A stretch of 64,000 nt of DNA, taken from positions 1,322 through 65,321 of IMG/VR virus record IMGVR_UViG_3300006033_000027, one strand, 5' to 3'. The DNA comes from a virus. Its lineage: Duplodnaviria > Caudoviricetes. Each line of letters starts with the position of its first letter. Positions within the stretch are counted from its first letter, which is position 1. Positions 1-64,000 of the stretch are shown piece by piece. Below the pieces are notes generated by a model. The model ran no database searches. It saw only the letters and a program-made list of their open reading frames with translations, and was not told the DNA's origin. The position numbers were made by a program, and so were the translations under genes.

Positions 1-843
1 GTCGAACGCCCATTGGCCGAGTACACGGGCGATGAACCGCGGGTCCTCTTCCCCGTACTCTTCGATCTTGCCTTCGATGTACTCCATGTCCACCAGGCCC
101 GGCACGAGATCCACGGGGAAGTCCGGGTCGATGTCGGGATTCACCTTCGGGCTGTCGTAGCACGAGATGTGCATGAAGTTCCAGGTGGCAGGATTCTTCT
201 TGAAGAGCTTCCCGAGGTGGCTGGAGGGGTCCGTGGGGTTGCAGATCAGCAATCGGCGGTTGAACTGGGATGAGGTGATGTTTCCCAGACCGTCGATGAA
301 GGCTTCAGTCAGCCCCGTAGCCTCATCACCGATGGCAAGCATGTAATCGGCGTGGAAACCCTGAATCGCATCGTCACCCTTGGCGTCCGGGGGCTTACGC
401 CCCTGTCCGATCAGTGTGCCGTCGTCCAGCTTCCACTTGTCGTCACCCAGGATCTTGCCCGGGAGCGGGTGGTCGATCAGACCCTTATCGTACCGCTGCT
501 GAGAGACAGTGTGCCACCGCTTGATTTCACGCCAGATAACACCGGAGACCTGATCCTTGGTCGGCGCCGTGGTGAAGACGAACACGCGATCCAGGGGGTG
601 CGTATCGACCCACCACAGGGTCGCAATGGCCGTTACGAAGGACTTTCCGACACCGTGCCCGGCTGCCACGGCGGTGTTGCGGTTGAAGATCACCGATTCG
701 ATGATTTCGACCTGTCGCTTCCAGAGATTCACCCCGAGCATGTACTGAGCCCAGGCACGGATATCCGTCTTGAAAGCGTCCGCTTGCTCCCGCTGTTCCA
801 GCGTTGTCAGCGCATACGCCGCGATATTCCCGTAGTCAGCCAT
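1..843 (-). CDS. terL: Terminase large subunit (N-terminal ATPase part; runs off window start)
   Basis: Manual translation from ATG 843: MADYGNIAAY...NTAVAAGHGVGKS (Walker A)...FTTAPTKDQV...GFHADYMLAIGDEA (Walker B). Confidence 0.9.
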   Translation of the reverse strand, partial: MADYGNIAAYALTTLEQREQADAFKTDIRAWAQYMLGVNLWKRQVEIIESVIFNRNTAVAAGHGVGKSFVTAIATLWWVDTHPLDRVFVFTTAPTKDQVSGVIWREIKRWHTVSQQRYDKGLIDHPLPGKILGDDKWKLDDGTLIGQGRKPPDAKGDDAIQGFHADYMLAIGDEATGLTEAFIDGLGNITSSQFNRRLLICNPTDPSSHLGKLFKKNPATWNFMHISCYDSPKVNPDIDPDFPVDLVPGLVDMEYIEGKIEEYGEEDPRFIARVLGQWAFD

Positions 844-864
844 TACGGGCCTATTCTATCAAAG

Positions 865-937
865 TGCCCCCGGTAGGGATCGAACCTACGACATTCCGGG
901 TAAGAGCCGGAAGCTCTACCAACTGAGCTACAGAGGC
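865..937 (-). tRNA. tRNA-Lys(CTT)
   Basis: Cloverleaf GCCTCTG TAGCTCAGTTGGTAGAGC..TCCGG CTCTTAC CCGGA..GGTTCGATCC. Confidence 0.93.
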
Positions 938-938
938 T

Positions 939-1017
939 TGGGGTGACCTATGGGGCTCGAACCCATCGCCTCCCGAGTCACAGTCGGGTGTTCTTCCTAC
1001 GATGAACTAAGACCACC
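939..1017 (-). tRNA. tRNA-His(GTG)
   Basis: CCCGA CTGTGAC TCGGG anticodon arm, G-1:C73, T-loop GTTCGAG, encoded CCA. Confidence 0.9.
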
Positions 1018-1035
1018 GTGAACAGCGTAGCATAG

Positions 1036-1107
1036 TGGGGCCGGAAATACTCGAAATCTCATGCAGTCGGTTTACAGCCGAGGCCCCGCAGCCCGCGGAA
1101 CGACCCC
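1036..1107 (-). tRNA. Atypical tRNA-Tyr(GTA)-like gene
   Basis: Acceptor GGGGTCG/CGGCCCC-A, T-arm GAGAT TTCGAGT ATTTC, loop CTGTAAA; 5-nt D-loop, no long variable arm. Confidence 0.65.
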
Positions 1108-1138
1108 AAGTAACCCAGATAAACCACGGCTAGTTGGG

Positions 1139-1699
1139 TTACAGTTTCTCTCCAGCCGCTTCTTCCTGGAGATAAGCATAGAAGGTGGACTTGGCCCAGT
1201 CAACCGGGAATTCGGAATCCGATTCCACCAAGGCTGTCAGGAACCGCAGGAACGTCCGTTCGATGATCTCGACCAGCTTCCGGGCGTACTTCGTCTCGAA
1301 TGCCTGAGCATCCTCCCGGGTGGACTTGGCGAGCTTTTCCTGCATGTCAGCAATGGTCTTCAGGAGTTGCGTCTGGTTGTTGATGAACTGCGCGTGGGGT
1401 CCGGCCTTGCCGTCCTTGTCCACCCAGAACTTCTGCTTCAGAGCTTCCTTGGTCTCCGCGACCAGGACCCACATTTCTTCGACCATCATCTGCTGGCGCT
1501 CGTAGTCGCTCCAGATGTCGTTGCGATTCAGGTACTCCCGGGCGATCATCTCCGCCTGCATGGGGTCGAGGATCTTCAGTTCCTCAGCGACCTCGTTGGG
1601 AGTCTTCTTGGCATGAAAGAGCAGCGCGGCCTTCCGCGCAATGTCGTCATCGAACTTCTCAGCGAAGCGCGTGACAGGGCTCTTCTCTACTGCGCTCAC
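1139..1699 (-). CDS. Helical protein, candidate terminase small subunit
   Basis: 186 aa, HTH-like N-terminus then coiled coil; last CDS before tRNAs and terL (positional call). Confidence 0.5.
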   Translation of the reverse strand: MSAVEKSPVTRFAEKFDDDIARKAALLFHAKKTPNEVAEELKILDPMQAEMIAREYLNRNDIWSDYERQQMMVEEMWVLVAETKEALKQKFWVDKDGKAGPHAQFINNQTQLLKTIADMQEKLAKSTREDAQAFETKYARKLVEIIERTFLRFLTALVESDSEFPVDWAKSTFYAYLQEEAAGEKL

Positions 1700-1965
1700 A
1701 CCTCATCCTTGTCCAGCATCTCAGTCACCTGCTGAATGTTCAGGCGCCGAGCCTGACTCTTGGAGATCACATAGCCGTTGTCGTAGATGCCCAACTGGGT
1801 CTTGGGGTCCCAGTCGCTCACGTAGCCCCCGGAGGCTGCCTTCGGCTCCGCAAGTATCTTCCTCAGCGGGGGAGTCTGGAGGGCTGTGATCCTATCGAGA
1901 AGTTCCTTGCTCTCCGGGTCCAGTTCGATATGGACCGTGACATGCAGATCTTCAGTCTTCGCCAT
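1696..1965 (-). CDS. Hypothetical protein (MAKTEDLH...)
   Basis: ATG at 1965 after GGAAGGAA SD; overlaps next gene by 4 nt. Confidence 0.7.
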   Translation of the reverse strand: MAKTEDLHVTVHIELDPESKELLDRITALQTPPLRKILAEPKAASGGYVSDWDPKTQLGIYDNGYVISKSQARRLNIQQVTEMLDKDEV

Positions 1966-2248
1966 TGTAGAGCGTTCCTTCCGTGGCTGCGGCGGTGTTG
2001 GCCTGGGTTCCCGTTCCACACCAGACCTGGGGAAGCGGGCTGTACGGCGGGTAGTAGGGGGTCCAGGGCACCGGAGGTGTTCCGGGGACATCGACGGGGA
2101 TATAGGGGTCTGCTGCGGGCTTTTGCCAGGCGATAGCTCCGCACTGCGTACAGAACACCACATCATCCCGGTGGATGAACTCGTGCCTGTAGCCCGTGCT
2201 TCCGCTGCCGCTTCGGTTACAGTTCCAGCCGGGTGTGAAGTCAACCAC
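1952..2248 (-). CDS. Hypothetical Pro-rich protein with CxxC
   Basis: ORF coupled to both neighbours; FCTQCG motif. Confidence 0.6.
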   Translation of the reverse strand: MVDFTPGWNCNRSGSGSTGYRHEFIHRDDVVFCTQCGAIAWQKPAADPYIPVDVPGTPPVPWTPYYPPYSPLPQVWCGTGTQANTAAATEGTLYNGED

Positions 2249-2414
2249 GTCCCACCTCGTTCATTCGTGCGTACACCCCAGCCAGAAGCATGTTCTGGTG
2301 GGCGTAGAACTCGGCAGTAGTGGGCCAACCGCTCGTGGACGGCCTCGAATCGAGCAGCGCCGTCGCTGTGTCCCTCAAATCGTCAAAAGTAACTTCGGTT
2401 GTTACGTCCGGCAT
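2241..2414 (-). CDS. Hypothetical protein
   Basis: AGAAGGA SD before ATG 2414. Confidence 0.6.
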   Translation of the reverse strand: MPDVTTEVTFDDLRDTATALLDSRPSTSGWPTTAEFYAHQNMLLAGVYARMNEVGRG

Positions 2415-2416
2415 GG

Positions 2417-2782
2417 TCAATCCTTCTGGGTAGCCAGCCACAGGTCGGCAACCAGCGTGGAAGTGTCCGAGTATTCCTCCGATTCGAAGAGTTCTCGGAA
2501 ACCATTCCCGTCAGTGGCCTCATAGACCACCAGGCCATCTGAGAGCGTATAAATGGGCGAAATTCGGATATATCGCTCGTTTCCGGCGATTGTGGAGGCC
2601 GCAGCGTTCAGGGCCTCATAGACCGGGGCATCGGCGGGAGATCCCGAGATGAAGCCCTCCTGGGTCGCCCGGATGGGTCCCACGGCCACCGAAACACGGT
2701 AGAAGTCGGGTTCCAACTCGGGCCGATACGTCTCATCAATTAGGGGCAACTGACCCTCATTTGCAGTAGTCCTACCTCGCAT
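2417..2782 (-). CDS. Hypothetical protein
   Basis: 121-aa ORF with TGTTAGGCT extended -10 just upstream. Confidence 0.65.
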   Translation of the reverse strand: MRGRTTANEGQLPLIDETYRPELEPDFYRVSVAVGPIRATQEGFISGSPADAPVYEALNAAASTIAGNERYIRISPIYTLSDGLVVYEATDGNGFRELFESEEYSDTSTLVADLWLATQKD

Positions 2783-2881
2783 AATGACCTCAGCCTAACA
2801 CATTACGGCCCCAATACCGCATTTTCGGGCTCTAGAGGGCCTGTTTTCGGCTAGTTTCCGCGGAAAACGCCCATTTTGGGC

Positions 2882-2961
2882 AAAAGAAGTCCCCCGGGAG
2901 GCCAAGAAAGGAGAAAAGAAGCCGAGCCCGGGGGACAATTCACAACAGAAAGGAGATAATC
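2882..2961 (-). ncRNA. Putative small RNA with two anti-SD motifs (UCUCCUUUCU)
   Basis: Extended -10 TGCTAGACT at 2968-2976; terminator GTCCCCCGGG/CCCGGGGGAC followed by TTCTTTT; no ORF. Confidence 0.55.
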
Positions 2962-2980
2962 GCTAGTAGTCTAGCACATC

Positions 2981-2998
2981 TGAGCCGTATACGGGACT
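2981..2998 (-). pseudogene. tRNA 3' remnant (half T-arm plus acceptor strand)
   Basis: AGT CCCGT ATACGGC T CA starting at the HNH stop codon. Confidence 0.4.
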
Positions 2999-3431
2999 AC
3001 CACGACGCTCTAAAGTGTCCGCCGCGGGTCTGGGTGATAATTGCGTGGCAATTCCGACACCGGACATCACATTTAGCTACTTCCGCCAGAACCGAGTCCC
3101 ATTTCCAGGCAGAGATCGCCCGAGAGATGTCTATAACCTTGATCTCGTCGGGTCTGTGGTCAAATTCCAACACTCGGATGTCTGTGGTCCCACAGTCCAC
3201 ACAAGGATGCTCCGCCAGATAGTCCCGAAGGGCTTCAATGTTTCGAGTCTTCTCGTCTCGGCTCCGAGAGGTATTTTCCGCGATCAGGCGATCACGATTT
3301 TGCAGATAGTGTTCTCTCCGGTAAACCTTCATACAAGACCGACATTTACTTCCCACTCCGTCAGGCTTGTCCCTATTCTTGTTGAAATCTGAAAGGGGTT
3401 TAGTCTCTCCGCAAGTAGTACAAAGCTTCAT
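2997..3431 (-). CDS. HNH endonuclease (tRNA-cluster associated)
   Basis: CxxC zinc motifs; CVDCG..VLEFDH..KCDVRCRNCH; leaderless ATG 7 nt after TGCTAATGT. Confidence 0.88.
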   Translation of the reverse strand: MKLCTTCGETKPLSDFNKNRDKPDGVGSKCRSCMKVYRREHYLQNRDRLIAENTSRSRDEKTRNIEALRDYLAEHPCVDCGTTDIRVLEFDHRPDEIKVIDISRAISAWKWDSVLAEVAKCDVRCRNCHAIITQTRGGHFRASW

Positions 3432-3471
3432 GTCTTCCACATTAGCACAGATTTTAGAAGACTAGAGTAAG

Positions 3472-3543
3472 AGCACCTGGGGGGAGTTGAACCCCCGTGA
3501 CGGCGTTGGAAGCGCCGCATCATAGCCACTAGATCACAAGTGC
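3472..3543 (-). tRNA. tRNA-Gly(TCC)
   Basis: CGGCG CTTCCAA CGCCG; GGGGG TTCAACT CCCCC; acceptor GCACTTG/CAGGTGC. Confidence 0.9.
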
Positions 3544-3545
3544 GG

Positions 3546-3619
3546 GGGCGGAGACGGGATTTGAACCCGCGACCTACAGCTTATGAGGCTGGCGAGCTAC
3601 CAAACTGCTCTACTCCGCT
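3546..3619 (-). tRNA. tRNA-Met(CAT), initiator-like
   Basis: AGCGGAGTAGAGCAGTTTGGTAGCTCG; loop CTCATAA; A1xC72 mismatch. Confidence 0.85.
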
Positions 3620-3787
3620 GAAAACAGTCTATCAGAGAAGAAACCCGGTCGCAACCACGCTGTTGCTCCGGAAAAAGTGCCTCGACCGGGCTGGTAGGCC
3701 CCGCGAGGACTTTAGGCATCAAGCGCCTGGGTCCAGACCACTCGATCTCTCCCCGCCGCTACCACGCACGAGGATTTGCCATGCCCA

Positions 3788-4603
3788 TCAGTCTACCAGA
3801 AAGGACGAGCCCACCAGCCGCGGGTACCGACCGAGACAATCCATAAAGTCCATCCCGCCCGTGTGAACGTTCAGCACCGCCACTGATGTGCCGGAGGTAA
3901 TATCGCGGTCCAGGATTACGTTGCGGTAGTCAGGTCCCAGCCAGTCGTAGAAGGCGTGGTGATGTCCCCCGACGATCAACTCCGGCTGCACGTTCTCTAC
4001 CCCGCGCCAGAACATCTGCCGCACCGAATGGGTGTACTCCAGCGCCTCCGGGCTCCACAGGTGCGCCGTCTGAAGCAGCCGCACGTCCAGTTTCGGGTTC
4101 GGCGGCGCCTCGTGCCCGAATAGGATGTCCACGGGGTCTTCTCCGAGCGCCTGCAAGTCGTCCTCAGTAATCGCTTCTTCGATCCACCACGATTTGCCCA
4201 CCTCTCGCAGCGGGTAGTCCACCGACCCGGCGCCGCCCAGCACCCCGAGCACCTTTCCACTCGCCAGCGTGGTCCGCCAACCCCGCGGCATGTGCATGAT
4301 CGCCCCGCCGCCCGTCAGGTACCGAAGGCCATCCAGTTGCAGGGGCCAGTCGTACAGCCTGTCGAACCACTCGTGGTTGCCGTCCAAGAAGTAGAGATAC
4401 TGGTTGTTATGGGCCAGACGCTTCTCGATCTTCCGCAGCGCGTTCGCCCAGTTGCCCCCGGGCCACAGGAACCCGAAGTCCCCCAACTGCACCACGGTTC
4501 GCACGCCCCGCTGATGCAGCGTGTCCAGGCACGCTATCAAGAACCCCATGTTGCCGTGGGTGTCCCCTATCAAGCCGATCCTGTCGGCGTTCTCAATCCT
4601 CAC
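3788..4603 (-). CDS. Calcineurin-like metallophosphoesterase
   Basis: GDTHG, LGDFG, DGNHE, HEAP and GHHH motifs. Confidence 0.9.
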   Translation of the reverse strand: MRIENADRIGLIGDTHGNMGFLIACLDTLHQRGVRTVVQLGDFGFLWPGGNWANALRKIEKRLAHNNQYLYFLDGNHEWFDRLYDWPLQLDGLRYLTGGGAIMHMPRGWRTTLASGKVLGVLGGAGSVDYPLREVGKSWWIEEAITEDDLQALGEDPVDILFGHEAPPNPKLDVRLLQTAHLWSPEALEYTHSVRQMFWRGVENVQPELIVGGHHHAFYDWLGPDYRNVILDRDITSGTSVAVLNVHTGGMDFMDCLGRYPRLVGSSFLVD

Positions 4604-4803
4604 GGCGTCTCGTCCGCCAGGGGCTTGTCGATCTCAGCCTCGATCTCGGAAGCCATAGCCCGGATCTGCGGATCGTGCGCGTTCAGCGTTCCCCACGCCC
4701 GGGCAAGGTAGCGAACGGACTCCAGGCGCTCTCGAAGCGCCGCGATGTGCTTCAGGGCGCCGTTTACCGCGGTCTCGTACTGGGTTTGGTGATGAATGCT
4801 CAT
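4600..4803 (-). CDS. Hypothetical protein
   Basis: TAGGAT -10 about 6 nt before ATG; coupled to next gene. Confidence 0.65.
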   Translation of the reverse strand: MSIHHQTQYETAVNGALKHIAALRERLESVRYLARAWGTLNAHDPQIRAMASEIEAEIDKPLADETP

Positions 4804-5154
4804 GCCCGCATCCTACCTCATGTTGTCACGCGCCTCAATAGCGAGTTTTGTAACAGAAAAAAATTATTTCGTGTGCGCGAGGGCAGCACGTCGATGCGTG
4901 CGCAAGGGTCCCCACCCCCCATACCTCGCCTTTCCGCGCCGAAAATCCGGGCGGTTTGATAACGGTTATCAATATCAATCGCGCGGTATTGACTTTTCGC
5001 CCGCGGTATGCTAGGGGCGGCGTGACCCGCGGGCATTCGCTCTATGTAACGATTGTGTAACGGTACTTGACATGTTCGATAATCGTGCTCTATTCGCGCT
5101 AGGCTCTAGTTATTGCAAGACACAAGGGCTTGCACTAATGGAGGGAAAACCAAA

Positions 5155-5691
5155 ATGGCCGGACATGAACACGTTTCATTCTACGTAGGCACGGGCCGGG
5201 AGAATCGCCCGGAATGGTTCGACCGTGAGGCCGGGCTAGTGGGCTGGAGTGTGTACGCCCCTATGCCCGATGACCGGGCGCTGTCTGTCGCTATCCGTGA
5301 GGCCGTGGGCGGAGAGTATGCGGGCGAGATCGCTACGGGTACGGGCTACTGGGAGGGGGAGATAGAGCGTATGGTGCGCGTCGATCTCTACTTGCCCGGC
5401 GTGACCCGCGAACAAATCGAGATTACCGCGGGGCGACTGGCACGCTTCACCGGGAACCGGGCCGTGCTATGGGTACGGGAGATCAAACCCGGTAACACGG
5501 GCGCCACTACCTACCGCATTCGGCAGGGCGTCGGCACGCGCCACGATATCGCCGGGCTGGAGGGCTGGACACTCTACGATGACGGGACGCTGGAGATCGT
5601 CGGGGATGCATTCGTCGGAGACGGCACCGAATCCGTTACCTACGTAGAGTCTGCCGAGACACCCGCCGCATTCGCCCCGCGTACCGCGTAG
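5155..5691 (+). CDS. Hypothetical early protein
   Basis: GGAGGG SD before ATG 5155; first rightward gene. Confidence 0.75.
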   Translation: MAGHEHVSFYVGTGRENRPEWFDREAGLVGWSVYAPMPDDRALSVAIREAVGGEYAGEIATGTGYWEGEIERMVRVDLYLPGVTREQIEITAGRLARFTGNRAVLWVREIKPGNTGATTYRIRQGVGTRHDIAGLEGWTLYDDGTLEIVGDAFVGDGTESVTYVESAETPAAFAPRTA

Positions 5692-5772
5692 GCCGCTGGA
5701 GGGGGGCGTCTCTACCCGTAGGGGCGTCTCACCCTAGTTACCTACTAGGACACAACGAAAGGAATAACAATC

Positions 5773-5943
5773 ATGGGTAAGTCACCTACCGCTAAGGCAA
5801 TCGCCCGGGAGCGCCGTGAGGCCGAACGGGAGCGCACTACCGCCCGCAAGCGAGGCCGCGCCGATAAGCGGGCCGAATCTTCCGCGTTCGGCGGCGGCGA
5901 CCGCTGGCACGGTTCGGAGATCCGCACCGGGGGCGCACGATGA
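5773..5943 (+). CDS. Small basic hypothetical protein (MGKSPTAK...)
   Basis: GAAAGGA SD; ATGA overlap with next gene; absent from ORF track. Confidence 0.65.
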   Translation: MGKSPTAKAIARERREAERERTTARKRGRADKRAESSAFGGGDRWHGSEIRTGGAR

Positions 5944-6191
5944 CCGGATACGAAGACGTAGTGGGGAACGTCCATAGCGACGATTACGACGCGCCGCGCA
6001 TTCCGGATCCGTCCTACCCGCAAGCCGTGTATGTCGTACCCGCCGCACCTATCCCCGCGGCCCGCGCTATCGGTTTCGGAGAGACGGGTCTCACCTATGG
6101 AGGGCGCTGGCCCGGCTCAGTGAGTACCGGCGCACTCGCTCAGGGTTGCACGCCTACGACAGAGAACTACCGTAGGGGGCGGAATGCTTGA
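5940..6191 (+). CDS. Hypothetical protein
   Basis: Translationally coupled ORF. Confidence 0.55.
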   Translation: MTGYEDVVGNVHSDDYDAPRIPDPSYPQAVYVVPAAPIPAARAIGFGETGLTYGGRWPGSVSTGALAQGCTPTTENYRRGRNA

Positions 6192-6399
6192 CCGTATCGG
6201 TATCCATACGCCCGCGGATCTCGGCGCGTTCATTGACCATACGTGTAACGATGACACGGGAATGCACGCGGATCTCTACCGCTCTACGGATGATTGGGAT
6301 GAACGGCCTATCGTCGCCGCGTACCATGACGCCGTAGGACTTGTGACCTATTATCGCGCGGATACGCTGGAAACGGCCTACTCTGCCATATTCGACTAG
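6184..6399 (+). CDS. Hypothetical protein
   Basis: Coupled ORF. Confidence 0.6.
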   Translation: MLDRIGIHTPADLGAFIDHTCNDDTGMHADLYRSTDDWDERPIVAAYHDAVGLVTYYRADTLETAYSAIFD

Positions 6400-6483
6400 G
6401 GCTAGAGCGTTTCGCCGGGGGCGAGATCTCCCGGCGTTTCGCCCTAACACTAGTTAGGACCAATCTCACAGAATGGAGACACA

Positions 6484-7221
6484 ATGACTCTCAGAGTCAC
6501 CGCGCGCACGCTGAGCGCCGAAAAGCACGGATACGACTTGCCCACGGAAGAAACTCTGTTGAGCATGGCGCATGATGCTCTAGAACGACCTAGTGATTCC
6601 GGCTGGCACGATTCCGAATTGTGGGAAACTCATACTCTCATGTTCAGCACGCCCGATTGGAGTCTCACGGATGATTACCCAATCGACCAAGCCAACTACC
6701 GCGACGCGCTGGAGATCCTTAGCACGGCATACCCACGTTCGGCAGAGTCGGCAACATTCGGCCACTGGACTTACTCACGTTTCGAGTGTGTCAGGGTGCG
6801 AGTCTGCTACACGTCGGGAGAGATCACCCCGGCGTTCGCTCTCGCATGCGCGCTTATCGAATCCATGCGAGACTACCCGCTACTCTCCGACGAAACTCAT
6901 TCCGAATTGTTGCGAGAGATCTCGGATAGCAATTTCGAATGGTCATGGAATGAAGCCGTAAACGATCCGGCCTATTACCGCAAGGATCTCTCAGAGATCG
7001 AACTAGAGCGTATCGCGGATCTCTCCGACGAAGACACGGCACGCGCTCAATCCGAATTCTGGGAACGGGTCTCCAGCGGCACCATAGAGCCCGGCTACGG
7101 AGACAACGGCGCCGAAACATTCGACCCTGCCGAGATCATCCCAATCATTCTTCTAGTCTCCGACCCGGAACGCCCATACTACACGCGCCGGGAACTGGAG
7201 GACACGCCCCATATCTTCTAG
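6484..7221 (+). CDS. Acidic hypothetical early protein
   Basis: 245-aa ORF with GGAG SD. Confidence 0.75.
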   Translation: MTLRVTARTLSAEKHGYDLPTEETLLSMAHDALERPSDSGWHDSELWETHTLMFSTPDWSLTDDYPIDQANYRDALEILSTAYPRSAESATFGHWTYSRFECVRVRVCYTSGEITPAFALACALIESMRDYPLLSDETHSELLREISDSNFEWSWNEAVNDPAYYRKDLSEIELERIADLSDEDTARAQSEFWERVSSGTIEPGYGDNGAETFDPAEIIPIILLVSDPERPYYTRRELEDTPHIF

Positions 7222-7327
7222 CCCTGCCCGATCTCGCCCCGCTATGCGCCCCGTAGCGGGGCGTTTCGGCGTGCGCCGGTACCCAAGTACCCACGCGGGA
7301 CAAAAACCCCTCAGAACGGCACCTAGC

Positions 7328-7888
7328 CTATTCTCTCGGCGCGTGAGTCTGACAGTATCCCAAATACTCTGTCGGGCTACTCCAGTACGTCACCGGGCTA
7401 TCGCCGCACTCCATACACGCCGCGTTTCGTTTCAGCCACTCCAGCACCAGCGCCCGATGTTCCCGTGTCAGATAGTCCACGGCCCGCTCATAACTCCGAA
7501 ACGATATCGCCGTCTCAGATTGGCGGCGCTTGCGGGGGAGCACGAGATCCGCCCACCTACCGTCATATCGGAATTCGTCATAGTGCGGCCTACAGAGCCC
7601 ACGGACCAAATTTATATCGACCGGGCACCAGGGCACCCGACATTCCGGCTTGCCATCCTCAGAGACCGCGTTATCCCAAACGGCCTTTTGAGATCTCTCG
7701 ACTATCGAATCCAGTTTCGAGTAATCCGTTTCACTCACTCGCCCATTCCGCCGTCTAACCTTACTCGGCCAAATGATGTTTCGATACTCGCCCGTTCTCC
7801 GATTCCGCTGGAAGTGTGTTCCGCAGAGCCCACGGGAATGTTGCTCATTCCGACACTCAGGCACGATGCACTTAGCTATCTCACTCAT
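7328..7888 (-). CDS. Protein with repeated CxxxxC..RGLC..H zinc-finger motifs
   Basis: CIVPEC..RGLCGTH and CRVPWC..RGLCRPH; leaderless TGCTAGACT promoter upstream. Confidence 0.7.
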   Translation of the reverse strand: MSEIAKCIVPECRNEQHSRGLCGTHFQRNRRTGEYRNIIWPSKVRRRNGRVSETDYSKLDSIVERSQKAVWDNAVSEDGKPECRVPWCPVDINLVRGLCRPHYDEFRYDGRWADLVLPRKRRQSETAISFRSYERAVDYLTREHRALVLEWLKRNAACMECGDSPVTYWSSPTEYLGYCQTHAPRE

Positions 7889-8300
7889 GCCCGGCAGTCT
7901 AGCACGCTAAACGGAATCCAAACGGATTCCAACAACTTTTTTACATTCTGGACGGCCCGAATCTGTCACAACTGGATGGTTTATACCGTAAGTGGGAGAA
8001 ACGAACGGGGGGGTCTCCCCCTGTCTCTCAGAAGCCCAAATTATGGGTTTGTACCAGTATTCTCTAGGGAAACAAGGATACTACAACAATTATACATACA
8101 CACTAATTATATAGACCTATAAAGAGACCCCCCTCTAAATTCCTCCCAAACCCCGGTATAATCCCCCGCTCGGACACGTTTTCGCAAAGTAATTCTGAGA
8201 ATTCCCTGAATTTAGTAAGGGCACCCTAAGAAATCCCACCTCCCAAAATCCATGCGTTCGTCACGACTTCCGGGAGTGACAACCACGGAAATCTCTCTCC

Positions 8301-8351
8301 GAAATTCTTTTGCAAAATCGCTTGACATGATCGCAACAGTGTGTGTAATGT
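8301..8351 (+). promoter_or_regulatory. Strong SigA-type early promoter with AT-rich UP element
   Basis: TTGACA (8322) -18 nt- TAATGT; upstream AAATTCTTTTGCAAAATCG resembles that of the promoter at 19033. Confidence 0.75.
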
Positions 8352-8429
8352 AGTAATCACAAGCAAGACCACCTAGCGAAATCCCCCGCTGGGAACCGTG
8401 ACTGAAAAGTCTGACGGAAGGAGAAATCC

Positions 8430-8750
8430 GTGAGTGTGAGATCCGAGGCTGAAATCGTATTCGAAGACCACTTCTCTGCCATCCTGGACGAAGACGGAAA
8501 CGTCATCCCCGGCCACGAGGACATCCCGCAATACTGGCAGGACGACCTTCACGAACTGGCCGATTCTCTCGTGCCGGTCTACACGAGCGATCTCCTGGAC
8601 GAGTGGGCCGCGGAAGGCTACCCCGAACTGGAAGACGAAGGGCTGATCGAAGGCACCAAAGACGTGGTGCGGATCGTCATGGTGGTCATGTACGAACAGT
8701 ACACGAACGCTCTGTACGAAATCGCCCGGGAGCGTGGTCTGGATGACTAG
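8430..8750 (+). CDS. ocr: Ocr-like (T7 gp0.3) antirestriction DNA mimic
   Basis: H..AD..VP.Y..D....A.EG..E.ED.GL...TKDV.RI.....YEQ.T..L.E pattern matches T7 Ocr as recalled; very acidic. Confidence 0.85.
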   Translation: MSVRSEAEIVFEDHFSAILDEDGNVIPGHEDIPQYWQDDLHELADSLVPVYTSDLLDEWAAEGYPELEDEGLIEGTKDVVRIVMVVMYEQYTNALYEIARERGLDD

Positions 8751-9029
8751 GACCATTGCGCTGGATGGCCTGAACCGCCTGGTGGTGGAGCAGGACGAGG
8801 ACTCCGAGAATCCGCTGGAGTGGCACGACGGCATGGAACTGGTCCTGCTGGACGACTACCGGCGTTGGGCATTCGGAGAGCGCCCGGACACGGAGAGTTG
8901 GGCGGCTGCGGCGCTGGAGCACTGGTACGCCCAAGCACCCGTCAATACCCGAATCGAGGCGCGGCCCTGTATCGAGCGCGTGCAGAGCGCGGCGAGATCA
9001 ACGGCTACTGGATCGACCCGAGGGGCTAG
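8743..9029 (+). pseudogene. Hypothetical gene with an apparent frameshift near 8940
   Basis: MTRTIALD.. frame has phage-like codons to about 8940; then the QYPNRGAALY..IDPRG* frame does. Confidence 0.4.
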
Positions 9030-9031
9030 GC

Positions 9032-9190
9032 ATGTTCCTTATCAAGTACGGCCCGGAAACCCTGAACTGGCACGAGGACCGCGACGAGGCATTCGCCTTG
9101 CGGGACTACGAGATCCAGCAGGGAGCCCCGAGCACAATCTACGTCTACGACACCGAGAGCGGTTGTCGAATTGAGAGGGGGACACGATGA
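9032..9190 (+). CDS. Hypothetical protein (MFLIKYGP...)
   Basis: GAGGGG SD; ATGA overlap with next gene. Confidence 0.55.
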   Translation: MFLIKYGPETLNWHEDRDEAFALRDYEIQQGAPSTIYVYDTESGCRIERGTR

Positions 9191-9420
9191 ACACTGACGG
9201 ACTCGTGAGAGTGCAGATCCGGGAAGACGGCGCGGATCTCGATTGGGTGATCCGAATGGGCTTGTCGGGAGGCTGGGAGAGTGCTACTGTCCACTATGAC
9301 AGCACGGCCCGGGTTTCGGGAGTGACGTTCTACGACAGCACCGGAGTCGAGGGATACTTCCCGGTCGGCACGACGATCAAGGGCAATTTCACGCCCGAAC
9401 TGGACCCACGCGGTAAATAA
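9187..9420 (+). CDS. Hypothetical protein
   Basis: SD and coupling. Confidence 0.7.
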   Translation: MNTDGLVRVQIREDGADLDWVIRMGLSGGWESATVHYDSTARVSGVTFYDSTGVEGYFPVGTTIKGNFTPELDPRGK

Positions 9421-9463
9421 TCGACAGGCTGCAATAGCCTACGAACGAAGGAGGATCACAGAA

Positions 9464-9817
9464 ATGGCGACGGAGAACAAGACGAGCAAGAAGTCCAATG
9501 GACACGTCTCGGATGCTCAGCGGGAGGCGACCAAAAAGCGCAACGACGAGCGCCGGGCGGCAGTCCACGCCGAGAACCTGGACCGGCACGCTAACAACGT
9601 GAGTTACATGCAGGAGCATGGCCTGACGGCGCCGCCCGTGTCCCGATACGTGCGGAAGAAGGACGGATCTCTGCTGACCACCGAGGACAAGAAGCGCGAC
9701 CCCATCGTGCGGACCAGTCCCAAGCGGGCGAGCAAGGTGGTCCGCAAGCACAAGCGGGCCGAGGCACGCCGGTCGGTGCTGGCTCAGATCGAGCAGGTGT
9801 CGAATGCCGAAGCCTGA
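9464..9817 (+). CDS. Basic hypothetical protein
   Basis: GAAGGAGG SD. Confidence 0.75.
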   Translation: MATENKTSKKSNGHVSDAQREATKKRNDERRAAVHAENLDRHANNVSYMQEHGLTAPPVSRYVRKKDGSLLTTEDKKRDPIVRTSPKRASKVVRKHKRAEARRSVLAQIEQVSNAEA

Positions 9818-9986
9818 TATCTCCACGTACACGCGGGTCGTGCTGCCGAAGGCCGGACCCACCGATCCCGAGCAGGTCAGTGTGAAGGTCACTTCGCCGT
9901 CCTACCTGCGGAAACTCAGTCATCGGGCTCAGGCTAAGAATGAGGCTCTGTATCAGGGCGTCATGGACAATCGAGGCAACTGGTGA
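9804..9986 (+). CDS. Hypothetical protein
   Basis: Coupled ORF. Confidence 0.6.
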   Translation: MPKPDISTYTRVVLPKAGPTDPEQVSVKVTSPSYLRKLSHRAQAKNEALYQGVMDNRGNW

Positions 9987-10123
9987 GCGCGTCCTGGGAT
10001 CGTGTCAGGGATTCTCTCAGTGAGGATGATGTTCAAGAGGCGTTGGCGCTGTATGACATGCTGGTCGAGGATGGCTACAGTCACAGCCAAGCCCTTGAGG
10101 AGGTGGAGCTGGCATGGCTGTAA
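9983..10123 (+). CDS. Small acidic hypothetical protein (MSASWDRV...)
   Basis: GTGA overlap; fills the gap between neighbours. Confidence 0.5.
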   Translation: MSASWDRVRDSLSEDDVQEALALYDMLVEDGYSHSQALEEVELAWL

Positions 10124-10410
10124 CTTTGGGAGACGTGAAGCGCCGCCTAGCCCAAGCTTCCGCGCACGGCACCCGTCAGAAGATGTTCGTGAACGAACTA
10201 CTGGCCGGTCCAGTGGAGGTCATCGAGACGCCCAACATCTACGCCCGCGGTGGTTTGGTCGTGGTGCGAGGTGAGTCCCGGCTCAGCACGAAAAATTGGC
10301 TGTCGCTGAAACGGAGGTTGGCTGAGAACGGTTTCGTGATCGGTTCTCAGCGCGTGGCCCCGCAGAAGCGACTCTGGACCATGATCTTCCGGGAGGAAAT
10401 CAATGGCTGA
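10114..10410 (+). CDS. Hypothetical protein
   Basis: GGAG SD; coupled. Confidence 0.65.
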   Translation: MAVTLGDVKRRLAQASAHGTRQKMFVNELLAGPVEVIETPNIYARGGLVVVRGESRLSTKNWLSLKRRLAENGFVIGSQRVAPQKRLWTMIFREEING

Positions 10411-10642
10411 GATCGTCTGTCGGGGGACGTGTGCGACATGCCGACAGATGGCTGTGCAGGTACAGACAGAGGACGGAACAGTGAAGACGACCTATCATGT
10501 CGCCTCTAAGTTCGTCAAGGGCTGTGCTGCCTCTCGGCAGATCCCGGACACTGAATTCAGGAGCTTCGAGATCTCTGCCACCCAATTCGTTCCCGATGGC
10601 TGGCACCCCGGTCACCCAGCAGGTCAGAGAAGGGAGATTTGA
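10403..10642 (+). CDS. Hypothetical Cys/His-containing protein
   Basis: GGAGG SD; CATC..H..C. Confidence 0.65.
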   Translation: MAEIVCRGTCATCRQMAVQVQTEDGTVKTTYHVASKFVKGCAASRQIPDTEFRSFEISATQFVPDGWHPGHPAGQRREI

Positions 10643-10746
10643 TGGACACGACACCGCTTCCGATCCTGATTGGCCTGGCTGCCGTCCTATGGGCGACGTG
10701 GTTCCTGGTCAACTGGTACGACAAGGGCGGGCCGAGGTCATCGTGA
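10642..10746 (+). CDS. Small membrane protein
   Basis: MDTTPLPILIGLAAVLWATWFLVNWY; TGATG overlap. Confidence 0.55.
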   Translation: MDTTPLPILIGLAAVLWATWFLVNWYDKGGPRSS

Positions 10747-10946
10747 CTCGTCGCAAGGTCGAGGCGGCTCTTGGTCCGTGGCCGCAAGCGGGTGAGATTC
10801 CACGAGGAAAGGGGAAATATACAATCTTGCGAGACGGGCAACAATACGCTACGATGAGCTACGAACTCTCAGCCGTGGTCTACCTCGGCATGGTGAAAGA
10901 CAAATTCCCGGAGTACACCTGGGACCTACAGAAGGAGGAAGAATGA
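10743..10946 (+). CDS. Hypothetical protein
   Basis: GTGA overlap. Confidence 0.6.
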   Translation: MTRRKVEAALGPWPQAGEIPRGKGKYTILRDGQQYATMSYELSAVVYLGMVKDKFPEYTWDLQKEEE

Positions 10947-11200
10947 CTGAGCCCAAGCTGTTGAGGTTCTACAATGACCCCACGGGTCTGCGCTACCGGG
11001 TGGTCGAGTACCATTCGGATGGCGAGATGGAATACCGATCCGCGGTCTTTGCGGACTTGCAGACTGCGGATGACCTGGCCTCTCGGTGGGCTTCCGGAAC
11101 CAACGACCCGGTGAGGGTCTGGGATCTCGGTGAGGATGTCGAAAACTCCAAGCCGGTGCCCGATCTGTCGGAGCCGATGCCGTCCGGGAGGGTCGAATGA
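10943..11200 (+). CDS. Hypothetical protein
   Basis: AGGAGG SD. Confidence 0.7.
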   Translation: MTEPKLLRFYNDPTGLRYRVVEYHSDGEMEYRSAVFADLQTADDLASRWASGTNDPVRVWDLGEDVENSKPVPDLSEPMPSGRVE

Positions 11201-11574
11201 AGCCCGATGCCGTGCGGACGATCCGCAACAACAAGACCGGCCTGGAACTGACCCTGAGCGAGTTCGTGATGCAGGTGCTAGAGCACAACGACGAGGTGAT
11301 CTTCGAGGGAGTCCTGGATGGCGACAATCAGGTTCGCACCTTCCGCGGTTGGGCCTGGGAACTTCTCCCGCTCCCGTGGGAGGCACCGACTCTGCCCGGC
11401 ACTGTGATCGTGTTCCACAACCACAGTCGTCACTTCGCCGGGATCGTTCAGACGGACGGAGAGATCCTGACGCTGAATCAATCCGGTACGGTCGTCCACC
11501 ACACCATCGAAGACTTCACCCAGGCGGTTCACTCCCAGGAATGGATCATCGTGGAAACTTACGGGGCTGTCTGA
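11197..11574 (+). CDS. Hypothetical protein
   Basis: ATGA overlap. Confidence 0.7.
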   Translation: MKPDAVRTIRNNKTGLELTLSEFVMQVLEHNDEVIFEGVLDGDNQVRTFRGWAWELLPLPWEAPTLPGTVIVFHNHSRHFAGIVQTDGEILTLNQSGTVVHHTIEDFTQAVHSQEWIIVETYGAV

Positions 11575-11846
11575 TGCCGACACAAGAAAAAATTCGGGTG
11601 GATGGTTTCACGCTGTATACCGAGATCTACCCCGAGTGGTTGGAACTCGGTGTCCGTTTGGCTGAAGGTTCCAACACCGATCAAGCAGAGTTTCTTATTG
11701 GATTCTCGGATCGTCTGAACGGATTCGAGGGTATCGCTTCCGATGCTCAACTCGGTATGATTGCTCAAATTATCCAGGGAGCACCCGCCCGGGATACGGT
11801 TGTCAAAGTGTTGCGGGAACTCGTGGATTGGATCGAGAATGGCTAG
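11574..11846 (+). CDS. Hypothetical protein (MPTQEK...)
   Basis: TGATG overlap. Confidence 0.65.
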   Translation: MPTQEKIRVDGFTLYTEIYPEWLELGVRLAEGSNTDQAEFLIGFSDRLNGFEGIASDAQLGMIAQIIQGAPARDTVVKVLRELVDWIENG

Positions 11847-12123
11847 GCCAGCATTCACCCCCACTCCTGAGCAGACCAAACTTCTGGAAGCGGTGTGGGT
11901 TGCTCACGAGATCCTGGAACTCAACCGCAAGAAACTATGGGCCGATGCCGAGGCAAAGCGGAGGTTCGAGGACTCAGACGAGTCCCTGGTTCGGCGCAAG
12001 CACGCCCTGAATCGCCTGCTGCGGGAGGCTCAGGCTTCTGGCATCCCCGTCACGACGATCTCGAAGGACGGGCTCGGTCTGGCGGGCACCAACAAATACT
12101 ACGAACTGACGAAGGAGGACTGA
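11839..12123 (+). CDS. Putative HTH DNA-binding protein
   Basis: LLREAQASGIPVTTISKDGLG HTH-like C-terminus. Confidence 0.55.
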   Translation: MARPAFTPTPEQTKLLEAVWVAHEILELNRKKLWADAEAKRRFEDSDESLVRRKHALNRLLREAQASGIPVTTISKDGLGLAGTNKYYELTKED

Positions 12124-12335
12124 TGAAACGATTTATAGGTGATTTCGTGGATTGGATACTGGGCAGCGGGGTGGGATGGTTCCTGCTGGTCATTGTGTTC
12201 GTTTTGGTTCACTTCGGGTTCCTTATCGGGATCATTATGCTAAGCGGTATCGTCTCGCCCTGGTTCCTGTTCCTGCTACCGGTCTTGTTGTTCGAGATTC
12301 TGTTGGTATGTTTCGTCGTGAGCGAGAGGCTCTGA
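12123..12335 (+). CDS. Membrane protein
   Basis: Two long hydrophobic segments. Confidence 0.7.
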   Translation: MKRFIGDFVDWILGSGVGWFLLVIVFVLVHFGFLIGIIMLSGIVSPWFLFLLPVLLFEILLVCFVVSERL

Positions 12336-12336
12336 C

Positions 12337-12558
12337 ATGGAACTGACGACAACTGCTGTGAGTGAAGCGGTCGAGGCGGTGGCAAAGGTTCTGCTGAAGT
12401 TGGACTGGGACGATATTGGTCTGGCTCCTGTGGCGATCTCTGACCGAGGTACGGAGATCTATCGCAACCCCAATGACCTGAGCCACGAGTTCTATCTGAC
12501 CGTGCGAGATCAGAACAACAACTTCATCGACATGGCAATCAAGGTGGAACCACTGTGA
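12337..12558 (+). CDS. Hypothetical protein
   Basis: GAGG SD. Confidence 0.65.
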   Translation: MELTTTAVSEAVEAVAKVLLKLDWDDIGLAPVAISDRGTEIYRNPNDLSHEFYLTVRDQNNNFIDMAIKVEPL

Positions 12559-12926
12559 CTGACCGCATCCGTGAAGAAGCCGAACGCCAGTTCCCAGACT
12601 CTGTTGTGACCAGCCACGGATTCACCCGGACCGTATCCCAGAAAGACGAGCGTTTCGCCTTCAACGCCTGCGGCGACTTCCTCCTCTCTCTCCTGGACTC
12701 AGACGATGCCCGCGAGGTAGTGGCGAAGGCACTCCACACGCGCAACATCTTCGAGTACGACGAGTGCGATCACGGAACCTTCAGAGGCGGAGCGATGGAT
12801 GGCGAGCCGTACAAGATGTGCGAACGCGCTGCGCCTAATGTCCTGGCTGCTGTCCGGGCCTACCTGAAAGGCAACGAGCCGGAGGCTCGGAAGTCCACGA
12901 CCGAAGGGAGTGAGGGGGAGTCGTGA
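12555..12926 (+). CDS. Hypothetical protein
   Basis: Coupled ORF. Confidence 0.65.
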   Translation: MTDRIREEAERQFPDSVVTSHGFTRTVSQKDERFAFNACGDFLLSLLDSDDAREVVAKALHTRNIFEYDECDHGTFRGGAMDGEPYKMCERAAPNVLAAVRAYLKGNEPEARKSTTEGSEGES

Positions 12927-13162
12927 GCGCACTCATGGAGATGGAAATGCCCGAGATCCCGCGGTGCCGATGCGGGTACCCCATGCAGGAGATCAACAGC
13001 ACGGGGGTGTGGTTCTGCCCGAGGCATGACCGGCTGACGGACGAGGAGCTACAGCCGGGTGGAAAGCGGAAGGTGGGTCACTACGACACCGCTTTCGAGA
13101 GAGCCTGGAAGTCATTCCTGGACGAGCAGTTCCCGGAGCAGAAGGGCAAGAAGCTCAAGTAA
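12923..13162 (+). CDS. Small zinc-ribbon protein
   Basis: CRCG..WFCPRH. Confidence 0.65.
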   Translation: MSALMEMEMPEIPRCRCGYPMQEINSTGVWFCPRHDRLTDEELQPGGKRKVGHYDTAFERAWKSFLDEQFPEQKGKKLK

Positions 13163-14679
13163 TGCCTGAACTGTTCGACTGGCAAGCCGCCGATGTCGAG
13201 GCACTGGTACGCGGTGACGGCATCGGGGTGAACACCTCGCACACGGGCGCCGGGAAATCTGCGGTAGCCCTGTCGAGTGCGAAGGAACTCGGCGCCGACA
13301 GCGTGCTGGTGGTGAGCCCGAAGAACACCGCGGACTCCTGGCGGGAGAGCGTCGAAATGTGGTGGCCCGAGCAGGACTACCGGGTGATCGACGCGAGTAA
13401 GGCAGGCAATCGAGCGTACCTGGATCTCGCCCTGGGAACCCCGGGTGTCTATCAGATCGGTATTGAGCGGTTCCGTAATCAGTCGTGGTCGAGCATCTTC
13501 CCGGACATCAGCATTGCGGACGAGGTTCACCGGCTGGCCTCACTCACTTCCGATGTCGGGCGCAAGGCGCTGCACTCGCTGTCCAGTGGATCTAAGCAGG
13601 CTCTCTCCGCAACCATTGTGCGGAACAAGATCGAGAACATCTACGGCCCCGCCAAGTGGGAGTACCCCACGATGGGGCCGTGGCAGCCTACGGAAGAATA
13701 CTTCGACACGCATCCGGGAGTGAACCCCGATGCGTGGAGCAAGATCACGCCCAAGAAGAAGATCAAGGATCTCGACGCTCGGTACAAGTGGCAGTTCTTG
13801 GAGCTTCACTACAACGTCAAGAAGGACTTCTTCGCTGGCTGGACTGTCGAATCCGAGATGATTCCTGGTTGGGTGATCTCTCGGTTCCCGGTTCACATTG
13901 AGCACCGCAAGCGGGAGAACTGCTGCGAGTACCATCCAGAGGGTTTCGCTACCTGGCCCGAGCCCCAGGAACACCGCATCGAGATCCCGATGACGCCGAC
14001 ACAGCGGAAGATCTACCGCCAACTGGACGAGCAGGATCTTGCCTGGATGGGGGAGAATGCCCTGGCGCCGAAGATCCCGTTGGAGTCTCGGATCAGGAAA
14101 CTTCAGATCGCTCTCGGTGAGGGTGAATTGGTCACTGATGGGGAAGGCAAGCAGAAGATCGTCTTCCTGCCGGAAGGCAAGAGCCCGAAGGCCGACTGGA
14201 TTCAGGATGCTCTCACTGAGGGAGATCTGTTCGGGGAAAATGTGGTCGTGTTTACGCACTCGAAGGGCTGGAGCAATGCCCTGGCCCAGCGGTTGAACAA
14301 GGCGGGTATCCCTTCCCTGGCGTGGAACTCCGACACCGACCCGGACGACAAGACCGCGGCCCGGGTTCAGTGGGTTGAGGGTGGGCTTCAGGTGATCGTT
14401 GGTGTGATCTCGGCGATAGGTACAGGAACAGATTGGATGCAGAGAAACTGCTATAATATGGTCTGGGCTTCCAGAAGTGACGATAGCACTGACAACCTTC
14501 AGGCTTCTGGTAGACTGGATCGAATTGGACAACAACGCGGTGTGATGGAATGGATACTCCAGAGCGAAGACACGATGGAAGCCGGTGTTGAATCCAAGCA
14601 GATGGTCAAGCAGATGCAGATCAACGAGTCCACGCGGAAACGAGCAGAAGCGAGCGGTGTTGACTTGCAAGATTTCTGA
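13162..14679 (+). CDS. SF2 (SNF2-like) DNA helicase
   Basis: TGAGKS, DEVH, SAT and QASGRLDRIGQ motifs. Confidence 0.9.
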   Translation: MPELFDWQAADVEALVRGDGIGVNTSHTGAGKSAVALSSAKELGADSVLVVSPKNTADSWRESVEMWWPEQDYRVIDASKAGNRAYLDLALGTPGVYQIGIERFRNQSWSSIFPDISIADEVHRLASLTSDVGRKALHSLSSGSKQALSATIVRNKIENIYGPAKWEYPTMGPWQPTEEYFDTHPGVNPDAWSKITPKKKIKDLDARYKWQFLELHYNVKKDFFAGWTVESEMIPGWVISRFPVHIEHRKRENCCEYHPEGFATWPEPQEHRIEIPMTPTQRKIYRQLDEQDLAWMGENALAPKIPLESRIRKLQIALGEGELVTDGEGKQKIVFLPEGKSPKADWIQDALTEGDLFGENVVVFTHSKGWSNALAQRLNKAGIPSLAWNSDTDPDDKTAARVQWVEGGLQVIVGVISAIGTGTDWMQRNCYNMVWASRSDDSTDNLQASGRLDRIGQQRGVMEWILQSEDTMEAGVESKQMVKQMQINESTRKRAEASGVDLQDF

Positions 14680-15250
14680 GTGCGAACTCCCCGTGCGTGC
14701 TCGTGAGTATTGCTCCAAACACTACAAACGGGCTGTCTACCACGGAGAGATAGAAACTCGAAAGATGACGGTGACCCGGGACACGCCCCTCATTGAACGG
14801 ATCATGAATACGGGGTGGGATGAGGTTACTCGTGTCCCGGCCCTGGGTTCTTGCTGGGAGTGGCGTGGTAGGACCGACGACAGTGGGTATGGCGTGCTGA
14901 AGTTTCACGGATCTGTCAAGCGCCCACATCGAGTTCTCTATGAGGTGGAGAGCGGAGAACCCCTAGGAAACTTGTATGCGTGCCATCATTGCGATAACCC
15001 TAAGTGCATCAACCCGTCACATATCTTTGCCGGGACGCAACGACATAACATGGCGGACATGGTTTCTAAGCGAATTCCGAAGCGAGGTAATCGACGCCAT
15101 TCGGAGCGAGACGTGCGGGCCGCGGTCTCTGAGTATCAATCGGGGGGTGTGTCCCAAGCTTCGTTGGAGAGGAATTATGGGTTTTCATCGGGCACCCTGT
15201 CCCGAATCCTTTCCGGGAAAATCTGGGTAGATCTCGACTTGACACCCTAA
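14657..15250 (+). CDS. HNH homing endonuclease (HNH_3 type)
   Basis: CWEWRG..GYG..HR..CHHCDNPKCINPSH..N..DM; C-terminal HTH. Confidence 0.88.
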   Translation: MLTCKISECELPVRAREYCSKHYKRAVYHGEIETRKMTVTRDTPLIERIMNTGWDEVTRVPALGSCWEWRGRTDDSGYGVLKFHGSVKRPHRVLYEVESGEPLGNLYACHHCDNPKCINPSHIFAGTQRHNMADMVSKRIPKRGNRRHSERDVRAAVSEYQSGGVSQASLERNYGFSSGTLSRILSGKIWVDLDLTP

Positions 15251-15268
15251 CAATAGGTGTTATAGACT
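15239..15268 (+). promoter_or_regulatory. SigA-type promoter
   Basis: TTGACA -18 nt- TAGACT. Confidence 0.7.
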
Positions 15269-15298
15269 GACGGCACAACGAACAAGAAGGAGGTCCAC

Positions 15299-15967
15299 TT
15301 GACTACTGCAACCCTGCCGATCCTGAAGGCCGTAGACCGAGCAATCGCTGCGGTACGGGAGCGTCACCCTGAGATCCCGGAGATCGTCGCGGTCGTCGGT
15401 CAGTCCGGCTTCAAGAAGAACGGCCAGACCCACGGCCACTTCGCCAAAGAGACCTGGCGCCGGGACGAGGATGGCAACGAGGTCACAATGCACGAGATCA
15501 TGCTCTCAGGCGAGTCCCTGAAGCGTGGCGCCGAAGCCACCCTGGGAACCATCATCCACGAGTGCGTCCATGCCTACTGTCACGTCAAGGAAATCCGGGA
15601 CACCTCCAATCAGGGCCGCTACCACAACAAGCACTTCAAGGAAGCCGCCGAGGACTTCGGGCTCTCGATCTCGAAGGCTCCGGTCATCGGGTTCAGCGTC
15701 ACCACCCTGGCGGATGGAACCGCGGAGGAATACGCCGAGGAACTGGCGGATCTCACCGAGGCTCTGACCGCCTGGCGCGTGCCGAAGCTGAAAGAGGTCG
15801 TCAAGGCGACCAAATACGAGATGCAGTGTCGTGACTGCCAGGACCCAGTGATGACCAGCAAGAAGTGGTGGGAGCGCAACCGCAGCAACCTGTTCTGCGA
15901 TTCCGACCGGCATGAGGGCTTCCGTGAGGAAATGGTCCTGCTGGCTGACGGAGAGGAAGTCTACTGA
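15299..15967 (+). CDS. SprT-like zinc metalloprotease
   Basis: HECVH..YHNKHFK; C-terminal CxxC. Confidence 0.8.
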   Translation: MTTATLPILKAVDRAIAAVRERHPEIPEIVAVVGQSGFKKNGQTHGHFAKETWRRDEDGNEVTMHEIMLSGESLKRGAEATLGTIIHECVHAYCHVKEIRDTSNQGRYHNKHFKEAAEDFGLSISKAPVIGFSVTTLADGTAEEYAEELADLTEALTAWRVPKLKEVVKATKYEMQCRDCQDPVMTSKKWWERNRSNLFCDSDRHEGFREEMVLLADGEEVY

Positions 15968-16254
15968 TGGTCAGTTCGTATCAGCAACTCGGCGCCGAGT
16001 GGGAGATGCACCTGGAGCGGCAGTTCGAGGACTGGATCGAGTACATGGACTCCACGGTGCCGATGCGGGTCTCCGAGTACGCGGCGGCGTCGGGTCGAAA
16101 TCTTGACGTGGACGTGATTCCCAACTATGCTTCCGGAGACGAGATCGAACTGGTCTTATACGAAGACGGCAAAGTGATCGGAACCTACTACGACGATGAC
16201 GGCGCCGAGAAGATGTACGAGGACATCGAGTTGCTGACAGGAGTGATCCTATGA
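15967..16254 (+). CDS. Acidic hypothetical protein
   Basis: TGATG overlap. Confidence 0.7.
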   Translation: MVSSYQQLGAEWEMHLERQFEDWIEYMDSTVPMRVSEYAAASGRNLDVDVIPNYASGDEIELVLYEDGKVIGTYYDDDGAEKMYEDIELLTGVIL

Positions 16255-16360
16255 CCGACAACAAACCCAACACTGACCCGGTACTGGAGAGCATGATGTA
16301 TGCGTTCCGGTTGCTGGACGAGGCTCTGGAGCCTCACAACGAGGAAGGAGGCCGTTAGGC

Positions 16361-16780
16361 ATGAAATTCAAGAAGGTTATCACAGGGCTGGTTCTGACCG
16401 TCACGGCGGGACTGGGCTTCGCGCTCGCAGGCTGTACCAGTGACGCCGACCGAGCATCACAGAACCTCTCCGTGGCTGCTGAGCAGTTCGAGGTGAACCG
16501 CAGGATCGTGTTCTTCAACGGCATCACCGACCAGTACCTTCTCACCATCGAAGGCCGCTGCTCTGTCGAGACGGGTAATTCCATGCTCGCCGGATCTCTG
16601 GAAGTGACGTGCAAGCTGGGCGAGAACCAGTACAAGAAGCACTTCCTGGGCCTGAGCGACAACGTTTCGTTCTTCGTAGAGCAACTGGAAGCGGTCGATG
16701 TGAGTGTCTACCACTACCGGGTCATCTTCAAGCCCGAGAACATCGTCCCTGACATCGACCTGGAAACTGGAGAGCAGTGA
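16361..16780 (+). CDS. Phage lipoprotein
   Basis: Signal peptide with LAGC lipobox. Confidence 0.8.
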   Translation: MKFKKVITGLVLTVTAGLGFALAGCTSDADRASQNLSVAAEQFEVNRRIVFFNGITDQYLLTIEGRCSVETGNSMLAGSLEVTCKLGENQYKKHFLGLSDNVSFFVEQLEAVDVSVYHYRVIFKPENIVPDIDLETGEQ

Positions 16781-16919
16781 TGCTTCCGATTTCAGCGCAT
16801 TGGGACCCGGCTACCCAGAGGTTCGTCTTCATCGTTCGCGGCAGGGAGGTGGCTCGGCTGTCATGGGACGAGGCGAGCATCATCTACAGTGATCTCCACG
16901 ACGAGTTGGGGGCGGGCTG

Positions 16920-17189
16920 ATGGCTAAGTTCGATCTGGCTTCGGAGGTGGCCCCGGGACCGGGGCGCCTCTGGAGCGTAGTGCATCAGCCGAGCAGCCAG
17001 AAGACCCCGGTGCGCCTGGAGCTTCGTGAAGCGGCGATCTCGGAGGAAACTCGCCCGGCGCCGCTGTCCATGACCAAGCTCCTGGGGTACGCGAACACCG
17101 TTGCGGATGCCAAGGCTCTGAAGACCACCGCTGAGGAAATCCTCGCCCGCGTGGGCCGTGTCGATGAGTTCGTGGGTGTGTACCGATGA
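16920..17189 (+). CDS. Hypothetical protein
   Basis: ORF with phage-like codon usage. Confidence 0.65.
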   Translation: MAKFDLASEVAPGPGRLWSVVHQPSSQKTPVRLELREAAISEETRPAPLSMTKLLGYANTVADAKALKTTAEEILARVGRVDEFVGVYR

Positions 17190-17346
17190 AAACCATGTCC
17201 GCGTATCCCGACGTAACCCGAGTGGAAGTGATCGACGCCTCCGGACGTGCGTTTGTTCGCTACTACAAGGACAAGGGCGTGACGATCCAACTTCAGGATG
17301 AAGGACGGACATTGAAGGTGTTCGCCGGGATTCAGAAGGCCAAATC

Positions 17347-17616
17347 GTGAAGATTACGGCAACGACGCGCTCGGGTACGGTCTACACCATCGAGAACGGC
17401 TACTGGACCAGGACTACCCCCGAAGGCGCGTCCTGGACGGCCCGGTACTGGAGCCTTCGAATTGGGGATCGCGCCACGATCACGTCCTGGAGTGATGTCC
17501 ACCAGTGGCCCCAGACTGAGGTGCCCGAGGTCGGGAAATCCATGTACTTCGACTCGAACAACGACTGGCAGTTGAGCACTGAGGTGGTTTCGGTGGAAAT
17601 TGAGGAAGACGCATGA
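17347..17616 (+). CDS. Hypothetical beta-rich protein
   Basis: TRSGTVYTI start resembles 36788-37051. Confidence 0.65.
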   Translation: MKITATTRSGTVYTIENGYWTRTTPEGASWTARYWSLRIGDRATITSWSDVHQWPQTEVPEVGKSMYFDSNNDWQLSTEVVSVEIEEDA

Positions 17617-18128
17617 TCTTCTGGATTCTTCTGGGTATCGCGGTAGCTGTCCCCGTTGTTGCATTCTTCTACGCGAAATTCGAGTCCGGGTGGTGGTCAG
17701 AGGCGTTCGTTTTTTCTGGCTGGGCAGTGTTATTCTCCGCTTTCGGATTGGCGGGTGCAACCCTGATTCTCTGGATCGTTGTTTCTTTCATGCCCAACAC
17801 CACGTCCGATACACGATATGGGCTGACTGCGCTGGGTACCAATGAACGCACCGGCTGGAGCTTCTTCCTCATTGCAGGTGGTTCCACTGATGAGACCAAG
17901 TTTCAGTATGCGCGAGACGATCACGGCGCCATCTCCATCCTAGAGATCGAGGTATATAGAGCTACGATCTTCGAAGACAACGGGCAGTACATGATCGAGA
18001 AATCTCAACGATCCGGCTACTGGTGGGCCTTCCCCGGAGCGGTGTCCACTCCACGAACCTCCACTGTGGAGTTCCATGTCCCAGAAGGGTCGGTCGAACG
18101 CGGTTATGACATCAAGGTGGGTGACTGA
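17613..18128 (+). CDS. Membrane protein
   Basis: Two N-terminal TM segments. Confidence 0.7.
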   Translation: MIFWILLGIAVAVPVVAFFYAKFESGWWSEAFVFSGWAVLFSAFGLAGATLILWIVVSFMPNTTSDTRYGLTALGTNERTGWSFFLIAGGSTDETKFQYARDDHGAISILEIEVYRATIFEDNGQYMIEKSQRSGYWWAFPGAVSTPRTSTVEFHVPEGSVERGYDIKVGD

Positions 18129-18242
18129 TGTTTCTCGCTGACGGTGTGAACAATGGAGGGGGCGATTGGGTTGGACTCGTAGCTCCCCTCGTCATCATCG
18201 GGGTGACCATCACCACCATCTTCCTGAGAGCAGTTTCGAGAG

Positions 18243-18602
18243 ATGACTAAGAACCTCTGGCAGACGCGCATTGGCCCCATCGAGGCGATGCAATGGCGAG
18301 TGGTCAACAAGACCGAGATGGCGGAGTTCACGGGCGAGGAAGTCTACGTCCTGAGTAAGCACAGCGGCAAGGCTGCCCACCTCAGACTGCACACCCCCCG
18401 TGGGACACTGACTGTTCCCCCGCAGTGGTGGGTCGTCAAGGGACCGGCCTCGTCCGGCTGGTACGCCCTGGCGCCGGAGGACTTCGACGCGGCCTTCGAG
18501 CCGTATGTCGAGCCCACGGAGTCGGTTGAGCCCTACGACCCGTTCAGCCACCTCGCACCCAAGGAGGCACGAGACCTGCCCAGCGCTATCGTGGAGGCAT
18601 GA
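18243..18602 (+). CDS. Hypothetical phage protein
   Basis: IEAMQW..WVVKG..F...FE pattern common in phage ORFs. Confidence 0.7.
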   Translation: MTKNLWQTRIGPIEAMQWRVVNKTEMAEFTGEEVYVLSKHSGKAAHLRLHTPRGTLTVPPQWWVVKGPASSGWYALAPEDFDAAFEPYVEPTESVEPYDPFSHLAPKEARDLPSAIVEA

Positions 18603-18823
18603 TGGAACTGATCCCACTGCTGGTTCCCCTGTTCGGGGCCACCGTCCTCATCATCTGGGGGTGGCGGGGTGAGATCCGGAAGCGTCGGGAAGCGCGGGTG
18701 CTGCCCGAAACGCTGGCCGCGGTATCCGAATCATTCAAGAGAGCATCCGATGGTCTTGCAGATCTTACGAAGGCTATGGAAGCGTTCGGGGTTTCTCTGA
18801 AAGAGATCGGGAAGAATGTCTAA
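18599..18823 (+). CDS. Membrane protein
   Basis: N-terminal TM segment. Confidence 0.65.
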   Translation: MMELIPLLVPLFGATVLIIWGWRGEIRKRREARVLPETLAAVSESFKRASDGLADLTKAMEAFGVSLKEIGKNV

Positions 18824-18983
18824 GGTTCCCCGCATACCCATGAGCATTACGTTCATCACCTCGGACCCCGAGCGTCGGAAGCTGCTGAAGAAGAACTATC
18901 CGAACGCGAAGGCCACCCGCTCCCGGATCACGGCGACGGGCTGGGTGCCCGAGGGTCCGCGCGGGAAGTGGGGCAAATCGTGA
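18816..18983 (+). CDS. Small basic hypothetical protein
   Basis: MSKVPRIP..; overlaps previous stop. Confidence 0.5.
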   Translation: MSKVPRIPMSITFITSDPERRKLLKKNYPNAKATRSRITATGWVPEGPRGKWGKS

Positions 18984-19010
18984 AGCACCAGCAACTCGAA
19001 ATTTCGATTT

Positions 19011-19061
19011 CAAATTTTTTCGCAAAAACGACTTGACAAACGGTTTCGTTTCAAATAGAGT
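19011..19061 (+). promoter_or_regulatory. Strong SigA-type promoter for the Y RNA-Ro60 operon
   Basis: TTGACA (19033) -17 nt- TAGAGT; AT-rich UP element. Confidence 0.8.
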
Positions 19062-19088
19062 GTTCATCACCGAAGCAACTACATAAAA

Positions 19089-19166
19089 ATTTTCAGCCGG
19101 AGTGATCGGGTTATCAATCACACTGTAACTGCGACAAAACACCCGGCCACGCAACTTGCTGAAAAT
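19089..19166 (+). ncRNA. Y RNA-like unit 1
   Basis: Closing stem ATTTTCAGC/GCTGAAAAT; GCCGGAG..CGGGTTATC and CAACTTGC; inner hairpin TCACA CTGTAAC TGCGA. Confidence 0.75.
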
Positions 19167-19183
19167 CACAACTACATAATGAC

Positions 19184-19313
19184 TTCGAAAGCCGGATTGA
19201 TCCGGTTATCTCTTGAAAAGAAGTGGTTCTGGGTTCGAATCCCAGTCGGCTCATTGAGTCGGTAGCTCAACGGAAGAGCACTAAACGGTCGGGTCTCCCA
19301 ACTTGCTTTCGAA
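19184..19313 (+). ncRNA. yrlA: YrlA-like Y RNA (circularly permuted tRNA-like domain)
   Basis: Stem TTCGAAAGC/GCTTTCGAA; T-arm CTGGG TTCGAAT CCCAG, closed acceptor stem TCGGCTC-ATT-GAGTCGG, D-arm GCTC AACGGAA GAGC. Confidence 0.88.
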
Positions 19314-19318
19314 AAATC

Positions 19319-19434
19319 GTGGTGGCCGACGAGGTTCGGTTATCGGTAATAGATGGTTCAACTCCACCCGTCCCCGCATGGGGACTGATCCCACCCTCAG
19401 CGGTGGGCTTCCGGATTTCACACCTTGCCACTAC
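19319..19434 (+). ncRNA. Y RNA-like unit 3 (degenerate YrlA fold)
   Basis: Stem GTGGTGGC/GCCACTAC; GCCGA..CGGTTATC; T-loop TGG TTCAACT CCA; hairpins GTCCCC/GGGGAC and CCCACC/GGTGGG. Confidence 0.75.
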
Positions 19435-19440
19435 AAATTC

Positions 19441-19501
19441 TTGCGGTCGGAGTCGTCGGGTTATCTTTGGTAAATGTCCCGGTGCCACCTACTTACCGCA
19501 A
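19441..19501 (+). ncRNA. Minimal Y RNA-like unit 4
   Basis: Stem TTGCGGT/ACCGCAA; GTCGGAG..CGGGTTATC and CCCG..CTACTTAC. Confidence 0.7.
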
Positions 19502-19531
19502 ATCACACAGAAAGAAGGAGGTTCAGCAACA

Positions 19532-21106
19532 ATGACTGCCAGTGTTCTCCAGGGTATCCGCCCGAATGAAACCGTCCAGACCGAGCAGGCCCGGGAAGAT
19601 CAGGTCAAGAACAACGCCGGGGGTTTCGTCTTCGAGATCAGCCCTCTCCAGCGGTTCCGCCGCTTCCTCATTCTCGGCACTGAGGCTTCGACTTACTACC
19701 AGTCGGCCCCGGCTCTCTCGCGTGAGAACGCTCAGAACCTCTTCGCCCTGCTCGGATCGGACCACCGCGGCGTGGTCAATGAGATCCTGGAGGTCTCCAC
19801 CAACGGACTCGCTCCCCGGCAGGAGCCCACGCTCTTTGCGTATGCGGCTGCCGTCAGTCCGGAATTCGGCTCGGTCGAGGACCGCACCTACGCGCTGTCC
19901 CTCTTCAACCAGATCGTGCGGACGGGTACCCACCTGTTCACCTTCCTGGGCTTCGTGGAGCAGTTCCGAGGCTGGGGTACGGCTCTGCGCCGTGCCGTTG
20001 CGGACTGGTATCTCTCGAAGGAGCCGGACAAGCTCGCCTATCAGGTGGTCAAGTACAAGCAGCGCGAGGGTTGGTCCCATCGGGATGCCCTGCGTCTGTC
20101 CCACCCGAAGGCGGACAACTGGGACACCAACGACATCTTCGGCTACATCACCCAGAACGGTGAGACCAGCAACAGTCTGATCGAGGCTGCCCGGGGCGTC
20201 CATGACGGTTCGGTGTCGATCTCCGCGGGCATCGAGGCTGGCCTTCCGTGGGAGGCTCTGCCGTCTGAGGCACTGACCGAAGCGAAGACCTGGGAGGCCC
20301 TGCTGGAGCACAACTCCGTGCCCCTTGGCGCCCTGGTCCGACAACTTGGCCGACTGACCAACCTGGATCTGCTGAAGCCGTTCGCGGACACCAAGAGCAC
20401 GATCCTGGGGCTGCTGCGTGACGAGCGCAACATCCTGAAGTCGCGCATCCACCCGTTCAACCTGCTCAACGCCTGGTACACCTACCGGAGTGGCCGTGGC
20501 TTCCGAGGCAATGCCTCCTGGAACCCGGACGGTGACGTGGTGGCGGCTCTGGAGGCTGCGTTCTACACCTCCTTCCCGAACGTCAAGCCCGCGGGGAAGA
20601 ACACCCTCGTGGCTCTGGACGTGTCCGGCTCGATGGGTTGGGATACGATCAACAACTCGGCCCTGACCCCGCGTGAAGCGTCGGCAGCAATGGCCCTGGT
20701 TACAGTGAAGACGGAGCCGAACACGCATGTGGTTGCGTTCTCGACCTCACTTACTCCGTTGCCCATCGCGTCTGCATCCACCCTGGATGAGACACTGCGG
20801 ATCGTGGACAGCGTTCGAATGGGTGGCACCGATGTCTCCCTGCCGATCCTGTACGCACAGGAGCGTGGTCTCCAGGTGGATACCTTCATCAGCTACACGG
20901 ACAACGAGACGTGGAGCGGTCGGATTCACCCCTACCAGGCCCTCACGCAGTACCGGAAGTCTTCGGGTCGCTTTGCGAAGAACGTGGTGGTCGGAATGAC
21001 TGCCACTGGATTCTCCGTGGCGGACCCCCGAGACCCGGGCTCGCTCGATGTGGTCGGCTTCGATTCGTCGGCGCCCTCGGTGATCTCTGAGTTCTCTCGG
21101 GGTTGA
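19532..21106 (+). CDS. rsr: Ro60/Rsr TROVE-vWA RNA-binding protein
   Basis: QVKNNAGGFVF..RFLILGTE..YY; KYKQREGWSHRDALRLSH; RIHP; MIDAS DVSGSM; TDNETW; VVGFD. Start after AAGGAGG SD. Confidence 0.95.
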   Translation: MTASVLQGIRPNETVQTEQAREDQVKNNAGGFVFEISPLQRFRRFLILGTEASTYYQSAPALSRENAQNLFALLGSDHRGVVNEILEVSTNGLAPRQEPTLFAYAAAVSPEFGSVEDRTYALSLFNQIVRTGTHLFTFLGFVEQFRGWGTALRRAVADWYLSKEPDKLAYQVVKYKQREGWSHRDALRLSHPKADNWDTNDIFGYITQNGETSNSLIEAARGVHDGSVSISAGIEAGLPWEALPSEALTEAKTWEALLEHNSVPLGALVRQLGRLTNLDLLKPFADTKSTILGLLRDERNILKSRIHPFNLLNAWYTYRSGRGFRGNASWNPDGDVVAALEAAFYTSFPNVKPAGKNTLVALDVSGSMGWDTINNSALTPREASAAMALVTVKTEPNTHVVAFSTSLTPLPIASASTLDETLRIVDSVRMGGTDVSLPILYAQERGLQVDTFISYTDNETWSGRIHPYQALTQYRKSSGRFAKNVVVGMTATGFSVADPRDPGSLDVVGFDSSAPSVISEFSRG

Positions 21107-21140
21107 CATAGCTCGGTCACCCCGATAGACTCGGGGGACA

Positions 21141-21413
21141 ATGACCGCGACAGACAACTTCATAGAGGCAGCCCGGACACAGCGACCAAAGTGCCGGAGT
21201 CCCATTGCGAACTTCATCCCGAAGCATAGTCCCTGGGTGGACTACGAACAGGATGAAGCTCCGAGCACCCGAGACGCCGAACTGCTGTGCGAGGGCTGCC
21301 CCCTGAAGGATCTCTGCTACGAGATGGCTGTCGAAAACGGAGAGGAACACGGAATCTGGGGCGGGGTTCGATTCGACCCCAAGCCACGCAAGAGAAGGAG
21401 GAAGAATGGCTAG
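21141..21413 (+). CDS. whiB: WhiB-family transcription factor
   Basis: C..CEGCPLKDLC..GIWGG plus basic tail. Confidence 0.9.
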   Translation: MTATDNFIEAARTQRPKCRSPIANFIPKHSPWVDYEQDEAPSTRDAELLCEGCPLKDLCYEMAVENGEEHGIWGGVRFDPKPRKRRRKNG

Positions 21414-21618
21414 TCAACTACCGTTCAGAAACCCGGATGTGATGCGGGTTCGAGACCACATCTACGACGAGGTTTCCGGGATCATCGCTGATTACGGAAT
21501 AGACGAGCCCCCGCTGAATCTGATCGCTTACGCAGTGACCGACCAGCTTCTCTACCGTGACTTCATCCACACCGAGAGTGTTGTGCAGTATCTCGATGCC
21601 CTGGAGAAGAATTCGTGA
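21406..21618 (+). CDS. Hypothetical protein
   Basis: AGGAGG SD. Confidence 0.65.
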   Translation: MASQLPFRNPDVMRVRDHIYDEVSGIIADYGIDEPPLNLIAYAVTDQLLYRDFIHTESVVQYLDALEKNS

Positions 21619-21791
21619 GCGACGAACTGATCCAAGAGCTTCGTCGTCAGATCGACCAGCTTGATGACGACAACTCCGAACTTCAGAACGAGAACCATCG
21701 TCTCCGGGATCGTATCGAAGAGTTGGAACAGCAGGTTGTTCAACTGACTGATGCGATGGATGACATCAATCGGTTCACGAGGCAGTTCTGA
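21615..21791 (+). CDS. Small coiled-coil protein
   Basis: MSDELIQELRRQIDQL..; overlaps both neighbours. Confidence 0.6.
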   Translation: MSDELIQELRRQIDQLDDDNSELQNENHRLRDRIEELEQQVVQLTDAMDDINRFTRQF

Positions 21792-22708
21792 TGGCTGAAC
21801 GTAAGCTCATCCTCACCCGAGGCATCCCTGGCAGTGGCAAGACCACCTGGGCCAAGCAGCAGCCCCACCCCCGGGCGAACCGGGATGACCTGCGCTGGCA
21901 GTTGTTCGGTCACCGCCCCACTGACGGACTGCTGAACGGGGAACAAGAGTCGGCTGTCACCCGGGCTCAGCGGGATCTCGTCAAGGCGTTCCTGCGTCAC
22001 CATGACACGGTGATCGTAGACGACACCAACCTGAACAACCGCTTCATGGGTCAGTGGTATCGCTTCGCTGAACTGAACGGTCTCACCGTCGAGTTCAAGG
22101 ACTTCGAGGTTCCCCTGGAGACGGCTCTGGACTGGGACCGCAACCGGGAATACCCCGTGGGTGAAGCGGTGATCCGGAAGTTCTACGGTCGTACTAAGGA
22201 CGGCAAGCTCCCCGCTCCACCGACCCGCAAGCACGTCCGTGCAGACCTCGGTGCCGTGACCTTCGAGCAGTACGTCCCGGGAGAATCCCTCCCGTGGGCC
22301 TGGGGGTTCGATCTCGACGGCACCCTGGCGCACATCCAGGGTGAGAACCCGCGCAGTCCCTACGACGGTGCTCGTGCGGGAGAGGATGCTGTTGATCCCA
22401 TCGTTCGAGACATTGCTCTCTCGTTCCAGCGGAACTACTACAAGATCCTGATTGTCTCTGGTCGTAATGAAGACTATCGCCACGTCACTGAAGAGTGGCT
22501 GGAGCGCATGGGGATTCACTACCACGATCTGTTCATGCGAGCTTCCGGTGATGACCGTTCCGACAACATCGTGAAGTACGAGATCCTGCGGGATCAGATC
22601 GCACCGAAGTATGCCCTGAGGGGCATGGTGGACGACCGAGATCAAGTAGTTGCCATGTGGCGCCAGGTTGGTGTAAAGTGCCTCCAGGCCGAGTACGGCG
22701 ATTTCTAA
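21791..22708 (+). CDS. pseT: Polynucleotide kinase / 3'-phosphatase (T4 PseT-like)
   Basis: GIPGSGKT..RDDLR..DDTN kinase; FDLDGT..SGR..DDR HAD domain. Confidence 0.92.
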   Translation: MAERKLILTRGIPGSGKTTWAKQQPHPRANRDDLRWQLFGHRPTDGLLNGEQESAVTRAQRDLVKAFLRHHDTVIVDDTNLNNRFMGQWYRFAELNGLTVEFKDFEVPLETALDWDRNREYPVGEAVIRKFYGRTKDGKLPAPPTRKHVRADLGAVTFEQYVPGESLPWAWGFDLDGTLAHIQGENPRSPYDGARAGEDAVDPIVRDIALSFQRNYYKILIVSGRNEDYRHVTEEWLERMGIHYHDLFMRASGDDRSDNIVKYEILRDQIAPKYALRGMVDDRDQVVAMWRQVGVKCLQAEYGDF

Positions 22709-22723
22709 CAGAAAGGGGTAACA

Positions 22724-24022
22724 ATGAGTATCAAGCTTGAAGAACCGGAGAACAAGAACTACGCCGCTCAGGTGGTGACCATCCATGAGGTACATCCGCT
22801 GGATGGAATGGACCGCGTGCAGGGAGCATCCGTACTGGGCCTCCAGGCCATCGTCGGACTTGAAGTGAAGCCGGGTGACCGGGGTATCGTCTTCGGCCCC
22901 GAGACGCAGCTTTCCCAGGACTACACCTACTTCAACAACCTCCACCGACACGGGGACCGGAACGTTGACCAGTCCGTGCAGGGCTATCTCGAAGATAACC
23001 GCCGAGTCCGTGCGATCAAGCTCCGCGGCCACCGCTCCGACGCGCTGTTCATGCCGCTGGAATCCCTGGACTGGGCCACCCTGGACTACGATCTGCTGCC
23101 GGACGGAGCCTACTTCGACAAGATCGGAGACCACCCGATCTGCAACAAGTACGTCGTCCGGCAGCCGAAGGCTCACGACCGGGCTCAGGCCAAGCACGAC
23201 CGTGCCTTCCGCCGCGTGGACAAGATCTACCTGCCGGAGCATGTCGAGACCGACAACTACTTCTACTACGGCCACGTCATCCCGGACTTCGCGGATGTCG
23301 TCGTGACTCAGAAGCTCCACGGGACCAGCGTTCGACTCGCCAACACAGTGGTCAAGCGCAAGCTGACCTGGTTGGAGAAGCTGGCGAAGAAGGTCGGCAT
23401 CAAGGTCGCGGAGACCGAGTTCGACTTCGTGGCGGGCAGCCGGAAGGTCATCAAGGACCCCAACAACCCGTACCAGAATGACTTCTACGGTACCGACATC
23501 TGGACTGAGGCGCTGGGCACGTACAGCTACGCCATCCCGGAGAACTTCATCGTCTACGGGGAACTGGTCGGCTGGGTTGATCCCGGCAAGCCGATCCAGA
23601 AGAATTACACCTACGAGCAGGTGGACGACTACGAACTGTACGTCTACCGTGTCACTGTGGTCACGCACAGCGGTCGTCAGGTGGATCTCTCTTGGGATGC
23701 CGTGCGGCGATTCACCGACGAGAACGGTCTGAAGCATGTGCCGGAACTGTGGCGCGGTCGCAAGGAGTTCTTCGATCCCGAGAAGTGGCTGGACATTCGG
23801 TTCCTGGACACCAACGTGACCCACCGGGACTATCCGGTGCGACTGTCCAACAAGGACACCGTTGACGAGGGCGTGGCGATCCGCTACGATGGTGCGGGTA
23901 TGCCGCAGTTCTTCAAGGCGAAGTCCCCGATCTTCCTGGCCCATGAGACCAAGCTTCTCGACCGGGGTGAAGTGGACACCGAGACCCAAGGCAATGAACA
24001 ACCCGAAGAAATTCTGGTCTGA
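22724..24022 (+). CDS. ATP-dependent RNA ligase (Rnl2/DRB0094-like, N-terminal OB-like domain)
   Basis: KLHGTS motif I, YGEL, EGVAIR, FKAKS; LRGHRS in N-domain. Confidence 0.85.
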   Translation: MSIKLEEPENKNYAAQVVTIHEVHPLDGMDRVQGASVLGLQAIVGLEVKPGDRGIVFGPETQLSQDYTYFNNLHRHGDRNVDQSVQGYLEDNRRVRAIKLRGHRSDALFMPLESLDWATLDYDLLPDGAYFDKIGDHPICNKYVVRQPKAHDRAQAKHDRAFRRVDKIYLPEHVETDNYFYYGHVIPDFADVVVTQKLHGTSVRLANTVVKRKLTWLEKLAKKVGIKVAETEFDFVAGSRKVIKDPNNPYQNDFYGTDIWTEALGTYSYAIPENFIVYGELVGWVDPGKPIQKNYTYEQVDDYELYVYRVTVVTHSGRQVDLSWDAVRRFTDENGLKHVPELWRGRKEFFDPEKWLDIRFLDTNVTHRDYPVRLSNKDTVDEGVAIRYDGAGMPQFFKAKSPIFLAHETKLLDRGEVDTETQGNEQPEEILV

Positions 24023-24036
24023 TAAGGAGGAAATCC

Positions 24037-24837
24037 ATGACTGCAACGACTGAACCGACCGAGACACCCGAGGTCAAGAAGACCACCACCCGCACTCCGC
24101 GGACCCCGAAGGCCCCTGACGCCCCCCAGATCATCAACCTCATCAACAAGATCTCAAACGAGGCTGGTGCCCTGGAGAAGGAGTCCACGGGGGGAGTTCC
24201 GTTTCCCTTCCGTGGGATTGACGGGACGATCAACCACCTCACTCCGCACCTGAACAAGCATGGTGTGGTCGTGATCCCGGAGGTGCTGGATAGTGAACTG
24301 ACGACTCGGCTCATCCCGGGCTCCAACGCGAACGCTCCGCAGCGGGAGATCAAGACCTCCAAGGTCAAGACCGCCTTCCACTTCTATGCACCTGACGGAT
24401 CGGAAGTGGTCGCCACCACCACGGGCATCGCGGACGACTTCGCGGATCGCTCGGAGGCCCAGGCCCAGTCGGTCGCGTTCCGCGTGGCCCTGCTCCAGAC
24501 CTTCCACCTACCCACGCAGACCATCGAGCCAGAAGAGCACGGTGAGCGTGTCCAGGCTGAGTTGGCGAACCCGACCGAGACGAAGACCCCGGGCGCCGTC
24601 ACCGCGGCGAAGAAGACTTCCTCAAAGACACCCTCTCCGGCTCCGACAGAAGAGCCCGCGGGTGGGGAAGACCGTCTGAAGACCGCCCGACGTAACTTGC
24701 GAGCCAAGGTGAACGGCGATACCAAGAAGGCTGAAGACATCGGCAACGCCTACTTCAAGACCGAGGACCACCGGGAATGGACATCCAGCGCCCCGAAGAT
24801 CGAGAAGCTTCTCGCCAACTGGCCTGACGAAGACTGA
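24037..24837 (+). CDS. ERF-family ssDNA annealing protein
   Basis: FRGIDG..L.KHG..G..DD..D....AQSVAFRVALLQTFHLPT. Confidence 0.85.
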   Translation: MTATTEPTETPEVKKTTTRTPRTPKAPDAPQIINLINKISNEAGALEKESTGGVPFPFRGIDGTINHLTPHLNKHGVVVIPEVLDSELTTRLIPGSNANAPQREIKTSKVKTAFHFYAPDGSEVVATTTGIADDFADRSEAQAQSVAFRVALLQTFHLPTQTIEPEEHGERVQAELANPTETKTPGAVTAAKKTSSKTPSPAPTEEPAGGEDRLKTARRNLRAKVNGDTKKAEDIGNAYFKTEDHREWTSSAPKIEKLLANWPDED

Positions 24838-24950
24838 TGGACCCGTCATGGCTGTGGTTGATCGTCCCTAGCTCCATTGCGGTTGGGGTGATCGGTGTTC
24901 TCGGTGCCTGGACGATCTGGCTGGGCAAGATCCTAGACAACTGGTGGTGA
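24837..24950 (+). CDS. Small membrane protein
   Basis: MDPSWLWLIVPSSIAVGVIGVLGAW; TGATG overlap. Confidence 0.5.
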   Translation: MDPSWLWLIVPSSIAVGVIGVLGAWTIWLGKILDNWW

Positions 24951-24954
24951 TCTC

Positions 24955-25482
24955 TTGACTCAACCGGCTCTGGCCGATCCTGAAGTTCAGGCTGAGATCC
25001 AGAAGAAGCGGGCTTCGCGGAAGGTCATCTGGAGACCGATCCAGACTTTTCCGAAATATGAGGTCAGTAATACGGGTCTTGTTCGGTCAGGTGTGTCAGG
25101 TCATATTCTGAGTCCACACCTAGTCAATGGCTATAAGCGTGTAACCCTCTATCTCGGGGGTAAGAAGAAGCATTTCTTGGTTCATCGTTTGGTCGCTCAG
25201 GAATTTATAGGCCGGGAAGATTCAACCCATACAGTAGTCCGGCACTTAGATGGGAACGTAGCCAATAACCACGCCAGTAATCTATCCTGGGGAACCCAGA
25301 GCGATAACGTTTTGGACGCGGTGAAGCACGGAACTCACCGCTCGTCATCCAAGACCACTTGCTCTCGGGGTCATTCTCTTTCGGGGAAGAACTTGCAAGT
25401 GGTGTCCGGAGCAAGACGTTGCCGTGAATGCGCGAACCGCCGTAACCGTGAGTATCGTGAACACAGAAAGGGTACAGAATGA
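24955..25482 (+). CDS. NUMOD4-HNH endonuclease fused to the old N-terminus of the exonuclease
   Basis: WRPI..YEVSNTGLVR; VHRLVA..RHLDGN..NN..NL; first 24 aa nearly identical to next gene. Confidence 0.9.
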   Translation: MTQPALADPEVQAEIQKKRASRKVIWRPIQTFPKYEVSNTGLVRSGVSGHILSPHLVNGYKRVTLYLGGKKKHFLVHRLVAQEFIGREDSTHTVVRHLDGNVANNHASNLSWGTQSDNVLDAVKHGTHRSSSKTTCSRGHSLSGKNLQVVSGARRCRECANRRNREYREHRKGTE

Positions 25483-26426
25483 CACAGCCAGCATTAGCAG
25501 ACCCGAGTGTTCAAGATGAAATTCAGAAGAAACGCGCGTCCAGAAAAGTTGTGCAGTATTTTGATGCCAAGGCCAATGACGGGCGCCGCTACATGCACCC
25601 ACATCGTCCCGATCCACGGGACGGCTCGGACTTCTACTACGTCTACTCGGTCACCAATGCGCTGAGTGTTCTGGACAAGCCCGGGCTCCGACAGTGGGCC
25701 GTGGATCAGACCGCGGCTTACTATGCGGCTAACCCGGAGGCGTCATTCACCCGCACCGAGGCGAGTGCGTTCAACTTCGGACGCTGGGCTCACAAGTATC
25801 AGCTTGACGCTGCTGCTTACGTTGGGGATCGGATTCACAACTACGCTGAGTCCACGATGGACTGGGCGGTGGAAGCCCCGGATCTGGAGACGGAGGAAGA
25901 ACTCCAGATGGCGGAGCGGTGGCACGAGCTACTGGACGAGCACTGGGTCAACCCCATTTTCACCGAGGCTACGGTCTGGAACGATGTCCACCACTACGCC
26001 GGGACTTTCGACCTTCTCGCTGAGTTGGACGGAACCCTGACGCTGATCGACAACAAGACCAGCCGGAACCTCTGGACCGAGCACCTTGCTCAGTTGATCG
26101 CTCTGGGCAATGCCACCTCACTGCTCATCCCCCGAGGTCCAAACGAGTGGGAGGAAGTCGAGATGCCCCGCGTGGACAACTTTGCGATCTTCCACATTCG
26201 TCCCGACGACTTCAACAACAAGGGCGACTTCGTACCGTCCTACCAGGAAGTCATCAAGTTCACTCGGGAAGAACTGGAGCCGTACTTCGAACTCTTCCTG
26301 AGTGCGCTGGGCGTCAAGACCGCTTCGGATTCCGTGAAGAAGCACTTCGAGACGATCAAGAAGGGCCTGCATGTGGCCCACGTCGATGACGAGAACAAAC
26401 TCCCGAAGGAGGAACAGCCGTGGTAG
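25479..26426 (+). CDS. PD-(D/E)XK exonuclease (Cas4/RecE-like)
   Basis: SVT..L..LDKPGL..W; G..IH; E..V...YAGTFD..IDNKTS..QL. Confidence 0.85.
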   Translation: MTQPALADPSVQDEIQKKRASRKVVQYFDAKANDGRRYMHPHRPDPRDGSDFYYVYSVTNALSVLDKPGLRQWAVDQTAAYYAANPEASFTRTEASAFNFGRWAHKYQLDAAAYVGDRIHNYAESTMDWAVEAPDLETEEELQMAERWHELLDEHWVNPIFTEATVWNDVHHYAGTFDLLAELDGTLTLIDNKTSRNLWTEHLAQLIALGNATSLLIPRGPNEWEEVEMPRVDNFAIFHIRPDDFNNKGDFVPSYQEVIKFTREELEPYFELFLSALGVKTASDSVKKHFETIKKGLHVAHVDDENKLPKEEQPW

Positions 26427-27220
26427 AACACAATGTTCTGTATATTGTTCCGAACGTGGAGAACTTTATGGCTCCAACCCTGAAGGAACTGAAAACTGCC
26501 CAGATCATCGGAGTGAAGACCGAGTTCCTAACTCAGTACGAACAGGACAACACTCTTTCGTACTATGACGACGCTCGAACCCTGTCACGGACATACCTCT
26601 CGGGCATCGAGATTCACCCCCAGTTGACGGGGAACACTTTCGAGACGATCTCGGAAGAGAACCTGCCTTGGGAACTGGACGATGAGGACGAAGAGCCCAC
26701 CTGGAAGGTTGGAGATTCTGCCACGGTGTATCCCGCGACGAAGACTTCGGGTATCGCAAACTACGACGGGACCTTGACATTCACCTTCGACACCGACTAC
26801 AATCAAGACGCGTTGCAAGATCTCTTCGGGGACCATCCGGAAACGGGTTACCTCGTCGTGAAACACACCACCGAAAGTAAGGAGGAATCACCCGTGAGCA
26901 ATCACCCCATCGTCTCTCTTGACTGGGACGACATCCGCCTGGCCTACCCGCAGATCGCTGAGGTCTACGAAGAGGGTCAGGACGGCGCCGACCAGTTCAC
27001 CAACGACGTTCGCCGGTACGCCGACAACGAGCGTACTCATCAGGCGTGGCACCGGATCAACGATTCGCAGCCCCCGTCTGTGACCATCGACAAGGACGCA
27101 CTGGTCGAGGCAGCCACCGATCTCGCCACCGCTCTGGGCATCGACATTGATGAACTGGCGGACTGGGAGAAGGCACTGCTGTTCCCCAACCAGGACGACA
27201 ACAAGGAGGAACCCTTCTAA
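26420..27220 (+). CDS. Acidic hypothetical protein
   Basis: 266-aa ORF; possible internal start at 26894. Confidence 0.7.
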   Translation: MVEHNVLYIVPNVENFMAPTLKELKTAQIIGVKTEFLTQYEQDNTLSYYDDARTLSRTYLSGIEIHPQLTGNTFETISEENLPWELDDEDEEPTWKVGDSATVYPATKTSGIANYDGTLTFTFDTDYNQDALQDLFGDHPETGYLVVKHTTESKEESPVSNHPIVSLDWDDIRLAYPQIAEVYEEGQDGADQFTNDVRRYADNERTHQAWHRINDSQPPSVTIDKDALVEAATDLATALGIDIDELADWEKALLFPNQDDNKEEPF

Positions 27221-27606
27221 TGAGCAACAGACTCACCATCACGGGTGTGGTCGTCGCAGAGCCCGAACTGGTTCAGGTGACCGACCGCTTCGAGGTGCTG
27301 CGGTTCCCGCTGTACGACAACGACCAGCGGAAGAATCGGGACACCGGAGAGTGGGAAGACACCGGAAACGTCACCAAGCTGCGGGTTGAACTGAAGTTCG
27401 ACCTGAAGGACGAGTGGCAGGATGTGATCCACAAGGGTGATGTTCTGGAGGTCTCCGCGTCGATCACCGAGCGGGAGTACACCCGACAAGATCAGACCAC
27501 TGGCCGATCCCTGGAGACCACCTACGTCTCCGAGATCAAGCAGATCAAGGCTGCATCCTCAGCCCCGAAGCCCTCTCGGGCACAGGAAGAAGATCCCTGG
27601 GGGTAG
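27220..27606 (+). CDS. ssb: Single-stranded DNA-binding protein
   Basis: OB-fold pattern (ITG..EPEL..KGD.LEV..REY); acidic-aromatic tail EEDPWG. Confidence 0.88.
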   Translation: MSNRLTITGVVVAEPELVQVTDRFEVLRFPLYDNDQRKNRDTGEWEDTGNVTKLRVELKFDLKDEWQDVIHKGDVLEVSASITEREYTRQDQTTGRSLETTYVSEIKQIKAASSAPKPSRAQEEDPWG

Positions 27607-27621
27607 AATAGATACCTCCAC

Positions 27622-27694
27622 TGGCCTGTGGTGTAAACGGCGAACATGCTCGGCTGTTACCCGAGTGTTCTAGGTTCGAATCCTGGCGGGTCAG
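27622..27694 (+). tRNA. tRNA-Asn(GTT)
   Basis: TGGCCTG/CGGGTCA-G; CTCGG CTGTTAC CCGAG; CTAGG TTCGAAT CCTGG. Confidence 0.9.
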
Positions 27695-27748
27695 CAATGA
27701 GAGGCGAGGTGCCACAAGGGGCTCCCGAGTAGCTACCCTCTCAGAAGT

Positions 27749-27820
27749 CCTAGCCGATGCGAAAGTAGTAACATCGCCCGTGGACCCGGTACGCGCTCCG
27801 GATCTCCTAGGGTCGCTAGG
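27749..27820 (+). ncRNA. Structured RNA candidate (three-way junction)
   Basis: CCTAGC/GCTAGG closes CGATG..CATCG and CCC..CCGG/CCGG..GGG arms. Confidence 0.4.
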
Positions 27821-27840
27821 CAAGATTTACAACTGAATAA

Positions 27841-27957
27841 CTGCCCTGCTTGTCGGGAAACTCAACCAAACAGGGGTGACCTGCAATCACCCCGACGAGG
27901 TGGCTCTGAAACCCCGCGGAGGCTTCTAGGGGGTGGGTTCGATTCCCACCAGGGCAG
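27841..27957 (+). ncRNA. Expanded tRNA-like RNA
   Basis: 8-bp stem CTGCCCTG/CAGGGCAG plus perfect T-arm GTGGG TTCGATT CCCAC; non-canonical interior. Confidence 0.6.
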
Positions 27958-28062
27958 CTACCCCCGGTCTGTGAGGATGTCCACTCCCTCGCCCGGGGCC
28001 TATACGAAACGCAGGGCCGGTTCCTCCGGACGATGAAGAACGTGAGACTACTAGGAGGAACA

Positions 28063-30297
28063 TTGAGCATAGACTACGAAGCCTTTCTCTCCGCTGTGTG
28101 GGGAGATCTCGAAGGGAACGTAGTCATCGCTCGGCCCTCGGCGCCGGGTTTGGCTCCGAACATCCACGACTGGTTCTACTATCCGAACGATCTCCCAGAG
28201 ATGGTGAACCACATCGAGTGGCACAACGACATCGACCTGTACCTGGGGGTCTCCACCTACGGGGAAGAACTCAACGAGCGGGGCACCCGGGCCAAGACCA
28301 AGGAGAACACTCTCCAGGCTGCGGCGGTGTGGTCGGACGCTGACTCCTTCGATCCCGAGGGCTTCCGCGTCGAACCGTCGATCATCGTTCACACCTCCGA
28401 AGGGCACACCCATTGCTGGTGGCTTCTCGATGAGGTCGTTGACGCCGATGACGCCGCCCACGTCTCGGACCTGATTGCCCACGCCCACCGCGGAGAAGGT
28501 GCGGACTGGACCGGCTCTTCCGCCAAGATCCTTCGCATCCCGGGCACCACGAACAACAAGTACGGTCAGGCCCAAGATGTCACCGTGGACTACGGGGGCA
28601 CACTGTACTCCCTGGACGAGATCGAAGACGCGTACTCGGACATCGACATCCGAGCCACCACCTCTGAGCCGGGAGATTTCGTTGACCCGCTGGAGGAAGT
28701 GGAGTCGGCGCTGGATCTGATCGAGCAAATCCCAGAACATCGCACCGACATCCGGGAACTCCTTTACCACGAACCCCCCGAGGGCAAGCGGTCGGAGATG
28801 CGGCACAAGCTCCTGCGAGAACTGATCGAGTTGAACCAGTTCACGGGAATGCAGGTGGCGGCTATCGCCTGGGTCGCCAAGTGCTCGTCCAAGTGGGTCC
28901 ACGATGACCCCCGCGGCTTCGAGGGCATGATCTACGAGGTCAACCGAGCCCACGCCAGGCCGGGCACCCCCGGCACGACACCCCCTTCCGTGCCGCCTAG
29001 CCCCGACCCGGTAGTAGATGACTCGATCCGGCCCGAGCGGGTCAACCTGCTGTCGGACAAGGAGCGGAACTCCCTGGGAACCGACGACTGGGTGGAGAAG
29101 TACCTCGCCGCGGGCTACAAGCTCCACGGAGAGAGGACCAACGAGCCCTACTACCGCACGGGAGCCATCCTCGTCTTGTCGTCCACCCTGGGGGATCTCG
29201 GGTACTTCGACTTCGAGGGGCGCCGGGTGAACACGAACAACTACAACCTGACTATCGGACATTCGACCACGGGGAAGTCTGAGGAAGCGGAACTGGCAGA
29301 CGAGGTGATCGTGGGGTATTGGAACGGATACTACAACCCGTTCATCGGTGGAAACGCCTCTCCCGCAGGACTAGCCCGAGAGATCATCGAGAATCACAAC
29401 GGCTCCGCGGCGCTCTACACCTACGACGAGGCGAGCGCGGTCTTCCGAGGCATGAAGAACGCGGACTGGCGAAGTGAACTCTCGGAGTTTTTGCTCAGTG
29501 CCTACGACGGCAAGGTGGAGAAGGTCCACAAGGTCTCCAGCCAGGACATCTCCAACGTCGATGTCACGGCCAATCTCTCGTTGCGGTTCCTCACCACCCC
29601 GGAGAAGGCGTTCGAGTCCATGACCATTGGCATGTTCAACGACGGTCTGCTCGCCCGATTCATCATCACAGTGGGTAAGCCGAAGGAACGCATTCGCCGG
29701 AAGAATCGTGTGCGACACGAGGCGGGGGATGCTCAGTCCATCAAGAGGAATCTGTGGCTGGATCTGGAGAAGTCTCGGAAGGATCTGGTCGGAGGATCAG
29801 GGTTCCCGGCATCCAAGCTGGAGTTCACCTTCTCGGATGAGGCTCTGAACCGGCTGGACGAGGCTCTGGACTCTCTGGATGACCGCTTCGAACACGAGGA
29901 TCGCTATGAAGCCACCCTCTCTCCGATCATCAACCGTCTGACGAACACCGCAAAGAAGACCGCGCTGCTGTTGGCCCTGTACGAGGGTCATCGGGAGGTG
30001 CAGCTTCGTCACATGCTGCTGGCCCTACGAGAGGTCGAGATCTGGTTCGGAAACTCGATCTGGCTGCTGCGTATGCTGTCGTCGTCCGAGTTCGCCGCGG
30101 ACTGTGATCGGCTGGAAGCCTGGATCGCCCGACAGCCGAAGAGCCACGTCCGGAGGGACAAGGTTTATCGCTACCAGAAGGATGCTCTCCCCATGCAGGT
30201 GGAAATGCGCTTGACTTCTTTGCGATCCCAGGGGAGAATCAAGGACACCAATGTCGATGGCGTTCCGTACATCGCCATCACACAGAGAGGGGCATGA
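28063..30297 (+). CDS. Primase-polymerase / helicase fusion (RepB-like primase plus P-loop domain)
   Basis: WSDAD..PSIIVHTSEGHTHCWW..LRIPGTTNNK; GHSTTGKS, YDEA, GLLARF; TTG after AGGAGG. Confidence 0.85.
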   Translation: MSIDYEAFLSAVWGDLEGNVVIARPSAPGLAPNIHDWFYYPNDLPEMVNHIEWHNDIDLYLGVSTYGEELNERGTRAKTKENTLQAAAVWSDADSFDPEGFRVEPSIIVHTSEGHTHCWWLLDEVVDADDAAHVSDLIAHAHRGEGADWTGSSAKILRIPGTTNNKYGQAQDVTVDYGGTLYSLDEIEDAYSDIDIRATTSEPGDFVDPLEEVESALDLIEQIPEHRTDIRELLYHEPPEGKRSEMRHKLLRELIELNQFTGMQVAAIAWVAKCSSKWVHDDPRGFEGMIYEVNRAHARPGTPGTTPPSVPPSPDPVVDDSIRPERVNLLSDKERNSLGTDDWVEKYLAAGYKLHGERTNEPYYRTGAILVLSSTLGDLGYFDFEGRRVNTNNYNLTIGHSTTGKSEEAELADEVIVGYWNGYYNPFIGGNASPAGLAREIIENHNGSAALYTYDEASAVFRGMKNADWRSELSEFLLSAYDGKVEKVHKVSSQDISNVDVTANLSLRFLTTPEKAFESMTIGMFNDGLLARFIITVGKPKERIRRKNRVRHEAGDAQSIKRNLWLDLEKSRKDLVGGSGFPASKLEFTFSDEALNRLDEALDSLDDRFEHEDRYEATLSPIINRLTNTAKKTALLLALYEGHREVQLRHMLLALREVEIWFGNSIWLLRMLSSSEFAADCDRLEAWIARQPKSHVRRDKVYRYQKDALPMQVEMRLTSLRSQGRIKDTNVDGVPYIAITQRGA

Positions 30298-30641
30298 TGA
30301 CCGAACACTACCCGCACCTGGAAGTCCAGGAGCTTTCTGACGAAAGTGATCTCTTCCTCGTTACCCGAACCGATGGGCGATATGCCTCCATAGATGATTC
30401 AGAAGCGGTCCTAGCTGTTCTAGATTTTCTGTTCGAGACCGACCGAGATTACCTGGATGACTACTTCGAACTTCTGATGACATTGCCTGTCGTCTCATAT
30501 AACCATCTCTATTGGAACGATGACCCGGAGGTGGACGGGGCGGTTTTGTATCGTGACTGGGTGCGTCGAGATGAGACTTTCTACGGAACCCTGATCGGGG
30601 AAGCTCAGCCGATTTCGTTGGGGAAAGGCATTCTGCGGTGA
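30294..30641 (+). CDS. Acidic hypothetical protein
   Basis: Coupled ORF. Confidence 0.65.
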   Translation: MMTEHYPHLEVQELSDESDLFLVTRTDGRYASIDDSEAVLAVLDFLFETDRDYLDDYFELLMTLPVVSYNHLYWNDDPEVDGAVLYRDWVRRDETFYGTLIGEAQPISLGKGILR

Positions 30642-31075
30642 CTCGCATTCTCGTAACGGGTTCCCGGGACTGGGATGACCCCGAGTTCGTGGACGACTTG
30701 ATCTGCGATTACTGGAGATGGCACGAGTCCGCTCTCGTAGTGGTGCGGGGTGACTGCCCAACGGGTGCTGACGCCCACGCAGGTCAGGCAGTAATACGCC
30801 TCCAGGGTGAGGGCTTCGACGCGACCGAAGAGGTCTACAAGGCTTATTGGGAGCAGTACGGCAAACGCGCCGGGTTTCTCCGCAACAAGGAGATGGTGGA
30901 CGACGGAGGGGCGGAGGTGTGCCTGGCGTTCATTCGGAATGGTTCTCGTGGTGCTACCATGACCGCGGATTTGGCCGAGAAGTCCGGGATTCCCACTGTG
31001 AGATTTGAACGGTGGTCACCACACATTCGCCCGGGCTTGAAGTACGTCCCGGGTGGGACGGTGACTTTCGAATGA
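30638..31075 (+). CDS. SLOG/DUF2493 (YspA/DprA-like) protein
   Basis: ILVTGSRDW..G.CPTGAD..AGFLRNKEMVD..SRGA. Confidence 0.85.
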   Translation: MTRILVTGSRDWDDPEFVDDLICDYWRWHESALVVVRGDCPTGADAHAGQAVIRLQGEGFDATEEVYKAYWEQYGKRAGFLRNKEMVDDGGAEVCLAFIRNGSRGATMTADLAEKSGIPTVRFERWSPHIRPGLKYVPGGTVTFE

Positions 31076-31093
31076 CGACTGGAGCACGATCCC

Positions 31094-31189
31094 GTGGCTA
31101 AGAAAGTCCTTGTGTTCGACATCGAGAGCTACGGTGCCGAGTTCCTATGGGACATGCCTCCCCGCCAGTTCATGCGGTTGTTCCAGTAG
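31094..31189 (+). pseudogene. Orphaned old 5' end of the DNA polymerase gene
   Basis: MAKKVLVFDIESYGAEFLWDMPPRQFMRLFQ* versus polA MSKKKVLVFDLETYGAEFIWDMPSRSFVRLMQY. Confidence 0.85.
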
Positions 31190-31206
31190 TGTGGTAGGGT
31201 GCTTGG

Positions 31207-31749
31207 ATGAACTACAAACGTCAGCCCCGGGCAGGAATGTGCGTACATGCAGACTGTTCTAATGGGCAGTACGCTCGGGGTCGTTGCAAATACCACTACA
31301 ACTTAGATAGAGAACACGGTCTTTTTGGACACCCGACGTGCCCTGAAGATGGATGCGACCGTGCTGCGACAGTATCGGGGCGATGCCGACTTCATCACGA
31401 GAGATTCATAGGCGGTCGAGAAATGGGGGCACCCTTGCGGAAAACGGATTCCGACGGCTGGGGGTCTTGGTACGTTGAAAAGTCCTCGGGGTATGTTCAG
31501 CGAGCACGCAGGGGGGTGGGTCGGAAATCCCACGAGAGGCAATATCAGCACCGTGTCGTTATGGCGGAACATATTGGTCGCCCCCTGACAAGAGAAGAAA
31601 CTGTTCACCATGTCAATGGGGATCGCTCGGATAACAGATTGGAGAACTTGGAGTTGTGGAGTAGTTCACAACCAGCGGGACAGCGGGTTGCGGACAAAGT
31701 AGCTTGGGCTCGGGAGATTCTATCTCGTTACGGAGAGTCAGATGTCTAA
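31207..31749 (+). CDS. HNH homing endonuclease
   Basis: Two C..C..C..H fingers; HRVVM..VHHVNGDRSDNRLENL; leaderless TGGTAGGGT promoter. Confidence 0.9.
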   Translation: MNYKRQPRAGMCVHADCSNGQYARGRCKYHYNLDREHGLFGHPTCPEDGCDRAATVSGRCRLHHERFIGGREMGAPLRKTDSDGWGSWYVEKSSGYVQRARRGVGRKSHERQYQHRVVMAEHIGRPLTREETVHHVNGDRSDNRLENLELWSSSQPAGQRVADKVAWAREILSRYGESDV

Positions 31750-33622
31750 AAAGAAGGTTCTAGTTTTTGACCTGGAAACCTACGGAGCAGAGTTTATTTG
31801 GGATATGCCCTCCAGGTCCTTTGTTCGCCTCATGCAGTACGCCTGGGGCTCCGATGGCGAGGTCCATCTGACCACGGACTACGACGAGGCTATGGATCTG
31901 CTGCTCCAGGCCGACCGCTGGATTGGACATAACATTATTAGTTACGACCTTCCGGCTATGTTCGGCAAGGAGTCCACGGTGCCGCTGGAGGCTGCCCAGG
32001 CGGGCAAGGTCTTCGACACGATGGTTCATGCCAGTCTGGTGTACCCGCCGCCGTCCGTCTTCACGACTCGGGAGGGGCACACCCACTATGACGGGTCGAG
32101 CCCGGGCAAGGCAAAGAAGTGGCTGGCTCTGGATAACCTGTGCTTCCAGTTGGGACTCTCCGGTAAGGTGGCTGATCTGAAGAAGCTCGCTGCTCAGTAC
32201 AGGGTAGACCGGGATGACCCGGAGCAGATGGAAGAACTTCTCAACATCTACGATGCCTGGTCGGAAGACGAACTCCCCCCGTGGGCCTTCGACCCGTATG
32301 GGCGCATCCCCCTGGGAGACCCGGACTTCCTGGAGTACGCCGAACAGGATGTGGTTGCTGAGCAGGAACTCACTGTCGAACTGACGAAGCAAACCCCCCT
32401 GACTGACTACCACTGGCGGGAACAACTGGTCGTCTCAATCAACGCACAGATCACTCGCAACGGATTCACCGTGGACACCGCAGCGGCTCAGGAGCGAGTA
32501 GAAGAACTTGCTATCCGGCGCCAAGAGATCATGGACGAGATCGGGCAGAAGTATGAACTGCCCACGGAGGGGAAGAGCCCCTGGGCGACCAACGCGGGCA
32601 AGGAAGTCATCTTTGCGGTCCTCGCAGAGCACGGCATCACACCGGAGAACACCCCCTCGTGGCCCAAGACCGACACCAACAATCCCTCCCTGGGTGGGGA
32701 AGCTCTTATCCAGATCACCGAGGGTACCGGCGCCGCGGAGTTCGCTCAGGCTCTCGCGGAGTTGAAGGGCCAGCGATCCCTCGCTCAACTCGCCCTGGAC
32801 TCCACGCACAGTGACGGTAAGGCTCACCCGGACATCACCACCTTCCAGCGATCCGGTCGCACCAGTGTCACCAAGCCGGGCCTCACCGTCTGGACAGACA
32901 AGGGTGATAACCGGGTGGAGAAGCGGTACTTCGTGGCCTCCCCGGGGCGGAAGATCGTGGAGTTCGACTACAGCCAGGCGGACGCCCGGGTGGTCGCGGC
33001 ATACTCAGGTGATTGGGAGTTCGCCAAGCGGTTCGAACCCGGTGCCGACGCCCATGACATCTCCGGTCGAGTCTTCTTCGGAGATAAGTACGACCGAGAA
33101 GAGCACCGGCAGATCGCCAAGGCAGCCAACCATGCTCTCGGATACCGGGTCGGAAAGAAGAAGCTCGCCACGGTGATCGGAACCACGGAAGAAGTCGCTG
33201 GCAAGTTCATTCGTGCTTACCAGAACGAGTATCCGCACGTTTACTCCTGGCAGGAGGATGCCACCCGGCGCGGGGAGAGCGGATGGATCACGAACGACTG
33301 GGGCCGCAAGATGCGAGTGGACAAGGACCGCTCGTTTACGCAGTCCTCGGCGCTGCTGGGTCAGTCCGGCACCCGGGAGATCATGTACGACGGGATGATC
33401 CGGATGCTGAACCAAGCTCCACGCCTTTTGACCTGGATCGTCGCCCCGGTGCATGACGCCCTCGTGTTCGACATTCCCGAGGACGAATTGGAGTGGACTC
33501 TCCTGACTATTCAAGAGTGCATGGAGCAGATGTTCAAGCCCAAGGACGCCCGGGGTCAGGAGATCTTCTTCTCCGTGGACCACGGCCACCCGGCAGATAA
33601 CTGGGAGGAAGCCGGACACTAA
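31742..33622 (+). CDS. polA: DNA polymerase I (family A)
   Basis: Exo motifs DLET, GHN..YD, YAEQD; pol motifs DYSQAD, R..AK..N...Y, VHD. Confidence 0.93.
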   Translation: MSKKKVLVFDLETYGAEFIWDMPSRSFVRLMQYAWGSDGEVHLTTDYDEAMDLLLQADRWIGHNIISYDLPAMFGKESTVPLEAAQAGKVFDTMVHASLVYPPPSVFTTREGHTHYDGSSPGKAKKWLALDNLCFQLGLSGKVADLKKLAAQYRVDRDDPEQMEELLNIYDAWSEDELPPWAFDPYGRIPLGDPDFLEYAEQDVVAEQELTVELTKQTPLTDYHWREQLVVSINAQITRNGFTVDTAAAQERVEELAIRRQEIMDEIGQKYELPTEGKSPWATNAGKEVIFAVLAEHGITPENTPSWPKTDTNNPSLGGEALIQITEGTGAAEFAQALAELKGQRSLAQLALDSTHSDGKAHPDITTFQRSGRTSVTKPGLTVWTDKGDNRVEKRYFVASPGRKIVEFDYSQADARVVAAYSGDWEFAKRFEPGADAHDISGRVFFGDKYDREEHRQIAKAANHALGYRVGKKKLATVIGTTEEVAGKFIRAYQNEYPHVYSWQEDATRRGESGWITNDWGRKMRVDKDRSFTQSSALLGQSGTREIMYDGMIRMLNQAPRLLTWIVAPVHDALVFDIPEDELEWTLLTIQECMEQMFKPKDARGQEIFFSVDHGHPADNWEEAGH

Positions 33623-33688
33623 GCCTTGACGTGAGGCTGTGGGATGGTTAGACTGTCCCGGTACAACGAGAGAAAGGGGTTACACAGG

Positions 33689-33872
33689 AATGCTTTGGGT
33701 TGCAATAATTCTCACCCTGCTGGTTCTGTTCATCGGAGCGGTTTGGGTGGCAATTTCTTGGGAGTTGGACTGGCTTCTGGGGATACTGGGCTGGTTCTTG
33801 GGGTTGACTGCCTCAGCAGCGGCCATCACGGGTGTCGTTGTGGTCTGGATGGCAGCAGTGGGGGCTCTCTGA
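33689..33872 (+). CDS. Membrane protein
   Basis: Two TM segments; ATG after CAGGA. Confidence 0.65.
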
Positions 33873-34399
33873 TGACCACGATTGCGATGGTAGAGCACCC
33901 CGACAAGGTAGAGATCGCCTGGGACAGCTTCATCACTTACCATACGGTAGAGGAACTGAACCAGGAATCCCACAGCAAGGTCTTCGAGAACTCCACCGTG
34001 GTGTTCGGAGTCTGTGGTCTTCTTCGGGTGCTCCAGGTGTTCGAATTTATGAGCATCCCCAAGCGCAAGAAGAACACAGACGGGCGGACCTACCTGGCGA
34101 AGAAGCTTGTCCCCGCGATGAAGTCCGCCTTGAAAGAAGCCTACGATCACGAGAAGTCCATCGACAGCACTTGGGAAGCCCTGGTCATCGTTGATGGAAG
34201 TGTCTACAACGTCGCCAGTGACTTTTCCTGGCTCCGGATGGAGAGCGATTTCTACGCCATCGGGTCTGGTCAGCGCATTGCCCGGGGGTACTACGAGGGC
34301 ACCAAGGACCTGAAGGGTTCCCTGGAAGCCGCTGCGAAGTGGGACCCCCACACAGGCGGAACCATCCACTACCTCGAAGCCGAGAAGGCCGTCGCATGA
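33872..34399 (+). CDS. HslV/proteasome-beta-like Ntn hydrolase
   Basis: Starts M-TTIA; DS..K; YAIGSG..A.G; D..TGG. Confidence 0.8.
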   Translation: MTTIAMVEHPDKVEIAWDSFITYHTVEELNQESHSKVFENSTVVFGVCGLLRVLQVFEFMSIPKRKKNTDGRTYLAKKLVPAMKSALKEAYDHEKSIDSTWEALVIVDGSVYNVASDFSWLRMESDFYAIGSGQRIARGYYEGTKDLKGSLEAAAKWDPHTGGTIHYLEAEKAVA

Positions 34400-35259
34400 G
34401 CGTCAAATTCGAGACCCGCATCGGCCCAGGCTTCTGGACCCACCCCACCTTCGAGGGAATGCACTTCCCTGCGGGGGAGGCGCACGTCAAGGTCATCAAC
34501 GAGAATGACCACAAGGGCGAACTGACCGAGGTAGCCACACTAAAAGGGGCGGATGGCAACGACCTGATGCTTCTTGCTGCTTGGGCCGATGCAGTTTGGG
34601 CTCGCGGTGGTCGCTCCGTGCTCATCGCTCCGTACCTGCCCGGTGCCCGGCAGGATAAAGACCTGGACTCGACTGCTTACCGAGACTTTTTTGACGGGTT
34701 GACGCTGGAGCAGATCATCGTCTTCGACCCGCACTCACAGGCCGCAGTGAACTACTACTGGAATCCCAAATTGACGGTGCTACACAGCGCACCTATCGTC
34801 CGTAAGATCGTGGGCCGGGTGGACAGCGACGAGAAGGCTCCGAACTACCACGGTCTGATCTGTCCCGACGAGGGTGCCATCGAGCGTACCAAGAGGATCG
34901 CCTCCGCTGTTCACCTGCCGATCTACTACGCCCGCAAGAAGCGGAACCCCGACACGGGCAAGCTCTCAGGCTTCGAGTGCGACCCGCTGCCCGACACCGG
35001 AAAGTTTCTCGTGGTCGATGACATCTGTGATGGCGGTGGCACCTTCCGCGGACTTGCTGAGGTCACCGGCCTGCCGAAGGAGCGCCTGGGTCTGTATGTC
35101 AGCCACGGGGTCTTCAGCGGATTGGCCCCCAACCTGTTCGATGATTTCGGACACATCTACACGACCAATTCCTATCCCGCTCAGTGGAACTTGAATCCTC
35201 CAGCCAACCTTTTCACCGAATTCGACATCGACCCACTACTGAAGGAGGCCATTCAATGA
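34396..35259 (+). CDS. Prs-like pyrophosphokinase (NARP1 Adps-like)
   Basis: FPAGE..PYLPGARQD..DPHS..PDEGA..K.R..VVDDICDGGGTF..VSHG. Confidence 0.88.
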   Translation: MSVKFETRIGPGFWTHPTFEGMHFPAGEAHVKVINENDHKGELTEVATLKGADGNDLMLLAAWADAVWARGGRSVLIAPYLPGARQDKDLDSTAYRDFFDGLTLEQIIVFDPHSQAAVNYYWNPKLTVLHSAPIVRKIVGRVDSDEKAPNYHGLICPDEGAIERTKRIASAVHLPIYYARKKRNPDTGKLSGFECDPLPDTGKFLVVDDICDGGGTFRGLAEVTGLPKERLGLYVSHGVFSGLAPNLFDDFGHIYTTNSYPAQWNLNPPANLFTEFDIDPLLKEAIQ

Positions 35260-36791
35260 TTGCACCCACCGTCACCGCTCCACTGTTCGAGACCGACGCT
35301 TATAAACTCGGCCACAAGGACCAGTACCCCGAGGGGACTGAGTACGTCTACTCCAACTTCACCAACCGCGGTTCCCGGCTGCCGGAGGTGACCAGCGTGG
35401 TCCACTTCGGGCTCCAGGCGTTCATCGAACGATACTGTATGGAAGCCTTCGAGCCGTTCTTCGAAGCTGACGAGGACTTCGTGGCTCAGGAGTACGAGGA
35501 CGTAGTGACCTCCATCCTCGGACCCAACAACATCGGCTCCGACCACATCCGGGCTCTGCATCGCAAGGGCTACCTGCCGTTGAAGTTCTGTGCCGTGCCC
35601 GAGGGCACGCTGGTGCCGCTGCGAGTTCCGTCATTCACCGTGGAGAATACCGATCCCGAGTTCTTCTGGCTGACCAACTACATCGAGACCGTGCTGTCGG
35701 CCTCCGTGTGGCACCCCAGCACCACGGCGACCATCGCTCACGAGTATCGGCTTCTGCTAGATGCCTGGGCGGAGAAGACGGGCGGAGATCCGCTGTTCGT
35801 ACCCTGGCAGGGCCACGACTTCTCATATCGGGGGCTCCCGGGGACCGACGCGGCAGCCGCCTCCGGCGCCGGGCACCTGCTGTCGTTCAACGGCAGTGAC
35901 TCCCTGGCTTCTTTGGCGTGGATCGACGGCTATTACGGATCATGGCGTGGTGACCCGATCCTCGGTAGCGTTCCAGCCACGGAGCACTCCGTCATGTGCG
36001 CGGGTGGTATGGACGACGAGCTTGGCACCTACGAGCGTCTGCTGAACACCTACCCCAGCGGCATCGTCTCCATCGTGAGCGACACCTGGGACCTCTGGCG
36101 CGTGCTCACAGAGCACCTGCCCACGCTGAAGGACAAGATCCTCGCCCGCGACGGCAAGGTGGTCATCCGCCCCGACTCCGGCAACCCCGTGGACATCTTG
36201 ACTGGGACTGTCTCCTTCGAGGGTAGCGGGCACGGTGAAGAATGGTACGCGGGTTGGTCCAAGAACGAGGGCGCAACCTCTGCCGAAATCGGCGTCGTGG
36301 AACTGCTCTGGAACACCTTCGGCGGCACGGTGAACGAGAAGGGCTACAAGGTTCTGGACTCGCACATCGGCACCATCTACGGCGACTCGATCACCCTGGA
36401 GCGCGCCGACGAGATCTGCCGCCGCCTGGAGGCCAAGGGCTTCGCGTCCACCAACGTGGTCTTCGGCATCGGCTCGTACACCTACCAGTACGTCACCCGA
36501 GACACCTTCGGCTCCGCGATCAAGGCCACCTGGGTCCAGATCAACGGCGAGGGCAAGGCCATCCAGAAGTCTCCGGTCACTGACTCGGGCCTGAAGAAGT
36601 CCGCCACGGGGCGGCTGGCTGTGATCGAGAAGGACGGTGTGCTCACACTGGTGGAGAATGCGACTCCGTATGACGAACTGGAGAGTGAACTCCGCACCAC
36701 CTGGGTGGATGGACACTTCACGATTCATCAGAGCTTCGACAGCGTGCGCGATGTCCTGGCGGATTCCGGCGTGAAGCTGGTGCTGCCGTGA
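35256..36791 (+). CDS. Nampt-like phosphoribosyltransferase (NARP1 Namat-like)
   Basis: TDAYKLGH..QYP; HDFSYRG; SVPATEHSVM; VSDTWD; IRPDSG; YGDSIT; RDT; KKSA.G. Confidence 0.92.
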   Translation: MIAPTVTAPLFETDAYKLGHKDQYPEGTEYVYSNFTNRGSRLPEVTSVVHFGLQAFIERYCMEAFEPFFEADEDFVAQEYEDVVTSILGPNNIGSDHIRALHRKGYLPLKFCAVPEGTLVPLRVPSFTVENTDPEFFWLTNYIETVLSASVWHPSTTATIAHEYRLLLDAWAEKTGGDPLFVPWQGHDFSYRGLPGTDAAAASGAGHLLSFNGSDSLASLAWIDGYYGSWRGDPILGSVPATEHSVMCAGGMDDELGTYERLLNTYPSGIVSIVSDTWDLWRVLTEHLPTLKDKILARDGKVVIRPDSGNPVDILTGTVSFEGSGHGEEWYAGWSKNEGATSAEIGVVELLWNTFGGTVNEKGYKVLDSHIGTIYGDSITLERADEICRRLEAKGFASTNVVFGIGSYTYQYVTRDTFGSAIKATWVQINGEGKAIQKSPVTDSGLKKSATGRLAVIEKDGVLTLVENATPYDELESELRTTWVDGHFTIHQSFDSVRDVLADSGVKLVLP

Positions 36792-37051
36792 GCGCCATCG
36801 CTCTCATCCGGACGGAGACCGGAAGCGTCTACTGGTTCGATCCCACGGAGATGACCCTGACCCGAGTGGTTGTCGGCGCCAAAGCGAATGATCTTCGCCG
36901 AGATGGGGAAGCTCTGAAGGTTCGTGGTGTCAGTGAACTCCGGGTCGGGAAGTCCGCGGTGTTCACCCTGGAGCCTTTGGGCGAGGGGGATGTCACAGTG
37001 AGAACCACAAGCCCCGTTGTCTCTATCGTGAAGGTGGTGATCGGATCGTGA
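36788..37051 (+). CDS. Hypothetical protein
   Basis: GTGA overlap. Confidence 0.7.
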   Translation: MSAIALIRTETGSVYWFDPTEMTLTRVVVGAKANDLRRDGEALKVRGVSELRVGKSAVFTLEPLGEGDVTVRTTSPVVSIVKVVIGS

Positions 37052-37641
37052 GCGAGCTATTCGGTCTGGGTGGACTCGCCCGGGCAGGCAAGGACACGGT
37101 GGCGGATTACCTCGTGTCCGGGTACGGCTTTGTCAAGATCGGCATGAGTGACCCGCTGTGGGACGTGCTCCTGACTCTTGACCCCGTGGTGGAGTTCGTC
37201 TATACCGGGCTCGAACACGTCACCCCCGAACGCAGAGTCTCGGACATCTTGGATATGCTGAACGACGACCGCACGGAAGCTAAGTCTCAGTTCCCCGAGA
37301 TCCGCAGGCTGCTCCAGGTTCTCGGAACGGAGGTGGGCCGAGCTATTGACGAAGATCTCTGGGTGAACTTGATGCTCGACAAGGTGACGGAGACCATGAA
37401 CCGAGGCTCTAGTGTCGTGGTCACCGGGATTCGGTTTCCCAACGAACTGGAGGCTATCGGGGCGGCGGGAGGATGGACTGTCTGGGTAGAGCGGGCTGCG
37501 GAAGGAGTCGGCGCCGGTAACCATGCCAGTGAAACCTCCGTCGAGGACGCAGATTTCGAAATCCTCATCGAGAACAACGGAACACTCGGGGCTCTCTACC
37601 ATCAGGTAGACCGTTTCCTGGGGGAGGCGAGTATCCGATGA
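37048..37641 (+). CDS. Deoxynucleoside monophosphate kinase
   Basis: GLARAGKDT..RRLLQVLGTE..RFPNE..HASE. Confidence 0.9.
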   Translation: MSELFGLGGLARAGKDTVADYLVSGYGFVKIGMSDPLWDVLLTLDPVVEFVYTGLEHVTPERRVSDILDMLNDDRTEAKSQFPEIRRLLQVLGTEVGRAIDEDLWVNLMLDKVTETMNRGSSVVVTGIRFPNELEAIGAAGGWTVWVERAAEGVGAGNHASETSVEDADFEILIENNGTLGALYHQVDRFLGEASIR

Positions 37642-37743
37642 CCGCTCCAAAGGGTCTGTTCATGCAGACGTTCACCGGGCCGGGGACTCGGAGCCTGATG
37701 AGCTTGAAGACTGTGATGTCTGCGGCTCGGTTGTGAGGATGCT

Positions 37744-38274
37744 GTGAACGACATCGTCCTGAAGACGATCCACGGCAGCCACCTGTATGGCACTGCGAAC
37801 GAAAACAGCGACCGGGACAACTACATTGTCTACCGATCTCGGATGAAGCCCGTGCAGACCATCTCCAGCGACGGGCAAGACCGCTTGGAGATCGGCTGGC
37901 CCAACTTCGTAGAACAGTGCAACCGCGGTGTACCGCAGGCATTGGAGGCCATGTTCTCCCCGAAGGCGACCATTGACGCCTACCCGGAGTTCCGGGCTCA
38001 CTACTTCGCGGGCGGCGCCGACGTGTTCGACCTCTTTCAGCGAAAGATCAAGTCGTTCTTCCTAGATGAGCGTGATCCGGTCAGGTACAAGAAGCATTCG
38101 ATCCGCCTCGCCCTGGAGTTGCGAGATCTGCGCTCTTGGGGTAGATTCAATCCTGTGCTGACCCCGGAACGACTGACCACGATCAACTACATCATGCACA
38201 CCCCGGGCCTGACCCTGGAAGGTGTCTACGACCTGGCAACCCCCAGCATGTTCGAGAAGGAGCAAACGGACTGA
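37744..38274 (+). CDS. Pol-beta superfamily nucleotidyltransferase (RlaP/YcgL-like)
   Basis: HGSHLYGTANENSDRD..G.P..LE..KH..RL. Confidence 0.8.
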   Translation: MNDIVLKTIHGSHLYGTANENSDRDNYIVYRSRMKPVQTISSDGQDRLEIGWPNFVEQCNRGVPQALEAMFSPKATIDAYPEFRAHYFAGGADVFDLFQRKIKSFFLDERDPVRYKKHSIRLALELRDLRSWGRFNPVLTPERLTTINYIMHTPGLTLEGVYDLATPSMFEKEQTD

Positions 38275-38741
38275 TGAGTTTCCTCGTATCCATCGACCCC
38301 GGTGACCGCGGTGGAGACACCGGCATTGTCATCCTGGAGTACCAGTTCAACCAGGCCGCGGAACTCTACGTCGATTTCACCGTCCCCGGGGGAACCGAGA
38401 ACTTCTCCTACTGGTTGGAAGAGAACGCTGCCTCCACCGTGGAGTGGGCTCACATCGCCACCGTGATCGTTGAGGACTTCGAGCCTCGCCTTGGAACCCC
38501 CGTGAAGTCCTACGAGCCCGCTCAGATCGTCGGAATCTGCCGGTACCTGTGGAACGCCACCCCGGTCACCCCCTCGGGACGGAAGACCGCCGTACCCGAC
38601 AAGGTTCTGGACCGACTTGGGCTGTACGACTTCCCCGGCGATCACCACGGAGACCGGCGCGAAGCTGCCCGGCACGCGGTTCGCTGGCTGAAGGATAACA
38701 ACCACGCCCCCACAATGCAGAAGGGTTGGCCCGATGAGTAG
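38274..38741 (+). CDS. RuvC-like RNase H-fold nuclease
   Basis: SIDPG..TG..IVEDF..D..EAARH. Confidence 0.7.
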   Translation: MSFLVSIDPGDRGGDTGIVILEYQFNQAAELYVDFTVPGGTENFSYWLEENAASTVEWAHIATVIVEDFEPRLGTPVKSYEPAQIVGICRYLWNATPVTPSGRKTAVPDKVLDRLGLYDFPGDHHGDRREAARHAVRWLKDNNHAPTMQKGWPDE

Positions 38742-38749
38742 GAGGAATC

Positions 38750-38902
38750 ATGGTGTGCGAGAAGACCGGCAAGAAGTCATACTCGTCCATAGCTGCGGCT
38801 CGGAAGGATCAAATGCACCACGGACGCCGGATGCGTTTCTACCGTTGTCCGCATAACCCCAACCATTTCCACGCCACCAAAGAGTTCGACAAACTCAGAT
38901 AG
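38750..38902 (+). CDS. Small zinc-finger protein
   Basis: MVCEKTGKKSY..YRCPH..HFHAT; AGGAGG SD. Confidence 0.6.
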   Translation: MVCEKTGKKSYSSIAAARKDQMHHGRRMRFYRCPHNPNHFHATKEFDKLR

Positions 38903-38914
38903 AATAGAGCAACC

Positions 38915-39130
38915 ATGCAACTAGATGATGAACAGATCACCGATCTCGCTATTGATCTCGTGAACGACCTGCTGGACGATCTGGTAGATCTCTCCATGAT
39001 GACAGTGGACGAATTTCTGATCGACAACACCGATCACGACTACGATCAGGACGATCTCGATGAGGTCCACGATACCGCGGTGGAATACCTCCGCAATATC
39101 CAGAAGTACTGGCCGGAGGCCATGGCGTGA
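38915..39130 (+). CDS. Very acidic small protein
   Basis: About 22 D/E versus 2 K/R in 71 aa; TAGAAT just upstream. Confidence 0.7.
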   Translation: MQLDDEQITDLAIDLVNDLLDDLVDLSMMTVDEFLIDNTDHDYDQDDLDEVHDTAVEYLRNIQKYWPEAMA

Positions 39131-40383
39131 GCGCCCCCGCATCGGAGTTGCTGGACAACCCGGATTATGTGTCTGATCTGAAGAACGACGACCTCTCCAG
39201 TCGCCAAATCGCTGACCGATGGGGCACCGGCAAGTCCACGGTGAACGATCACCGCAAGAATCTGGGTACGTCCCGGCCCCAGAACGAGAACTCCCCGACC
39301 AGCGATTCAGAGACGCATCGCCCGGACGGGTCTGCTGACTACGTTCTCTCCAGTGACCGAGCCTGGGGTTTCAAGGACTTCCGCGAGTTCATCCGCTCCA
39401 AGGGTCAGGACCCCGATCAAGTCACCTTCACCTGGGGTGTCACCACCAACCCCACGGGCGGGTTCTGGAACAAGCTCAACAACGTCAAGCCGATCCCCAG
39501 CAGCGACAAGGTGCTCCAGGATCTCTCTGACATTCGGGACATCATCGAGGACTATACCCCCAGAAAGGCCGTGTACGCCGATCTGAGCGACTTTTCTAAG
39601 GTCAATGGACTCTCGGACCTCCAACTGGGTAAAACGGACGACCTGGGCGGCACAGAGACCACCGTGACCCATGTACTGCGTGCGCTGGACTGCGAGTTGG
39701 AAGATATCGACCGCCGCAAGCCCAAGCAGGCGGTCATCGTGGACGCCGGAGACCTGATCGAGAACTTCTACAACACCTCCAGCCAGCGACAGACCAACGA
39801 CATGCCTCTGACCGAGCAGATTCGCACCGCCCGGGTGCTTCTGGCCCGGTACATCAAGGAGGTCGCCCAGATCTGCCCGAACGTGGCATTCATCACGGTT
39901 CCGTCGAATCACTCAATGGTCCGCGTGGACAAGAAGAGCCCGGCCTCCCACCCGAACGACGACCACGGCATCGACATCAACCATGCACTTGAAGAGGCGT
40001 TCGCTGCGTCAGGCCGATTCCCGTTCGTGCAGTTCATCCGCCCCGCTACTCAGTGGGACGAGAGTGTGGGCTTCGAGACCGCGGACGGAACCAAGCTCGG
40101 TGTGGTCCACGGGCATCAGTTCTCCAGCCCCGAGAAAGCCGCTCAGTGGTGGCAGGGGCAGGACCACGGGCGCCAGGCTACCTCAGATGCCGATATTCTG
40201 TTGCACGGTCACTACCACACCACGGGACTTCGGCAGTCCGGCAACGCTCGCTGGATCATCAACCTGCCGTCCAGTGATGTGGGTTCGGCCTGGTTCCGCA
40301 ACCTCACGGGAGAGACTTCCAAGCGCGGTGTTCTGACGTTCGATGTCAGCCACGGTATGTGGGCGAACCTGGATATCCGCTAG
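39127..40383 (+). CDS. HTH plus metallophosphoesterase (Mre11-like)
   Basis: SSRQIADRWGTGKSTV HTH; DLQLGK, GDLIE, SNH, HGH, GHYH. Confidence 0.85.
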   Translation: MSAPASELLDNPDYVSDLKNDDLSSRQIADRWGTGKSTVNDHRKNLGTSRPQNENSPTSDSETHRPDGSADYVLSSDRAWGFKDFREFIRSKGQDPDQVTFTWGVTTNPTGGFWNKLNNVKPIPSSDKVLQDLSDIRDIIEDYTPRKAVYADLSDFSKVNGLSDLQLGKTDDLGGTETTVTHVLRALDCELEDIDRRKPKQAVIVDAGDLIENFYNTSSQRQTNDMPLTEQIRTARVLLARYIKEVAQICPNVAFITVPSNHSMVRVDKKSPASHPNDDHGIDINHALEEAFAASGRFPFVQFIRPATQWDESVGFETADGTKLGVVHGHQFSSPEKAAQWWQGQDHGRQATSDADILLHGHYHTTGLRQSGNARWIINLPSSDVGSAWFRNLTGETSKRGVLTFDVSHGMWANLDIR

Positions 40384-40453
40384 AATCCAATAGCTCAGTG
40401 CCGCCCAAAGTCGCGTGGTGTCTGTCACATTAGTTCCCACTTGGAACCTTTTC

Positions 40454-40473
40454 TGGCATCCCCGGCAGGATTC
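40454..40473 (-). pseudogene. 3' fragment of an HNH-split tRNA
   Basis: GAAT CCTGC CGGGGAT G CCA; pairs with the 5' fragment at 40889-40908. Confidence 0.6.
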
Positions 40474-40858
40474 AGTCCTTCAGACCCCGAGCCCGACGCT
40501 CTCGCTTCAGAAGCTTTAGATACTGGTTCTTCTTCAGCCGACAAGGTTCGCATTTGCAACCACGCTTGCCACAAACCCCCCCACCGTGGGGAACACCAAG
40601 CTCTTGGCCGGTCTTCATTTGGTGACAATCTGCACAGAGAACCTGACACTTCGCTAACTCTGCGTCACGCACCTCTTTGCGGCGAGTCCAGAGACGACCT
40701 ACTTGAATTTCCTTCTGTGTTCGGTCAACATGGTCTACCTCCAAGTCCTTTACGGACCCGCAGATGACACACTTTCCACCTTGGGATTCGATCCAATCAG
40801 ATCTACGCTTAGCATAGTATGTCCGCATGTAAGCAGCGTGACGCTCTTTATCTTGCAT
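40472..40858 (-). CDS. HNH endonuclease (tRNA associated)
   Basis: CVICG..LEVDH..KCQVLCADCH; leaderless TGCTACCAT promoter. Confidence 0.88.
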   Translation of the reverse strand: MQDKERHAAYMRTYYAKRRSDWIESQGGKCVICGSVKDLEVDHVDRTQKEIQVGRLWTRRKEVRDAELAKCQVLCADCHQMKTGQELGVPHGGGVCGKRGCKCEPCRLKKNQYLKLLKRERRARGLKD

Positions 40859-40888
40859 GTGAACATGGTAGCACAGTCTCTCTGAATG

Positions 40889-40908
40889 TGCCGTTACCCC
40901 ACGGAGAT
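40889..40908 (-). pseudogene. 5' fragment of an HNH-split tRNA
   Basis: ATCTCCG TG GGGT AACGGCA; forms a 7-bp acceptor stem with CGGGGAT. Confidence 0.55.
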
Positions 40909-40944
40909 ATTTGCTCAGCCCAGCAGCATGACGGATATAGTCGC

Positions 40945-41166
40945 CTACGCGACCAATTGCGACAACCGATCTGGCCGGAAGCCACTCCAGTGGTCCTCCC
41001 CCACTTCCACGACAGGTACAGCCAGATAGCCCAGTTCCTTGATGTGTATTAGAGCCTCGTCGCTCTCGGTCACATCAACCTCTTGGTACTCGATCCCGCG
41101 TTGGTCAAGGTATCGCTTCGACATCTTGCACTGGACGCAATCGGGCTTGGAGTAGACAGTAGGCAC
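40945..41166 (-). CDS. nrdH: NrdH-like glutaredoxin
   Basis: YSKPDCVQC..PVV..WSGFRPD. Confidence 0.92.
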   Translation of the reverse strand: MPTVYSKPDCVQCKMSKRYLDQRGIEYQEVDVTESDEALIHIKELGYLAVPVVEVGEDHWSGFRPDRLSQLVA

Positions 41167-41205
41167 AGAGGTATCCTTCGATTAGAGTGGTGTTGACAGA
41201 AAAAG

Positions 41206-41904
41206 TTATACGCCGAGCAGCGTAGCCGACCAGAAGATAGTCGAAGAGATGGCGCCGCCGCTGGTCTGTCGTAGATCCACGGAAACGGTATCACCGGCAG
41301 TAAGATACCAATTCGCGGTTACAGTTTGCGGTTGTCCCACCGTTGACGAGAAAGCACCGGAAGCCCCAAAGAAGATCCCTTGGGAAACAGCGCCATAGGC
41401 TGAATTAGAGGTTTGAAGACCGATCCGGCGACCAGTACCGGAGGCAGAGCCTCCCCAGGCAATCGAAGCATTGAAGAGCCAGTTACCCGTTTCCAGCACA
41501 GTGGCAACACCACCTGAAAAACTGATTTCGGGTGTACTAACGATAGAGGACCAAGACCCGACCACCTGGGGCACAGTAGCACTGTCGGGGACGTTGACCC
41601 CCGAATTACCCCGAGCCCAGTACGGTTGCTTATTGCGATACATGGACCACGCGGAGCCATTGTAATATCGCAGCAGATTGTCCGCCTTGATGAACGCAAG
41701 ATCCCCCTGGTTCAGCTTAGTCGGATTAGCGGTAGTCCAGTTGTCCATGTCTGTCGTGGTATCGAAGACATGATCTCGGGACACGCCCATGCGATCCAAG
41801 AACGCCGCCTGAACGCTGGCAGCCATATCGCCCAATTCAGAGTCAAGGGCGCCCGTGGCGTCATCGTCCGGGCTGTAAATGCTATCAGGTGAGGTAGTTG
41901 CCAT
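41206..41904 (-). CDS. Minor tail / receptor-binding protein
   Basis: End of tail module; C1q-like beta-rich C-terminus. Confidence 0.7.
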   Translation of the reverse strand: MATTSPDSIYSPDDDATGALDSELGDMAASVQAAFLDRMGVSRDHVFDTTTDMDNWTTANPTKLNQGDLAFIKADNLLRYYNGSAWSMYRNKQPYWARGNSGVNVPDSATVPQVVGSWSSIVSTPEISFSGGVATVLETGNWLFNASIAWGGSASGTGRRIGLQTSNSAYGAVSQGIFFGASGAFSSTVGQPQTVTANWYLTAGDTVSVDLRQTSGGAISSTIFWSATLLGV

Positions 41905-41909
41905 GTGTC

Positions 41910-42641
41910 TTACGGTCCTCCGAGAGCGATAGTGATGAGAGAATGGCCCGAAGTGCCGTATCCAGTAGTATAGTCGATGTTCTCGGGAGTTCCCGAAGTC
42001 TGATAATGCAAGATCCGGCGAGTCCGGAAAGTGTAGCTGTGGTATGCCTGTAGCGCCAGAGGTTGATTATGGTCGATCACCACGAACTGATCTACCCCTG
42101 CAACAGCAGACCCCGCGGTGGCGAACCCACCGATATAGTCGTCTCGGTAGAACGTACTCGTGGACGTGTAGTTGTCGATGACTTCCAAAGCGAGGCCCAC
42201 CCCGATTTGACTGTTCGCGTTCAACGTTCCATCCGTGGGCTTGACACGCCCCACCATACCCCAGGCTGCAAACACTCCCCCCGTGCTGGCCGTGTTCAAG
42301 GTGATCGTCGCGTCGTAGGTGCTGCTGTAAGTTGCTAGAGTGTAGTTTCGCTGAACACTAGAGGTGAGGGTGAACGTGGGGGTAGATGCGGCTGCTTCCT
42401 TGTTCAGCAGAAAGTTGACGATGGATGTCAACTGGTCCTGCTGAGTCTCCAGGATTGTTTGCTTCTCCCGTAGAACGTTGATGAGACCACTCTGTCCCAA
42501 ATCGGTAGCCGCCTGGTTCACCTGAAGTCGAGATAGGTCTTCACGCTGCTTGATCTGCTGGCGCTGCATGATGTCAGCCCAGGGCCGCACCTCTCGATCA
42601 ACGTTCGACGGCGGATAGACGATGGGGTAATCAGAACTCAT
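41910..42641 (-). CDS. Minor tail protein
   Basis: Coiled N-terminus, beta-rich C-terminus; position. Confidence 0.7.
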   Translation of the reverse strand: MSSDYPIVYPPSNVDREVRPWADIMQRQQIKQREDLSRLQVNQAATDLGQSGLINVLREKQTILETQQDQLTSIVNFLLNKEAAASTPTFTLTSSVQRNYTLATYSSTYDATITLNTASTGGVFAAWGMVGRVKPTDGTLNANSQIGVGLALEVIDNYTSTSTFYRDDYIGGFATAGSAVAGVDQFVVIDHNQPLALQAYHSYTFRTRRILHYQTSGTPENIDYTTGYGTSGHSLITIALGGP

Positions 42642-42648
42642 AGACGCT

Positions 42649-44154
42649 CTATTCTATCTCATCCCCGATAGTGAGGGGACGGAGAGACTGGTCCAGGAAA
42701 CGGCGCCCGCCCATAGCCAGGTAGTAGTCCGCGAAGGTGGGGTACTTGTTCACGATGTCGGTGATGGAAGCGTAGCCCCGAGCTTCCACGGAAACTCCGG
42801 TAGCAGTGTAGGTCACTTCCGTGGCCCGATAGATCTCCCCCTTGTAAAGGAACCGCTGTCCCACGACGAGACCGTACTCCAGGGGCATTGTGTTCTTCGG
42901 GATGAAGAACGAGAACGAGACACTGGCGCCGCCGTAGAGTTCCGCGGTGAACGCCCCGGCCTCCCACACCATAGCAGCGTTGGCGAGGAACTGGTTATCC
43001 ACCGTGATACCCACCCGGGACTCCGTGTTGGTCGATCCCGTGTTGATCGTGTACGTCTCCGGCCAGGTGATGATTCCCGATCCGACCACGTACATACCGG
43101 CATAGCTGTTGGACGAGCCCGAGGACTCCTGCCCCACGGTCCAGGTAGTTCCCGTCTTGGTTCCGATCTTCGGCCCAGTGTAGATGAGCACGAGGTCGAA
43201 CGGTGTCAGATCCCGACCGTAGGTGCTGTCTGTCACGAGATCATCGTCCTGATAGTCCGTCCAGAGCCGGATCTCCAGTCCACCCCCCGCGGTGGAGAAT
43301 GCTCCCGCCTGGGGTGCTCCAGAGGTTTCGTTGTAGACCACCGCAGAGGACTGAGATCCCGTAAACGGATAGGGCAGAGAGTTCACGAAGGTCGGTTGAG
43401 TGACGCTTTCCCAAGCCACATTGGTCTTGACCACGTTGATGATCCTCTGACCGTTCTCGATGGTCTGAGAGGCGTTCAAGTTATGCTTGACATCCGTGGA
43501 CCCCGGCGCAGGGGTGATCTTCTGGTTGATGATCTCCACCGCGACCGATTGTGAGTCGATGTTGGGCGTCAGGATCGGAGCCTGAATCAGACCGAGCCCC
43601 ACGTCGATGGGGTCCAGGCCAAACGGCTGGAGGTAGATCTTCCCACCACGGATCGAAGCCTGCACACTGTAGGCAGCACACAGTTCCTTGATCTTGTTCC
43701 ATACACTATCCCGCCAGCCGTAAGCCCCCTCCACCTGAATGGGGTCCATCACCTGGTCGTCCACTTCGATGTCGGGGATGCAGATGCGGGCATATTCCTG
43801 GATCAGATCAGGCAGAGCCGTGTCGAAGTAGTTGGGGGCACGCCGCACCGCGGAGAGCTTCTGGATGATGGAGTCCGCGGTGAATCGGGTAGCCAGGTTC
43901 GTCGGGTTGACGGAGTTGATCGTGCCCTGCCAGCCGCCCGCGGCGTCGTCACCGTAGTCGGTGTCCCGAATCTCAATATCGGTTCCCAGCAGGAAAGCAT
44001 CATCGAACTTCGAGTCCGGGATGCTGTAGGAAGCAGAGCCCAGACCACCAGAGCTATCCCCAGGAGACATCGGAGTAGCGGACTCGGTGATCGAAGCGTC
44101 AGATTCCAGACCCAGTTCCGAGCCACGGAGGTCCGGCAGGATTCGGGTCGTCAC
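42649..44154 (-). CDS. Minor tail protein (hub/Tal-like)
   Basis: Second gene after tape measure; 501 aa. Confidence 0.7.
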   Translation of the reverse strand: MTTRILPDLRGSELGLESDASITESATPMSPGDSSGGLGSASYSIPDSKFDDAFLLGTDIEIRDTDYGDDAAGGWQGTINSVNPTNLATRFTADSIIQKLSAVRRAPNYFDTALPDLIQEYARICIPDIEVDDQVMDPIQVEGAYGWRDSVWNKIKELCAAYSVQASIRGGKIYLQPFGLDPIDVGLGLIQAPILTPNIDSQSVAVEIINQKITPAPGSTDVKHNLNASQTIENGQRIINVVKTNVAWESVTQPTFVNSLPYPFTGSQSSAVVYNETSGAPQAGAFSTAGGGLEIRLWTDYQDDDLVTDSTYGRDLTPFDLVLIYTGPKIGTKTGTTWTVGQESSGSSNSYAGMYVVGSGIITWPETYTINTGSTNTESRVGITVDNQFLANAAMVWEAGAFTAELYGGASVSFSFFIPKNTMPLEYGLVVGQRFLYKGEIYRATEVTYTATGVSVEARGYASITDIVNKYPTFADYYLAMGGRRFLDQSLRPLTIGDEIE

Positions 44155-46751
44155 TGATATTCTCGCACTTCTCGCAGGGTGGCAGTCATACCCAGCAGTC
44201 TATCAGCCGCGGTCGTCGCTCCACCGTACACAGTGGACATGGGCGGGGCGCCCACGAAACGCAGCCCCATGTGGCCCTGTCCATCCACGGGAGCCCCGGT
44301 ATAGTGACCCTCCAAATTCGCGACCATGTCGAAAAGGGTGACCGTTCCGATACCGTTCAGAAAGATCTCCACGTAGGCAATGGGTGCCCCCGAGAAGGTT
44401 GCGTTGGTCCTGGTTGCGCCGTGGGGGTCCAGGAGGGTTAGATCGGTGTCCTCGGTGGTTCCGTCTCGATTGTAGGCGCGCACCGTGACCTTGCCGGTTC
44501 CTGTTGCTGAGCCGGTCGCTCCGACGTACAGGGTCTCATCCGGGGGAATGAGCAAGACATGTTTGTAGTATGCCTCATCGGGCTCGCCAGCTACGGTGTA
44601 AGTAGCTCCTAGGATGTTTGAAGTAATCCCGATACCCGCGAGAATTTCCGGTGCCCAGGAAATGCTAGTGCTAGCGTTATCAGCGCCGGTCCACTCAGAC
44701 AGTAGGCTATGCCCATCGAAGTACCCGCCCGTGTAGGGATGATCTGCGTCGGGTACTTCGACCGTGTACAGATCATTCCACCAGGAGTGTCCTCCACCGA
44801 TACGATTGCCGACCTGGAGTATCCTTTGTGACCATAAGGCGCTGATCGTGTCTGACGTGATTTCCAACAAAGTCGTGCCTGGCGCGTTCGCAGCCTGATT
44901 GCTGAATCTTGACTCATTGCCAGCCTTGGGGAATTGAACACGACGAGCGTTAGAACTGAGCGTCCCCGTCTGTGCAGCCTCCAGGGTGATACTGATACCC
45001 ACGGTGTAAACCTTATTGGAGTTGAGTCCGTTATGGCCGCCGAAGCTTTGACCTCGCACATAAATCGCTGCACTGGAGGCATTGGTCGGAATCACGCGAG
45101 CCGAATATGTTCCGGAAAGCACATTTCGGACAGACCGGATAGCCACGCAGTTTGTCAGGACGCTGGTCGGCCAGAAGTCCACGGCATAACCGCGTACACG
45201 GCTTGTGCTCGCGCCTACCGTGCCAGACCAGTCCAGGGTGAAGTCGGGGTCGTCCCATTCGGACCAATATTCTGTCAGTACCGACCCAATGTTTGCCTGG
45301 AATCCTGCAACATCTAAAGTCGATCCTATGCTTGGATGAGCACCGGCTCCACTAGAGGTCCTATAGTAACGGATTGTCGCCCATACAGCAGTAGCGGGGA
45401 CAGCAGTAGTAAGGATTCTTCGCTCAAGGGAGTTCGCGGCTTGTGCAGCATTTGCCCCGTAAACTGTAGACCCCACTATCACGTCGCTGTTGTCATAGAA
45501 GGTCACCCCGAGGGCAGTGATCGTTGACCAGGAAGGCTGCCCATATCCCGAGAATGTATACGTTTCCAGCGGGATCACTGGAATGCGGTTGCCTGTTCCG
45601 TCCGCCGCAGATGCCCCGTAATTCGAATCACTGGGGGCCGTGGTCCAGGTGACGCGATAGAAGTTCGGGAACTTACCAAGACCCGTAGTTTGGCGTGCAC
45701 CGTTAGCAGCACCACTGGTTCCGGGGGTGGCGGAGTACCCCGTTGCGTCAGCGGAGAGTTTATGATTCGGGACCTTGTTGAATGCGGGGGTAACCGTGCG
45801 CTCACCAGAGAAATAGTTCAACAGCGCATAAGGTGTGACCATGAAGCCGGAGGCATCCAGCGTGGCCCCAGCAGGCTTTACCCCTGCTGATCCGTCCCGG
45901 AAATGTACCTTGACCGCTACCGCTGTGGCCGGAGCCGCAATAACGAGAACCCTACGTTCGACTTCTCCTTGAGCATGAGGTGTAGGAGTCTCGAACGCAA
46001 AGCTCCCAACCGTAGATCCGCCTGCATTGTAGAAGGTGGCACCTATAGAGGTTTCCGCCCCAGCATAGGAGGGTCGGCCATAAGCGGATAGGTAATAAGT
46101 GGTTGCGGCCGTTACGGCTGCTCTGGCCGAGTTGTTGGACTCGCCACGAATAATATTGATAGCACCAGTTGCATCCGATGTGACGGTTGCCCGACCGAAG
46201 TTAGGGAAGTCGCCCATTCCGGAGGTTTCACGGGTAAGCGTAACTGAGCCAGAAGCTACGCTAGTCCCCCAGTTTGAGACGCTACTCGTGGCTTCCGGGT
46301 TTAGGTCGAGATTAGTGTGGACGGTTGTTAATGATCCGGCTGTCTCGCCGGAAGGGTTTGTGGCGAGGTTGGTCACCGACTGGGTTTCCTCGTCCGCCTG
46401 GTACTCCCCGGTACCGAGGGGATAGATCGGAAGCCAGTCACCGAGAGTAGTCAGGTAGGGGTCCGCCCAGTTGGGAGCGAAGAGGTTGCTGGCATACGGG
46501 TCATTGAAGTAGACGCAGCCCTTCCCCCACTTGCCCTGCTGGAAGTTCCGGATGCGCTGGAGTTCCGCGGAGGTACCCATCCACTCCAGGTCGTAGGTGC
46601 GGTGAGAGGCCAGAGATCCCGAGGTGTAGCCGTATCCGCTCTCCGTCACACCCGAATCAGCACGGCCCTCGTAGTCGGCGCCGTTCCCGATCTTGGGCGC
46701 CTTGACATACTCAGCGTGCTCCTTGGTGCCGAAATAGAACTGGCGGGCCAC
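44151..46751 (-). CDS. Distal tail-like protein with large carbohydrate-binding-like insertion
   Basis: Directly after tape measure; NLATNPS.E..YFDG..W.G..S repeats. Confidence 0.7.
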   Translation of the reverse strand: MARQFYFGTKEHAEYVKAPKIGNGADYEGRADSGVTESGYGYTSGSLASHRTYDLEWMGTSAELQRIRNFQQGKWGKGCVYFNDPYASNLFAPNWADPYLTTLGDWLPIYPLGTGEYQADEETQSVTNLATNPSGETAGSLTTVHTNLDLNPEATSSVSNWGTSVASGSVTLTRETSGMGDFPNFGRATVTSDATGAINIIRGESNNSARAAVTAATTYYLSAYGRPSYAGAETSIGATFYNAGGSTVGSFAFETPTPHAQGEVERRVLVIAAPATAVAVKVHFRDGSAGVKPAGATLDASGFMVTPYALLNYFSGERTVTPAFNKVPNHKLSADATGYSATPGTSGAANGARQTTGLGKFPNFYRVTWTTAPSDSNYGASAADGTGNRIPVIPLETYTFSGYGQPSWSTITALGVTFYDNSDVIVGSTVYGANAAQAANSLERRILTTAVPATAVWATIRYYRTSSGAGAHPSIGSTLDVAGFQANIGSVLTEYWSEWDDPDFTLDWSGTVGASTSRVRGYAVDFWPTSVLTNCVAIRSVRNVLSGTYSARVIPTNASSAAIYVRGQSFGGHNGLNSNKVYTVGISITLEAAQTGTLSSNARRVQFPKAGNESRFSNQAANAPGTTLLEITSDTISALWSQRILQVGNRIGGGHSWWNDLYTVEVPDADHPYTGGYFDGHSLLSEWTGADNASTSISWAPEILAGIGITSNILGATYTVAGEPDEAYYKHVLLIPPDETLYVGATGSATGTGKVTVRAYNRDGTTEDTDLTLLDPHGATRTNATFSGAPIAYVEIFLNGIGTVTLFDMVANLEGHYTGAPVDGQGHMGLRFVGAPPMSTVYGGATTAADRLLGMTATLREVREYQ

Positions 46752-49700
46752 TTAGTATCCTCTCCGGTTTCCCGAGGCGACGAATCGAGTAGTCTGACCG
46801 ACCAGGGTTCCCGTATCCATGACGATGGAGTTCTGTCCAGCCTGGCGCAGCAGGGCGCGGTCATACGGCGACAATTCTACCATCATGGGTCCTGTGTTCC
46901 CGACGAAGCCCCCCGTGGCGTAGGAGGACCCACCGGAGCCCGCGGACAGCGAGGCCAGGGCTCCTGCATAGGGCAGTCCAGTGCTCTGGTTGACCATGTG
47001 CTTGGGAACAACGTATTCCCCACCGTGGACGATACCCTTGGGCTCGTACTTGCCACCGTTGCCGGTGTACCCACCCATAGCGAACGGCTTGGTCCAGTCC
47101 CAGGTTTCCTGGACAGCCTTGGGCAGTGTCAGGAATCGGGTGGAGATCAGTTCCCTATTGGGCTGCTGGTTGTACCACTTCAGGAAGGCTGCTTCTCGCT
47201 GCGCCGCCAGGTCAGGCGGAGCCGCACTACCGCTGGAGGAATAGTTGATGTTCGCGTTCTTGTTAGCGGGGACCGCGTTGAACGCATCCAACTCCCGCTT
47301 GTACTTCTGGAAGGCCGCGTCATTACGGCGCCGCAGGTTCAACCAGCCAGTAAGCTGGTTCTTCCGGTTGAAGGCCGTGCGCTGGTCGTTCCACCACTTC
47401 TGGAAGTCGTTACCACCGTAGGACTTAGCCCATCCGGGCAGCTTCCATCCGGCCTGGAGCAAGAACTCCTTGTTGTCCAGAGCCCAGTTCTTCAGGGATG
47501 CGTTCATAGCGCCCTGGAGCCCCTTCGCGGTGAGCATTCCACTCTTGCCGTACTTGAATCCGGTGTTGATCTCCCAGTTCGGGACGGTACCCGCGGCGGC
47601 GCCGTACTGCTGGAGGATCGAGACACCCTCTTCGATCTGCTTGTTCGAGAACCCAGCCTCACGAGCCTGCTTCTTGAAGTCCTCGATCTGCTTCTTCAGG
47701 GCCGGGGAGTTCTTTCCGGTGATCTTTCCAGCCTGGGTCAGAACACCCAGGTAATCCACGTAGGACCCCACCACGTCCATCAGGGCGGCGTTGTTGGTGG
47801 CGTTCTTCTTTTCCTGCTTCTCGGCGGCAAGCTCACGCTGAGCCTTCGCCACTTCCTTCTGAGCGTCAGCCAGCGCCTTTTCAGCCTGAGCAGCCTTGGC
47901 CGTGTTCTCACCCAACTGGGCTCGCAGTTCCGCAGCCCGGACAGTATCACCGTACTTCTCCGCGACCTGAAGCTGGTACTGGAGCACCACGCGGTCGGCC
48001 TTCAGACCCGAGACTGTCTCGTTGTACTTCTGGCGGGCATCCGTGAGATCGTCCTGGGCGTCCTTCAGGCGCTCCATAGCGTCCTCCACGGGCTGCTGGG
48101 CCTGGGCGATGTTGTCCCAAGCGTCCTTGATTCCCTGGAGGGCATATACTCCCGCGGAGGCGAAGTCGAAGAACTGACCGAACAGGTCGCTCACATCGTC
48201 AGCGTAGTCCTGGGTGGTGCGCTTGGTCTGTTCCAGGATCTTGTTCTGCTTCTCGATCTGGGTGTTGAGCCAGTCCATCCGGTCGGAGTTAGCGTCGATC
48301 TGCTTCTGAAGCTCTTCCTTGGCCTTCTTGTTGGCCTCTTCCGCGGCGGTGTTCTGTTCCGTAGCCTTGGTGGACTTCTCCTGGGCAGCCCGGTAGGAGT
48401 CCACACCCTGAGTGATGGCGTCGAAGTTGATCGGCTGGAAGGTGGGCATCGGCAGCGCCGACTTGCCCCCCGCGGAGGCTGTCAGAATGTCGATCTGCTG
48501 CTTCATAGCCATCGCAGCTTCCGCCGAGATGAGACCCTTCTTGGTCAAGTAGTCGTACAGGGCGCCCAGGTTTGCAGCCGTCAGCGCAGCATCGTTGCCC
48601 GAGGCTTCCGCGACCGCGCTGGTCACGGAGTTCAGGGCCTTCATGTTGGCGATTCCAGCCTGGGTATAGAGACCGAACGCCTGACCATTCTCGCCCAGAG
48701 ACTCACCCAGAGCGAAGAGGGATTCCTGGAGTCCGATCATCGCGTCAGTACCAACGCCATCCAGCACGTCACTCGCCGTGGCGATTTCTTCCGCAGCGGC
48801 CTTGACTTCCTGCGCCCGGGCTTCCATAGCCTCAGCCACGGTGCCGGATGCAACCGCGTTGTGCCATGCCTCGGAGGACTTAGTAAGCTGCTGGTTCAGC
48901 CAGCCGACATCTCCACCAAGATCCTTGAATCGGCCCCGGACCCCGTTGATCGCGGTCAGGTAGGCGTCCACGTCGCCCGTGTTCAGGAGGTCGGCAAGGG
49001 CCTGGTCCAGTTCCTCGATGCCCTTGTCAGCATCACCCTCGAACCAGTCCACAATTCCACCGACGAGGGGGATGTCGGAGAACGCCTTGTTCATTCCGTA
49101 GTTGAACTGGGCTCCCCAGTCATAACCGATCTTGGCGGCTTCCTCCAGCAGATCCGACGTGTCCTGACCGGCGCCGAACAGGGAGTTCACCGTGTTGCGG
49201 AAACCTCCGGACTTGCCGATGGTGGCTTCCAGGGCACCCATGAAGTCTTCACCCTTCAGAAGGTTAGTGACTTCATCCAGACTGACCTTGAAGCCGGAGA
49301 GTTCCCGAGCACCATCAGCCAGCCAGTCGGCCAACTGGATGCCCACCAGGGCCAGGGAGACCACGCTCATGGCCTTCAGGCCCGTTGTCAGCAGCGAGGC
49401 TGCCGTTTGAGCCCGTCCCGCGGACAGACCGACCATCTGGAGGGAGGCAGCCAGCACAGAGCCGCCAGAGGCCGCTCCAAGCTCCGAACGCTGGAACTCC
49501 TTCAGGGCCGTGGCCGCAGCCGCAGTGGAACCCAGGAATCGCAGCATCAGAGACGTTACCAGGGCCACCACCCCACCCAGAGCGGTCATCCCACCGACGA
49601 TGGCGAAGATGGTAGACCCAACGGGGTTGTTCACCAAGTTGTTGAAGGCCCCGAGCAGTCCAATAGCGCCGTCGATCAGCCAGCCCAGGGCTCCCGTGGA

Positions 49701-51044
49701 GTCTGCGATGCTGGACACGAGCAACTGGAAGTTGTTGACAAGAACTGTTATCTTCTCTGCCACCGTGGACGAGATGATGCTGTACTGATCCTGGAGAGCC
49801 GAGCCCTCGTCCCAACCGACCTTGGCATCTTCCAGCGCCTTCGCCAGCAGGTCCGTGTTCTGGGCCAGCTTCAACATCACAGGGATGTCTCGGACACCGT
49901 TGATACCCAGATCCTTCAGCACGGTAACCCCACCCGTACCCAGTTCGTTCAGTCCAGCAGCGAACTGAGTCAGGGCGCCAGTAGCGTTGTCCCGCCACGC
50001 GGCAGCGAACTGCTGTCCCGACACCCCGGCAACCTGCCCGAAGGTCTCCAGAGCGTCCCCACCGTCAGCGATAGCCGATTCGATGAGGGTGAAGACACGG
50101 GTGACCGTACCACGGGCAAGTTCCGGCTGGGTACCCACGGAGGCCAGGGCCGCGGACAGACCGAACACCTCGTCGGCGGAGAGTCCGGACAGGGAACCGA
50201 TGGACGCGATCTGAGACGAGATCGAAATAATCTGAGACTCGGTGGCGACAGAGTTCACACCGACGTTCAGGATGGACGAGCCCAGTCGCTCGTAGTCCTT
50301 GGAGGCTACGTCGAGCAGGGCGGACAGCCGACCGAACGCGGTGGCGCTCGCCTCGGCGGTAACGTCTGTGGTGGCGGAGAACTTGACCACAAGGTTGGTG
50401 AAGCGGGCGATGTTCTGTTCAGCCACGCCCAACTGACCCGCCAGTGTAGCGATCTGAGTGATCGCACCCCAGGAGGCGGGCATGGTAGCGAACAGGGATT
50501 CGAGGTTTCCACGCAGGACATCCACCGCGTCACCCGTGGCACCGCTGGTACGCTGCACATCAGCGAATGCACGGTCCATCGAGATCGCCACGGCAGCCGC
50601 AGCGACCGAGGCTCCGACCATCGCAGCACCCATGATCGCCAGGGAACTGGACACGTCGTACAGAGCGTACCGCAATCGCGGAAGATTACCCGCAAGCTGA
50701 CTGGTGCTGCCAGACTGAGACATCGTGGCCTTGTGAGCCCGCTCGGTAGCCCGGGCAGAACGATCCTCAGCCATCGACCGCTGGTTTGCAGCACGCGCAG
50801 CGTTGAGATCAGCCTGGGAAGCCTGGTTGGTGGCTCGGGACTTCTCGACCTCGACCTTCGCCATCTTGATCGACGCAGAAGCAAGACGATCAATCGCCAG
50901 GGCGTAGTTGGCTGCGGCGCGGGATGCACGAACGGTTCCCGCGTCGGCCTTACCCGCTTCGGCAGTGAAGCGGTTGAGCGCCTGAATCGCAGCGCCCGCC
51001 TGGAGGCGGATCTCTACGTCAAGGTCGATGTTGTTATCAGCCAC
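46752..51044 (-). CDS. Tape measure protein
   Basis: 1430 aa, Ala-rich helical; TP901-like core; FAMGGYTG..GIVHGGEYV. Confidence 0.92.
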   Translation of the reverse strand: MADNNIDLDVEIRLQAGAAIQALNRFTAEAGKADAGTVRASRAAANYALAIDRLASASIKMAKVEVEKSRATNQASQADLNAARAANQRSMAEDRSARATERAHKATMSQSGSTSQLAGNLPRLRYALYDVSSSLAIMGAAMVGASVAAAAVAISMDRAFADVQRTSGATGDAVDVLRGNLESLFATMPASWGAITQIATLAGQLGVAEQNIARFTNLVVKFSATTDVTAEASATAFGRLSALLDVASKDYERLGSSILNVGVNSVATESQIISISSQIASIGSLSGLSADEVFGLSAALASVGTQPELARGTVTRVFTLIESAIADGGDALETFGQVAGVSGQQFAAAWRDNATGALTQFAAGLNELGTGGVTVLKDLGINGVRDIPVMLKLAQNTDLLAKALEDAKVGWDEGSALQDQYSIISSTVAEKITVLVNNFQLLVSSIADSTGALGWLIDGAIGLLGAFNNLVNNPVGSTIFAIVGGMTALGGVVALVTSLMLRFLGSTAAAATALKEFQRSELGAASGGSVLAASLQMVGLSAGRAQTAASLLTTGLKAMSVVSLALVGIQLADWLADGARELSGFKVSLDEVTNLLKGEDFMGALEATIGKSGGFRNTVNSLFGAGQDTSDLLEEAAKIGYDWGAQFNYGMNKAFSDIPLVGGIVDWFEGDADKGIEELDQALADLLNTGDVDAYLTAINGVRGRFKDLGGDVGWLNQQLTKSSEAWHNAVASGTVAEAMEARAQEVKAAAEEIATASDVLDGVGTDAMIGLQESLFALGESLGENGQAFGLYTQAGIANMKALNSVTSAVAEASGNDAALTAANLGALYDYLTKKGLISAEAAMAMKQQIDILTASAGGKSALPMPTFQPINFDAITQGVDSYRAAQEKSTKATEQNTAAEEANKKAKEELQKQIDANSDRMDWLNTQIEKQNKILEQTKRTTQDYADDVSDLFGQFFDFASAGVYALQGIKDAWDNIAQAQQPVEDAMERLKDAQDDLTDARQKYNETVSGLKADRVVLQYQLQVAEKYGDTVRAAELRAQLGENTAKAAQAEKALADAQKEVAKAQRELAAEKQEKKNATNNAALMDVVGSYVDYLGVLTQAGKITGKNSPALKKQIEDFKKQAREAGFSNKQIEEGVSILQQYGAAAGTVPNWEINTGFKYGKSGMLTAKGLQGAMNASLKNWALDNKEFLLQAGWKLPGWAKSYGGNDFQKWWNDQRTAFNRKNQLTGWLNLRRRNDAAFQKYKRELDAFNAVPANKNANINYSSSGSAAPPDLAAQREAAFLKWYNQQPNRELISTRFLTLPKAVQETWDWTKPFAMGGYTGNGGKYEPKGIVHGGEYVVPKHMVNQSTGLPYAGALASLSAGSGGSSYATGGFVGNTGPMMVELSPYDRALLRQAGQNSIVMDTGTLVGQTTRFVASGNRRGY

Positions 51045-51092
51045 GCAAAATATTCCGGTAGGGGTATAGGATCAACCTACATTCTACCAGGG

Positions 51093-51662
51093 CTATTTGC
51101 TGCTACCCTCGTGGTTCCTTCCGAAGGACTGCCCGGGGTCGGGAGCAGCCCACTTGGTCATCGCTGTGCCCTGCTCGGGGTACTGTTCCTCCACCGTGGA
51201 ATCCGCGTTGGGGGGCGACCACGGCTTGTCCTTCTCGGCCCGTTGCTTGAACCACTGGTCGATGGTCGGCCACTGCGTAGCACCCGTCAGATAGGGCTCC
51301 GCGGTGACGAACTGCCCCGGCTTGCGCTTGTAGGACTTGTTGGAGGTGTACTTGTCGATGGCCTCCTGCTTCTTGTTCGTCTTCACCACGGCCCGCCAGC
51401 CAACGTGAGGATCGTCCAGGTAGTGCATCGGGGTACCGTCCCCGTCTGTGACTGACTCGTAGAGAGCGTAGGCAGAGAACAGCGCCATGTCCCAGGACGT
51501 GTCGTTGTTGGGGTTTTCTGCGATCTCCCCAGTCCACGGGTCCCGATGTCCGAATGCGTAGTCCCGAGAGATCACCGCGGTAGGGCGACGACCACTCTGG
51601 ATGGCGATACGGATGTCAGGAAGGTATCGACTGTTCGCCGTCGAAGTGAATACCTTTAGGAG
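51093..51662 (-). CDS. Tail assembly chaperone, frameshift-extension part
   Basis: -1 frame is open from the GGATTTC site to 51093. Confidence 0.7.
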   Translation of the reverse strand, partial: LLKVFTSTANSRYLPDIRIAIQSGRRPTAVISRDYAFGHRDPWTGEIAENPNNDTSWDMALFSAYALYESVTDGDGTPMHYLDDPHVGWRAVVKTNKKQEAIDKYTSNKSYKRKPGQFVTAEPYLTGATQWPTIDQWFKQRAEKDKPWSPPNADSTVEEQYPEQGTAMTKWAAPDPGQSFGRNHEGSSK

Positions 51663-52315
51663 AAATCCGGCGACTGCCGGTGCAGTTCGAATCCCAGGCT
51701 GGTGTCCTGGTACAGCTTCTCGATAGCTGCCTGAACCTTGTTCACCTCGGTGGTGGGAGCTTCCTCGCGGATCGTCTTGATGATCTCATCGCTGACCGGG
51801 TAGCTGCGACCGATGGGATATTCGATCTTGGTGATGTGCAGAGACCAGGAGAGCCCGGTGAAGTAGTCGATCTGCTTGCGGGCCGTCTCATCGTCGTTGC
51901 GGTCCTTGATCTTGAACTCCCGACGAGCCTTGGCCTCAGCCAATTCTACCTTCTTGATCGGCACCCCGCGCAGATGGATTCGAGCCTTGAACTTCGGGTT
52001 CTCGATCTGCTCATCCAGATCCCGGATCTTGGCGTTCAGTTCTTCGATCTTGGCGAAGACAACCTCATCATCCTCACGAAGCTGCTTGATGTAGTCACCC
52101 TTGAACTTCTCACGGATAAGCTCGGGGAGAGTCTGGAAGGTCTGAGAGAACGGAACAGCCTCAGCCAGTTCAGTTTCCAGGATGGCACGTTCGGTAGCGG
52201 CCACTGCGTTGAAGTACAGGTCTACCGTGGTCTCCGGATAGTCCAATCCGGTCAGGGTCTTTAGGAGGTCGAACTCTTCCTCGGGCTCAACGGCCTCAAT
52301 TTCCTCGTCGCTCAT
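51656..52315 (-). CDS. Tail assembly chaperone
   Basis: Between tail tube and tape measure genes; ends CCG GAT TTC TCC TAA. Confidence 0.8.
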   Translation of the reverse strand: MSDEEIEAVEPEEEFDLLKTLTGLDYPETTVDLYFNAVAATERAILETELAEAVPFSQTFQTLPELIREKFKGDYIKQLREDDEVVFAKIEELNAKIRDLDEQIENPKFKARIHLRGVPIKKVELAEAKARREFKIKDRNDDETARKQIDYFTGLSWSLHITKIEYPIGRSYPVSDEIIKTIREEAPTTEVNKVQAAIEKLYQDTSLGFELHRQSPDFS

Positions 52316-52359
52316 GGCGCCTAGCCTATCACATTCGAGATAACATTATCGCGTATATG

Positions 52360-52399
52360 AGAGAACCCCCAGGCCGTGAGATGCCCAGGGGGTTCTCTC
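52360..52399 (-). terminator. Intrinsic terminator after tail tube genes
   Basis: GAGAGAACCCCC..GGGGGTTCTCTC inverted repeat. Confidence 0.7.
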
Positions 52400-52419
52400 T
52401 GTAGCGAGAGAGGGATAGG

Positions 52420-53193
52420 TTATGAGATCGTGATGCTCTTAGCTGTCGAAGCTGTTCCCGTGCGAGGGTCGGTCGCCGTGAAGGACGCCGATCCCGCATC
52501 CAGAGCCTCGACAACTCCAGCGTTGGTGATGGTCGCCAGGGCCGGAGTGCTGGTCGCCCACACAACTCCGGTGGTGACGTTACGACCACCGATGGAGGCG
52601 TACAACCGCAGGATGTCTCCCTCATCCGCAGTGGTCGGGCCTGTGATGGTAACTGTCGGCGCCGATGTTCCCAGGACTGTGTAGGAAATCAGTTCACCCT
52701 TCGGGACGAAGGAGATCGTCTGTCGGAAGGCATCCTCACCCACGGCAACAGCCTGGTAAGCGTCGGTCTGAACCTTGTAGACGGTCACGAAGTCGCCCGC
52801 AGCAGCGGCAGTCTCACCCTTGGTCGAGTCGGGCAGTTCGCCGTCCATTCGGATGACGAGGTAGCCCTGAGTGCCCGGGAGATCCAGAGCATCGTAGACC
52901 AGAGACAGCTTGCTGGAGTTGTCATCGAAGGTCTTGGGGTAGTAGAAGCTGAGGTTTCCGCCGTACTGAGCCGCACCGCGGTCAGCAAAGTTCCCCATGT
53001 CGTTCCACGAGGGATCGTTCAGGGTGTTGGACGCCTCGGCACCGAAGTCGCTGTCATTGAACGAGACCGCGGGGGTCAGGTTCAGAAGCGCGTTGACCTC
53101 AGAAACCGTGGGGCGCTGAGGGTTGGTGAAAGCGTTGGTCAGTCCCCACCAGACGGAGACGTTACCACCGATTGCGTATCGAAGATCAGTCAT
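52420..53193 (-). CDS. Tail tube protein paralog with C-terminal Ig-like domain
   Basis: PTVSEVNA..LT.AV tail-tube motif; VVWATSTPALATI Big_2-like domain. Confidence 0.8.
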   Translation of the reverse strand: MTDLRYAIGGNVSVWWGLTNAFTNPQRPTVSEVNALLNLTPAVSFNDSDFGAEASNTLNDPSWNDMGNFADRGAAQYGGNLSFYYPKTFDDNSSKLSLVYDALDLPGTQGYLVIRMDGELPDSTKGETAAAAGDFVTVYKVQTDAYQAVAVGEDAFRQTISFVPKGELISYTVLGTSAPTVTITGPTTADEGDILRLYASIGGRNVTTGVVWATSTPALATITNAGVVEALDAGSASFTATDPRTGTASTAKSITIS

Positions 53194-53207
53194 GTGTCAG
53201 TCGCTCC

Positions 53208-53750
53208 TTACGCAGCCAGTTCGTAGTTCCACAGGAGGTCACCGCGGAACAAGAAGTTCTGGGTGATCCGTGCGTTGTCGGTGGCACCGTCGATGGGCCA
53301 CACCGGAATGTCGGTAGCCACCTTGACCAGAGAGATCCGGTCACCAGCAGCGAACGTCTGGTTGGAGTCCTTACCGATACGCTGAATCGCGTAGTATTCG
53401 ATGTCCGGGTACATCATCAGATCCCGCGCCTCGTTGAACTCTCCGGTCGCGTCGTTGTCCGCGTCCAACAGAGCCTCGAACACCACGGTGGCGTTCACAA
53501 AGGTCGGGTTCACTTCGGAAGCGTCCTGGCAGAAAGTCAGACCGTCGTCGGTGTCGGAGTCGTCCTTGCTGAACTCGGTGCCGTCTTCCCACAGAGCGCA
53601 GGTGATGTTGTGAACACCGTTCTGGGTGCCTGTGGAGGCGTTCCAGATCGCGTTCAGTTCCGTGCTTGTCGGGGCAGTCCAGTCGGCAATGTACTCCGGG
53701 AGGGCCAGCAGAAACGTAACGTTTCGCCGGAAAAGTCGTGTGTTAGCCAT
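53208..53750 (-). CDS. Major tail tube protein
   Basis: IAD..APTSTELNA..NITCAL..RIGK..AAGD. Confidence 0.82.
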   Translation of the reverse strand: MANTRLFRRNVTFLLALPEYIADWTAPTSTELNAIWNASTGTQNGVHNITCALWEDGTEFSKDDSDTDDGLTFCQDASEVNPTFVNATVVFEALLDADNDATGEFNEARDLMMYPDIEYYAIQRIGKDSNQTFAAGDRISLVKVATDIPVWPIDGATDNARITQNFLFRGDLLWNYELAA

Positions 53751-53974
53751 TAGTCCTCGATCTCGTTCTCGAAGCTGTCATCGTCCTCCGTGGAGTCCGT
53801 TTCCGATTCCTCGTCAACGAGATCCCCATGAACGTCCCGGGGATAGCCATAGGCCAGGGGCTTCCCTGACTTGGAGAGTTCCAGATTGGCACCGAGAACC
53901 GGGTGGTTGAAGATCCGGAGGGGGACCTCAGCTACCTGTCCACTGATGACATTGAGTGCGGTGACAGTTTCCAT
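53750..53974 (-). CDS. Small acidic hypothetical protein
   Basis: TAATG overlap with tail tube gene. Confidence 0.65.
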   Translation of the reverse strand: METVTALNVISGQVAEVPLRIFNHPVLGANLELSKSGKPLAYGYPRDVHGDLVDEESETDSTEDDDSFENEIED

Positions 53975-53982
53975 ACCCCTCT

Positions 53983-54030
53983 AGGATACCATGAAGGGCG
54001 AATCCTAGCGTTACGGAACCTCTATGTCAA
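53983..54030 (-). promoter_or_regulatory. Late promoter element, copy 1
   Basis: TTGACA -17 nt- TAGGATTCGCCCTTCATGGTATCCT. Confidence 0.7.
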
Positions 54031-54496
54031 GCCCTGAGAGGGTAGTTCGCAAAGAAGTCGTTGCAGAGAAGGCTTCTACGACGTTCTGAGCGTTCAGAAT
54101 CGGGTAGCCCAGGGCGAATCCCGGGATGGTGTTCAACTCCCCGGAGCCGATGGGTGAGTGCCCCACAAGGTAGTCCTGAATCCAGTCTCGAAGATCCTTC
54201 GCGGAGATCCAGTCGGCAGCCACGCAGAAGAAGTCCACCGTCATCCGGTAGGAATCCTTGCGGGCTCCCCCGAACGACCTACCTCCGGCCTGAACCGCGT
54301 TGCCCCACCGCACGTCGATGTATGGCTCGATGGTGCCGTTGACCCGGCGCAGGCTTTCCCAGTAGGGCAGACCAGCCACGGGGCGGTACCGCGGGAAGGC
54401 AGTGGACATCGACGCTTCGTAGGCAGGAGCCAGCGCATCCAGGAGGAAATCCTGAACGTCTTGCTCAACGAGCTTGGGAAGATACTCAGTAGCCAT
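54011..54496 (-). CDS. Tail terminator-like protein
   Basis: Position before tail tube; PYIDV..FFCVA. Confidence 0.65.
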   Translation of the reverse strand: MATEYLPKLVEQDVQDFLLDALAPAYEASMSTAFPRYRPVAGLPYWESLRRVNGTIEPYIDVRWGNAVQAGGRSFGGARKDSYRMTVDFFCVAADWISAKDLRDWIQDYLVGHSPIGSGELNTIPGFALGYPILNAQNVVEAFSATTSLRTTLSGLDIEVP

Positions 54497-54948
54497 TACA
54501 GTCGGATGTTCCCTCCGAGTTCGTCCTTGATGTGCAGAGCCGACAATTCGGCAGCCGCTCGAAGAGCATACATGCCTTCGACATCCCGCTGCGCCCAGAT
54601 GTGGTAGAAACCACCTTCCTGGTAGTGGTAGTAGGTCGGTGCCGGGAAAGGACCCAGCCAGCCGTAGGCCGACATATATTCCTTCTCCGTGTCGATCACA
54701 CCCAGGGCGTAGTCCACATCGTCCAGCATGTCACCGGACGCCACCCGCCCCTGCTTGCCGGACTCGGGAGTGCCGCTGGAGTTCACGAAGAGACGGACCT
54801 GAGACTTGCCGTTCTGGGCAGCCTCATCCACCACCCACTTAGCGTAGTCGGTGATCTTGGTAAGTTCTCGGGTGACATTCTGAGCAATGACTTCTCCCAG
54901 GCCAACATTTCGCCCATTGACAAAGATTCCTGCGCTATTCGCCATCAT
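54496..54948 (-). CDS. Neck protein (HK97 gp10-like)
   Basis: GRVASGDM..Y..YQEGG. Confidence 0.65.
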   Translation of the reverse strand: MMANSAGIFVNGRNVGLGEVIAQNVTRELTKITDYAKWVVDEAAQNGKSQVRLFVNSSGTPESGKQGRVASGDMLDDVDYALGVIDTEKEYMSAYGWLGPFPAPTYYHYQEGGFYHIWAQRDVEGMYALRAAAELSALHIKDELGGNIRL

Positions 54949-56002
54949 CGTCCTCCGTGGGAATTACCGGCCCAGTAGATCGGGAATCGTTCGGAGATCC
55001 CGACCAGGACCAACCTTCGGAGTAACCATCTGCGAACTGCCCATCGTAGTCTCCTACAACCCACATCAGGTTCCGAAACTCGACATAGGCTTCTACGGGC
55101 CAATCCTCCACATCAAGACTCGCTAGAGCGAAAGACGGCCCGAGAACGTTGGTCCAGGGGTCATCCGAGGAAGGAATCGTCACCTTCACAGTGATCTCCG
55201 CTTCCTGCCCTTGAACTAGGACAATTTCTCCACCCGGGTACGGGACAAAGCCAGATTCGTTCTCATCAAAGACCGGGCCATCGCTTCGAGCCACGGTGAA
55301 CAGAAGAGTGACATCCTCGGAGGAAACAGCAGTCGCCTTGATCGTGTGAACTTGGCCCGGAACGTAAGTGATCGCGTTCACGTCTGAGTGATAGAACACT
55401 CCGCCGAGGAACGCACCTTCGTCACTAACACGAGTTACCCGCAGAGCGTAACCATCGTCGGTCATCTCAATAGAAGCTCCGAGATTGTCTAAGGCTGTCC
55501 AGTAGTTGATATTGTCTGGGGTCGGCGTAACCATCTCGTTCGTGACAAGCGCTGGCGAGTCGATTACCGCTTCCAAAGGTACCACGCAGTAGATGTCCCG
55601 AACCTGCATCTTGTCGCTGTTCCCGAAGGCCCGAACCTCATACAGATATGTCGTCAACTCAGGATTCTTACCACCGTTTGTTACACGAATCTGAAACTTG
55701 CGCTCAATCTTTCCAGCATAGCCACCTCGGGAAGGCTTTTTCAACTGAATTCGGAACAGAACTTCCGTTGTAGGATCATAGCTGATCTCCGTGTACGTTC
55801 CAAGGGAGATCTGCTGAACCCGAGCGTCCTGATCGGTCGCCACCACCACGGGGGCTCCCCACTTACCTGTGTCGGTAGACGGGTCATAACTCGTAGGACG
55901 TTCGATATTGTGAGTGTCGAGAATCGAAACTTTAGCGTCGAACTGTTCCTCAGCAATCGGGGCGATATCGTCCCAGGGATCAGTTACTGGACTGGGAAGC
56001 AA
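54935..56002 (-). CDS. Head-tail stopper with C-terminal CBM-like domain
   Basis: TTG 56002 after GGAGG; ARVQ stopper-like N-domain; FADG..WSWSG C-domain. Confidence 0.65.
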   Translation of the reverse strand: MLPSPVTDPWDDIAPIAEEQFDAKVSILDTHNIERPTSYDPSTDTGKWGAPVVVATDQDARVQQISLGTYTEISYDPTTEVLFRIQLKKPSRGGYAGKIERKFQIRVTNGGKNPELTTYLYEVRAFGNSDKMQVRDIYCVVPLEAVIDSPALVTNEMVTPTPDNINYWTALDNLGASIEMTDDGYALRVTRVSDEGAFLGGVFYHSDVNAITYVPGQVHTIKATAVSSEDVTLLFTVARSDGPVFDENESGFVPYPGGEIVLVQGQEAEITVKVTIPSSDDPWTNVLGPSFALASLDVEDWPVEAYVEFRNLMWVVGDYDGQFADGYSEGWSWSGSPNDSRSTGPVIPTEDDDGE

Positions 56003-56430
56003 TGTCCACCTCCACAGGAGCACGGCCAAGGAGACCCCTCCGGGTGAACACAACCCTCCTTGCCGTTCGGAGTCAGTTCGAAGCCTCCCTCGATGGAGTC
56101 CTGTGTATCCGCAGCCTTGTCCCACTGAGCCGCCAGGGCAATAAACTGGTCCGCTCGCATCCGGTTATCTACCGAGAGATCATAGGTCTTAGCCGCAACC
56201 GAGCGAGCCGCAAAATGAGCCGCCAGGGATCGATAGGCATTCGCCACCGCCCGGGGTCCAAACTCGCCACCGGACAGTGCCAGAAGGGATTCCAACTCGG
56301 TATCCGAGAAGTAGTCGTAGTTTGCGGTGTTCCCTACGATGTTCGTCGCGTTGGTATCACCGATGGCGCCGCGGAGGGATGCGACATCCTGATTCGGATT
56401 GGAGGTGTAGGGGTAATATCCGGTGGGCAT
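55984..56430 (-). CDS. Head-tail adaptor
   Basis: LR..IGDT..FSDTELESLL..A..YDLSVD. Confidence 0.75.
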   Translation of the reverse strand: MPTGYYPYTSNPNQDVASLRGAIGDTNATNIVGNTANYDYFSDTELESLLALSGGEFGPRAVANAYRSLAAHFAARSVAAKTYDLSVDNRMRADQFIALAAQWDKAADTQDSIEGGFELTPNGKEGCVHPEGSPWPCSCGGGHCFPVQ

Positions 56431-56452
56431 GATGCCTCCATTCTACCAGTCG

Positions 56453-56538
56453 CGGTGTGCGGAGGGCTCGAACCCCAATCCCCGAGAGGATCGTTCACCT
56501 TAGCAGGATGACCCACCCCCGCGGGTGGTTCACACACC
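56453..56538 (-). tRNA. tRNA-Ser(GCT)
   Basis: TCATC CTGCTAA GGTGA; long variable arm; G73. Confidence 0.82.
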
Positions 56539-56539
56539 T

Positions 56540-56625
56540 TGGCGGAACGCGGAGGAATCGAACCCCTGCCCCGAAGGACCCCCGGTTTTCGAGACCGGCG
56601 CCGGACCATCCCAGCTTCACGCTCC
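56540..56625 (-). tRNA. tRNA-Ser(CGA)
   Basis: CCGGT CTCGAAA ACCGG; variable arm; GCCA end. Confidence 0.88.
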
Positions 56626-56626
56626 G

Positions 56627-56703
56627 TGGAGCCCCAGGCAGGAGTCGAACCCGCAACGTCCTGCTTACAGGGCAGGCATTCTAGCCAGTTGAATTACTAG
56701 GGC
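56627..56703 (-). tRNA. tRNA-Thr(TGT)
   Basis: CCTGC CCTGTAA GCAGG (C33); TCCA end. Confidence 0.88.
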
Positions 56704-57130
56704 TTGTGTCCGCGTAAGACCAACCACCACGCTCATAGGTCTGGATCGCGTGGCAATTCCGACACCGCACGTCGCATTTATCTATCTCTGATCGAAGACG
56801 ATGATAGCCCGCCGATTGCCGAGCGAGGGCCATTACCCCATCTACCTTATCAGAACCCTCTCGGTGGTCGAACTCTAGAACACGGACATCTGTATTGCCG
56901 CAATCGACGCACCCCGTCTTCAAGAACCCCCGGCAGAACTCGATCTTTTGTTGCCGCTGACGCCGATTGTTTTTCCGCAATGACTCTTTACGTCGGGTGT
57001 TTACGGTGTAGTTCTTTTTGTTCCAGCGAGAGACACAAGACTTGCATCTCCGATGGCGAACTCCGGCTTTCTTATCCCTGAAACTGAAGTTCTCACTCAC
57101 CTGCTCCAAACCACATTCACTACAAATCAT
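56681..57130 (-). CDS. HNH endonuclease (tRNA associated)
   Basis: CVDCG..VLEFDH..KCDVRCRNCH; paralog of 2997-3431; leaderless TGATAGTAT promoter. Confidence 0.88.
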   Translation of the reverse strand: MICSECGLEQVSENFSFRDKKAGVRHRRCKSCVSRWNKKNYTVNTRRKESLRKNNRRQRQQKIEFCRGFLKTGCVDCGNTDVRVLEFDHREGSDKVDGVMALARQSAGYHRLRSEIDKCDVRCRNCHAIQTYERGGWSYADTSPSNSTG

Positions 57131-57165
57131 TGAGACATACTATCAGACTGAAACATTCAAAAATA

Positions 57166-57202
57166 TTTCAACCGAACGCTCTACCAACTGAGCTAAGGCC
57201 GG
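57166..57202 (-). pseudogene. Truncated tRNA-Phe(GAA), 5' half only
   Basis: CCGGCCT TAGCTCAGTTGGTAGAGC G TTCGG TTGAAA, then an abrupt AT-rich HNH leader. Confidence 0.8.
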
Positions 57203-57207
57203 ATCAG

Positions 57208-57282
57208 CGCCCCCAGCGGGATTTGAACCCGCGGTCTTCACCGTGACGGGGTGACGGGGACTCCAGACTCCCCTATGAGGAC
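57208..57282 (-). tRNA. tRNA-Asp(GTC)
   Basis: TCACC CCGTCAC GGTGA (C33); GCGGG TTCAAAT CCCGC. Confidence 0.88.
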
Positions 57283-57287
57283 AATCG

Positions 57288-57362
57288 TCTAGGTGGCAGG
57301 ATTCGAACCTGCGATCTCCTACGTCCGAGGTAGGCAGGATGTCCAAGCTTCCCTACACCTAG
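57288..57362 (-). tRNA. tRNA-Pro(CGG)
   Basis: CTAGGTG/CACCTAG-A; CCTAC CTCGGAC GTAGG. Confidence 0.9.
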
Positions 57363-57431
57363 ATGGCCCGTTTCTGATCCCACGGAGGGCTAGACCGTGT
57401 CACCAGTTGAGCTTGTGGCTCTTCTGAATCG

Positions 57432-57510
57432 TGGGCCCGTGGGGAGTCGAACCCCGTCCATCTCCGTTCCGCAAGCGGTCTTCCGAAAATGTCGAAACCA
57501 ATCCAGGCCC
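57432..57510 (-). ncRNA. Mini-tmRNA (tRNA-like domain only)
   Basis: GGGCCTG GATTGGTTTCGAC ATTTTCG..CGGAGAT GGAC GGGGTTCGACTCCCC ACGGGCCCA. Confidence 0.7.
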
Positions 57511-57512
57511 AA

Positions 57513-57593
57513 GTCCCGAGAGCGTTGGGGGTCACTTCCGAAGTTCGCGGAATCGAACCGCTATCACCCTTTCAACCGGCTACTCCCGGAGAC
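57513..57593 (-). ncRNA. Orphan T-loop-containing structured RNA
   Basis: Stem GTCTCCGGGAG/CTCTCGGGAC enclosing GCGG TTCGATT CCGC and ACTT CGG AAGT. Confidence 0.5.
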
Positions 57594-57631
57594 AGAGGTT
57601 AGCGTATCAGATCCAATACGTCGAGCACAAG

Positions 57632-57702
57632 CACCCCGTAGACGAATCGAACGCCTGCCAAGGGGTTTGGAAGCCCTTGTGCTACCACTACACCAACGAG
57701 AT
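57632..57702 (-). tRNA. tRNA-Trp(CCA)
   Basis: ATCTCGT/ACGGGGT-G; loop TTCCAAA with C31xC39 mismatch. Confidence 0.85.
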
Positions 57703-57755
57703 AGGGTGCCCCGTGTAGCTGACTGGTCTAGATTCGTGGGGTGGACGGGCTAGAC

Positions 57756-57980
57756 TTACGCCTCGTCAGTCACCCAGGTGAGGACACCACTGACGCTCTT
57801 CAACGTCTGGGTCTCGCCGTCGTCGTAGCCGGAGATCGCCTCGAAGTAGGCTGAGATATCCGCATCCACGTCTGTCGTACTAGGCACAGGCCCAACCACG
57901 AGAAAAGGCTGGGGGACATACGCAGACTCGTAGTCCTCGGCATCAACCTGGGTCAGAGTGATCGGCTTGGGATCGGTCAT
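57756..57980 (-). CDS. Small virion-associated hypothetical protein
   Basis: AGGAG SD; directly after capsid gene. Confidence 0.65.
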   Translation of the reverse strand: MTDPKPITLTQVDAEDYESAYVPQPFLVVGPVPSTTDVDADISAYFEAISGYDDGETQTLKSVSGVLTWVTDEA

Positions 57981-58026
57981 ATGTGAACTCCTAAGAAAGT
58001 CTTACCAGACTAGTCTACCAGAAACG

Positions 58027-58057
58027 AGAGAACCCCCAGCCGAAGCCAGGGGTTCTC
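58027..58057 (-). terminator. Intrinsic terminator after major capsid gene
   Basis: GAGAACCCC..GGGGTTCTC inverted repeat. Confidence 0.7.
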
Positions 58058-58075
58058 ATCTAGGTTAGTCAGGGA

Positions 58076-59275
58076 TTACGGGGTGATAACTCCGTCGCCG
58101 TCGCTAAATACCGCGTACTCCGGGTTCCATCCGAGACCACCCGAGATCACACGACCGCGCAGGGCCGCGCTGTCGGTGTCGAAGCTACCCTCGAACGGGG
58201 GCACAGTGCCTCCGCCGACGTAGTTCCCAGTCACGTTCTGGACCCGGACCTCCGGACCCTCGTGACCGCGCAGGCGACCCAGGTTGTAGAACCGCTTCTG
58301 AGTCGGAACGGCTCCCTTGGCCGGGACCAGAGCCCACTGGGTTCCAGTCAGGTAGTCGGTCTCGATCACACCGCTGATTCCGGTGAAGGGGCTGAAGCCA
58401 CGGACACCCAGATCCCGGTTGCCGTCCTGGATTCCACGGAGGAACAAGGACTGCATCTGGAAGTTCACCGCATCCGAGGTGCCGGTCGGAACCAGAAGGT
58501 TGTACGAGCGGACCCGCACCTTCCGACCAGCGATCTCGCGCTGCTTCGCCTGAGTCAGGGCCAGGGCGATAGCCGCAGCGGTAGCCGGGGCGTCAGCCGG
58601 GACAGCCACACCGTCCAGCGTAGTACCCGCATCCAGGTGGTTCGCCGGGGTGTCGATGAATGAGATCAGGCCGTTCCAGGCGTCCCACTCTTCCCGATCC
58701 AGCAGGAATTCGGTGATGATCCCCGGAAGCTGGGGCACGATCTCACCCGCGTCAGCGACAATGCGCTCGAACGTCAGGTTGAAGCGGCCACCGGCCTTGT
58801 GGATCTTGCCACCCGCAGCCAACTCACCCGCGAACTTGAATTCGGGGTAGGGCGAGCCCTCGGGGACGATGGGCGGCACCCAAGCGGGCTTACCCGGCTC
58901 GGTCACCGGACGCTCGAAGCCTGTCACGTTCTCGTAGTCGATGGCGTAGACCTTCGGAGCCTCGAACGAACTCACGGTCTGGACGTCAATGACATCCGAC
59001 CAGTTCCGCTCAGCGGCCTCGAACAGGTTGTCCACCTCAACGGCGACAAGGTGAGTGAACCCGAAGATGAAGTCGTCACCTGTGGTCAGAGTCTCACCGA
59101 AGCGAACTCCCAGGTGGCGCTTGAACTCGGCCTCAGCCAGCGGGTCACCCTTGCGAATTCCTTCGAGGATCTGGTCCGCAGCAACCAGCTTGCGAGCATC
59201 GACACCGACCGGCAGCGGCACACGTCCGCCGTTAGTCAGCTTCTCTTCCAGTTGCTTATCCAAGGTTGACTCCAA
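58076..59275 (-). CDS. Major capsid protein
   Basis: About 395-399 aa; VPEGSPYPE..LLVP..EGSFDTD; alternative TTG start at 59263. Confidence 0.88.
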   Translation of the reverse strand: MESTLDKQLEEKLTNGGRVPLPVGVDARKLVAADQILEGIRKGDPLAEAEFKRHLGVRFGETLTTGDDFIFGFTHLVAVEVDNLFEAAERNWSDVIDVQTVSSFEAPKVYAIDYENVTGFERPVTEPGKPAWVPPIVPEGSPYPEFKFAGELAAGGKIHKAGGRFNLTFERIVADAGEIVPQLPGIITEFLLDREEWDAWNGLISFIDTPANHLDAGTTLDGVAVPADAPATAAAIALALTQAKQREIAGRKVRVRSYNLLVPTGTSDAVNFQMQSLFLRGIQDGNRDLGVRGFSPFTGISGVIETDYLTGTQWALVPAKGAVPTQKRFYNLGRLRGHEGPEVRVQNVTGNYVGGGTVPPFEGSFDTDSAALRGRVISGGLGWNPEYAVFSDGDGVITP

Positions 59276-59690
59276 TCGTCACAGCGGTGTCGGTCGCGCT
59301 GTACTCACCGCGGAAGAAGTCCACGATGCCGAACAGCGTATTTCCACTGGAGGTCAGGGTCAGGACACCACCCGAAGTGATGTAGACCGCGGTTCCCGGA
59401 GCAGTCGCAGCGGAAGCTCCAGTCACGTCAAATCCCCACGTTCCGTTCGGGGTGGCCGTAGCCTGGAGGGGTCCAAGACCCACACCGCCCGAGTTGGACT
59501 GGGTAATCACGATTTCCGTGTCACCCGCCGTGATGGTCGTTTCCTTCTCGTGGTCACCCGATCCGGTGATGGTCACCATCGGGCGCCCGCCGAAAAGCAA
59601 GGCGGTACGGGGAGCAGTGTTCGTGGGGACTGTGATAACCCGACGCTCGGACTCAACATCCGAGAAGATTTCACCATATGCGACAGCCAT
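59256..59690 (-). CDS. Capsid decoration/cement protein (DUF2190-like)
   Basis: G..VYIT..LT...GN..FG; between protease and capsid genes. Confidence 0.7.
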   Translation of the reverse strand: MAVAYGEIFSDVESERRVITVPTNTAPRTALLFGGRPMVTITGSGDHEKETTITAGDTEIVITQSNSGGVGLGPLQATATPNGTWGFDVTGASAATAPGTAVYITSGGVLTLTSSGNTLFGIVDFFRGEYSATDTAVTIGVNLG

Positions 59691-60586
59691 TATCGGCTAC
59701 CTCCGAATCCCTTGAACTCGTACTCAGTCAGAGAACCCTCGACCACGCGGCCCTCGTTCGCCTTGTCGGCCTTGACCGACTCCACGATCTCGTTATACAC
59801 GGTCTTCTGCTCCTTGATCGCGTCCTCGATCTTCGTTCCGGACTGGAACTTCTCGATCACGGCAGTCCGAAGGGACTGGGGAAGGTTGGCTTCGGCAACG
59901 GCGTCAACCACCGCGGCCAGATCCACCTCGTCTTCCCGCGACTGGGGAGCAAGGGCCTCAGCGATAAGCGGCTTGATAACACCGGAGAAGTCAAACTCCT
60001 TCAGCGCCTCAGCAACCGCCTTGCGGATTTCCGCAATCTCTTCTGGGGTCACAGTTGTTCCTTCATTTTCGTGTTCCCGGGCAGTTGCCGCGGAAGTCTT
60101 AGCTGCCTCCAGGAACCGTCCTCGGGCTCCAGGGGCGATTACCACATCGACGGACCTGTACGGGTCCTCCCGGTTGAAGGACTCTACGATGAACTCACCG
60201 TTCTTGTCCTTCTTGCCGTCACCTTCAATGAAGATGGACAGCCCGAGCTTCTTGCGGTACTTGGTCAGGGCTTCCGCGTAAGCCTCGTGAGGCTCCCAGT
60301 TGGCGTAAACCCCGAGACCTGTTTCGTCGTCTTCTTCGAGCCAGGTCTCGCCCTTGACCTGTCCAGCGATCTCCGTGAATGTCCGATCCCAAGGGCCTCG
60401 ACCCTCAGCCGGGTGGTTCACAAAGCTCAGAACTTCGTCAAAAGCGTCACGGTATTCCGTCAGCAACTCACGGCTGTAAGTTCCGCTGGAACCCTTACCC
60501 TCTGAGATCAGACGAACCTTCCAGGTGCCATCGGCATTGTCCTGAACAATCGTGCTGGACTCGGTGAGCTTGGTAACCATGTCCAT
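59690..60586 (-). CDS. Prohead protease / scaffold
   Basis: ISEGKGSSGTY..NHP..GLSI..SVDVVIAPGARG plus helical acidic tail. Confidence 0.85.
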   Translation of the reverse strand: MDMVTKLTESSTIVQDNADGTWKVRLISEGKGSSGTYSRELLTEYRDAFDEVLSFVNHPAEGRGPWDRTFTEIAGQVKGETWLEEDDETGLGVYANWEPHEAYAEALTKYRKKLGLSIFIEGDGKKDKNGEFIVESFNREDPYRSVDVVIAPGARGRFLEAAKTSAATAREHENEGTTVTPEEIAEIRKAVAEALKEFDFSGVIKPLIAEALAPQSREDEVDLAAVVDAVAEANLPQSLRTAVIEKFQSGTKIEDAIKEQKTVYNEIVESVKADKANEGRVVEGSLTEYEFKGFGGSR

Positions 60587-60589
60587 TAC

Positions 60590-60637
60590 AGGATACCACG
60601 AAGGGCGAATCTTAGTGTTTCACTATCTCCGTGTCAA
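60590..60637 (-). promoter_or_regulatory. Late promoter element, copy 2
   Basis: TTGACA -18 nt- TAAGATTCGCCCTTCGTGGTATCCT. Confidence 0.7.
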
Positions 60638-60647
60638 GTCCTAAGAC

Positions 60648-62216
60648 CTAAATAGTGTCGTTACGCTGATCGTTGTTGGGGGCGGATGTATCCCCTGCGC
60701 CGCCGTTCGACTGGCCCTGTCCGGGACCCTGCTGAGTAACCGGCGCCGTGGGATCTTCCTTGGGTTCGATGTCGCTCCGCTGCCAGCTATCCTTGTTGTT
60801 CGGCAGCAAAATTCCTTCCGGTGCCGCATCGTGCTTCAGCAGAATGTCGGCAGCCTCCGCCATGATCGGGCGAATCTCGTCCGTGTGGAAAGCGCCGGTA
60901 CCCCAAGCCATCACGAGCTTCTGGATCATCCGCAGAGCCTCAGCCTCGTCCAGCAGGGTCGGGAAGGAGACATGGGCATCCTCGGCACCCAGATACTTCA
61001 AGATCCGCGTGTCGAACTCAACGTGCCACCGCTGACGCTCCTGCATGGCAAGGCGTCCGGGCACGTCCAGAGTGGAGGCAGCACCGTAGGAGCTACCCGC
61101 GTCTCCCGGGCTGGAGGTCAATGCCACCACGGAGACCTGGAGGCCCGTGGCGATAGCCGCAGCCAGCGCAAGTCCCGACGAGAACTCGTAAGCCTTACCC
61201 GCCGAGGCGAGGGTCTGAATGTCGCCTCCCGCGATCACCGCGGACTGTCCCGCACCACCCGCGTTGTTTCCAACCTTCAGGGCGGTGTTCTCGACAGCCT
61301 TCTTGGTGGGCTGGGTGATCTTGTAGATGTACCGGGCCATCGCCTTGGTGACCTGGAGACCATTCTTCAGGAACTCCGAGTAGATCGTGGCCCACTCGAT
61401 GACGGCCCCTGCATCGGGCCATCCGTAGGCCCACCCGATCTGGCTGTTCACCTTGCCGTCGATGATCGTCTGTGTCTGGTCTACCGTCTCGTACTGGTTA
61501 CCCACCCGAATGGACGGGCGCCGCTCATCCGTGAAGATGTCGGTGAAGTACCAGCGGTTCACGGTCTCAACCACATCCCCGGACTGTGTGCGCCGGGTCC
61601 AGGTACGACGATAGGCCCAGATTTCTTCATCGAAGTCCGGGTTGCGGAAGTCCGCAGTGATGTCGGAGAGACTGAGGCGCCGAGCAATCTTCGTGCTGTC
61701 GTTGAAGATCAGCCAGTGATGTCCGTCAGAGTACAGAGCCCGCTCACGCTCCTTGTGTGCATTGGAGCCGAAGACGTACAACTGGTTGACGGGGTGCTCG
61801 ATGTAGTCCAAGACCTTCGAGGCCGCGGAGCGCCGACCCACCCCCGTGGACCGCTCGGGCAGTCCTTCGTACACGATGTCGTTGGCCCACACGTAGTTCG
61901 AGCGAAGCTCAGCACCCTGCTTGATCCACGGCTGGGCAATCATGTACTCGCGGATCTTCTCGGATCGCTTCTTGATGAGGTCCATGTCGGGACCCTCTCC
62001 GTCATCGAACCGGGCTCCCCACAGCGGCAGCCATCCGCGGTCGTCCATCATCAGACGCAGTTGGTCTAGGTTCTCTTCGAGGATCTGTCGCTCTTCCCCC
62101 ATTGCGGAGATCCGAGAGTGCGCCTCTTCAAGAGACCGCTGAATTACCGCGTAATCCTCCGGAGAAACGTCCGGTTCATTCTCGATTTCGCGGTCATTAG
62201 TGAAGAAATTCGACAT
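60648..62216 (-). CDS. Portal protein
   Basis: 522 aa ahead of protease; leaderless TGGTAAACT promoter. Confidence 0.85.
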   Translation of the reverse strand: MSNFFTNDREIENEPDVSPEDYAVIQRSLEEAHSRISAMGEERQILEENLDQLRLMMDDRGWLPLWGARFDDGEGPDMDLIKKRSEKIREYMIAQPWIKQGAELRSNYVWANDIVYEGLPERSTGVGRRSAASKVLDYIEHPVNQLYVFGSNAHKERERALYSDGHHWLIFNDSTKIARRLSLSDITADFRNPDFDEEIWAYRRTWTRRTQSGDVVETVNRWYFTDIFTDERRPSIRVGNQYETVDQTQTIIDGKVNSQIGWAYGWPDAGAVIEWATIYSEFLKNGLQVTKAMARYIYKITQPTKKAVENTALKVGNNAGGAGQSAVIAGGDIQTLASAGKAYEFSSGLALAAAIATGLQVSVVALTSSPGDAGSSYGAASTLDVPGRLAMQERQRWHVEFDTRILKYLGAEDAHVSFPTLLDEAEALRMIQKLVMAWGTGAFHTDEIRPIMAEAADILLKHDAAPEGILLPNNKDSWQRSDIEPKEDPTAPVTQQGPGQGQSNGGAGDTSAPNNDQRNDTI

Positions 62217-62347
62217 GATAGCAGTTTACCAGGCAAATTGGAAGAGCCCCCGCCACCGATTTTGTCAGGTAACGAGGGCTCTCTTATCGGGGGTCATCTA
62301 TCCCGAGGGAGGCTTATCATCCTGGATCAAGTTTACCAGTAGACAGC

Positions 62348-62520
62348 AAGAACCCCCGGCGTGGAGGCACATGAGTCCTGCCGGGGGTTCTTATCCCAAG
62401 TGAATAGGGAAGGTGCTGGCCTCGAAGGGGTCAAATCCATCCAGCATGTGCAGCTATTTCTCCCCGGCCCCTATAGAGCCTGGAAGCGGGTTGGTTACCG
62501 CCCGGGTTAGCCCCTACCGC
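62348..62520 (-). ncRNA. Putative small RNA between holin and portal
   Basis: TGATAGACT promoter at 62529-62537; terminator AAGAACCCCCGGC/GCCGGGGGTTCTT. Confidence 0.45.
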
Positions 62521-62534
62521 TGAGAAGCAGTCTA

Positions 62535-62885
62535 TCAGCCCTGCTCGGATGTGTCAACCGGCCCGATGCCCTCGTGGAGAGAAATGTCCTCACCCTCCGT
62601 CAGGATGTCATCCTCCAGGTCGGGGTCAAAGGTGTCTTCTTCCGCCGCCTTGCCGGTGCTGATGTTGGCAATCGCCAGGGTACCCATCGGTCCTGCCAGG
62701 AATCCGATAGCGCCGCCCAAGCCCACCAGCCACAGAGCCGGAGCCTGCTGGGTAGCCCCCAGGTAGGCGATCACGGTTCCGTAGGCGAGTCCGAGAATCG
62801 CGTAGACAGCCCACACGATCTTGCGAGCCCCGTTGTTGGTGATGATCGCACCGAGATCGGTGCTTGAAGTTTGGTCCTTAGCCAT
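62535..62885 (-). CDS. Holin
   Basis: ARKIVWAVY.. two TM segments and acidic tail. Confidence 0.75.
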   Translation of the reverse strand: MAKDQTSSTDLGAIITNNGARKIVWAVYAILGLAYGTVIAYLGATQQAPALWLVGLGGAIGFLAGPMGTLAIANISTGKAAEEDTFDPDLEDDILTEGEDISLHEGIGPVDTSEQG

Positions 62886-63240
62886 TTGTGTTCTCACTCT
62901 CATTCGTAGAGATCTTATCACGACTCTCGTTCGGTCGCTGAGCCTTCCGCAGCACGAAGAACAGGCGCCACGACACCGCGACCAGGATACCCACCAGGAA
63001 GAACCGAATCACGTCCCGACCGGGGAAGTCTCCGAAGGTGTAGCTGTTGGACAGGTACAGGATCAGCGCGAACATCGAGATCTTCTGATACATCAGGGTG
63101 CGCCCCGCGGGGGTCTGCCGCCACAGCTTCGAGAACCGGCGCCGGTACCACTTATCGGTCGGCTCGGTCCCATAGAAGAACGCGAAGAGCCCGAGCGGGA
63201 GCAGCCAGAACCAGGCAAGCAGTTGTGTCCAGAGGTTCAT
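62878..63240 (-). CDS. Membrane protein (lysis cassette)
   Basis: Three TM segments; WRQTPAGR. Confidence 0.75.
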   Translation of the reverse strand: MNLWTQLLAWFWLLPLGLFAFFYGTEPTDKWYRRRFSKLWRQTPAGRTLMYQKISMFALILYLSNSYTFGDFPGRDVIRFFLVGILVAVSWRLFFVLRKAQRPNESRDKISTNESENTNG

Positions 63241-63464
63241 CGTTCCAATCCCATGCTCTTCATCAGGTCTTCCCCGAAGTGGTTTCGCATCCGCTCAGTG
63301 CGAAGAAAGTCCGCAGTACGTCGTGCTTCTACATTCTGCTGTTCGGCCTGCTTCAATGCAAGCTGAGCCCGGCGCACCGCGGCCTTCGCCTCGTGCTTAG
63401 CAGTGGTCGGGATAGGTCCGGTGCTCGTCACATCCCGACCCCGCAGCTTATCAAGAAGCTTCAT
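63237..63464 (-). CDS. Hypothetical lysis-cassette protein
   Basis: Coiled coil ending ..RNHFG. Confidence 0.65.
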   Translation of the reverse strand: MKLLDKLRGRDVTSTGPIPTTAKHEAKAAVRRAQLALKQAEQQNVEARRTADFLRTERMRNHFGEDLMKSMGLER

Positions 63465-63774
63465 CTCGATCACCCCGAACAACCCGAAGGGACTGAATGA
63501 AGCTTGCCGTGGTCCGCGAGTTCTCCAGGAGTTCTCGATTGGTCTCAGATTCCTTTTCCCGGGCCGACTCGGAAACCTCGTAAGCCTTACGCCACTGGTT
63601 CTTCTCTTCGATCAGATCAGTCAGGCGCTTGTCCCGATCAACCCGGATGTCATTCACCGTGGACCTCGGAACGATCCAGCCCCGAAGCAGCGCGATAATA
63701 GCCAGCGACAAGAGAGCAGCGTAGGCTACCCTCTCGGCGTTGACTGATTGCAGAATCGACGCCCACGGGTCCAT
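63451..63774 (-). CDS. Membrane protein (lysis cassette)
   Basis: TM segment plus RGWIVPR..WR.A. Confidence 0.75.
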   Translation of the reverse strand: MDPWASILQSVNAERVAYAALLSLAIIALLRGWIVPRSTVNDIRVDRDKRLTDLIEEKNQWRKAYEVSESAREKESETNRELLENSRTTASFIQSLRVVRGDRDEAS

Positions 63775-64000
63775 TATCGCTTCTTGTTGACGACCGAATT
63801 CCAGTCGTTGACCTGAGACGTGTTGACGTTGCGGACCTTGCCCCCCGTGATCTTCAGGAGCGACGAAGCGCGGGTCGCTGAGATCGGGAGGGCTTCCTTG
63901 CCGCTCATCAGGGCGTAATACTGCGCCGGGATCTTCTTACCCGCGGCGTTTGTGTATGCGGGGCGTCGTACAATATACAATTCTTCGTCCTGTTCGATGA
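63774..64000 (-). CDS. Probable C-terminal end of endolysin (runs off window)
   Basis: Frame open to window end (IEQDEELYIVRR..); position before lysis membrane genes only. Confidence 0.45.
   Translation of the reverse strand, partial: IEQDEELYIVRRPAYTNAAGKKIPAQYYALMSGKEALPISATRASSLLKITGGKVRNVNTSQVNDWNSVVNKKR

Follow-up and report, generated by a model that had tools for sequence, protein, structure and literature searches.

A phage locus with two anti-Shine-Dalgarno-like motifs that may encode a small regulatory RNA

A short stretch on the minus strand of a freshwater phage genome (2976-2881) carries two copies of the motif UCUCCUUUCU, a near copy of the end of 16S rRNA, between an extended -10 promoter motif and a terminator hairpin, and both copies are predicted to be unpaired. 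The stretch is plausibly a discrete non-coding promoter-to-terminator unit, which would give an RNA of ~75-80 nt. The explanation that we prefer, at a probability of about 0.4, is that it encodes a small RNA acting in trans, whose two redundant anti-SD-like motifs would occlude Shine-Dalgarno (SD) sites. If real, the RNA would be a regulator encoded by the phage, with what is essentially the mRNA-docking sequence of the ribosome as its seed, set in a genome that starts many genes, and even tRNAs, directly at the promoter, and it would offer the virus a simple route to favour leaderless over SD-led translation. If the element is only a terminator with a pyrimidine-rich loop, it is ordinary, and the unusual transcription layout and the RNA-repair gene set of the phage remain.

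Phage genome and gene layout

The record IMGVR_UViG_3300006033_000027, from freshwater metagenomes, comprises 65,321 bases and is estimated to be 73% complete. The window, i.e. the whole stretch of 64,000 nt analysed here and used for numbering, corresponds to bases 1322-65321 of this record. Relatives of the portal protein are found in 76 phage records, all of them distant (<=38% identity), belonging mostly to phages of Microbacterium (32), Arthrobacter (18), Streptomyces (7) and Clavibacter (5). Since most of these are actinobacterial phages, the host is likely an actinobacterium.

A plus-strand gene block (~5155-40383) encodes a helicase, Ro60, polynucleotide kinase-phosphatase, RtcB, an exonuclease, a primase and DNA polymerase. 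The minus strand carries the genes between 4803 and 1 and those between 64000 and 40472, among them a phosphoesterase, tRNAs, HNH, the large terminase, the portal, a protease/capsid gene, the tape measure and tail genes; the tRNA genes in the window number 11. The candidate small RNA is encoded on the same strand as the genes for the terminase, portal and tail, with the terminase gene ~2 kb downstream of it. The genes referred to below are:

1-843, minus strand: large terminase gene, leaderless, with its ATG 9 nt after TGATAGAAT; continues past the window start
2782-2417, minus strand: ORFan gene downstream of the element, with its own promoter 9 nt before the ATG
2997-3431, minus strand: HNH endonuclease gene upstream of the element (phrog_2255, E = 1.6e-36), leaderless behind TGCTAATGT (3447-3439)
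7328-7888, minus strand: second HNH endonuclease gene, alone on the minus strand within the plus-strand block, leaderless behind TGCTAGACT

The second HNH gene overlaps a plus-strand ORF (7244-8122).

The phage also carries an RNA-repair gene set on the plus strand (19532-24022), consisting of Ro60 (at 19532, with TROVE and vWA domains), three small ORFs, polynucleotide kinase-phosphatase (21791-22708) and RtcB ligase (22724-24022). Upstream of it (19033-19531, plus strand), ~470 nt of non-coding sequence separate a TTGACA-N17-TAGAGT promoter from the SD-led ATG of Ro60 (19532), and this region contains four repeats of GCCGGAnTGATCGGGTTATC together with tRNA-like arm sequences. Sub-threshold Rfam matches fall here to YrlA (19189-19311, 36.3 bits, E = 2.5e-6, gathering score 69) and to the nematode sRNA family ceN72-3_ceN74-2 (19088-19166 and 19440-19503, ~30 bits). 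From its sequence, the region appears to comprise up to four clustered Y-RNA-like genes adjoining the phage Ro60. A Y RNA was considered for the element as well because the phage encodes Ro60, and was rejected: no model matches the element, and the YrlA-like matches lie at 19088-19503 beside Ro60 instead.

Structure of the element

The first-pass annotation had described a minus-strand promoter and a U-tailed terminator bounding ~80 nt, and every sequence that it quoted was found where it had placed it: the promoter TGCTAGACT at 2976-2968, and the hairpin with its U-tract at 2936-2881. The parts of the element and its downstream boundary are:

2968-2976, minus strand: extended -10 promoter TGCTAGACT (TGn + TAGACT), read from the sequence and presumed active
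2958-2961, minus strand: predicted transcription start, 7-10 nt after the -10 element, from motif spacing elsewhere in the phage
2947-2961, minus strand: 5' seed GAUUAUCUCCUUUCU, predicted to be single-stranded (mean unpaired probability 0.85), with motif 1 UCUCCUUUCU at 2956-2947
2889-2936, minus strand: terminator hairpin with a 10-bp stem, an internal loop and a 4-bp helix (GGCU/GGCC)
2904-2919, minus strand: 16-nt all-pyrimidine apical loop UCUUUUCUCCUUUCUU closed by the 4-bp helix, predicted to be unpaired, with motif 2 at 2914-2905
2881-2888, minus strand: U-rich tail UUCUUUUG directly after the stem
2792-2800, minus strand: next promoter TGTTAGGCT, ~80 nt beyond the terminator and 9 nt before the ORFan ATG

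The non-coding stretch after TGCTAGACT begins GAUUAUCUCCUUUCUGUUGUGAAUUG, and from 2960 the minus strand reads AUUAUCUCCUUUCUGUUGUG. The stem is formed by GTCCCCCGGG (GUCCCCCGGG, 2936-2927) paired with CCCGGGGGAC (2898-2889), with G-C pairs at 9 of its 10 positions. The hairpin at 2936-2881 thus has the G+C-rich stem and following U-tract of an intrinsic terminator, and its stem encloses 28 nt, compared with the loops of 3-8 nt that a standard terminator scan accepts.

The sole ORF in the unit (2938-2795) crosses the terminator. A small protein was rejected as the product for this reason, the ORF having 47 codons, and a 6-codon ORF started by AUU is implausible. A functional ribosome binding site on the plus strand was also rejected, as neither SD-like copy has a start codon after it.

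Promoter usage in the phage

The general form of the extended -10 element, TGnTAnnnT, occurs 61 times in the window, with 20 of the 61 copies in intergenic sequence (which makes up 9.1% of the total; p = 2e-7), and 8 of the 15 copies of TAGACT are likewise intergenic (p = 1.6e-5). At least 11 ATG starts have TGnTAnnnT 6-9 nt upstream, including those of the terminase, the portal, both HNH genes, the ORFan and several tail-region genes. The same 9-mer as in the element, TGCTAGACT, recurs at 7896-7904, 7 nt before the ATG (7888) of the second HNH gene. Two further copies on the minus strand (3626-3634 and 1024-1032) lie upstream of tRNA-Met and tRNA-His, with 6-7 nt between the end of the motif and the tRNA 5' end, and these tRNA clusters may be transcribed with little or no 5' leader. 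Positions so close before ATG starts and tRNAs suggest that the phage routinely starts RNAs, non-coding ones included, a few bases after the motif; by the same spacing, transcription of the element would start at ~2958-2961 and yield an RNA of ~75-80 nt. The element's TGCTAGACT has the TGn + TAnnnT form and is placed like the other promoters of the phage. Its form is that of the consensus, and its activity is credible from the phage's own usage.

A double-promoter module of the form TTGACA-N17-TA[AG]GAT-tcgcccttc[ag]-TGGTATCCT, is repeated on the minus strand at 60590-60637 and 53983-54030, each time before a structural-region gene.

Promoter, leader, terminator and gene, in this order, are also the classical arrangement of an attenuator. 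In such a cis-acting leader, the hairpin would stop some of the transcripts from TGCTAGACT while others continued into the ORFan operon (2782 onward), and a factor that controls termination would bind the CU tracts. We consider this very improbable, because the 5' segment is not complementary to the stem and no alternative antiterminator pairing is found, and because the downstream gene is preceded by a leaderless promoter of its own, 9 nt from the ATG. A ToxI-like repeat RNA and a riboswitch were rejected likewise, with no model match and no alternative fold.

Motif copies and predicted fold

The motif had been reported twice in the element, once single-stranded and once in the terminator loop, and we find it so: UCUCCUUUCU lies at 2956-2947 and 2914-2905, with predicted mean unpaired probabilities in the 80-nt RNA of 0.85 for motif 1 and 1.0 for motif 2. 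The fold predicted for 2870-2985 has an energy of -40.4 kcal/mol (z = -3.6), a stability reached by none of 200 shuffled sequences.

Throughout the whole 65,321-base record, TCTCCTTTCT is present in exactly two copies, both in the element. The 9-mer CTCCTTTCT is confined to the element within the window, and two or more copies anywhere arise in 7 of 100 shuffles. Two same-strand copies of the 9-mer at a distance of 9-60 nt appear in none of 1000 first-order Markov sequences of the window (expected pairs, 1.2e-4). The two motif copies are 42 nt apart and their flanking sequences are unrelated, which argues that they are neither a copied 42-nt unit nor a recent tandem duplication.

The main rival explanation is that the element is a plain terminator or 3' UTR of the HNH cassette, or of a tRNA-HNH unit, in which TGCTAGACT is a silent or weak promoter arisen by chance and the pyrimidine-rich repeats have no function; were the internal promoter silent, the HNH mRNA would carry the element as its 3' UTR. 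The HNH stop codon is 60 nt upstream of the hairpin, the HNH gene (2997-3431) has an atypical GC3 (0.55, compared with 0.7-0.8 in most genes) as a mobile insertion would have, and such an insertion may carry its own terminator. Modules in which a terminator is followed by a promoter are common in this phage (e.g. 58055-58012), as expected from this explanation, and terminator-like hairpins with large loops occur elsewhere in it, at 62353-62387 (17-19 nt) and 56724-56756 (15 nt); these hairpins weigh against the small-RNA reading. Against the rival stand two identical 10-mers that match the anti-SD, are unique in 65 kb and are both unpaired, a combination very unlikely by chance (0/1000), and a promoter with a perfect consensus -10 element, of a kind whose intergenic copies are mostly found directly before a gene or tRNA. 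On balance, we regard the plain terminator as an unlikely but serious contender.

Another promoter-to-terminator unit, of ~175 nt, is located on the minus strand between a small gene and the portal gene (62345-62557). It extends from TTGACA-N17-TAGACT to a hairpin made up of CCCCCGGC, a 19-nt loop with GCCUCCAC, and GCCGGGGG, followed by UUCUUGCU, and may encode an 18-codon ORF or a small RNA.

Likeness to the 16S rRNA 3' tail

The first-pass annotation had given ...CCUCCUUUCU as the end of actinobacterial 16S rRNA. The tail itself is as it had stated, but the restriction to Actinobacteria does not hold, as Table 1 of PMC6288834 prints the mature 3' tail as GAUCACCUCCUUUCU(A) in several phyla (Listeria, Streptococcus, Neisseria, Deinococcus), and this table includes no actinobacterium. 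Over its first 15 nt (GAUUAUCUCCUUUCU), the predicted RNA is identical to the tail GAUCACCUCCUUUCU of that table at 13 of 15 positions, where the host's own tail may differ (PMC6288834). Both differences are C to U. The loop copy (motif 2) shares the last 9 positions of the tail and has the same U as copy 1 at the first C of CCUCC.

Since the motif is an anti-SD look-alike, its complementarity to ribosome binding sites is automatic. The motif has UCUCC where 16S rRNA has CCUCC, and the commonest SD of this phage is AAGGAGG; with U for C, the motif would be a weaker partner than the ribosome for AAGGAGG and other GGAGG-type SDs. It pairs best with AGAAAGG-type sites, which are seen only on the plus strand.

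The same likeness would suit a protein decoy, an RNA that mimics the 16S 3' tail and soaks up a factor able to recognise or cut the anti-SD tail, e.g. a host toxin or defence ribonuclease, a 3'-end maturation nuclease or ribosomal protein S1, with no pairing to mRNA. The 13/15 identity spans the full tail and includes GAU.A upstream of the core, and the phage invests heavily in RNA damage control, with Ro60 and Y-RNA-like genes, polynucleotide kinase-phosphatase, RtcB and 11 tRNAs. Among mycobacterial MazF toxins, some cleave inside the anti-SD. For MazF of E. coli, PMC7781912 describes cleavage of the 16S 3' end. However, the extra positions match only at 4 of 6, which is weak alone, the core departs from the real tail at a C important for CCUCC recognition, and this explanation names no candidate binding protein. 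A decoy of this kind appears decidedly improbable to us.

Candidate targets

Three ribosome binding sites had been quoted as complementary to the motif (22708, 25463 and 5751). All three are present, and pairing to each is predicted:

22707-22718, plus strand: ribosome binding site of the RtcB RNA ligase, AACAGAAAGGGG (with ACAGAAAGG at 22708), candidate target, predicted duplex -21.0 kcal/mol
25463-25472, plus strand: ribosome binding site of the exonuclease, ACAGAAAGGG (with ACAGAAAGG at 25463), candidate target, predicted duplex -15.0 kcal/mol
5751-5767, plus strand: CACAACGAAAGGAATAA before ORF 5773-5943, candidate target, predicted duplex -18.3 kcal/mol

The RtcB site and the 5' seed would be joined by 12 uninterrupted pairs, one of them G-U, and the site at 5751-5767 would form 6 + 7 pairs around a one-base bulge. 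The exact 9-mer ACAGAAAGG has three copies, all on the plus strand, namely the complement of the element and the RtcB and exonuclease ribosome binding sites. By prediction, then, the element is a non-coding unit with accessible sequence complementary to SD regions.

Predicted duplexes with initiation regions range from -15 to -24 kcal/mol. They were computed segment by segment; whole-RNA duplexes were dropped as meaningless, because they open the terminator stem and long duplexes result. When the flanks are shuffled around an unchanged core, 6 of 200 variants attain the mean observed for the ten best duplexes (-19.9 kcal/mol), and 8 of 200 attain the observed number of sites at <=-17 kcal/mol (15). 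These shuffles lend modest support (about p = 0.03-0.04) to predicted pairing that extends beyond the SD core. The sequence ACAACG is found 10-35 nt before four plus-strand gene starts (0.88 expected), and for the starts at 15299 and 33690 its position coincides with the transcript start expected from a TTGAC-N17-TAGACT promoter, so that the seed would be antisense to the whole short leader. At Ro60, the CACACAG before the SD is part of the repeated Y-RNA-like unit, which weakens the apparent match there.

Likeness to plus-strand leaders can also be explained by descent. The element may derive from a 5' UTR with its ribosome binding site on the plus strand, copied in inverted orientation and since decayed into a functionless scar of recombination, with CACAACAGAAAGGAG resembling the ACAACGA...AAGGAGG leaders. 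Read on the plus strand, it is like the real leaders at 5751, 15274, 16335 and 33663, and the lack of a start codon after either copy fits a decayed remnant. But the neighbouring genes, from 4803 down to 1, are all on the minus strand, and a scar would not be expected to place two SD-like copies precisely where a promoter-terminator unit is unpaired. Moreover, antisense regulators are thought to arise from such copies, so that this origin is compatible with a function. We give the functionless scar a very small chance.

The mechanism that we propose for the trans-acting small RNA, from its transcription and ends to pairing in vivo and the effect on translation, is inferred from how the element is built and is predicted to fold, and from where the promoter motif is used across the genome. 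The phage would possess a small non-coding RNA gene with its own host-type extended -10 promoter and an intrinsic terminator, producing ~75-80 nt; the HNH mRNA would contain this sequence too, as its 3' UTR. The RNA would expose UCUCCUUUCU at its 5' end and in the terminator loop, and either copy could pair with the purine-rich SD region (AGAAAGGAG-like) of an mRNA, keeping off the 30S subunit and lowering translation. The likeliest targets would be SD-led plus-strand genes with an extended match, i.e. RtcB, the exonuclease, ORF 5773 and the transcripts beginning ACAACGA...AAGGAGG, and host mRNAs with long SDs would be further possible targets. Messages that start directly at AUG would offer no such site.

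Leaderless and Shine-Dalgarno-led genes

A leaderless signature (a -10 element ending 5-10 nt before the start codon) is present in 12 of 36 minus-strand genes compared with 5 of 66 plus-strand genes (p = 0.0016). Strong predicted duplexes between SD and 16S tail (<=-10 kcal/mol) show the reverse distribution, with 35/67 on the plus strand and 7/35 on the minus strand (p = 0.0027); only this count of strong SDs was used, since the segment energies given above and the energies with the 15-nt 16S tail come from different lengths and are not like for like. The same host-type promoters are present on both strands, and neither its strand nor its promoter type marks the candidate RNA as late. An SD of at least 5 nt is kept in 13/36 minus-strand genes, mostly internal genes of structural operons.

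The first-pass annotation had proposed that the RNA silences SD-led early or host mRNAs while leaderless late transcripts escape. The enrichment of leaderless genes on the structural strand (12/36 compared with 5/66) agrees with this proposal, but a global switch does not follow from it, since the 13/36 genes there that are SD-led would have no escape from a global anti-SD RNA. The global switch is possible and is not required by the data. In its fullest form, free anti-SD made in bulk from replicated genomes would coat the long SDs of host and plus-strand phage messages, and ribosomes would pass to the many leaderless messages (terminase, portal, tail and other minus-strand genes), a switch of translation mode during infection effected by RNA only, which we think improbable. 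A bolder variant of this free anti-SD reading would associate the RNA with the module of RtcB, kinase-phosphatase and Ro60, where it would substitute for a damaged 16S 3' tail or serve as its decoy.

Search for relatives

Searches of 50,697 phage records with the element region (megablast and blastn) found no relative, and at E up to 10 they gave only five 24-nt chance matches, in enterobacterial phages. Larger collections were scanned for exact patterns only. The two-motif pattern has at least 125 matches in IMG/VR, most of them in low-GC phages, and none among the matches listed has the hairpin and flanks of the element; in metagenome contigs, it has at least 162 matches, and those listed are mostly CT-rich or coding repeats with a best local alignment score of 24. 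A motif-stem-motif pattern has one match in 185,579 species genomes, a CT microsatellite. Protein-led searches found no close relative of the phage in IMG/VR (with the ORFan, HNH, phosphoesterase, portal and DNA polymerase) or in genomes (with RtcB), and two distant related loci (L120 and L119, the latter with its whole record) hold no similar element. A search of 5.8 billion proteins of near length found no homologue of the ORFan (2782-2417).

No Rfam family matches the element at the gathering score or at E up to 10, apart from a lone irrelevant lncRNA model (13 bits), and the 6C RNA and other Rfam families were rejected as identities because no covariance model matches. Three public sequencing runs, all of them freshwater DNA, contain the stretch or, in two of the three, small identical pieces of it, and no RNA run is listed. 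The contigs of these three DNA runs show no variation over the element.

Comparison with known systems

The closest likeness in layout is to LhrC of Listeria, in which, as established experimentally, the SD region is bound by redundant CU-rich sites, located both in the terminator loop and in a single-stranded stretch (PMC4132741). The LhrC1-5 RNAs of Listeria monocytogenes resemble the element in repeating a CU-rich motif in these two places, in pairing with the SD and in blocking initiation, the last two being predicted for the element (PMC4132741). The motif of the element, UCUCCUUUCU, is a copy of the 16S tail, whereas those given for LhrC in that text are CUCCC/UCCC (PMC4132741), and the element has two sites and one hairpin where LhrC is described with three sites and two hairpins. 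Membership of the LhrC family was rejected, since the element has no Rfam match (E up to 10), no UCCC and a single hairpin. It resembles LhrC in design and is not a homologue: it is virus-encoded, is known here from its sequence alone, and has no sequence or Rfam relationship to that family.

The actinobacterial 6C RNA is host-encoded and has C-rich exposed loops. Among Gram-positive small RNAs, RNAIII, RsaE, SprD and FsrA are listed with UCCC motifs in PMC4132741. These four and 6C RNA are like the element in having exposed pyrimidine-rich loops aimed at SD sequences. They differ in being host-encoded and in relying on C-runs, whereas the element has a full copy of the anti-SD tail and no Rfam match.

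Among the papers listed in our literature search, we found no phage small RNA with an anti-SD seed. The c4 RNA of P1/P7 and the sar RNA of P22 are short phage antisense RNAs that block translation by covering a ribosome binding site, c4 with two separate pairing segments. Each acts on one nearby operon through long specific complementarity, whereas the element would recognise a generic SD core in candidate targets 3-23 kb away.

The phage T4 protein RegB is an endoribonuclease that inactivates early mRNAs by cleavage at the SD (GGAG). It is the nearest functional parallel to the model of the first-pass annotation, with the difference that RegB is a protein that cleaves and the element would be an RNA that occludes. 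In the 'stress ribosome' model of E. coli MazF, which is disputed, loss of SD/anti-SD pairing was proposed to favour leaderless mRNAs (PMC7781912). There the action is on the ribosome, whereas the proposed action of the element would be on the mRNAs.

What the first reader, a model, noticed from the sequence alone, without database searches (positions are those of the whole stretch)
57432..57510. Mini-tmRNA: tRNA-like domain with no tag reading frame and no G3-U70 pair
Seen: the tmRNA-type 5' end GGGCCTG-GATTGGTTTCGAC and 3' end GGAC-GGGGTTCGACTCCCC-ACGGGCCCA are joined by helix ATTTTCG/CGGAGAT, capped by only about 17 nt. Total length is 79 nt and pair 3:70 is G-C. Known: the GG(A/U)UUCGA D-loop with no D-stem is the SmpB-binding signature, and G3-U70 is the alanylation determinant. 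Inference: an unchargeable SmpB decoy that blocks trans-translation, or one piece of a novel split tmRNA.
Basis: partly seen in the sequence, partly recalled or inferred. Interest (0 to 1): 0.75.

Follow-up and report, generated by a model that had tools for sequence, protein, structure and literature searches.

The report
Phage mini-tmRNA missing its alanine pair
This 79-base phage gene is a stripped-down copy of the bacterial ribosome-rescue RNA (tmRNA) that keeps only the tRNA-like part, a type already known from one mycobacteriophage and here found to be common in viruses, and this copy is the only one seen that has lost the base pair needed to load it with alanine.

Summary
Window 57432-57510 (minus strand) is a 79-nt RNA gene with tmRNA-type 5' and 3' ends, a 7-bp helix capped by 17 nt, no tag frame, and G3:C70.

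It is not a new kind. It belongs with the "TLD only" tmRNA of mycobacteriophage DS6A (in print since 2014, citing 2009 work).

A covariance model built from 33 other viral copies scores it at 68.9 bits, against 58 for DS6A and 17.3 or less for the window's real tRNAs. The family is large and barely annotated. I collected 100 distinct copies with strong covariation; 112 of 120 pattern matches in viral contigs were real, against 1 of 120 in bacterial genomes.

By my parse, 99 of 100 copies keep G3:U70 and all keep A73, so the family is evidently selected to be alanine-chargeable. This copy is the sole G3:C70. It is also the only one lacking the first T-stem pair.

Best reading: a copy that has lost chargeability, probably recently. 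At most it still soaks up host SmpB. A purpose-built uncharged decoy is possible but less likely. A split tmRNA is not supported.

Expression and SmpB binding are untested.

The parts
57432..57510 (-). Whole 79-nt TLD-only tmRNA-like gene
   Evidence: Family model R1 scores it 68.9 bits, E 4.1e-16, matching model positions 1-78 of 78. RF00023 scores it 38 bits.
57504..57510 (-). Acceptor stem, 5' strand GGGCCUG (positions 1-7)
   Evidence: Sequence read. It forms 7 of 7 pairs with 57433-57439. The helix shows covariation across the family.
57491..57503 (-). D-loop analogue GAUUGGUUUCGAC, with no D stem
   Evidence: The GG..U..UCGAC columns are invariant in the 100-sequence alignment.
57484..57490 (-). 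P2 helix, 5' strand AUUUUCG
   Evidence: Pairs 7 of 7 with 57460-57466. All 7 family pairs show changes on both sides.
57467..57483 (-). 17-nt cap GAAGA-CCG-CUUG-CGG-AA. The small hairpin occupies 57469-57478.
   Evidence: The same A-rich loop plus CCGC..GCGG hairpin is present in DS6A and in most relatives.
57460..57466 (-). P2 helix, 3' strand CGGAGAU
57456..57459 (-). GGAC linker (variable-loop analogue)
   Evidence: Its first G and its A are invariant in the family; the second G and the C are conserved in at least 90% of rows.
57440..57455 (-). T arm GGGG-UUCGACU-CCCC plus an unpaired A (57440). The first T-stem pair is missing.
   Evidence: The model alignment shows a 1-nt deletion at the first T-stem position. 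This is the only one of 100 rows with a gap there.
57433..57439 (-). Acceptor stem, 3' strand CGGGCCC. Base 57435 is the C that pairs with G3 (tRNA position 70).
   Evidence: It is the only G:C at pair 3:70 among 100 distinct family members.
57432..57432 (-). Discriminator A73. The next bases are CGA, so CCA is not encoded.
   Evidence: All 100 retained elements have A73. 25 of the 106 parsed candidates encode CCA.
57207..57702 (-). Surrounding same-strand tRNA array: tRNA-Trp 57631-57702, tRNA-Pro 57287-57362, tRNA-Asp 57207-57282
   Evidence: ARAGORN and Rfam.
58076..59275 (-). Major capsid gene upstream on the same strand, followed by a terminator-like hairpin at 58028-58057
   Evidence: blastn matches to annotated major capsid genes of Microbacterium phages. 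Terminator scan.

Best explanation
This is a member of the phage "TLD-only" tmRNA family, first noted in mycobacteriophage DS6A. The family RNA is a roughly 70-83-nt molecule. It keeps the tmRNA acceptor stem, the stemless D-loop analogue, the GGAC linker and the T arm. Everything else is replaced by a 7-bp helix with a small capped hairpin, so it has no tag reading frame.

The gene sits in a same-strand tRNA array just downstream of the major capsid gene. It is presumably cut out of that transcript like a tRNA (inferred).

The family as a whole is kept alanine-chargeable, with near-invariant G3:U70 and A73. That implies the normal product is alanylated. With host SmpB it would enter stalled ribosomes in competition with host tmRNA, but offer no tag (inferred).

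This copy has G3:C70 and lacks the first T-stem pair. By the established AlaRS identity rule it should not be charged (inferred). The most likely reading is a loss-of-charging allele, probably recent. Every other conserved feature, including the SmpB-contacting elbow, is still intact. Its residual activity, if any, would be to bind and sequester host SmpB.
For: Identity with the family:
- R1 was built from 33 other viral copies. It scores this element at 68.9 bits, against 58 for DS6A and 17.3 or less for the window's own tRNAs.
- RF00023 matches this element at 38 bits and DS6A at 43.2 bits. Both match the ends only.
- The cap resembles DS6A's.

The family RNA structure is real:
- 95.5% of cells are paired, against 67.9% in shuffles, and 17 of 22 pairs show compensatory changes (33 sequences).
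- On 100 distinct sequences, 96.5% are paired against 64.0% in shuffles.

Chargeability is conserved:
- My parse gives G3:U70 in 99 of the 100 retained distinct elements and A73 in all of them.
- On the model alignment the counts are GU 96, AU 3 and GC 1. The 3 AU rows are a 2-nt register shift.
- Under a strict filter, all 86 distinct elements from 112 of 120 loci have G:U and A73.
- Whole-collection scans for C70, or for A or G at position 70, found 0 other viral contigs.

This copy compared with the family:
- It deviates at only 1 of 30 columns that are at least 95% conserved, and that column is U70.
- It is the only row lacking the first T-stem pair.
- Its P2 helix (7 of 7 pairs) and cap hairpin are intact.

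Other support:
- The sequence is confirmed by a second assembly at depth 14.3.
- Passages in PMC4131195 and PMC11915505 say a DS6A-like molecule, chargeable or not, strongly inhibits tmRNA in E. coli, perhaps by titrating SmpB.
- The phage record has no SmpB of its own, so any partner would be the host's.
Against: - No expression data exist. No RNA run is listed, and I could test neither SmpB binding nor charging.
- "Recent loss" and "selected decoy" predict the same sequence picture. No close relative of this phage was found to date the change.
- Two defects in one 79-nt gene are too few for statistics.
- The fold energy alone is unremarkable (z -1.67).
The census is therefore partial and could miss divergent non-G:U subfamilies.
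- The record is only about 73% complete, so the absence of SmpB or other partner genes is not proof.
Confidence: 0.5

Rival explanations
1. It is a dedicated uncharged decoy. The lineage has switched from an alanine-charged, ribosome-entering RNA to a pure SmpB sponge that shuts down host trans-translation. The acceptor/T minihelix is then no longer under selection for charging.
For: - Both unique defects lie in the acceptor/T minihelix, which serves charging and EF-Tu binding.
- 29 of 30 highly conserved columns are intact, as are the P2 helix and the cap.
- A passage in PMC4131195 says a non-chargeable TLD-like RNA still strongly inhibits tmRNA in E. coli.
Against: - If sponging alone were enough, non-G:U copies should be common. 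A single substitution produces one.
- None was found apart from this copy: 86 of 86 distinct elements under the strict filter are G:U, and two whole-collection scans gave 0 hits.
- The one metagenome hit was a chance match.
- With only two changes, the clustering of defects is not significant.
Confidence: 0.3
2. It is still aminoacylated, either weakly by AlaRS or by another synthetase that reads the acceptor stem and A73. It would then work like the rest of the family.
For: - A73, a 7-bp acceptor stem and the T loop are intact.
- The first T-stem position could be read as a C-A mismatch that keeps helix length (my reading).
Against: - G3:U70 is the major AlaRS determinant for tRNA-Ala and tmRNA (established knowledge, recalled).
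- It is near-invariant in this family.
- No anticodon is available for other synthetases.
Confidence: 0.1
3. It is one piece of a split or permuted tmRNA, or a fresh deletion of a full-length phage tmRNA.
For: RF00023 matches model positions 1-374 with the middle missing. Some actinophages carry full-length tmRNAs with tag peptides.
Against: - The 5' and 3' tRNA-like halves are in the normal order within one 79-nt gene.
- The short P2 helix plus cap is a conserved, covarying design in 100 distinct copies.
- The window has no match to the permuted-tmRNA models at gathering score. Near the element those models match only short T-loop fragments.
- The only substantial RF00023 match in the 65-kb record is this element.
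Confidence: 0.03
4. It is not a functional RNA at all. It could be an odd tRNA pseudogene, or a copied fragment of host ssrA used as an integration site (attP).
For: It lies in a tRNA array that also holds a tRNA-remnant-like spacer. Phages often integrate at ssrA (a passage in PMC9004378 mentions this).
Against: - No tyrosine or serine integrase is present in the record.
- An attP would need only the 3' part of ssrA. Here the 5' strand, the D-loop analogue and P2 are all present and covary in the family.
- The tRNA detectors do not call it, whereas the family model does.
Confidence: 0.05

Closest known systems
Mycobacteriophage DS6A "TLD only" tmRNA (tmRNA Website tmID 11587; Phage__Mycobacterium.9)
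   Same: - Same architecture: 7-bp acceptor stem, stemless D-loop analogue ending UCGAC, short P2 helix, A-rich loop plus a CCGC..GCGG hairpin cap, T arm and A73, with no tag frame.
- About 80 nt long.
- Both fall below the Rfam tmRNA gathering score (43.2 and 38 bits).
- Both are hit by the family model (58 and 68.9 bits).
   Different: - DS6A keeps G3:U70 and a 5-bp T stem. This copy has G3:C70 and a 4-bp T stem.
- DS6A's gene stands alone before a DNA polymerase III gene. This one is in a tRNA array after the capsid gene.
Standard bacterial and phage tmRNA (SsrA, Rfam RF00023)
   Same: The tRNA-like domain has the same sequence signature at both ends, and the same discriminator A.
   Different: This element has no mRNA-like domain, no resume codon or tag frame, no pseudoknots and no G3:U70. 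It is 79 nt; the RF00023 model is 374 positions long.
Tag-less tmRNAs of mitochondria (Rfam RF02544) and of some plastids
   Same: They are reduced to little more than the tRNA-like domain, with no tag frame (passage in PMC11915505).
   Different: Those are organellar, and the mitochondrial form works with a nucleus-encoded SmpB. No sequence match was detected, but the search was uninformative because its controls were silent.
TLD-like molecule tested in E. coli (Mao et al. 2009, as cited in PMC4131195 and PMC11915505)
   Same: It is a tag-less TLD RNA. The citing passage says it inhibited endogenous tmRNA whether or not it was chargeable. That makes it the direct experimental analogue of a G3:C70 copy.
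   Different: The test was done by expression in E. coli, not in the natural host. I could not read the paper itself and know it only through citing passages.
Unannotated copies in cultured actinophages (Streptomyces phages pSt2308, LuckySocke, GiJojo, Alone3, BRock; Pontimonas phage phiPsal1)
   Same: - pSt2308 (84.6 bits) and phiPsal1 (82.1 bits) are confirmed with the family model. The other phages are known from blastn only.
- pSt2308's copy lies in a tRNA cluster. phiPsal1's lies beside the major capsid gene.
   Different: The two I inspected keep G3:U70 and a 5-bp T stem.

Membership tests
TLD-only phage tmRNA (DS6A type) | Full-length match to a structure-plus-sequence model of the family | tested here: met
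   R1 was built from 33 other copies. It gives 68.9 bits, E 4.1e-16, positions 1-78 of 78. The family range is 39.6-98.1 bits.
TLD-only phage tmRNA (DS6A type) | 7-bp acceptor stem with discriminator A73 | tested here: met
   7 of 7 pairs, including U6-G67, and A at 57432.
TLD-only phage tmRNA (DS6A type) | Stemless D-loop analogue GG..UCGAC and GGAC linker | tested here: met
   All invariant columns of the 100-sequence alignment are present.
TLD-only phage tmRNA (DS6A type) | Short P2 helix closed by a small capped hairpin, with no reading frame; total 69-83 nt | tested here: met
   7-bp P2, 17-nt cap with a 3-bp hairpin, 79 nt in total.
TLD-only phage tmRNA (DS6A type) | 5-bp T stem with UUCGA loop | tested here: not met
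   The loop is present, but the first stem pair is missing. This is the only one of 100 rows with that gap.
TLD-only phage tmRNA (DS6A type) | G3:U70 alanine identity pair | tested here: not met
   G3:C70. 99 of 100 distinct relatives have G:U by my parse. No other C, A or G at position 70 was found in viral contigs.
TLD-only phage tmRNA (DS6A type) | Binds SmpB and interferes with trans-translation | not testable with these tools
   Known only from passages citing Mao et al. 2009.
tmRNA / SsrA (Rfam RF00023) | Match at or above the family gathering score | tested here: not met
   38 bits against 47, with only the ends matching. No call at gathering threshold. ARAGORN reports no tmRNA.
tmRNA / SsrA (Rfam RF00023) | mRNA-like domain with resume codon and tag reading frame, plus pseudoknots | tested here: not met
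   Only 31 nt lie between the D-loop analogue and the GGAC linker, and all of it is helix and cap.
tmRNA / SsrA (Rfam RF00023) | G3:U70 and alanylation | tested here: not met
   The pair is G:C. Alanylation itself cannot be tested with these tools.
Two-piece (permuted) tmRNA | The acceptor piece and the coding piece are encoded in permuted order and pair with each other | tested here: not met
   The order is normal and the gene is a single piece. There are no matches to RF01849, RF01850 or RF01851 at gathering score. Only T-loop fragments of RF01850 appear.
Canonical tRNA | Cloverleaf with D stem and anticodon arm | tested here: not met
   ARAGORN makes no call. Rfam tRNA RF00005 does not match at gathering score or among the listed matches at E up to 10. 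No D stem or anticodon loop appears in the fold.
Mitochondrial tag-less tmRNA (RF02544) | Match to the family model | tested here: inconclusive
   There was no match, but the control genomes were also silent, so the search says nothing.

The most novel reading that the evidence does not exclude
This G3:C70 copy is a naturally selected, uncharged SmpB sponge. That would make it a phage anti-trans-translation decoy that has given up ribosome entry.

More broadly, TLD-only tmRNAs would be a widespread, virus-restricted and essentially unannotated device by which phages take over host ribosome rescue. They are often placed next to the capsid gene, so they would be made when capsid protein is translated in bulk.
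Probability: 0.3. Interest if true: 0.7.

Novelty: new member of a known kind. Interest (0 to 1): 0.45.

Why it matters
Trans-translation by tmRNA-SmpB is the main ribosome-rescue path in bacteria. How phages deal with it is poorly known.

In the papers I could search, the tag-less "TLD only" form is described for phages only in DS6A. I searched "tmRNA"+"DS6A", "mini-tmRNA" and "tmRNA-like"+"phage", and three broader tmRNA and phage term sets. I read passages of PMC4131195 and PMC11915505.

Here the form turns out to be a large, structurally conserved family that is very largely viral, and standard annotators miss it. ARAGORN called 1 of 130 copies. Rfam scored the two copies I tested below threshold.

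The near-total conservation of G3:U70 argues that these RNAs act as charged molecules on the ribosome and not merely as SmpB sponges. That is a testable refinement of the published idea.

The present copy is a natural non-chargeable allele. It is a useful comparison point, but probably not a new mechanism.

They may list more phage copies than the text mentions.

Tried and rejected
- **Close relatives of this phage.** Capsid-protein scans of viral contigs and metagenome contigs confirmed none. I could not see what relatives carry at this locus.
- **Over-specific patterns.** The pattern found nothing. The pattern found only DS6A.
- **Non-U70 variants.** There were 0 in viral contigs. The single metagenome hit, L372, is not a family member: no model match and no tRNA.
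- **Expression.** No RNA holder is listed. The only run found is a DNA run that is probably the source sample.
- **RF02544.** No match, but the controls were silent, so the result is uninformative.
- **Partner genes in the 65-kb record.** I found no SmpB, RF-1/ArfB-type domain, peptidyl-tRNA hydrolase, tyrosine integrase or serine recombinase. The record is about 73% complete.
- **Pfam on eight neighbouring ORFs.** Nothing passed the thresholds.
- **Promoter scan.** No sigma-70-like promoter in 56300-58200.
- **Spacer 57511-57631.** It has no significant fold (z -0.01).
- **A universal neighbour gene for the family.** None exists. The commonest neighbour occurs in 10 of 99 loci.
- **Tools and papers unavailable.** Mao et al. 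2009 is not held, so I know it only from citing passages.
- **Readings rejected.** Ordinary tRNA, attP fragment, split tmRNA and recent random deletion are covered under rival explanations.

Full report
**1. The observation**

Read on the minus strand, window 57432-57510 is a 79-nt element. In order, it has:
- a 7-nt acceptor 5' strand (GGGCCUG);
- a stemless D-loop analogue ending GGUUUCGAC;
- a 7-bp helix (AUUUUCG/CGGAGAU);
- a 17-nt cap containing a CCG-CUUG-CGG hairpin;
- the linker GGAC;
- a T arm with loop UUCGACU;
- the acceptor 3' strand (CGGGCCC) and discriminator A.

G3 pairs with C (window 57435). There is no room for a reading frame.

One detail was missed. The T stem has only four clean pairs, and an unpaired A follows it.

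ARAGORN finds 11 tRNAs in the window but nothing here, and no tmRNA. Rfam at gathering thresholds also finds nothing here. With looser settings, only a generic tRNA-like model (mascRNA-menRNA) aligns the acceptor and T arm, at 23.4 bits.

The Rfam tmRNA model RF00023 does match both ends across a huge internal deletion. It scores 38 bits, E 2.7e-15, below the 47-bit gathering score. The fold energy is not special on its own: z -1.67, with 14 of 200 shuffles as good.

**2. The sequence is not an assembly accident**

The window is most of a 65,321-base IMG/VR virus record, estimated 73% complete. One public run holds the region. It is a freshwater metagenome and probably the source sample. Its Logan contig (14,482 nt, depth 14.3) is identical over 57000-58000, with no variant letters or indels. 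This confirms the consensus sequence, but it is not independent of the original sample.

**3. A precedent exists in print**

- Hudson, Lau and Williams 2014 (PMC4131195; passages and Table 2 read) list "Mycobacterium phage DS6A (TLD only)". [quoted passage not shown] They add that a similar molecule, chargeable or not, strongly inhibits tmRNA, perhaps by titrating SmpB, citing Mao et al. 2009.
- The 2025 tmRNA database paper (PMC11915505; passages read) repeats this for "Phage__Mycobacterium.9". It mentions comparable tag-less forms in mitochondria and two plastids.
- Mao et al. 2009 itself is not held.

I located the DS6A element at JN698994 28478-28560. RF00023 scores it at 43.2 bits, also below threshold. 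Its layout is the same as the window element's, down to an A-rich loop and a CCGC..GCGG hairpin in the cap. Unlike the window element, it has G3:U70 and a 5-bp T stem.

**4. The family is large**

I then parsed the sequence held at that point: 250 sources, comprising those loci plus earlier ones and the window. The parse required the D-loop motif, a T loop, at least 4 of 5 T-stem pairs and at least 6 of 7 acceptor pairs.

That gave 106 distinct candidates. I dropped six:
- L059, L128, L053 and a second L242 hit, which are unrelated chance parses;
- L227 and L153, which are mis-registered or damaged copies.

This left 100 distinct elements of 69-81 nt.

Under a stricter filter (7 of 7 acceptor pairs, 5 of 5 T-stem pairs, a GGAC-type linker), the counts were as follows:

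| Scan | Loci with an element | Distinct elements |
|---|---|---|
| Viral contigs, pattern | 112 of 120 | 86 |
| Viral contigs, looser pattern | 14 of 120 | 10 |
| Species-representative bacterial and archaeal genomes, same pattern as | 1 of 120 | 1 (a 102-nt variant in a Caldilineaceae MAG) |

Even so, the contrast indicates a very largely viral family.

**5. The structure is supported by covariation**

On 33 copies with the same D-loop length (alignment A2), I tested my four-helix structure:
- 95.5% of cells are paired, against 67.9% in shuffles and 35.9-48.9% when partners are slid;
- 17 of 22 pairs show changes on both sides;
- all 7 P2 pairs covary.

I built covariance model R1 from these 33 sequences, without the window element. 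Its scores are:
- 68.9 bits for the window element (E 4.1e-16, full length);
- 58 bits for DS6A;
- 17.3 bits or less for the window's real tRNAs.

Across the fetched loci R1 finds 14 and 77 matches.

On the model alignment of 100 distinct elements (A3), 96.5% of cells are paired against 64.0% shuffled. That alignment is fitted to the model, so it leans towards the structure. The MAFFT-based A2 result does not have that bias.

**6. This copy is the odd one out**

*Pair 3:70.*
- By my parse, 99 of 100 elements have G3:U70 and all have A73.
- On A3 the counts are GU 96, AU 3 and GC 1.
- The three AU rows (L194, L200, L223) arise because the model match starts 2 nt inside the true 5' end. The single GC is the window element.

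*T stem.* The first T-stem pair is formed in 99 rows and gapped in one, again the window element.

*Whole-collection scans.* Scans for the same core pattern ending CCCA, or ACCA/GCCA, found no other viral contig. They found one metagenome contig, which the model and ARAGORN reject as a chance match.

*The rest of the scaffold.*
- The window element deviates at only 1 of 30 columns that are at least 95% conserved, and that column is U70.
- Its P2 helix and cap hairpin are intact.
- Its nearest relatives are only about 77% identical.
- No close relative of the phage was found through the capsid protein. The age of the two changes therefore cannot be estimated.

**7. Genomic context**

In the window the element lies in a same-strand array:
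- capsid gene at 58076-59275;
- a strong terminator-like hairpin at 58028-58057;
- a 74-aa ORF;
- tRNA-Trp;
- a 120-nt spacer;
- the element;
- tRNA-Pro and tRNA-Asp;
- a 149-aa ORF;
- tRNA-Thr and two tRNA-Ser genes.

The capsid gene was recognised by blastn matches to Microbacterium phage capsid genes. No sigma-70-like promoter was found.

Across the family:
- 29 of 130 occurrences have a tRNA within 1 kb, and 14 have three or more;
- 98 loci have no tRNA at all in the fetched DNA;
- ARAGORN calls only 1 of 130 copies, as a tmRNA.

No neighbour gene is universal. The commonest arrangement is prohead protease, then the element, then the major capsid gene, all on one strand. It occurs in at least 14 of 99 loci. 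The same arrangement is seen in the cultured Pontimonas phage phiPsal1.

Cultured Streptomyces phages also carry unannotated copies. These are pSt2308, LuckySocke, GiJojo, Alone3 and BRock by blastn, and pSt2308's copy lies in a tRNA cluster. R1 confirms pSt2308 at 84.6 bits and phiPsal1 at 82.1 bits, both with G3:U70.

The window's record encodes none of the following: SmpB, an RF-1/ArfB-type domain, peptidyl-tRNA hydrolase, a tyrosine integrase or a serine recombinase.

**8. How it most likely works**

*Shown.* The element is a member of a conserved, structured and largely viral RNA family derived from the tmRNA tRNA-like domain. The family preserves the alanine identity pair and discriminator. 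This copy does not.

*Established knowledge.*
- G3:U70 is the major AlaRS determinant for tRNA-Ala and tmRNA (recalled, not from a call).
- SmpB binds the TLD in place of the missing anticodon arm (passage in PMC4131195).

*Inferred for the family.* The RNA is cut from the transcript like a tRNA and receives CCA. Only 25 of 106 parsed candidates encode CCA. It is then alanylated and, with host SmpB, enters stalled ribosomes in competition with host tmRNA, but supplies no tag frame. If mere SmpB titration were the whole selected function, G:U would not need to be conserved, because one substitution removes it. Its near-invariance therefore argues for a charged, ribosome-entering role.

*Inferred for this copy.* It cannot be alanylated, so that role is lost. 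Because the SmpB-contacting features are intact, it may still bind SmpB and act as a sponge. The published E. coli result for a non-chargeable version would predict this.

My estimates are:

| Reading | Probability |
|---|---|
| Recent loss-of-charging allele with at most residual sponge activity | about 0.5 |
| Selected uncharged decoy | about 0.3 |
| Still charged in some way | about 0.1 |
| Other readings combined | under 0.1 |

**9. Verdict**

- The element is a new member of a known but obscure kind.
- The "novel split tmRNA" reading is not supported.

The more interesting result is at family level. The DS6A-type RNA is common in viral contigs, is missed by standard annotation, and is held to alanine chargeability.

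Supplementary files of the tmRNA database papers were closed, so further phage copies may already be listed there.

Noticed in passing
window 57511-57631 (-): The 120-nt spacer between tRNA-Trp and the element contains a T-arm-like GCGGUUCGAUUCCGC at 57547-57561. It has no tRNA call and no significant fold (z -0.01). It may be a decayed tRNA.
   Followed up: partly
window 19189-19253 (+): A weak tRNA-like match to R1 (18.9 bits) with a perfect CUGGG-UUCGAAU-CCCAG T arm and a 6-bp acceptor-like stem. It lies in the gap before the ORF 19223-21106. ARAGORN and Rfam do not call it. Fold z is -1.51.
   Followed up: partly
window 58028-58057 (-): A strong terminator-like hairpin (13 pairs, 8 of them G-C) directly after the major capsid gene. 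The tRNA array and the element lie downstream of it.
   Followed up: no
L134, L155, L168, L173, L233 and others; L370 (Pontimonas phage phiPsal1): A recurrent arrangement of prohead protease, TLD-only RNA and major capsid gene on one strand, in at least 14 of 99 loci. The RNA is often about 100-120 nt upstream of the capsid gene.
   Followed up: partly
L175 5-81 and 1317-1392 (+): One viral contig carries two TLD-only copies about 1.2 kb apart, scoring 42.5 and 57.6 bits.
   Followed up: no
L153 2519-2595 (-); L227 (minus strand; position 1054 of the reverse complement): Two further imperfect copies. L153 matches the L134 element but has lost bases in the acceptor 3' strand. L227 has an off-register T loop. 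Damaged copies of this gene therefore do occur in viral contigs.
   Followed up: partly
L299 7741-7842 (+), Caldilineaceae MAG contig: The only hit in bacterial genome contigs that passed the parse. It is a longer (102-nt) TLD-only-like element with G3:U70 and A73. Whether it sits in a prophage was not checked.
   Followed up: no
L197 5908-5987 (-): The single family copy, of 130, that ARAGORN reports as a tmRNA. I did not inspect why this one passes.
   Followed up: no
L371 (Streptomyces phage pSt2308 33356-33433); records H102-H107: Cultured actinophages carry family copies that are unannotated in GenBank, or that lie under a "hypothetical protein" feature (GiJojo).
   Followed up: partly
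window 56544-56625 (-): Rfam's tRNA-Sec model gives 39.6 bits (below its 47-bit cut-off) on what ARAGORN calls tRNA-Ser(CGA). This is most simply a long-variable-arm tRNA-Ser.
   Followed up: no
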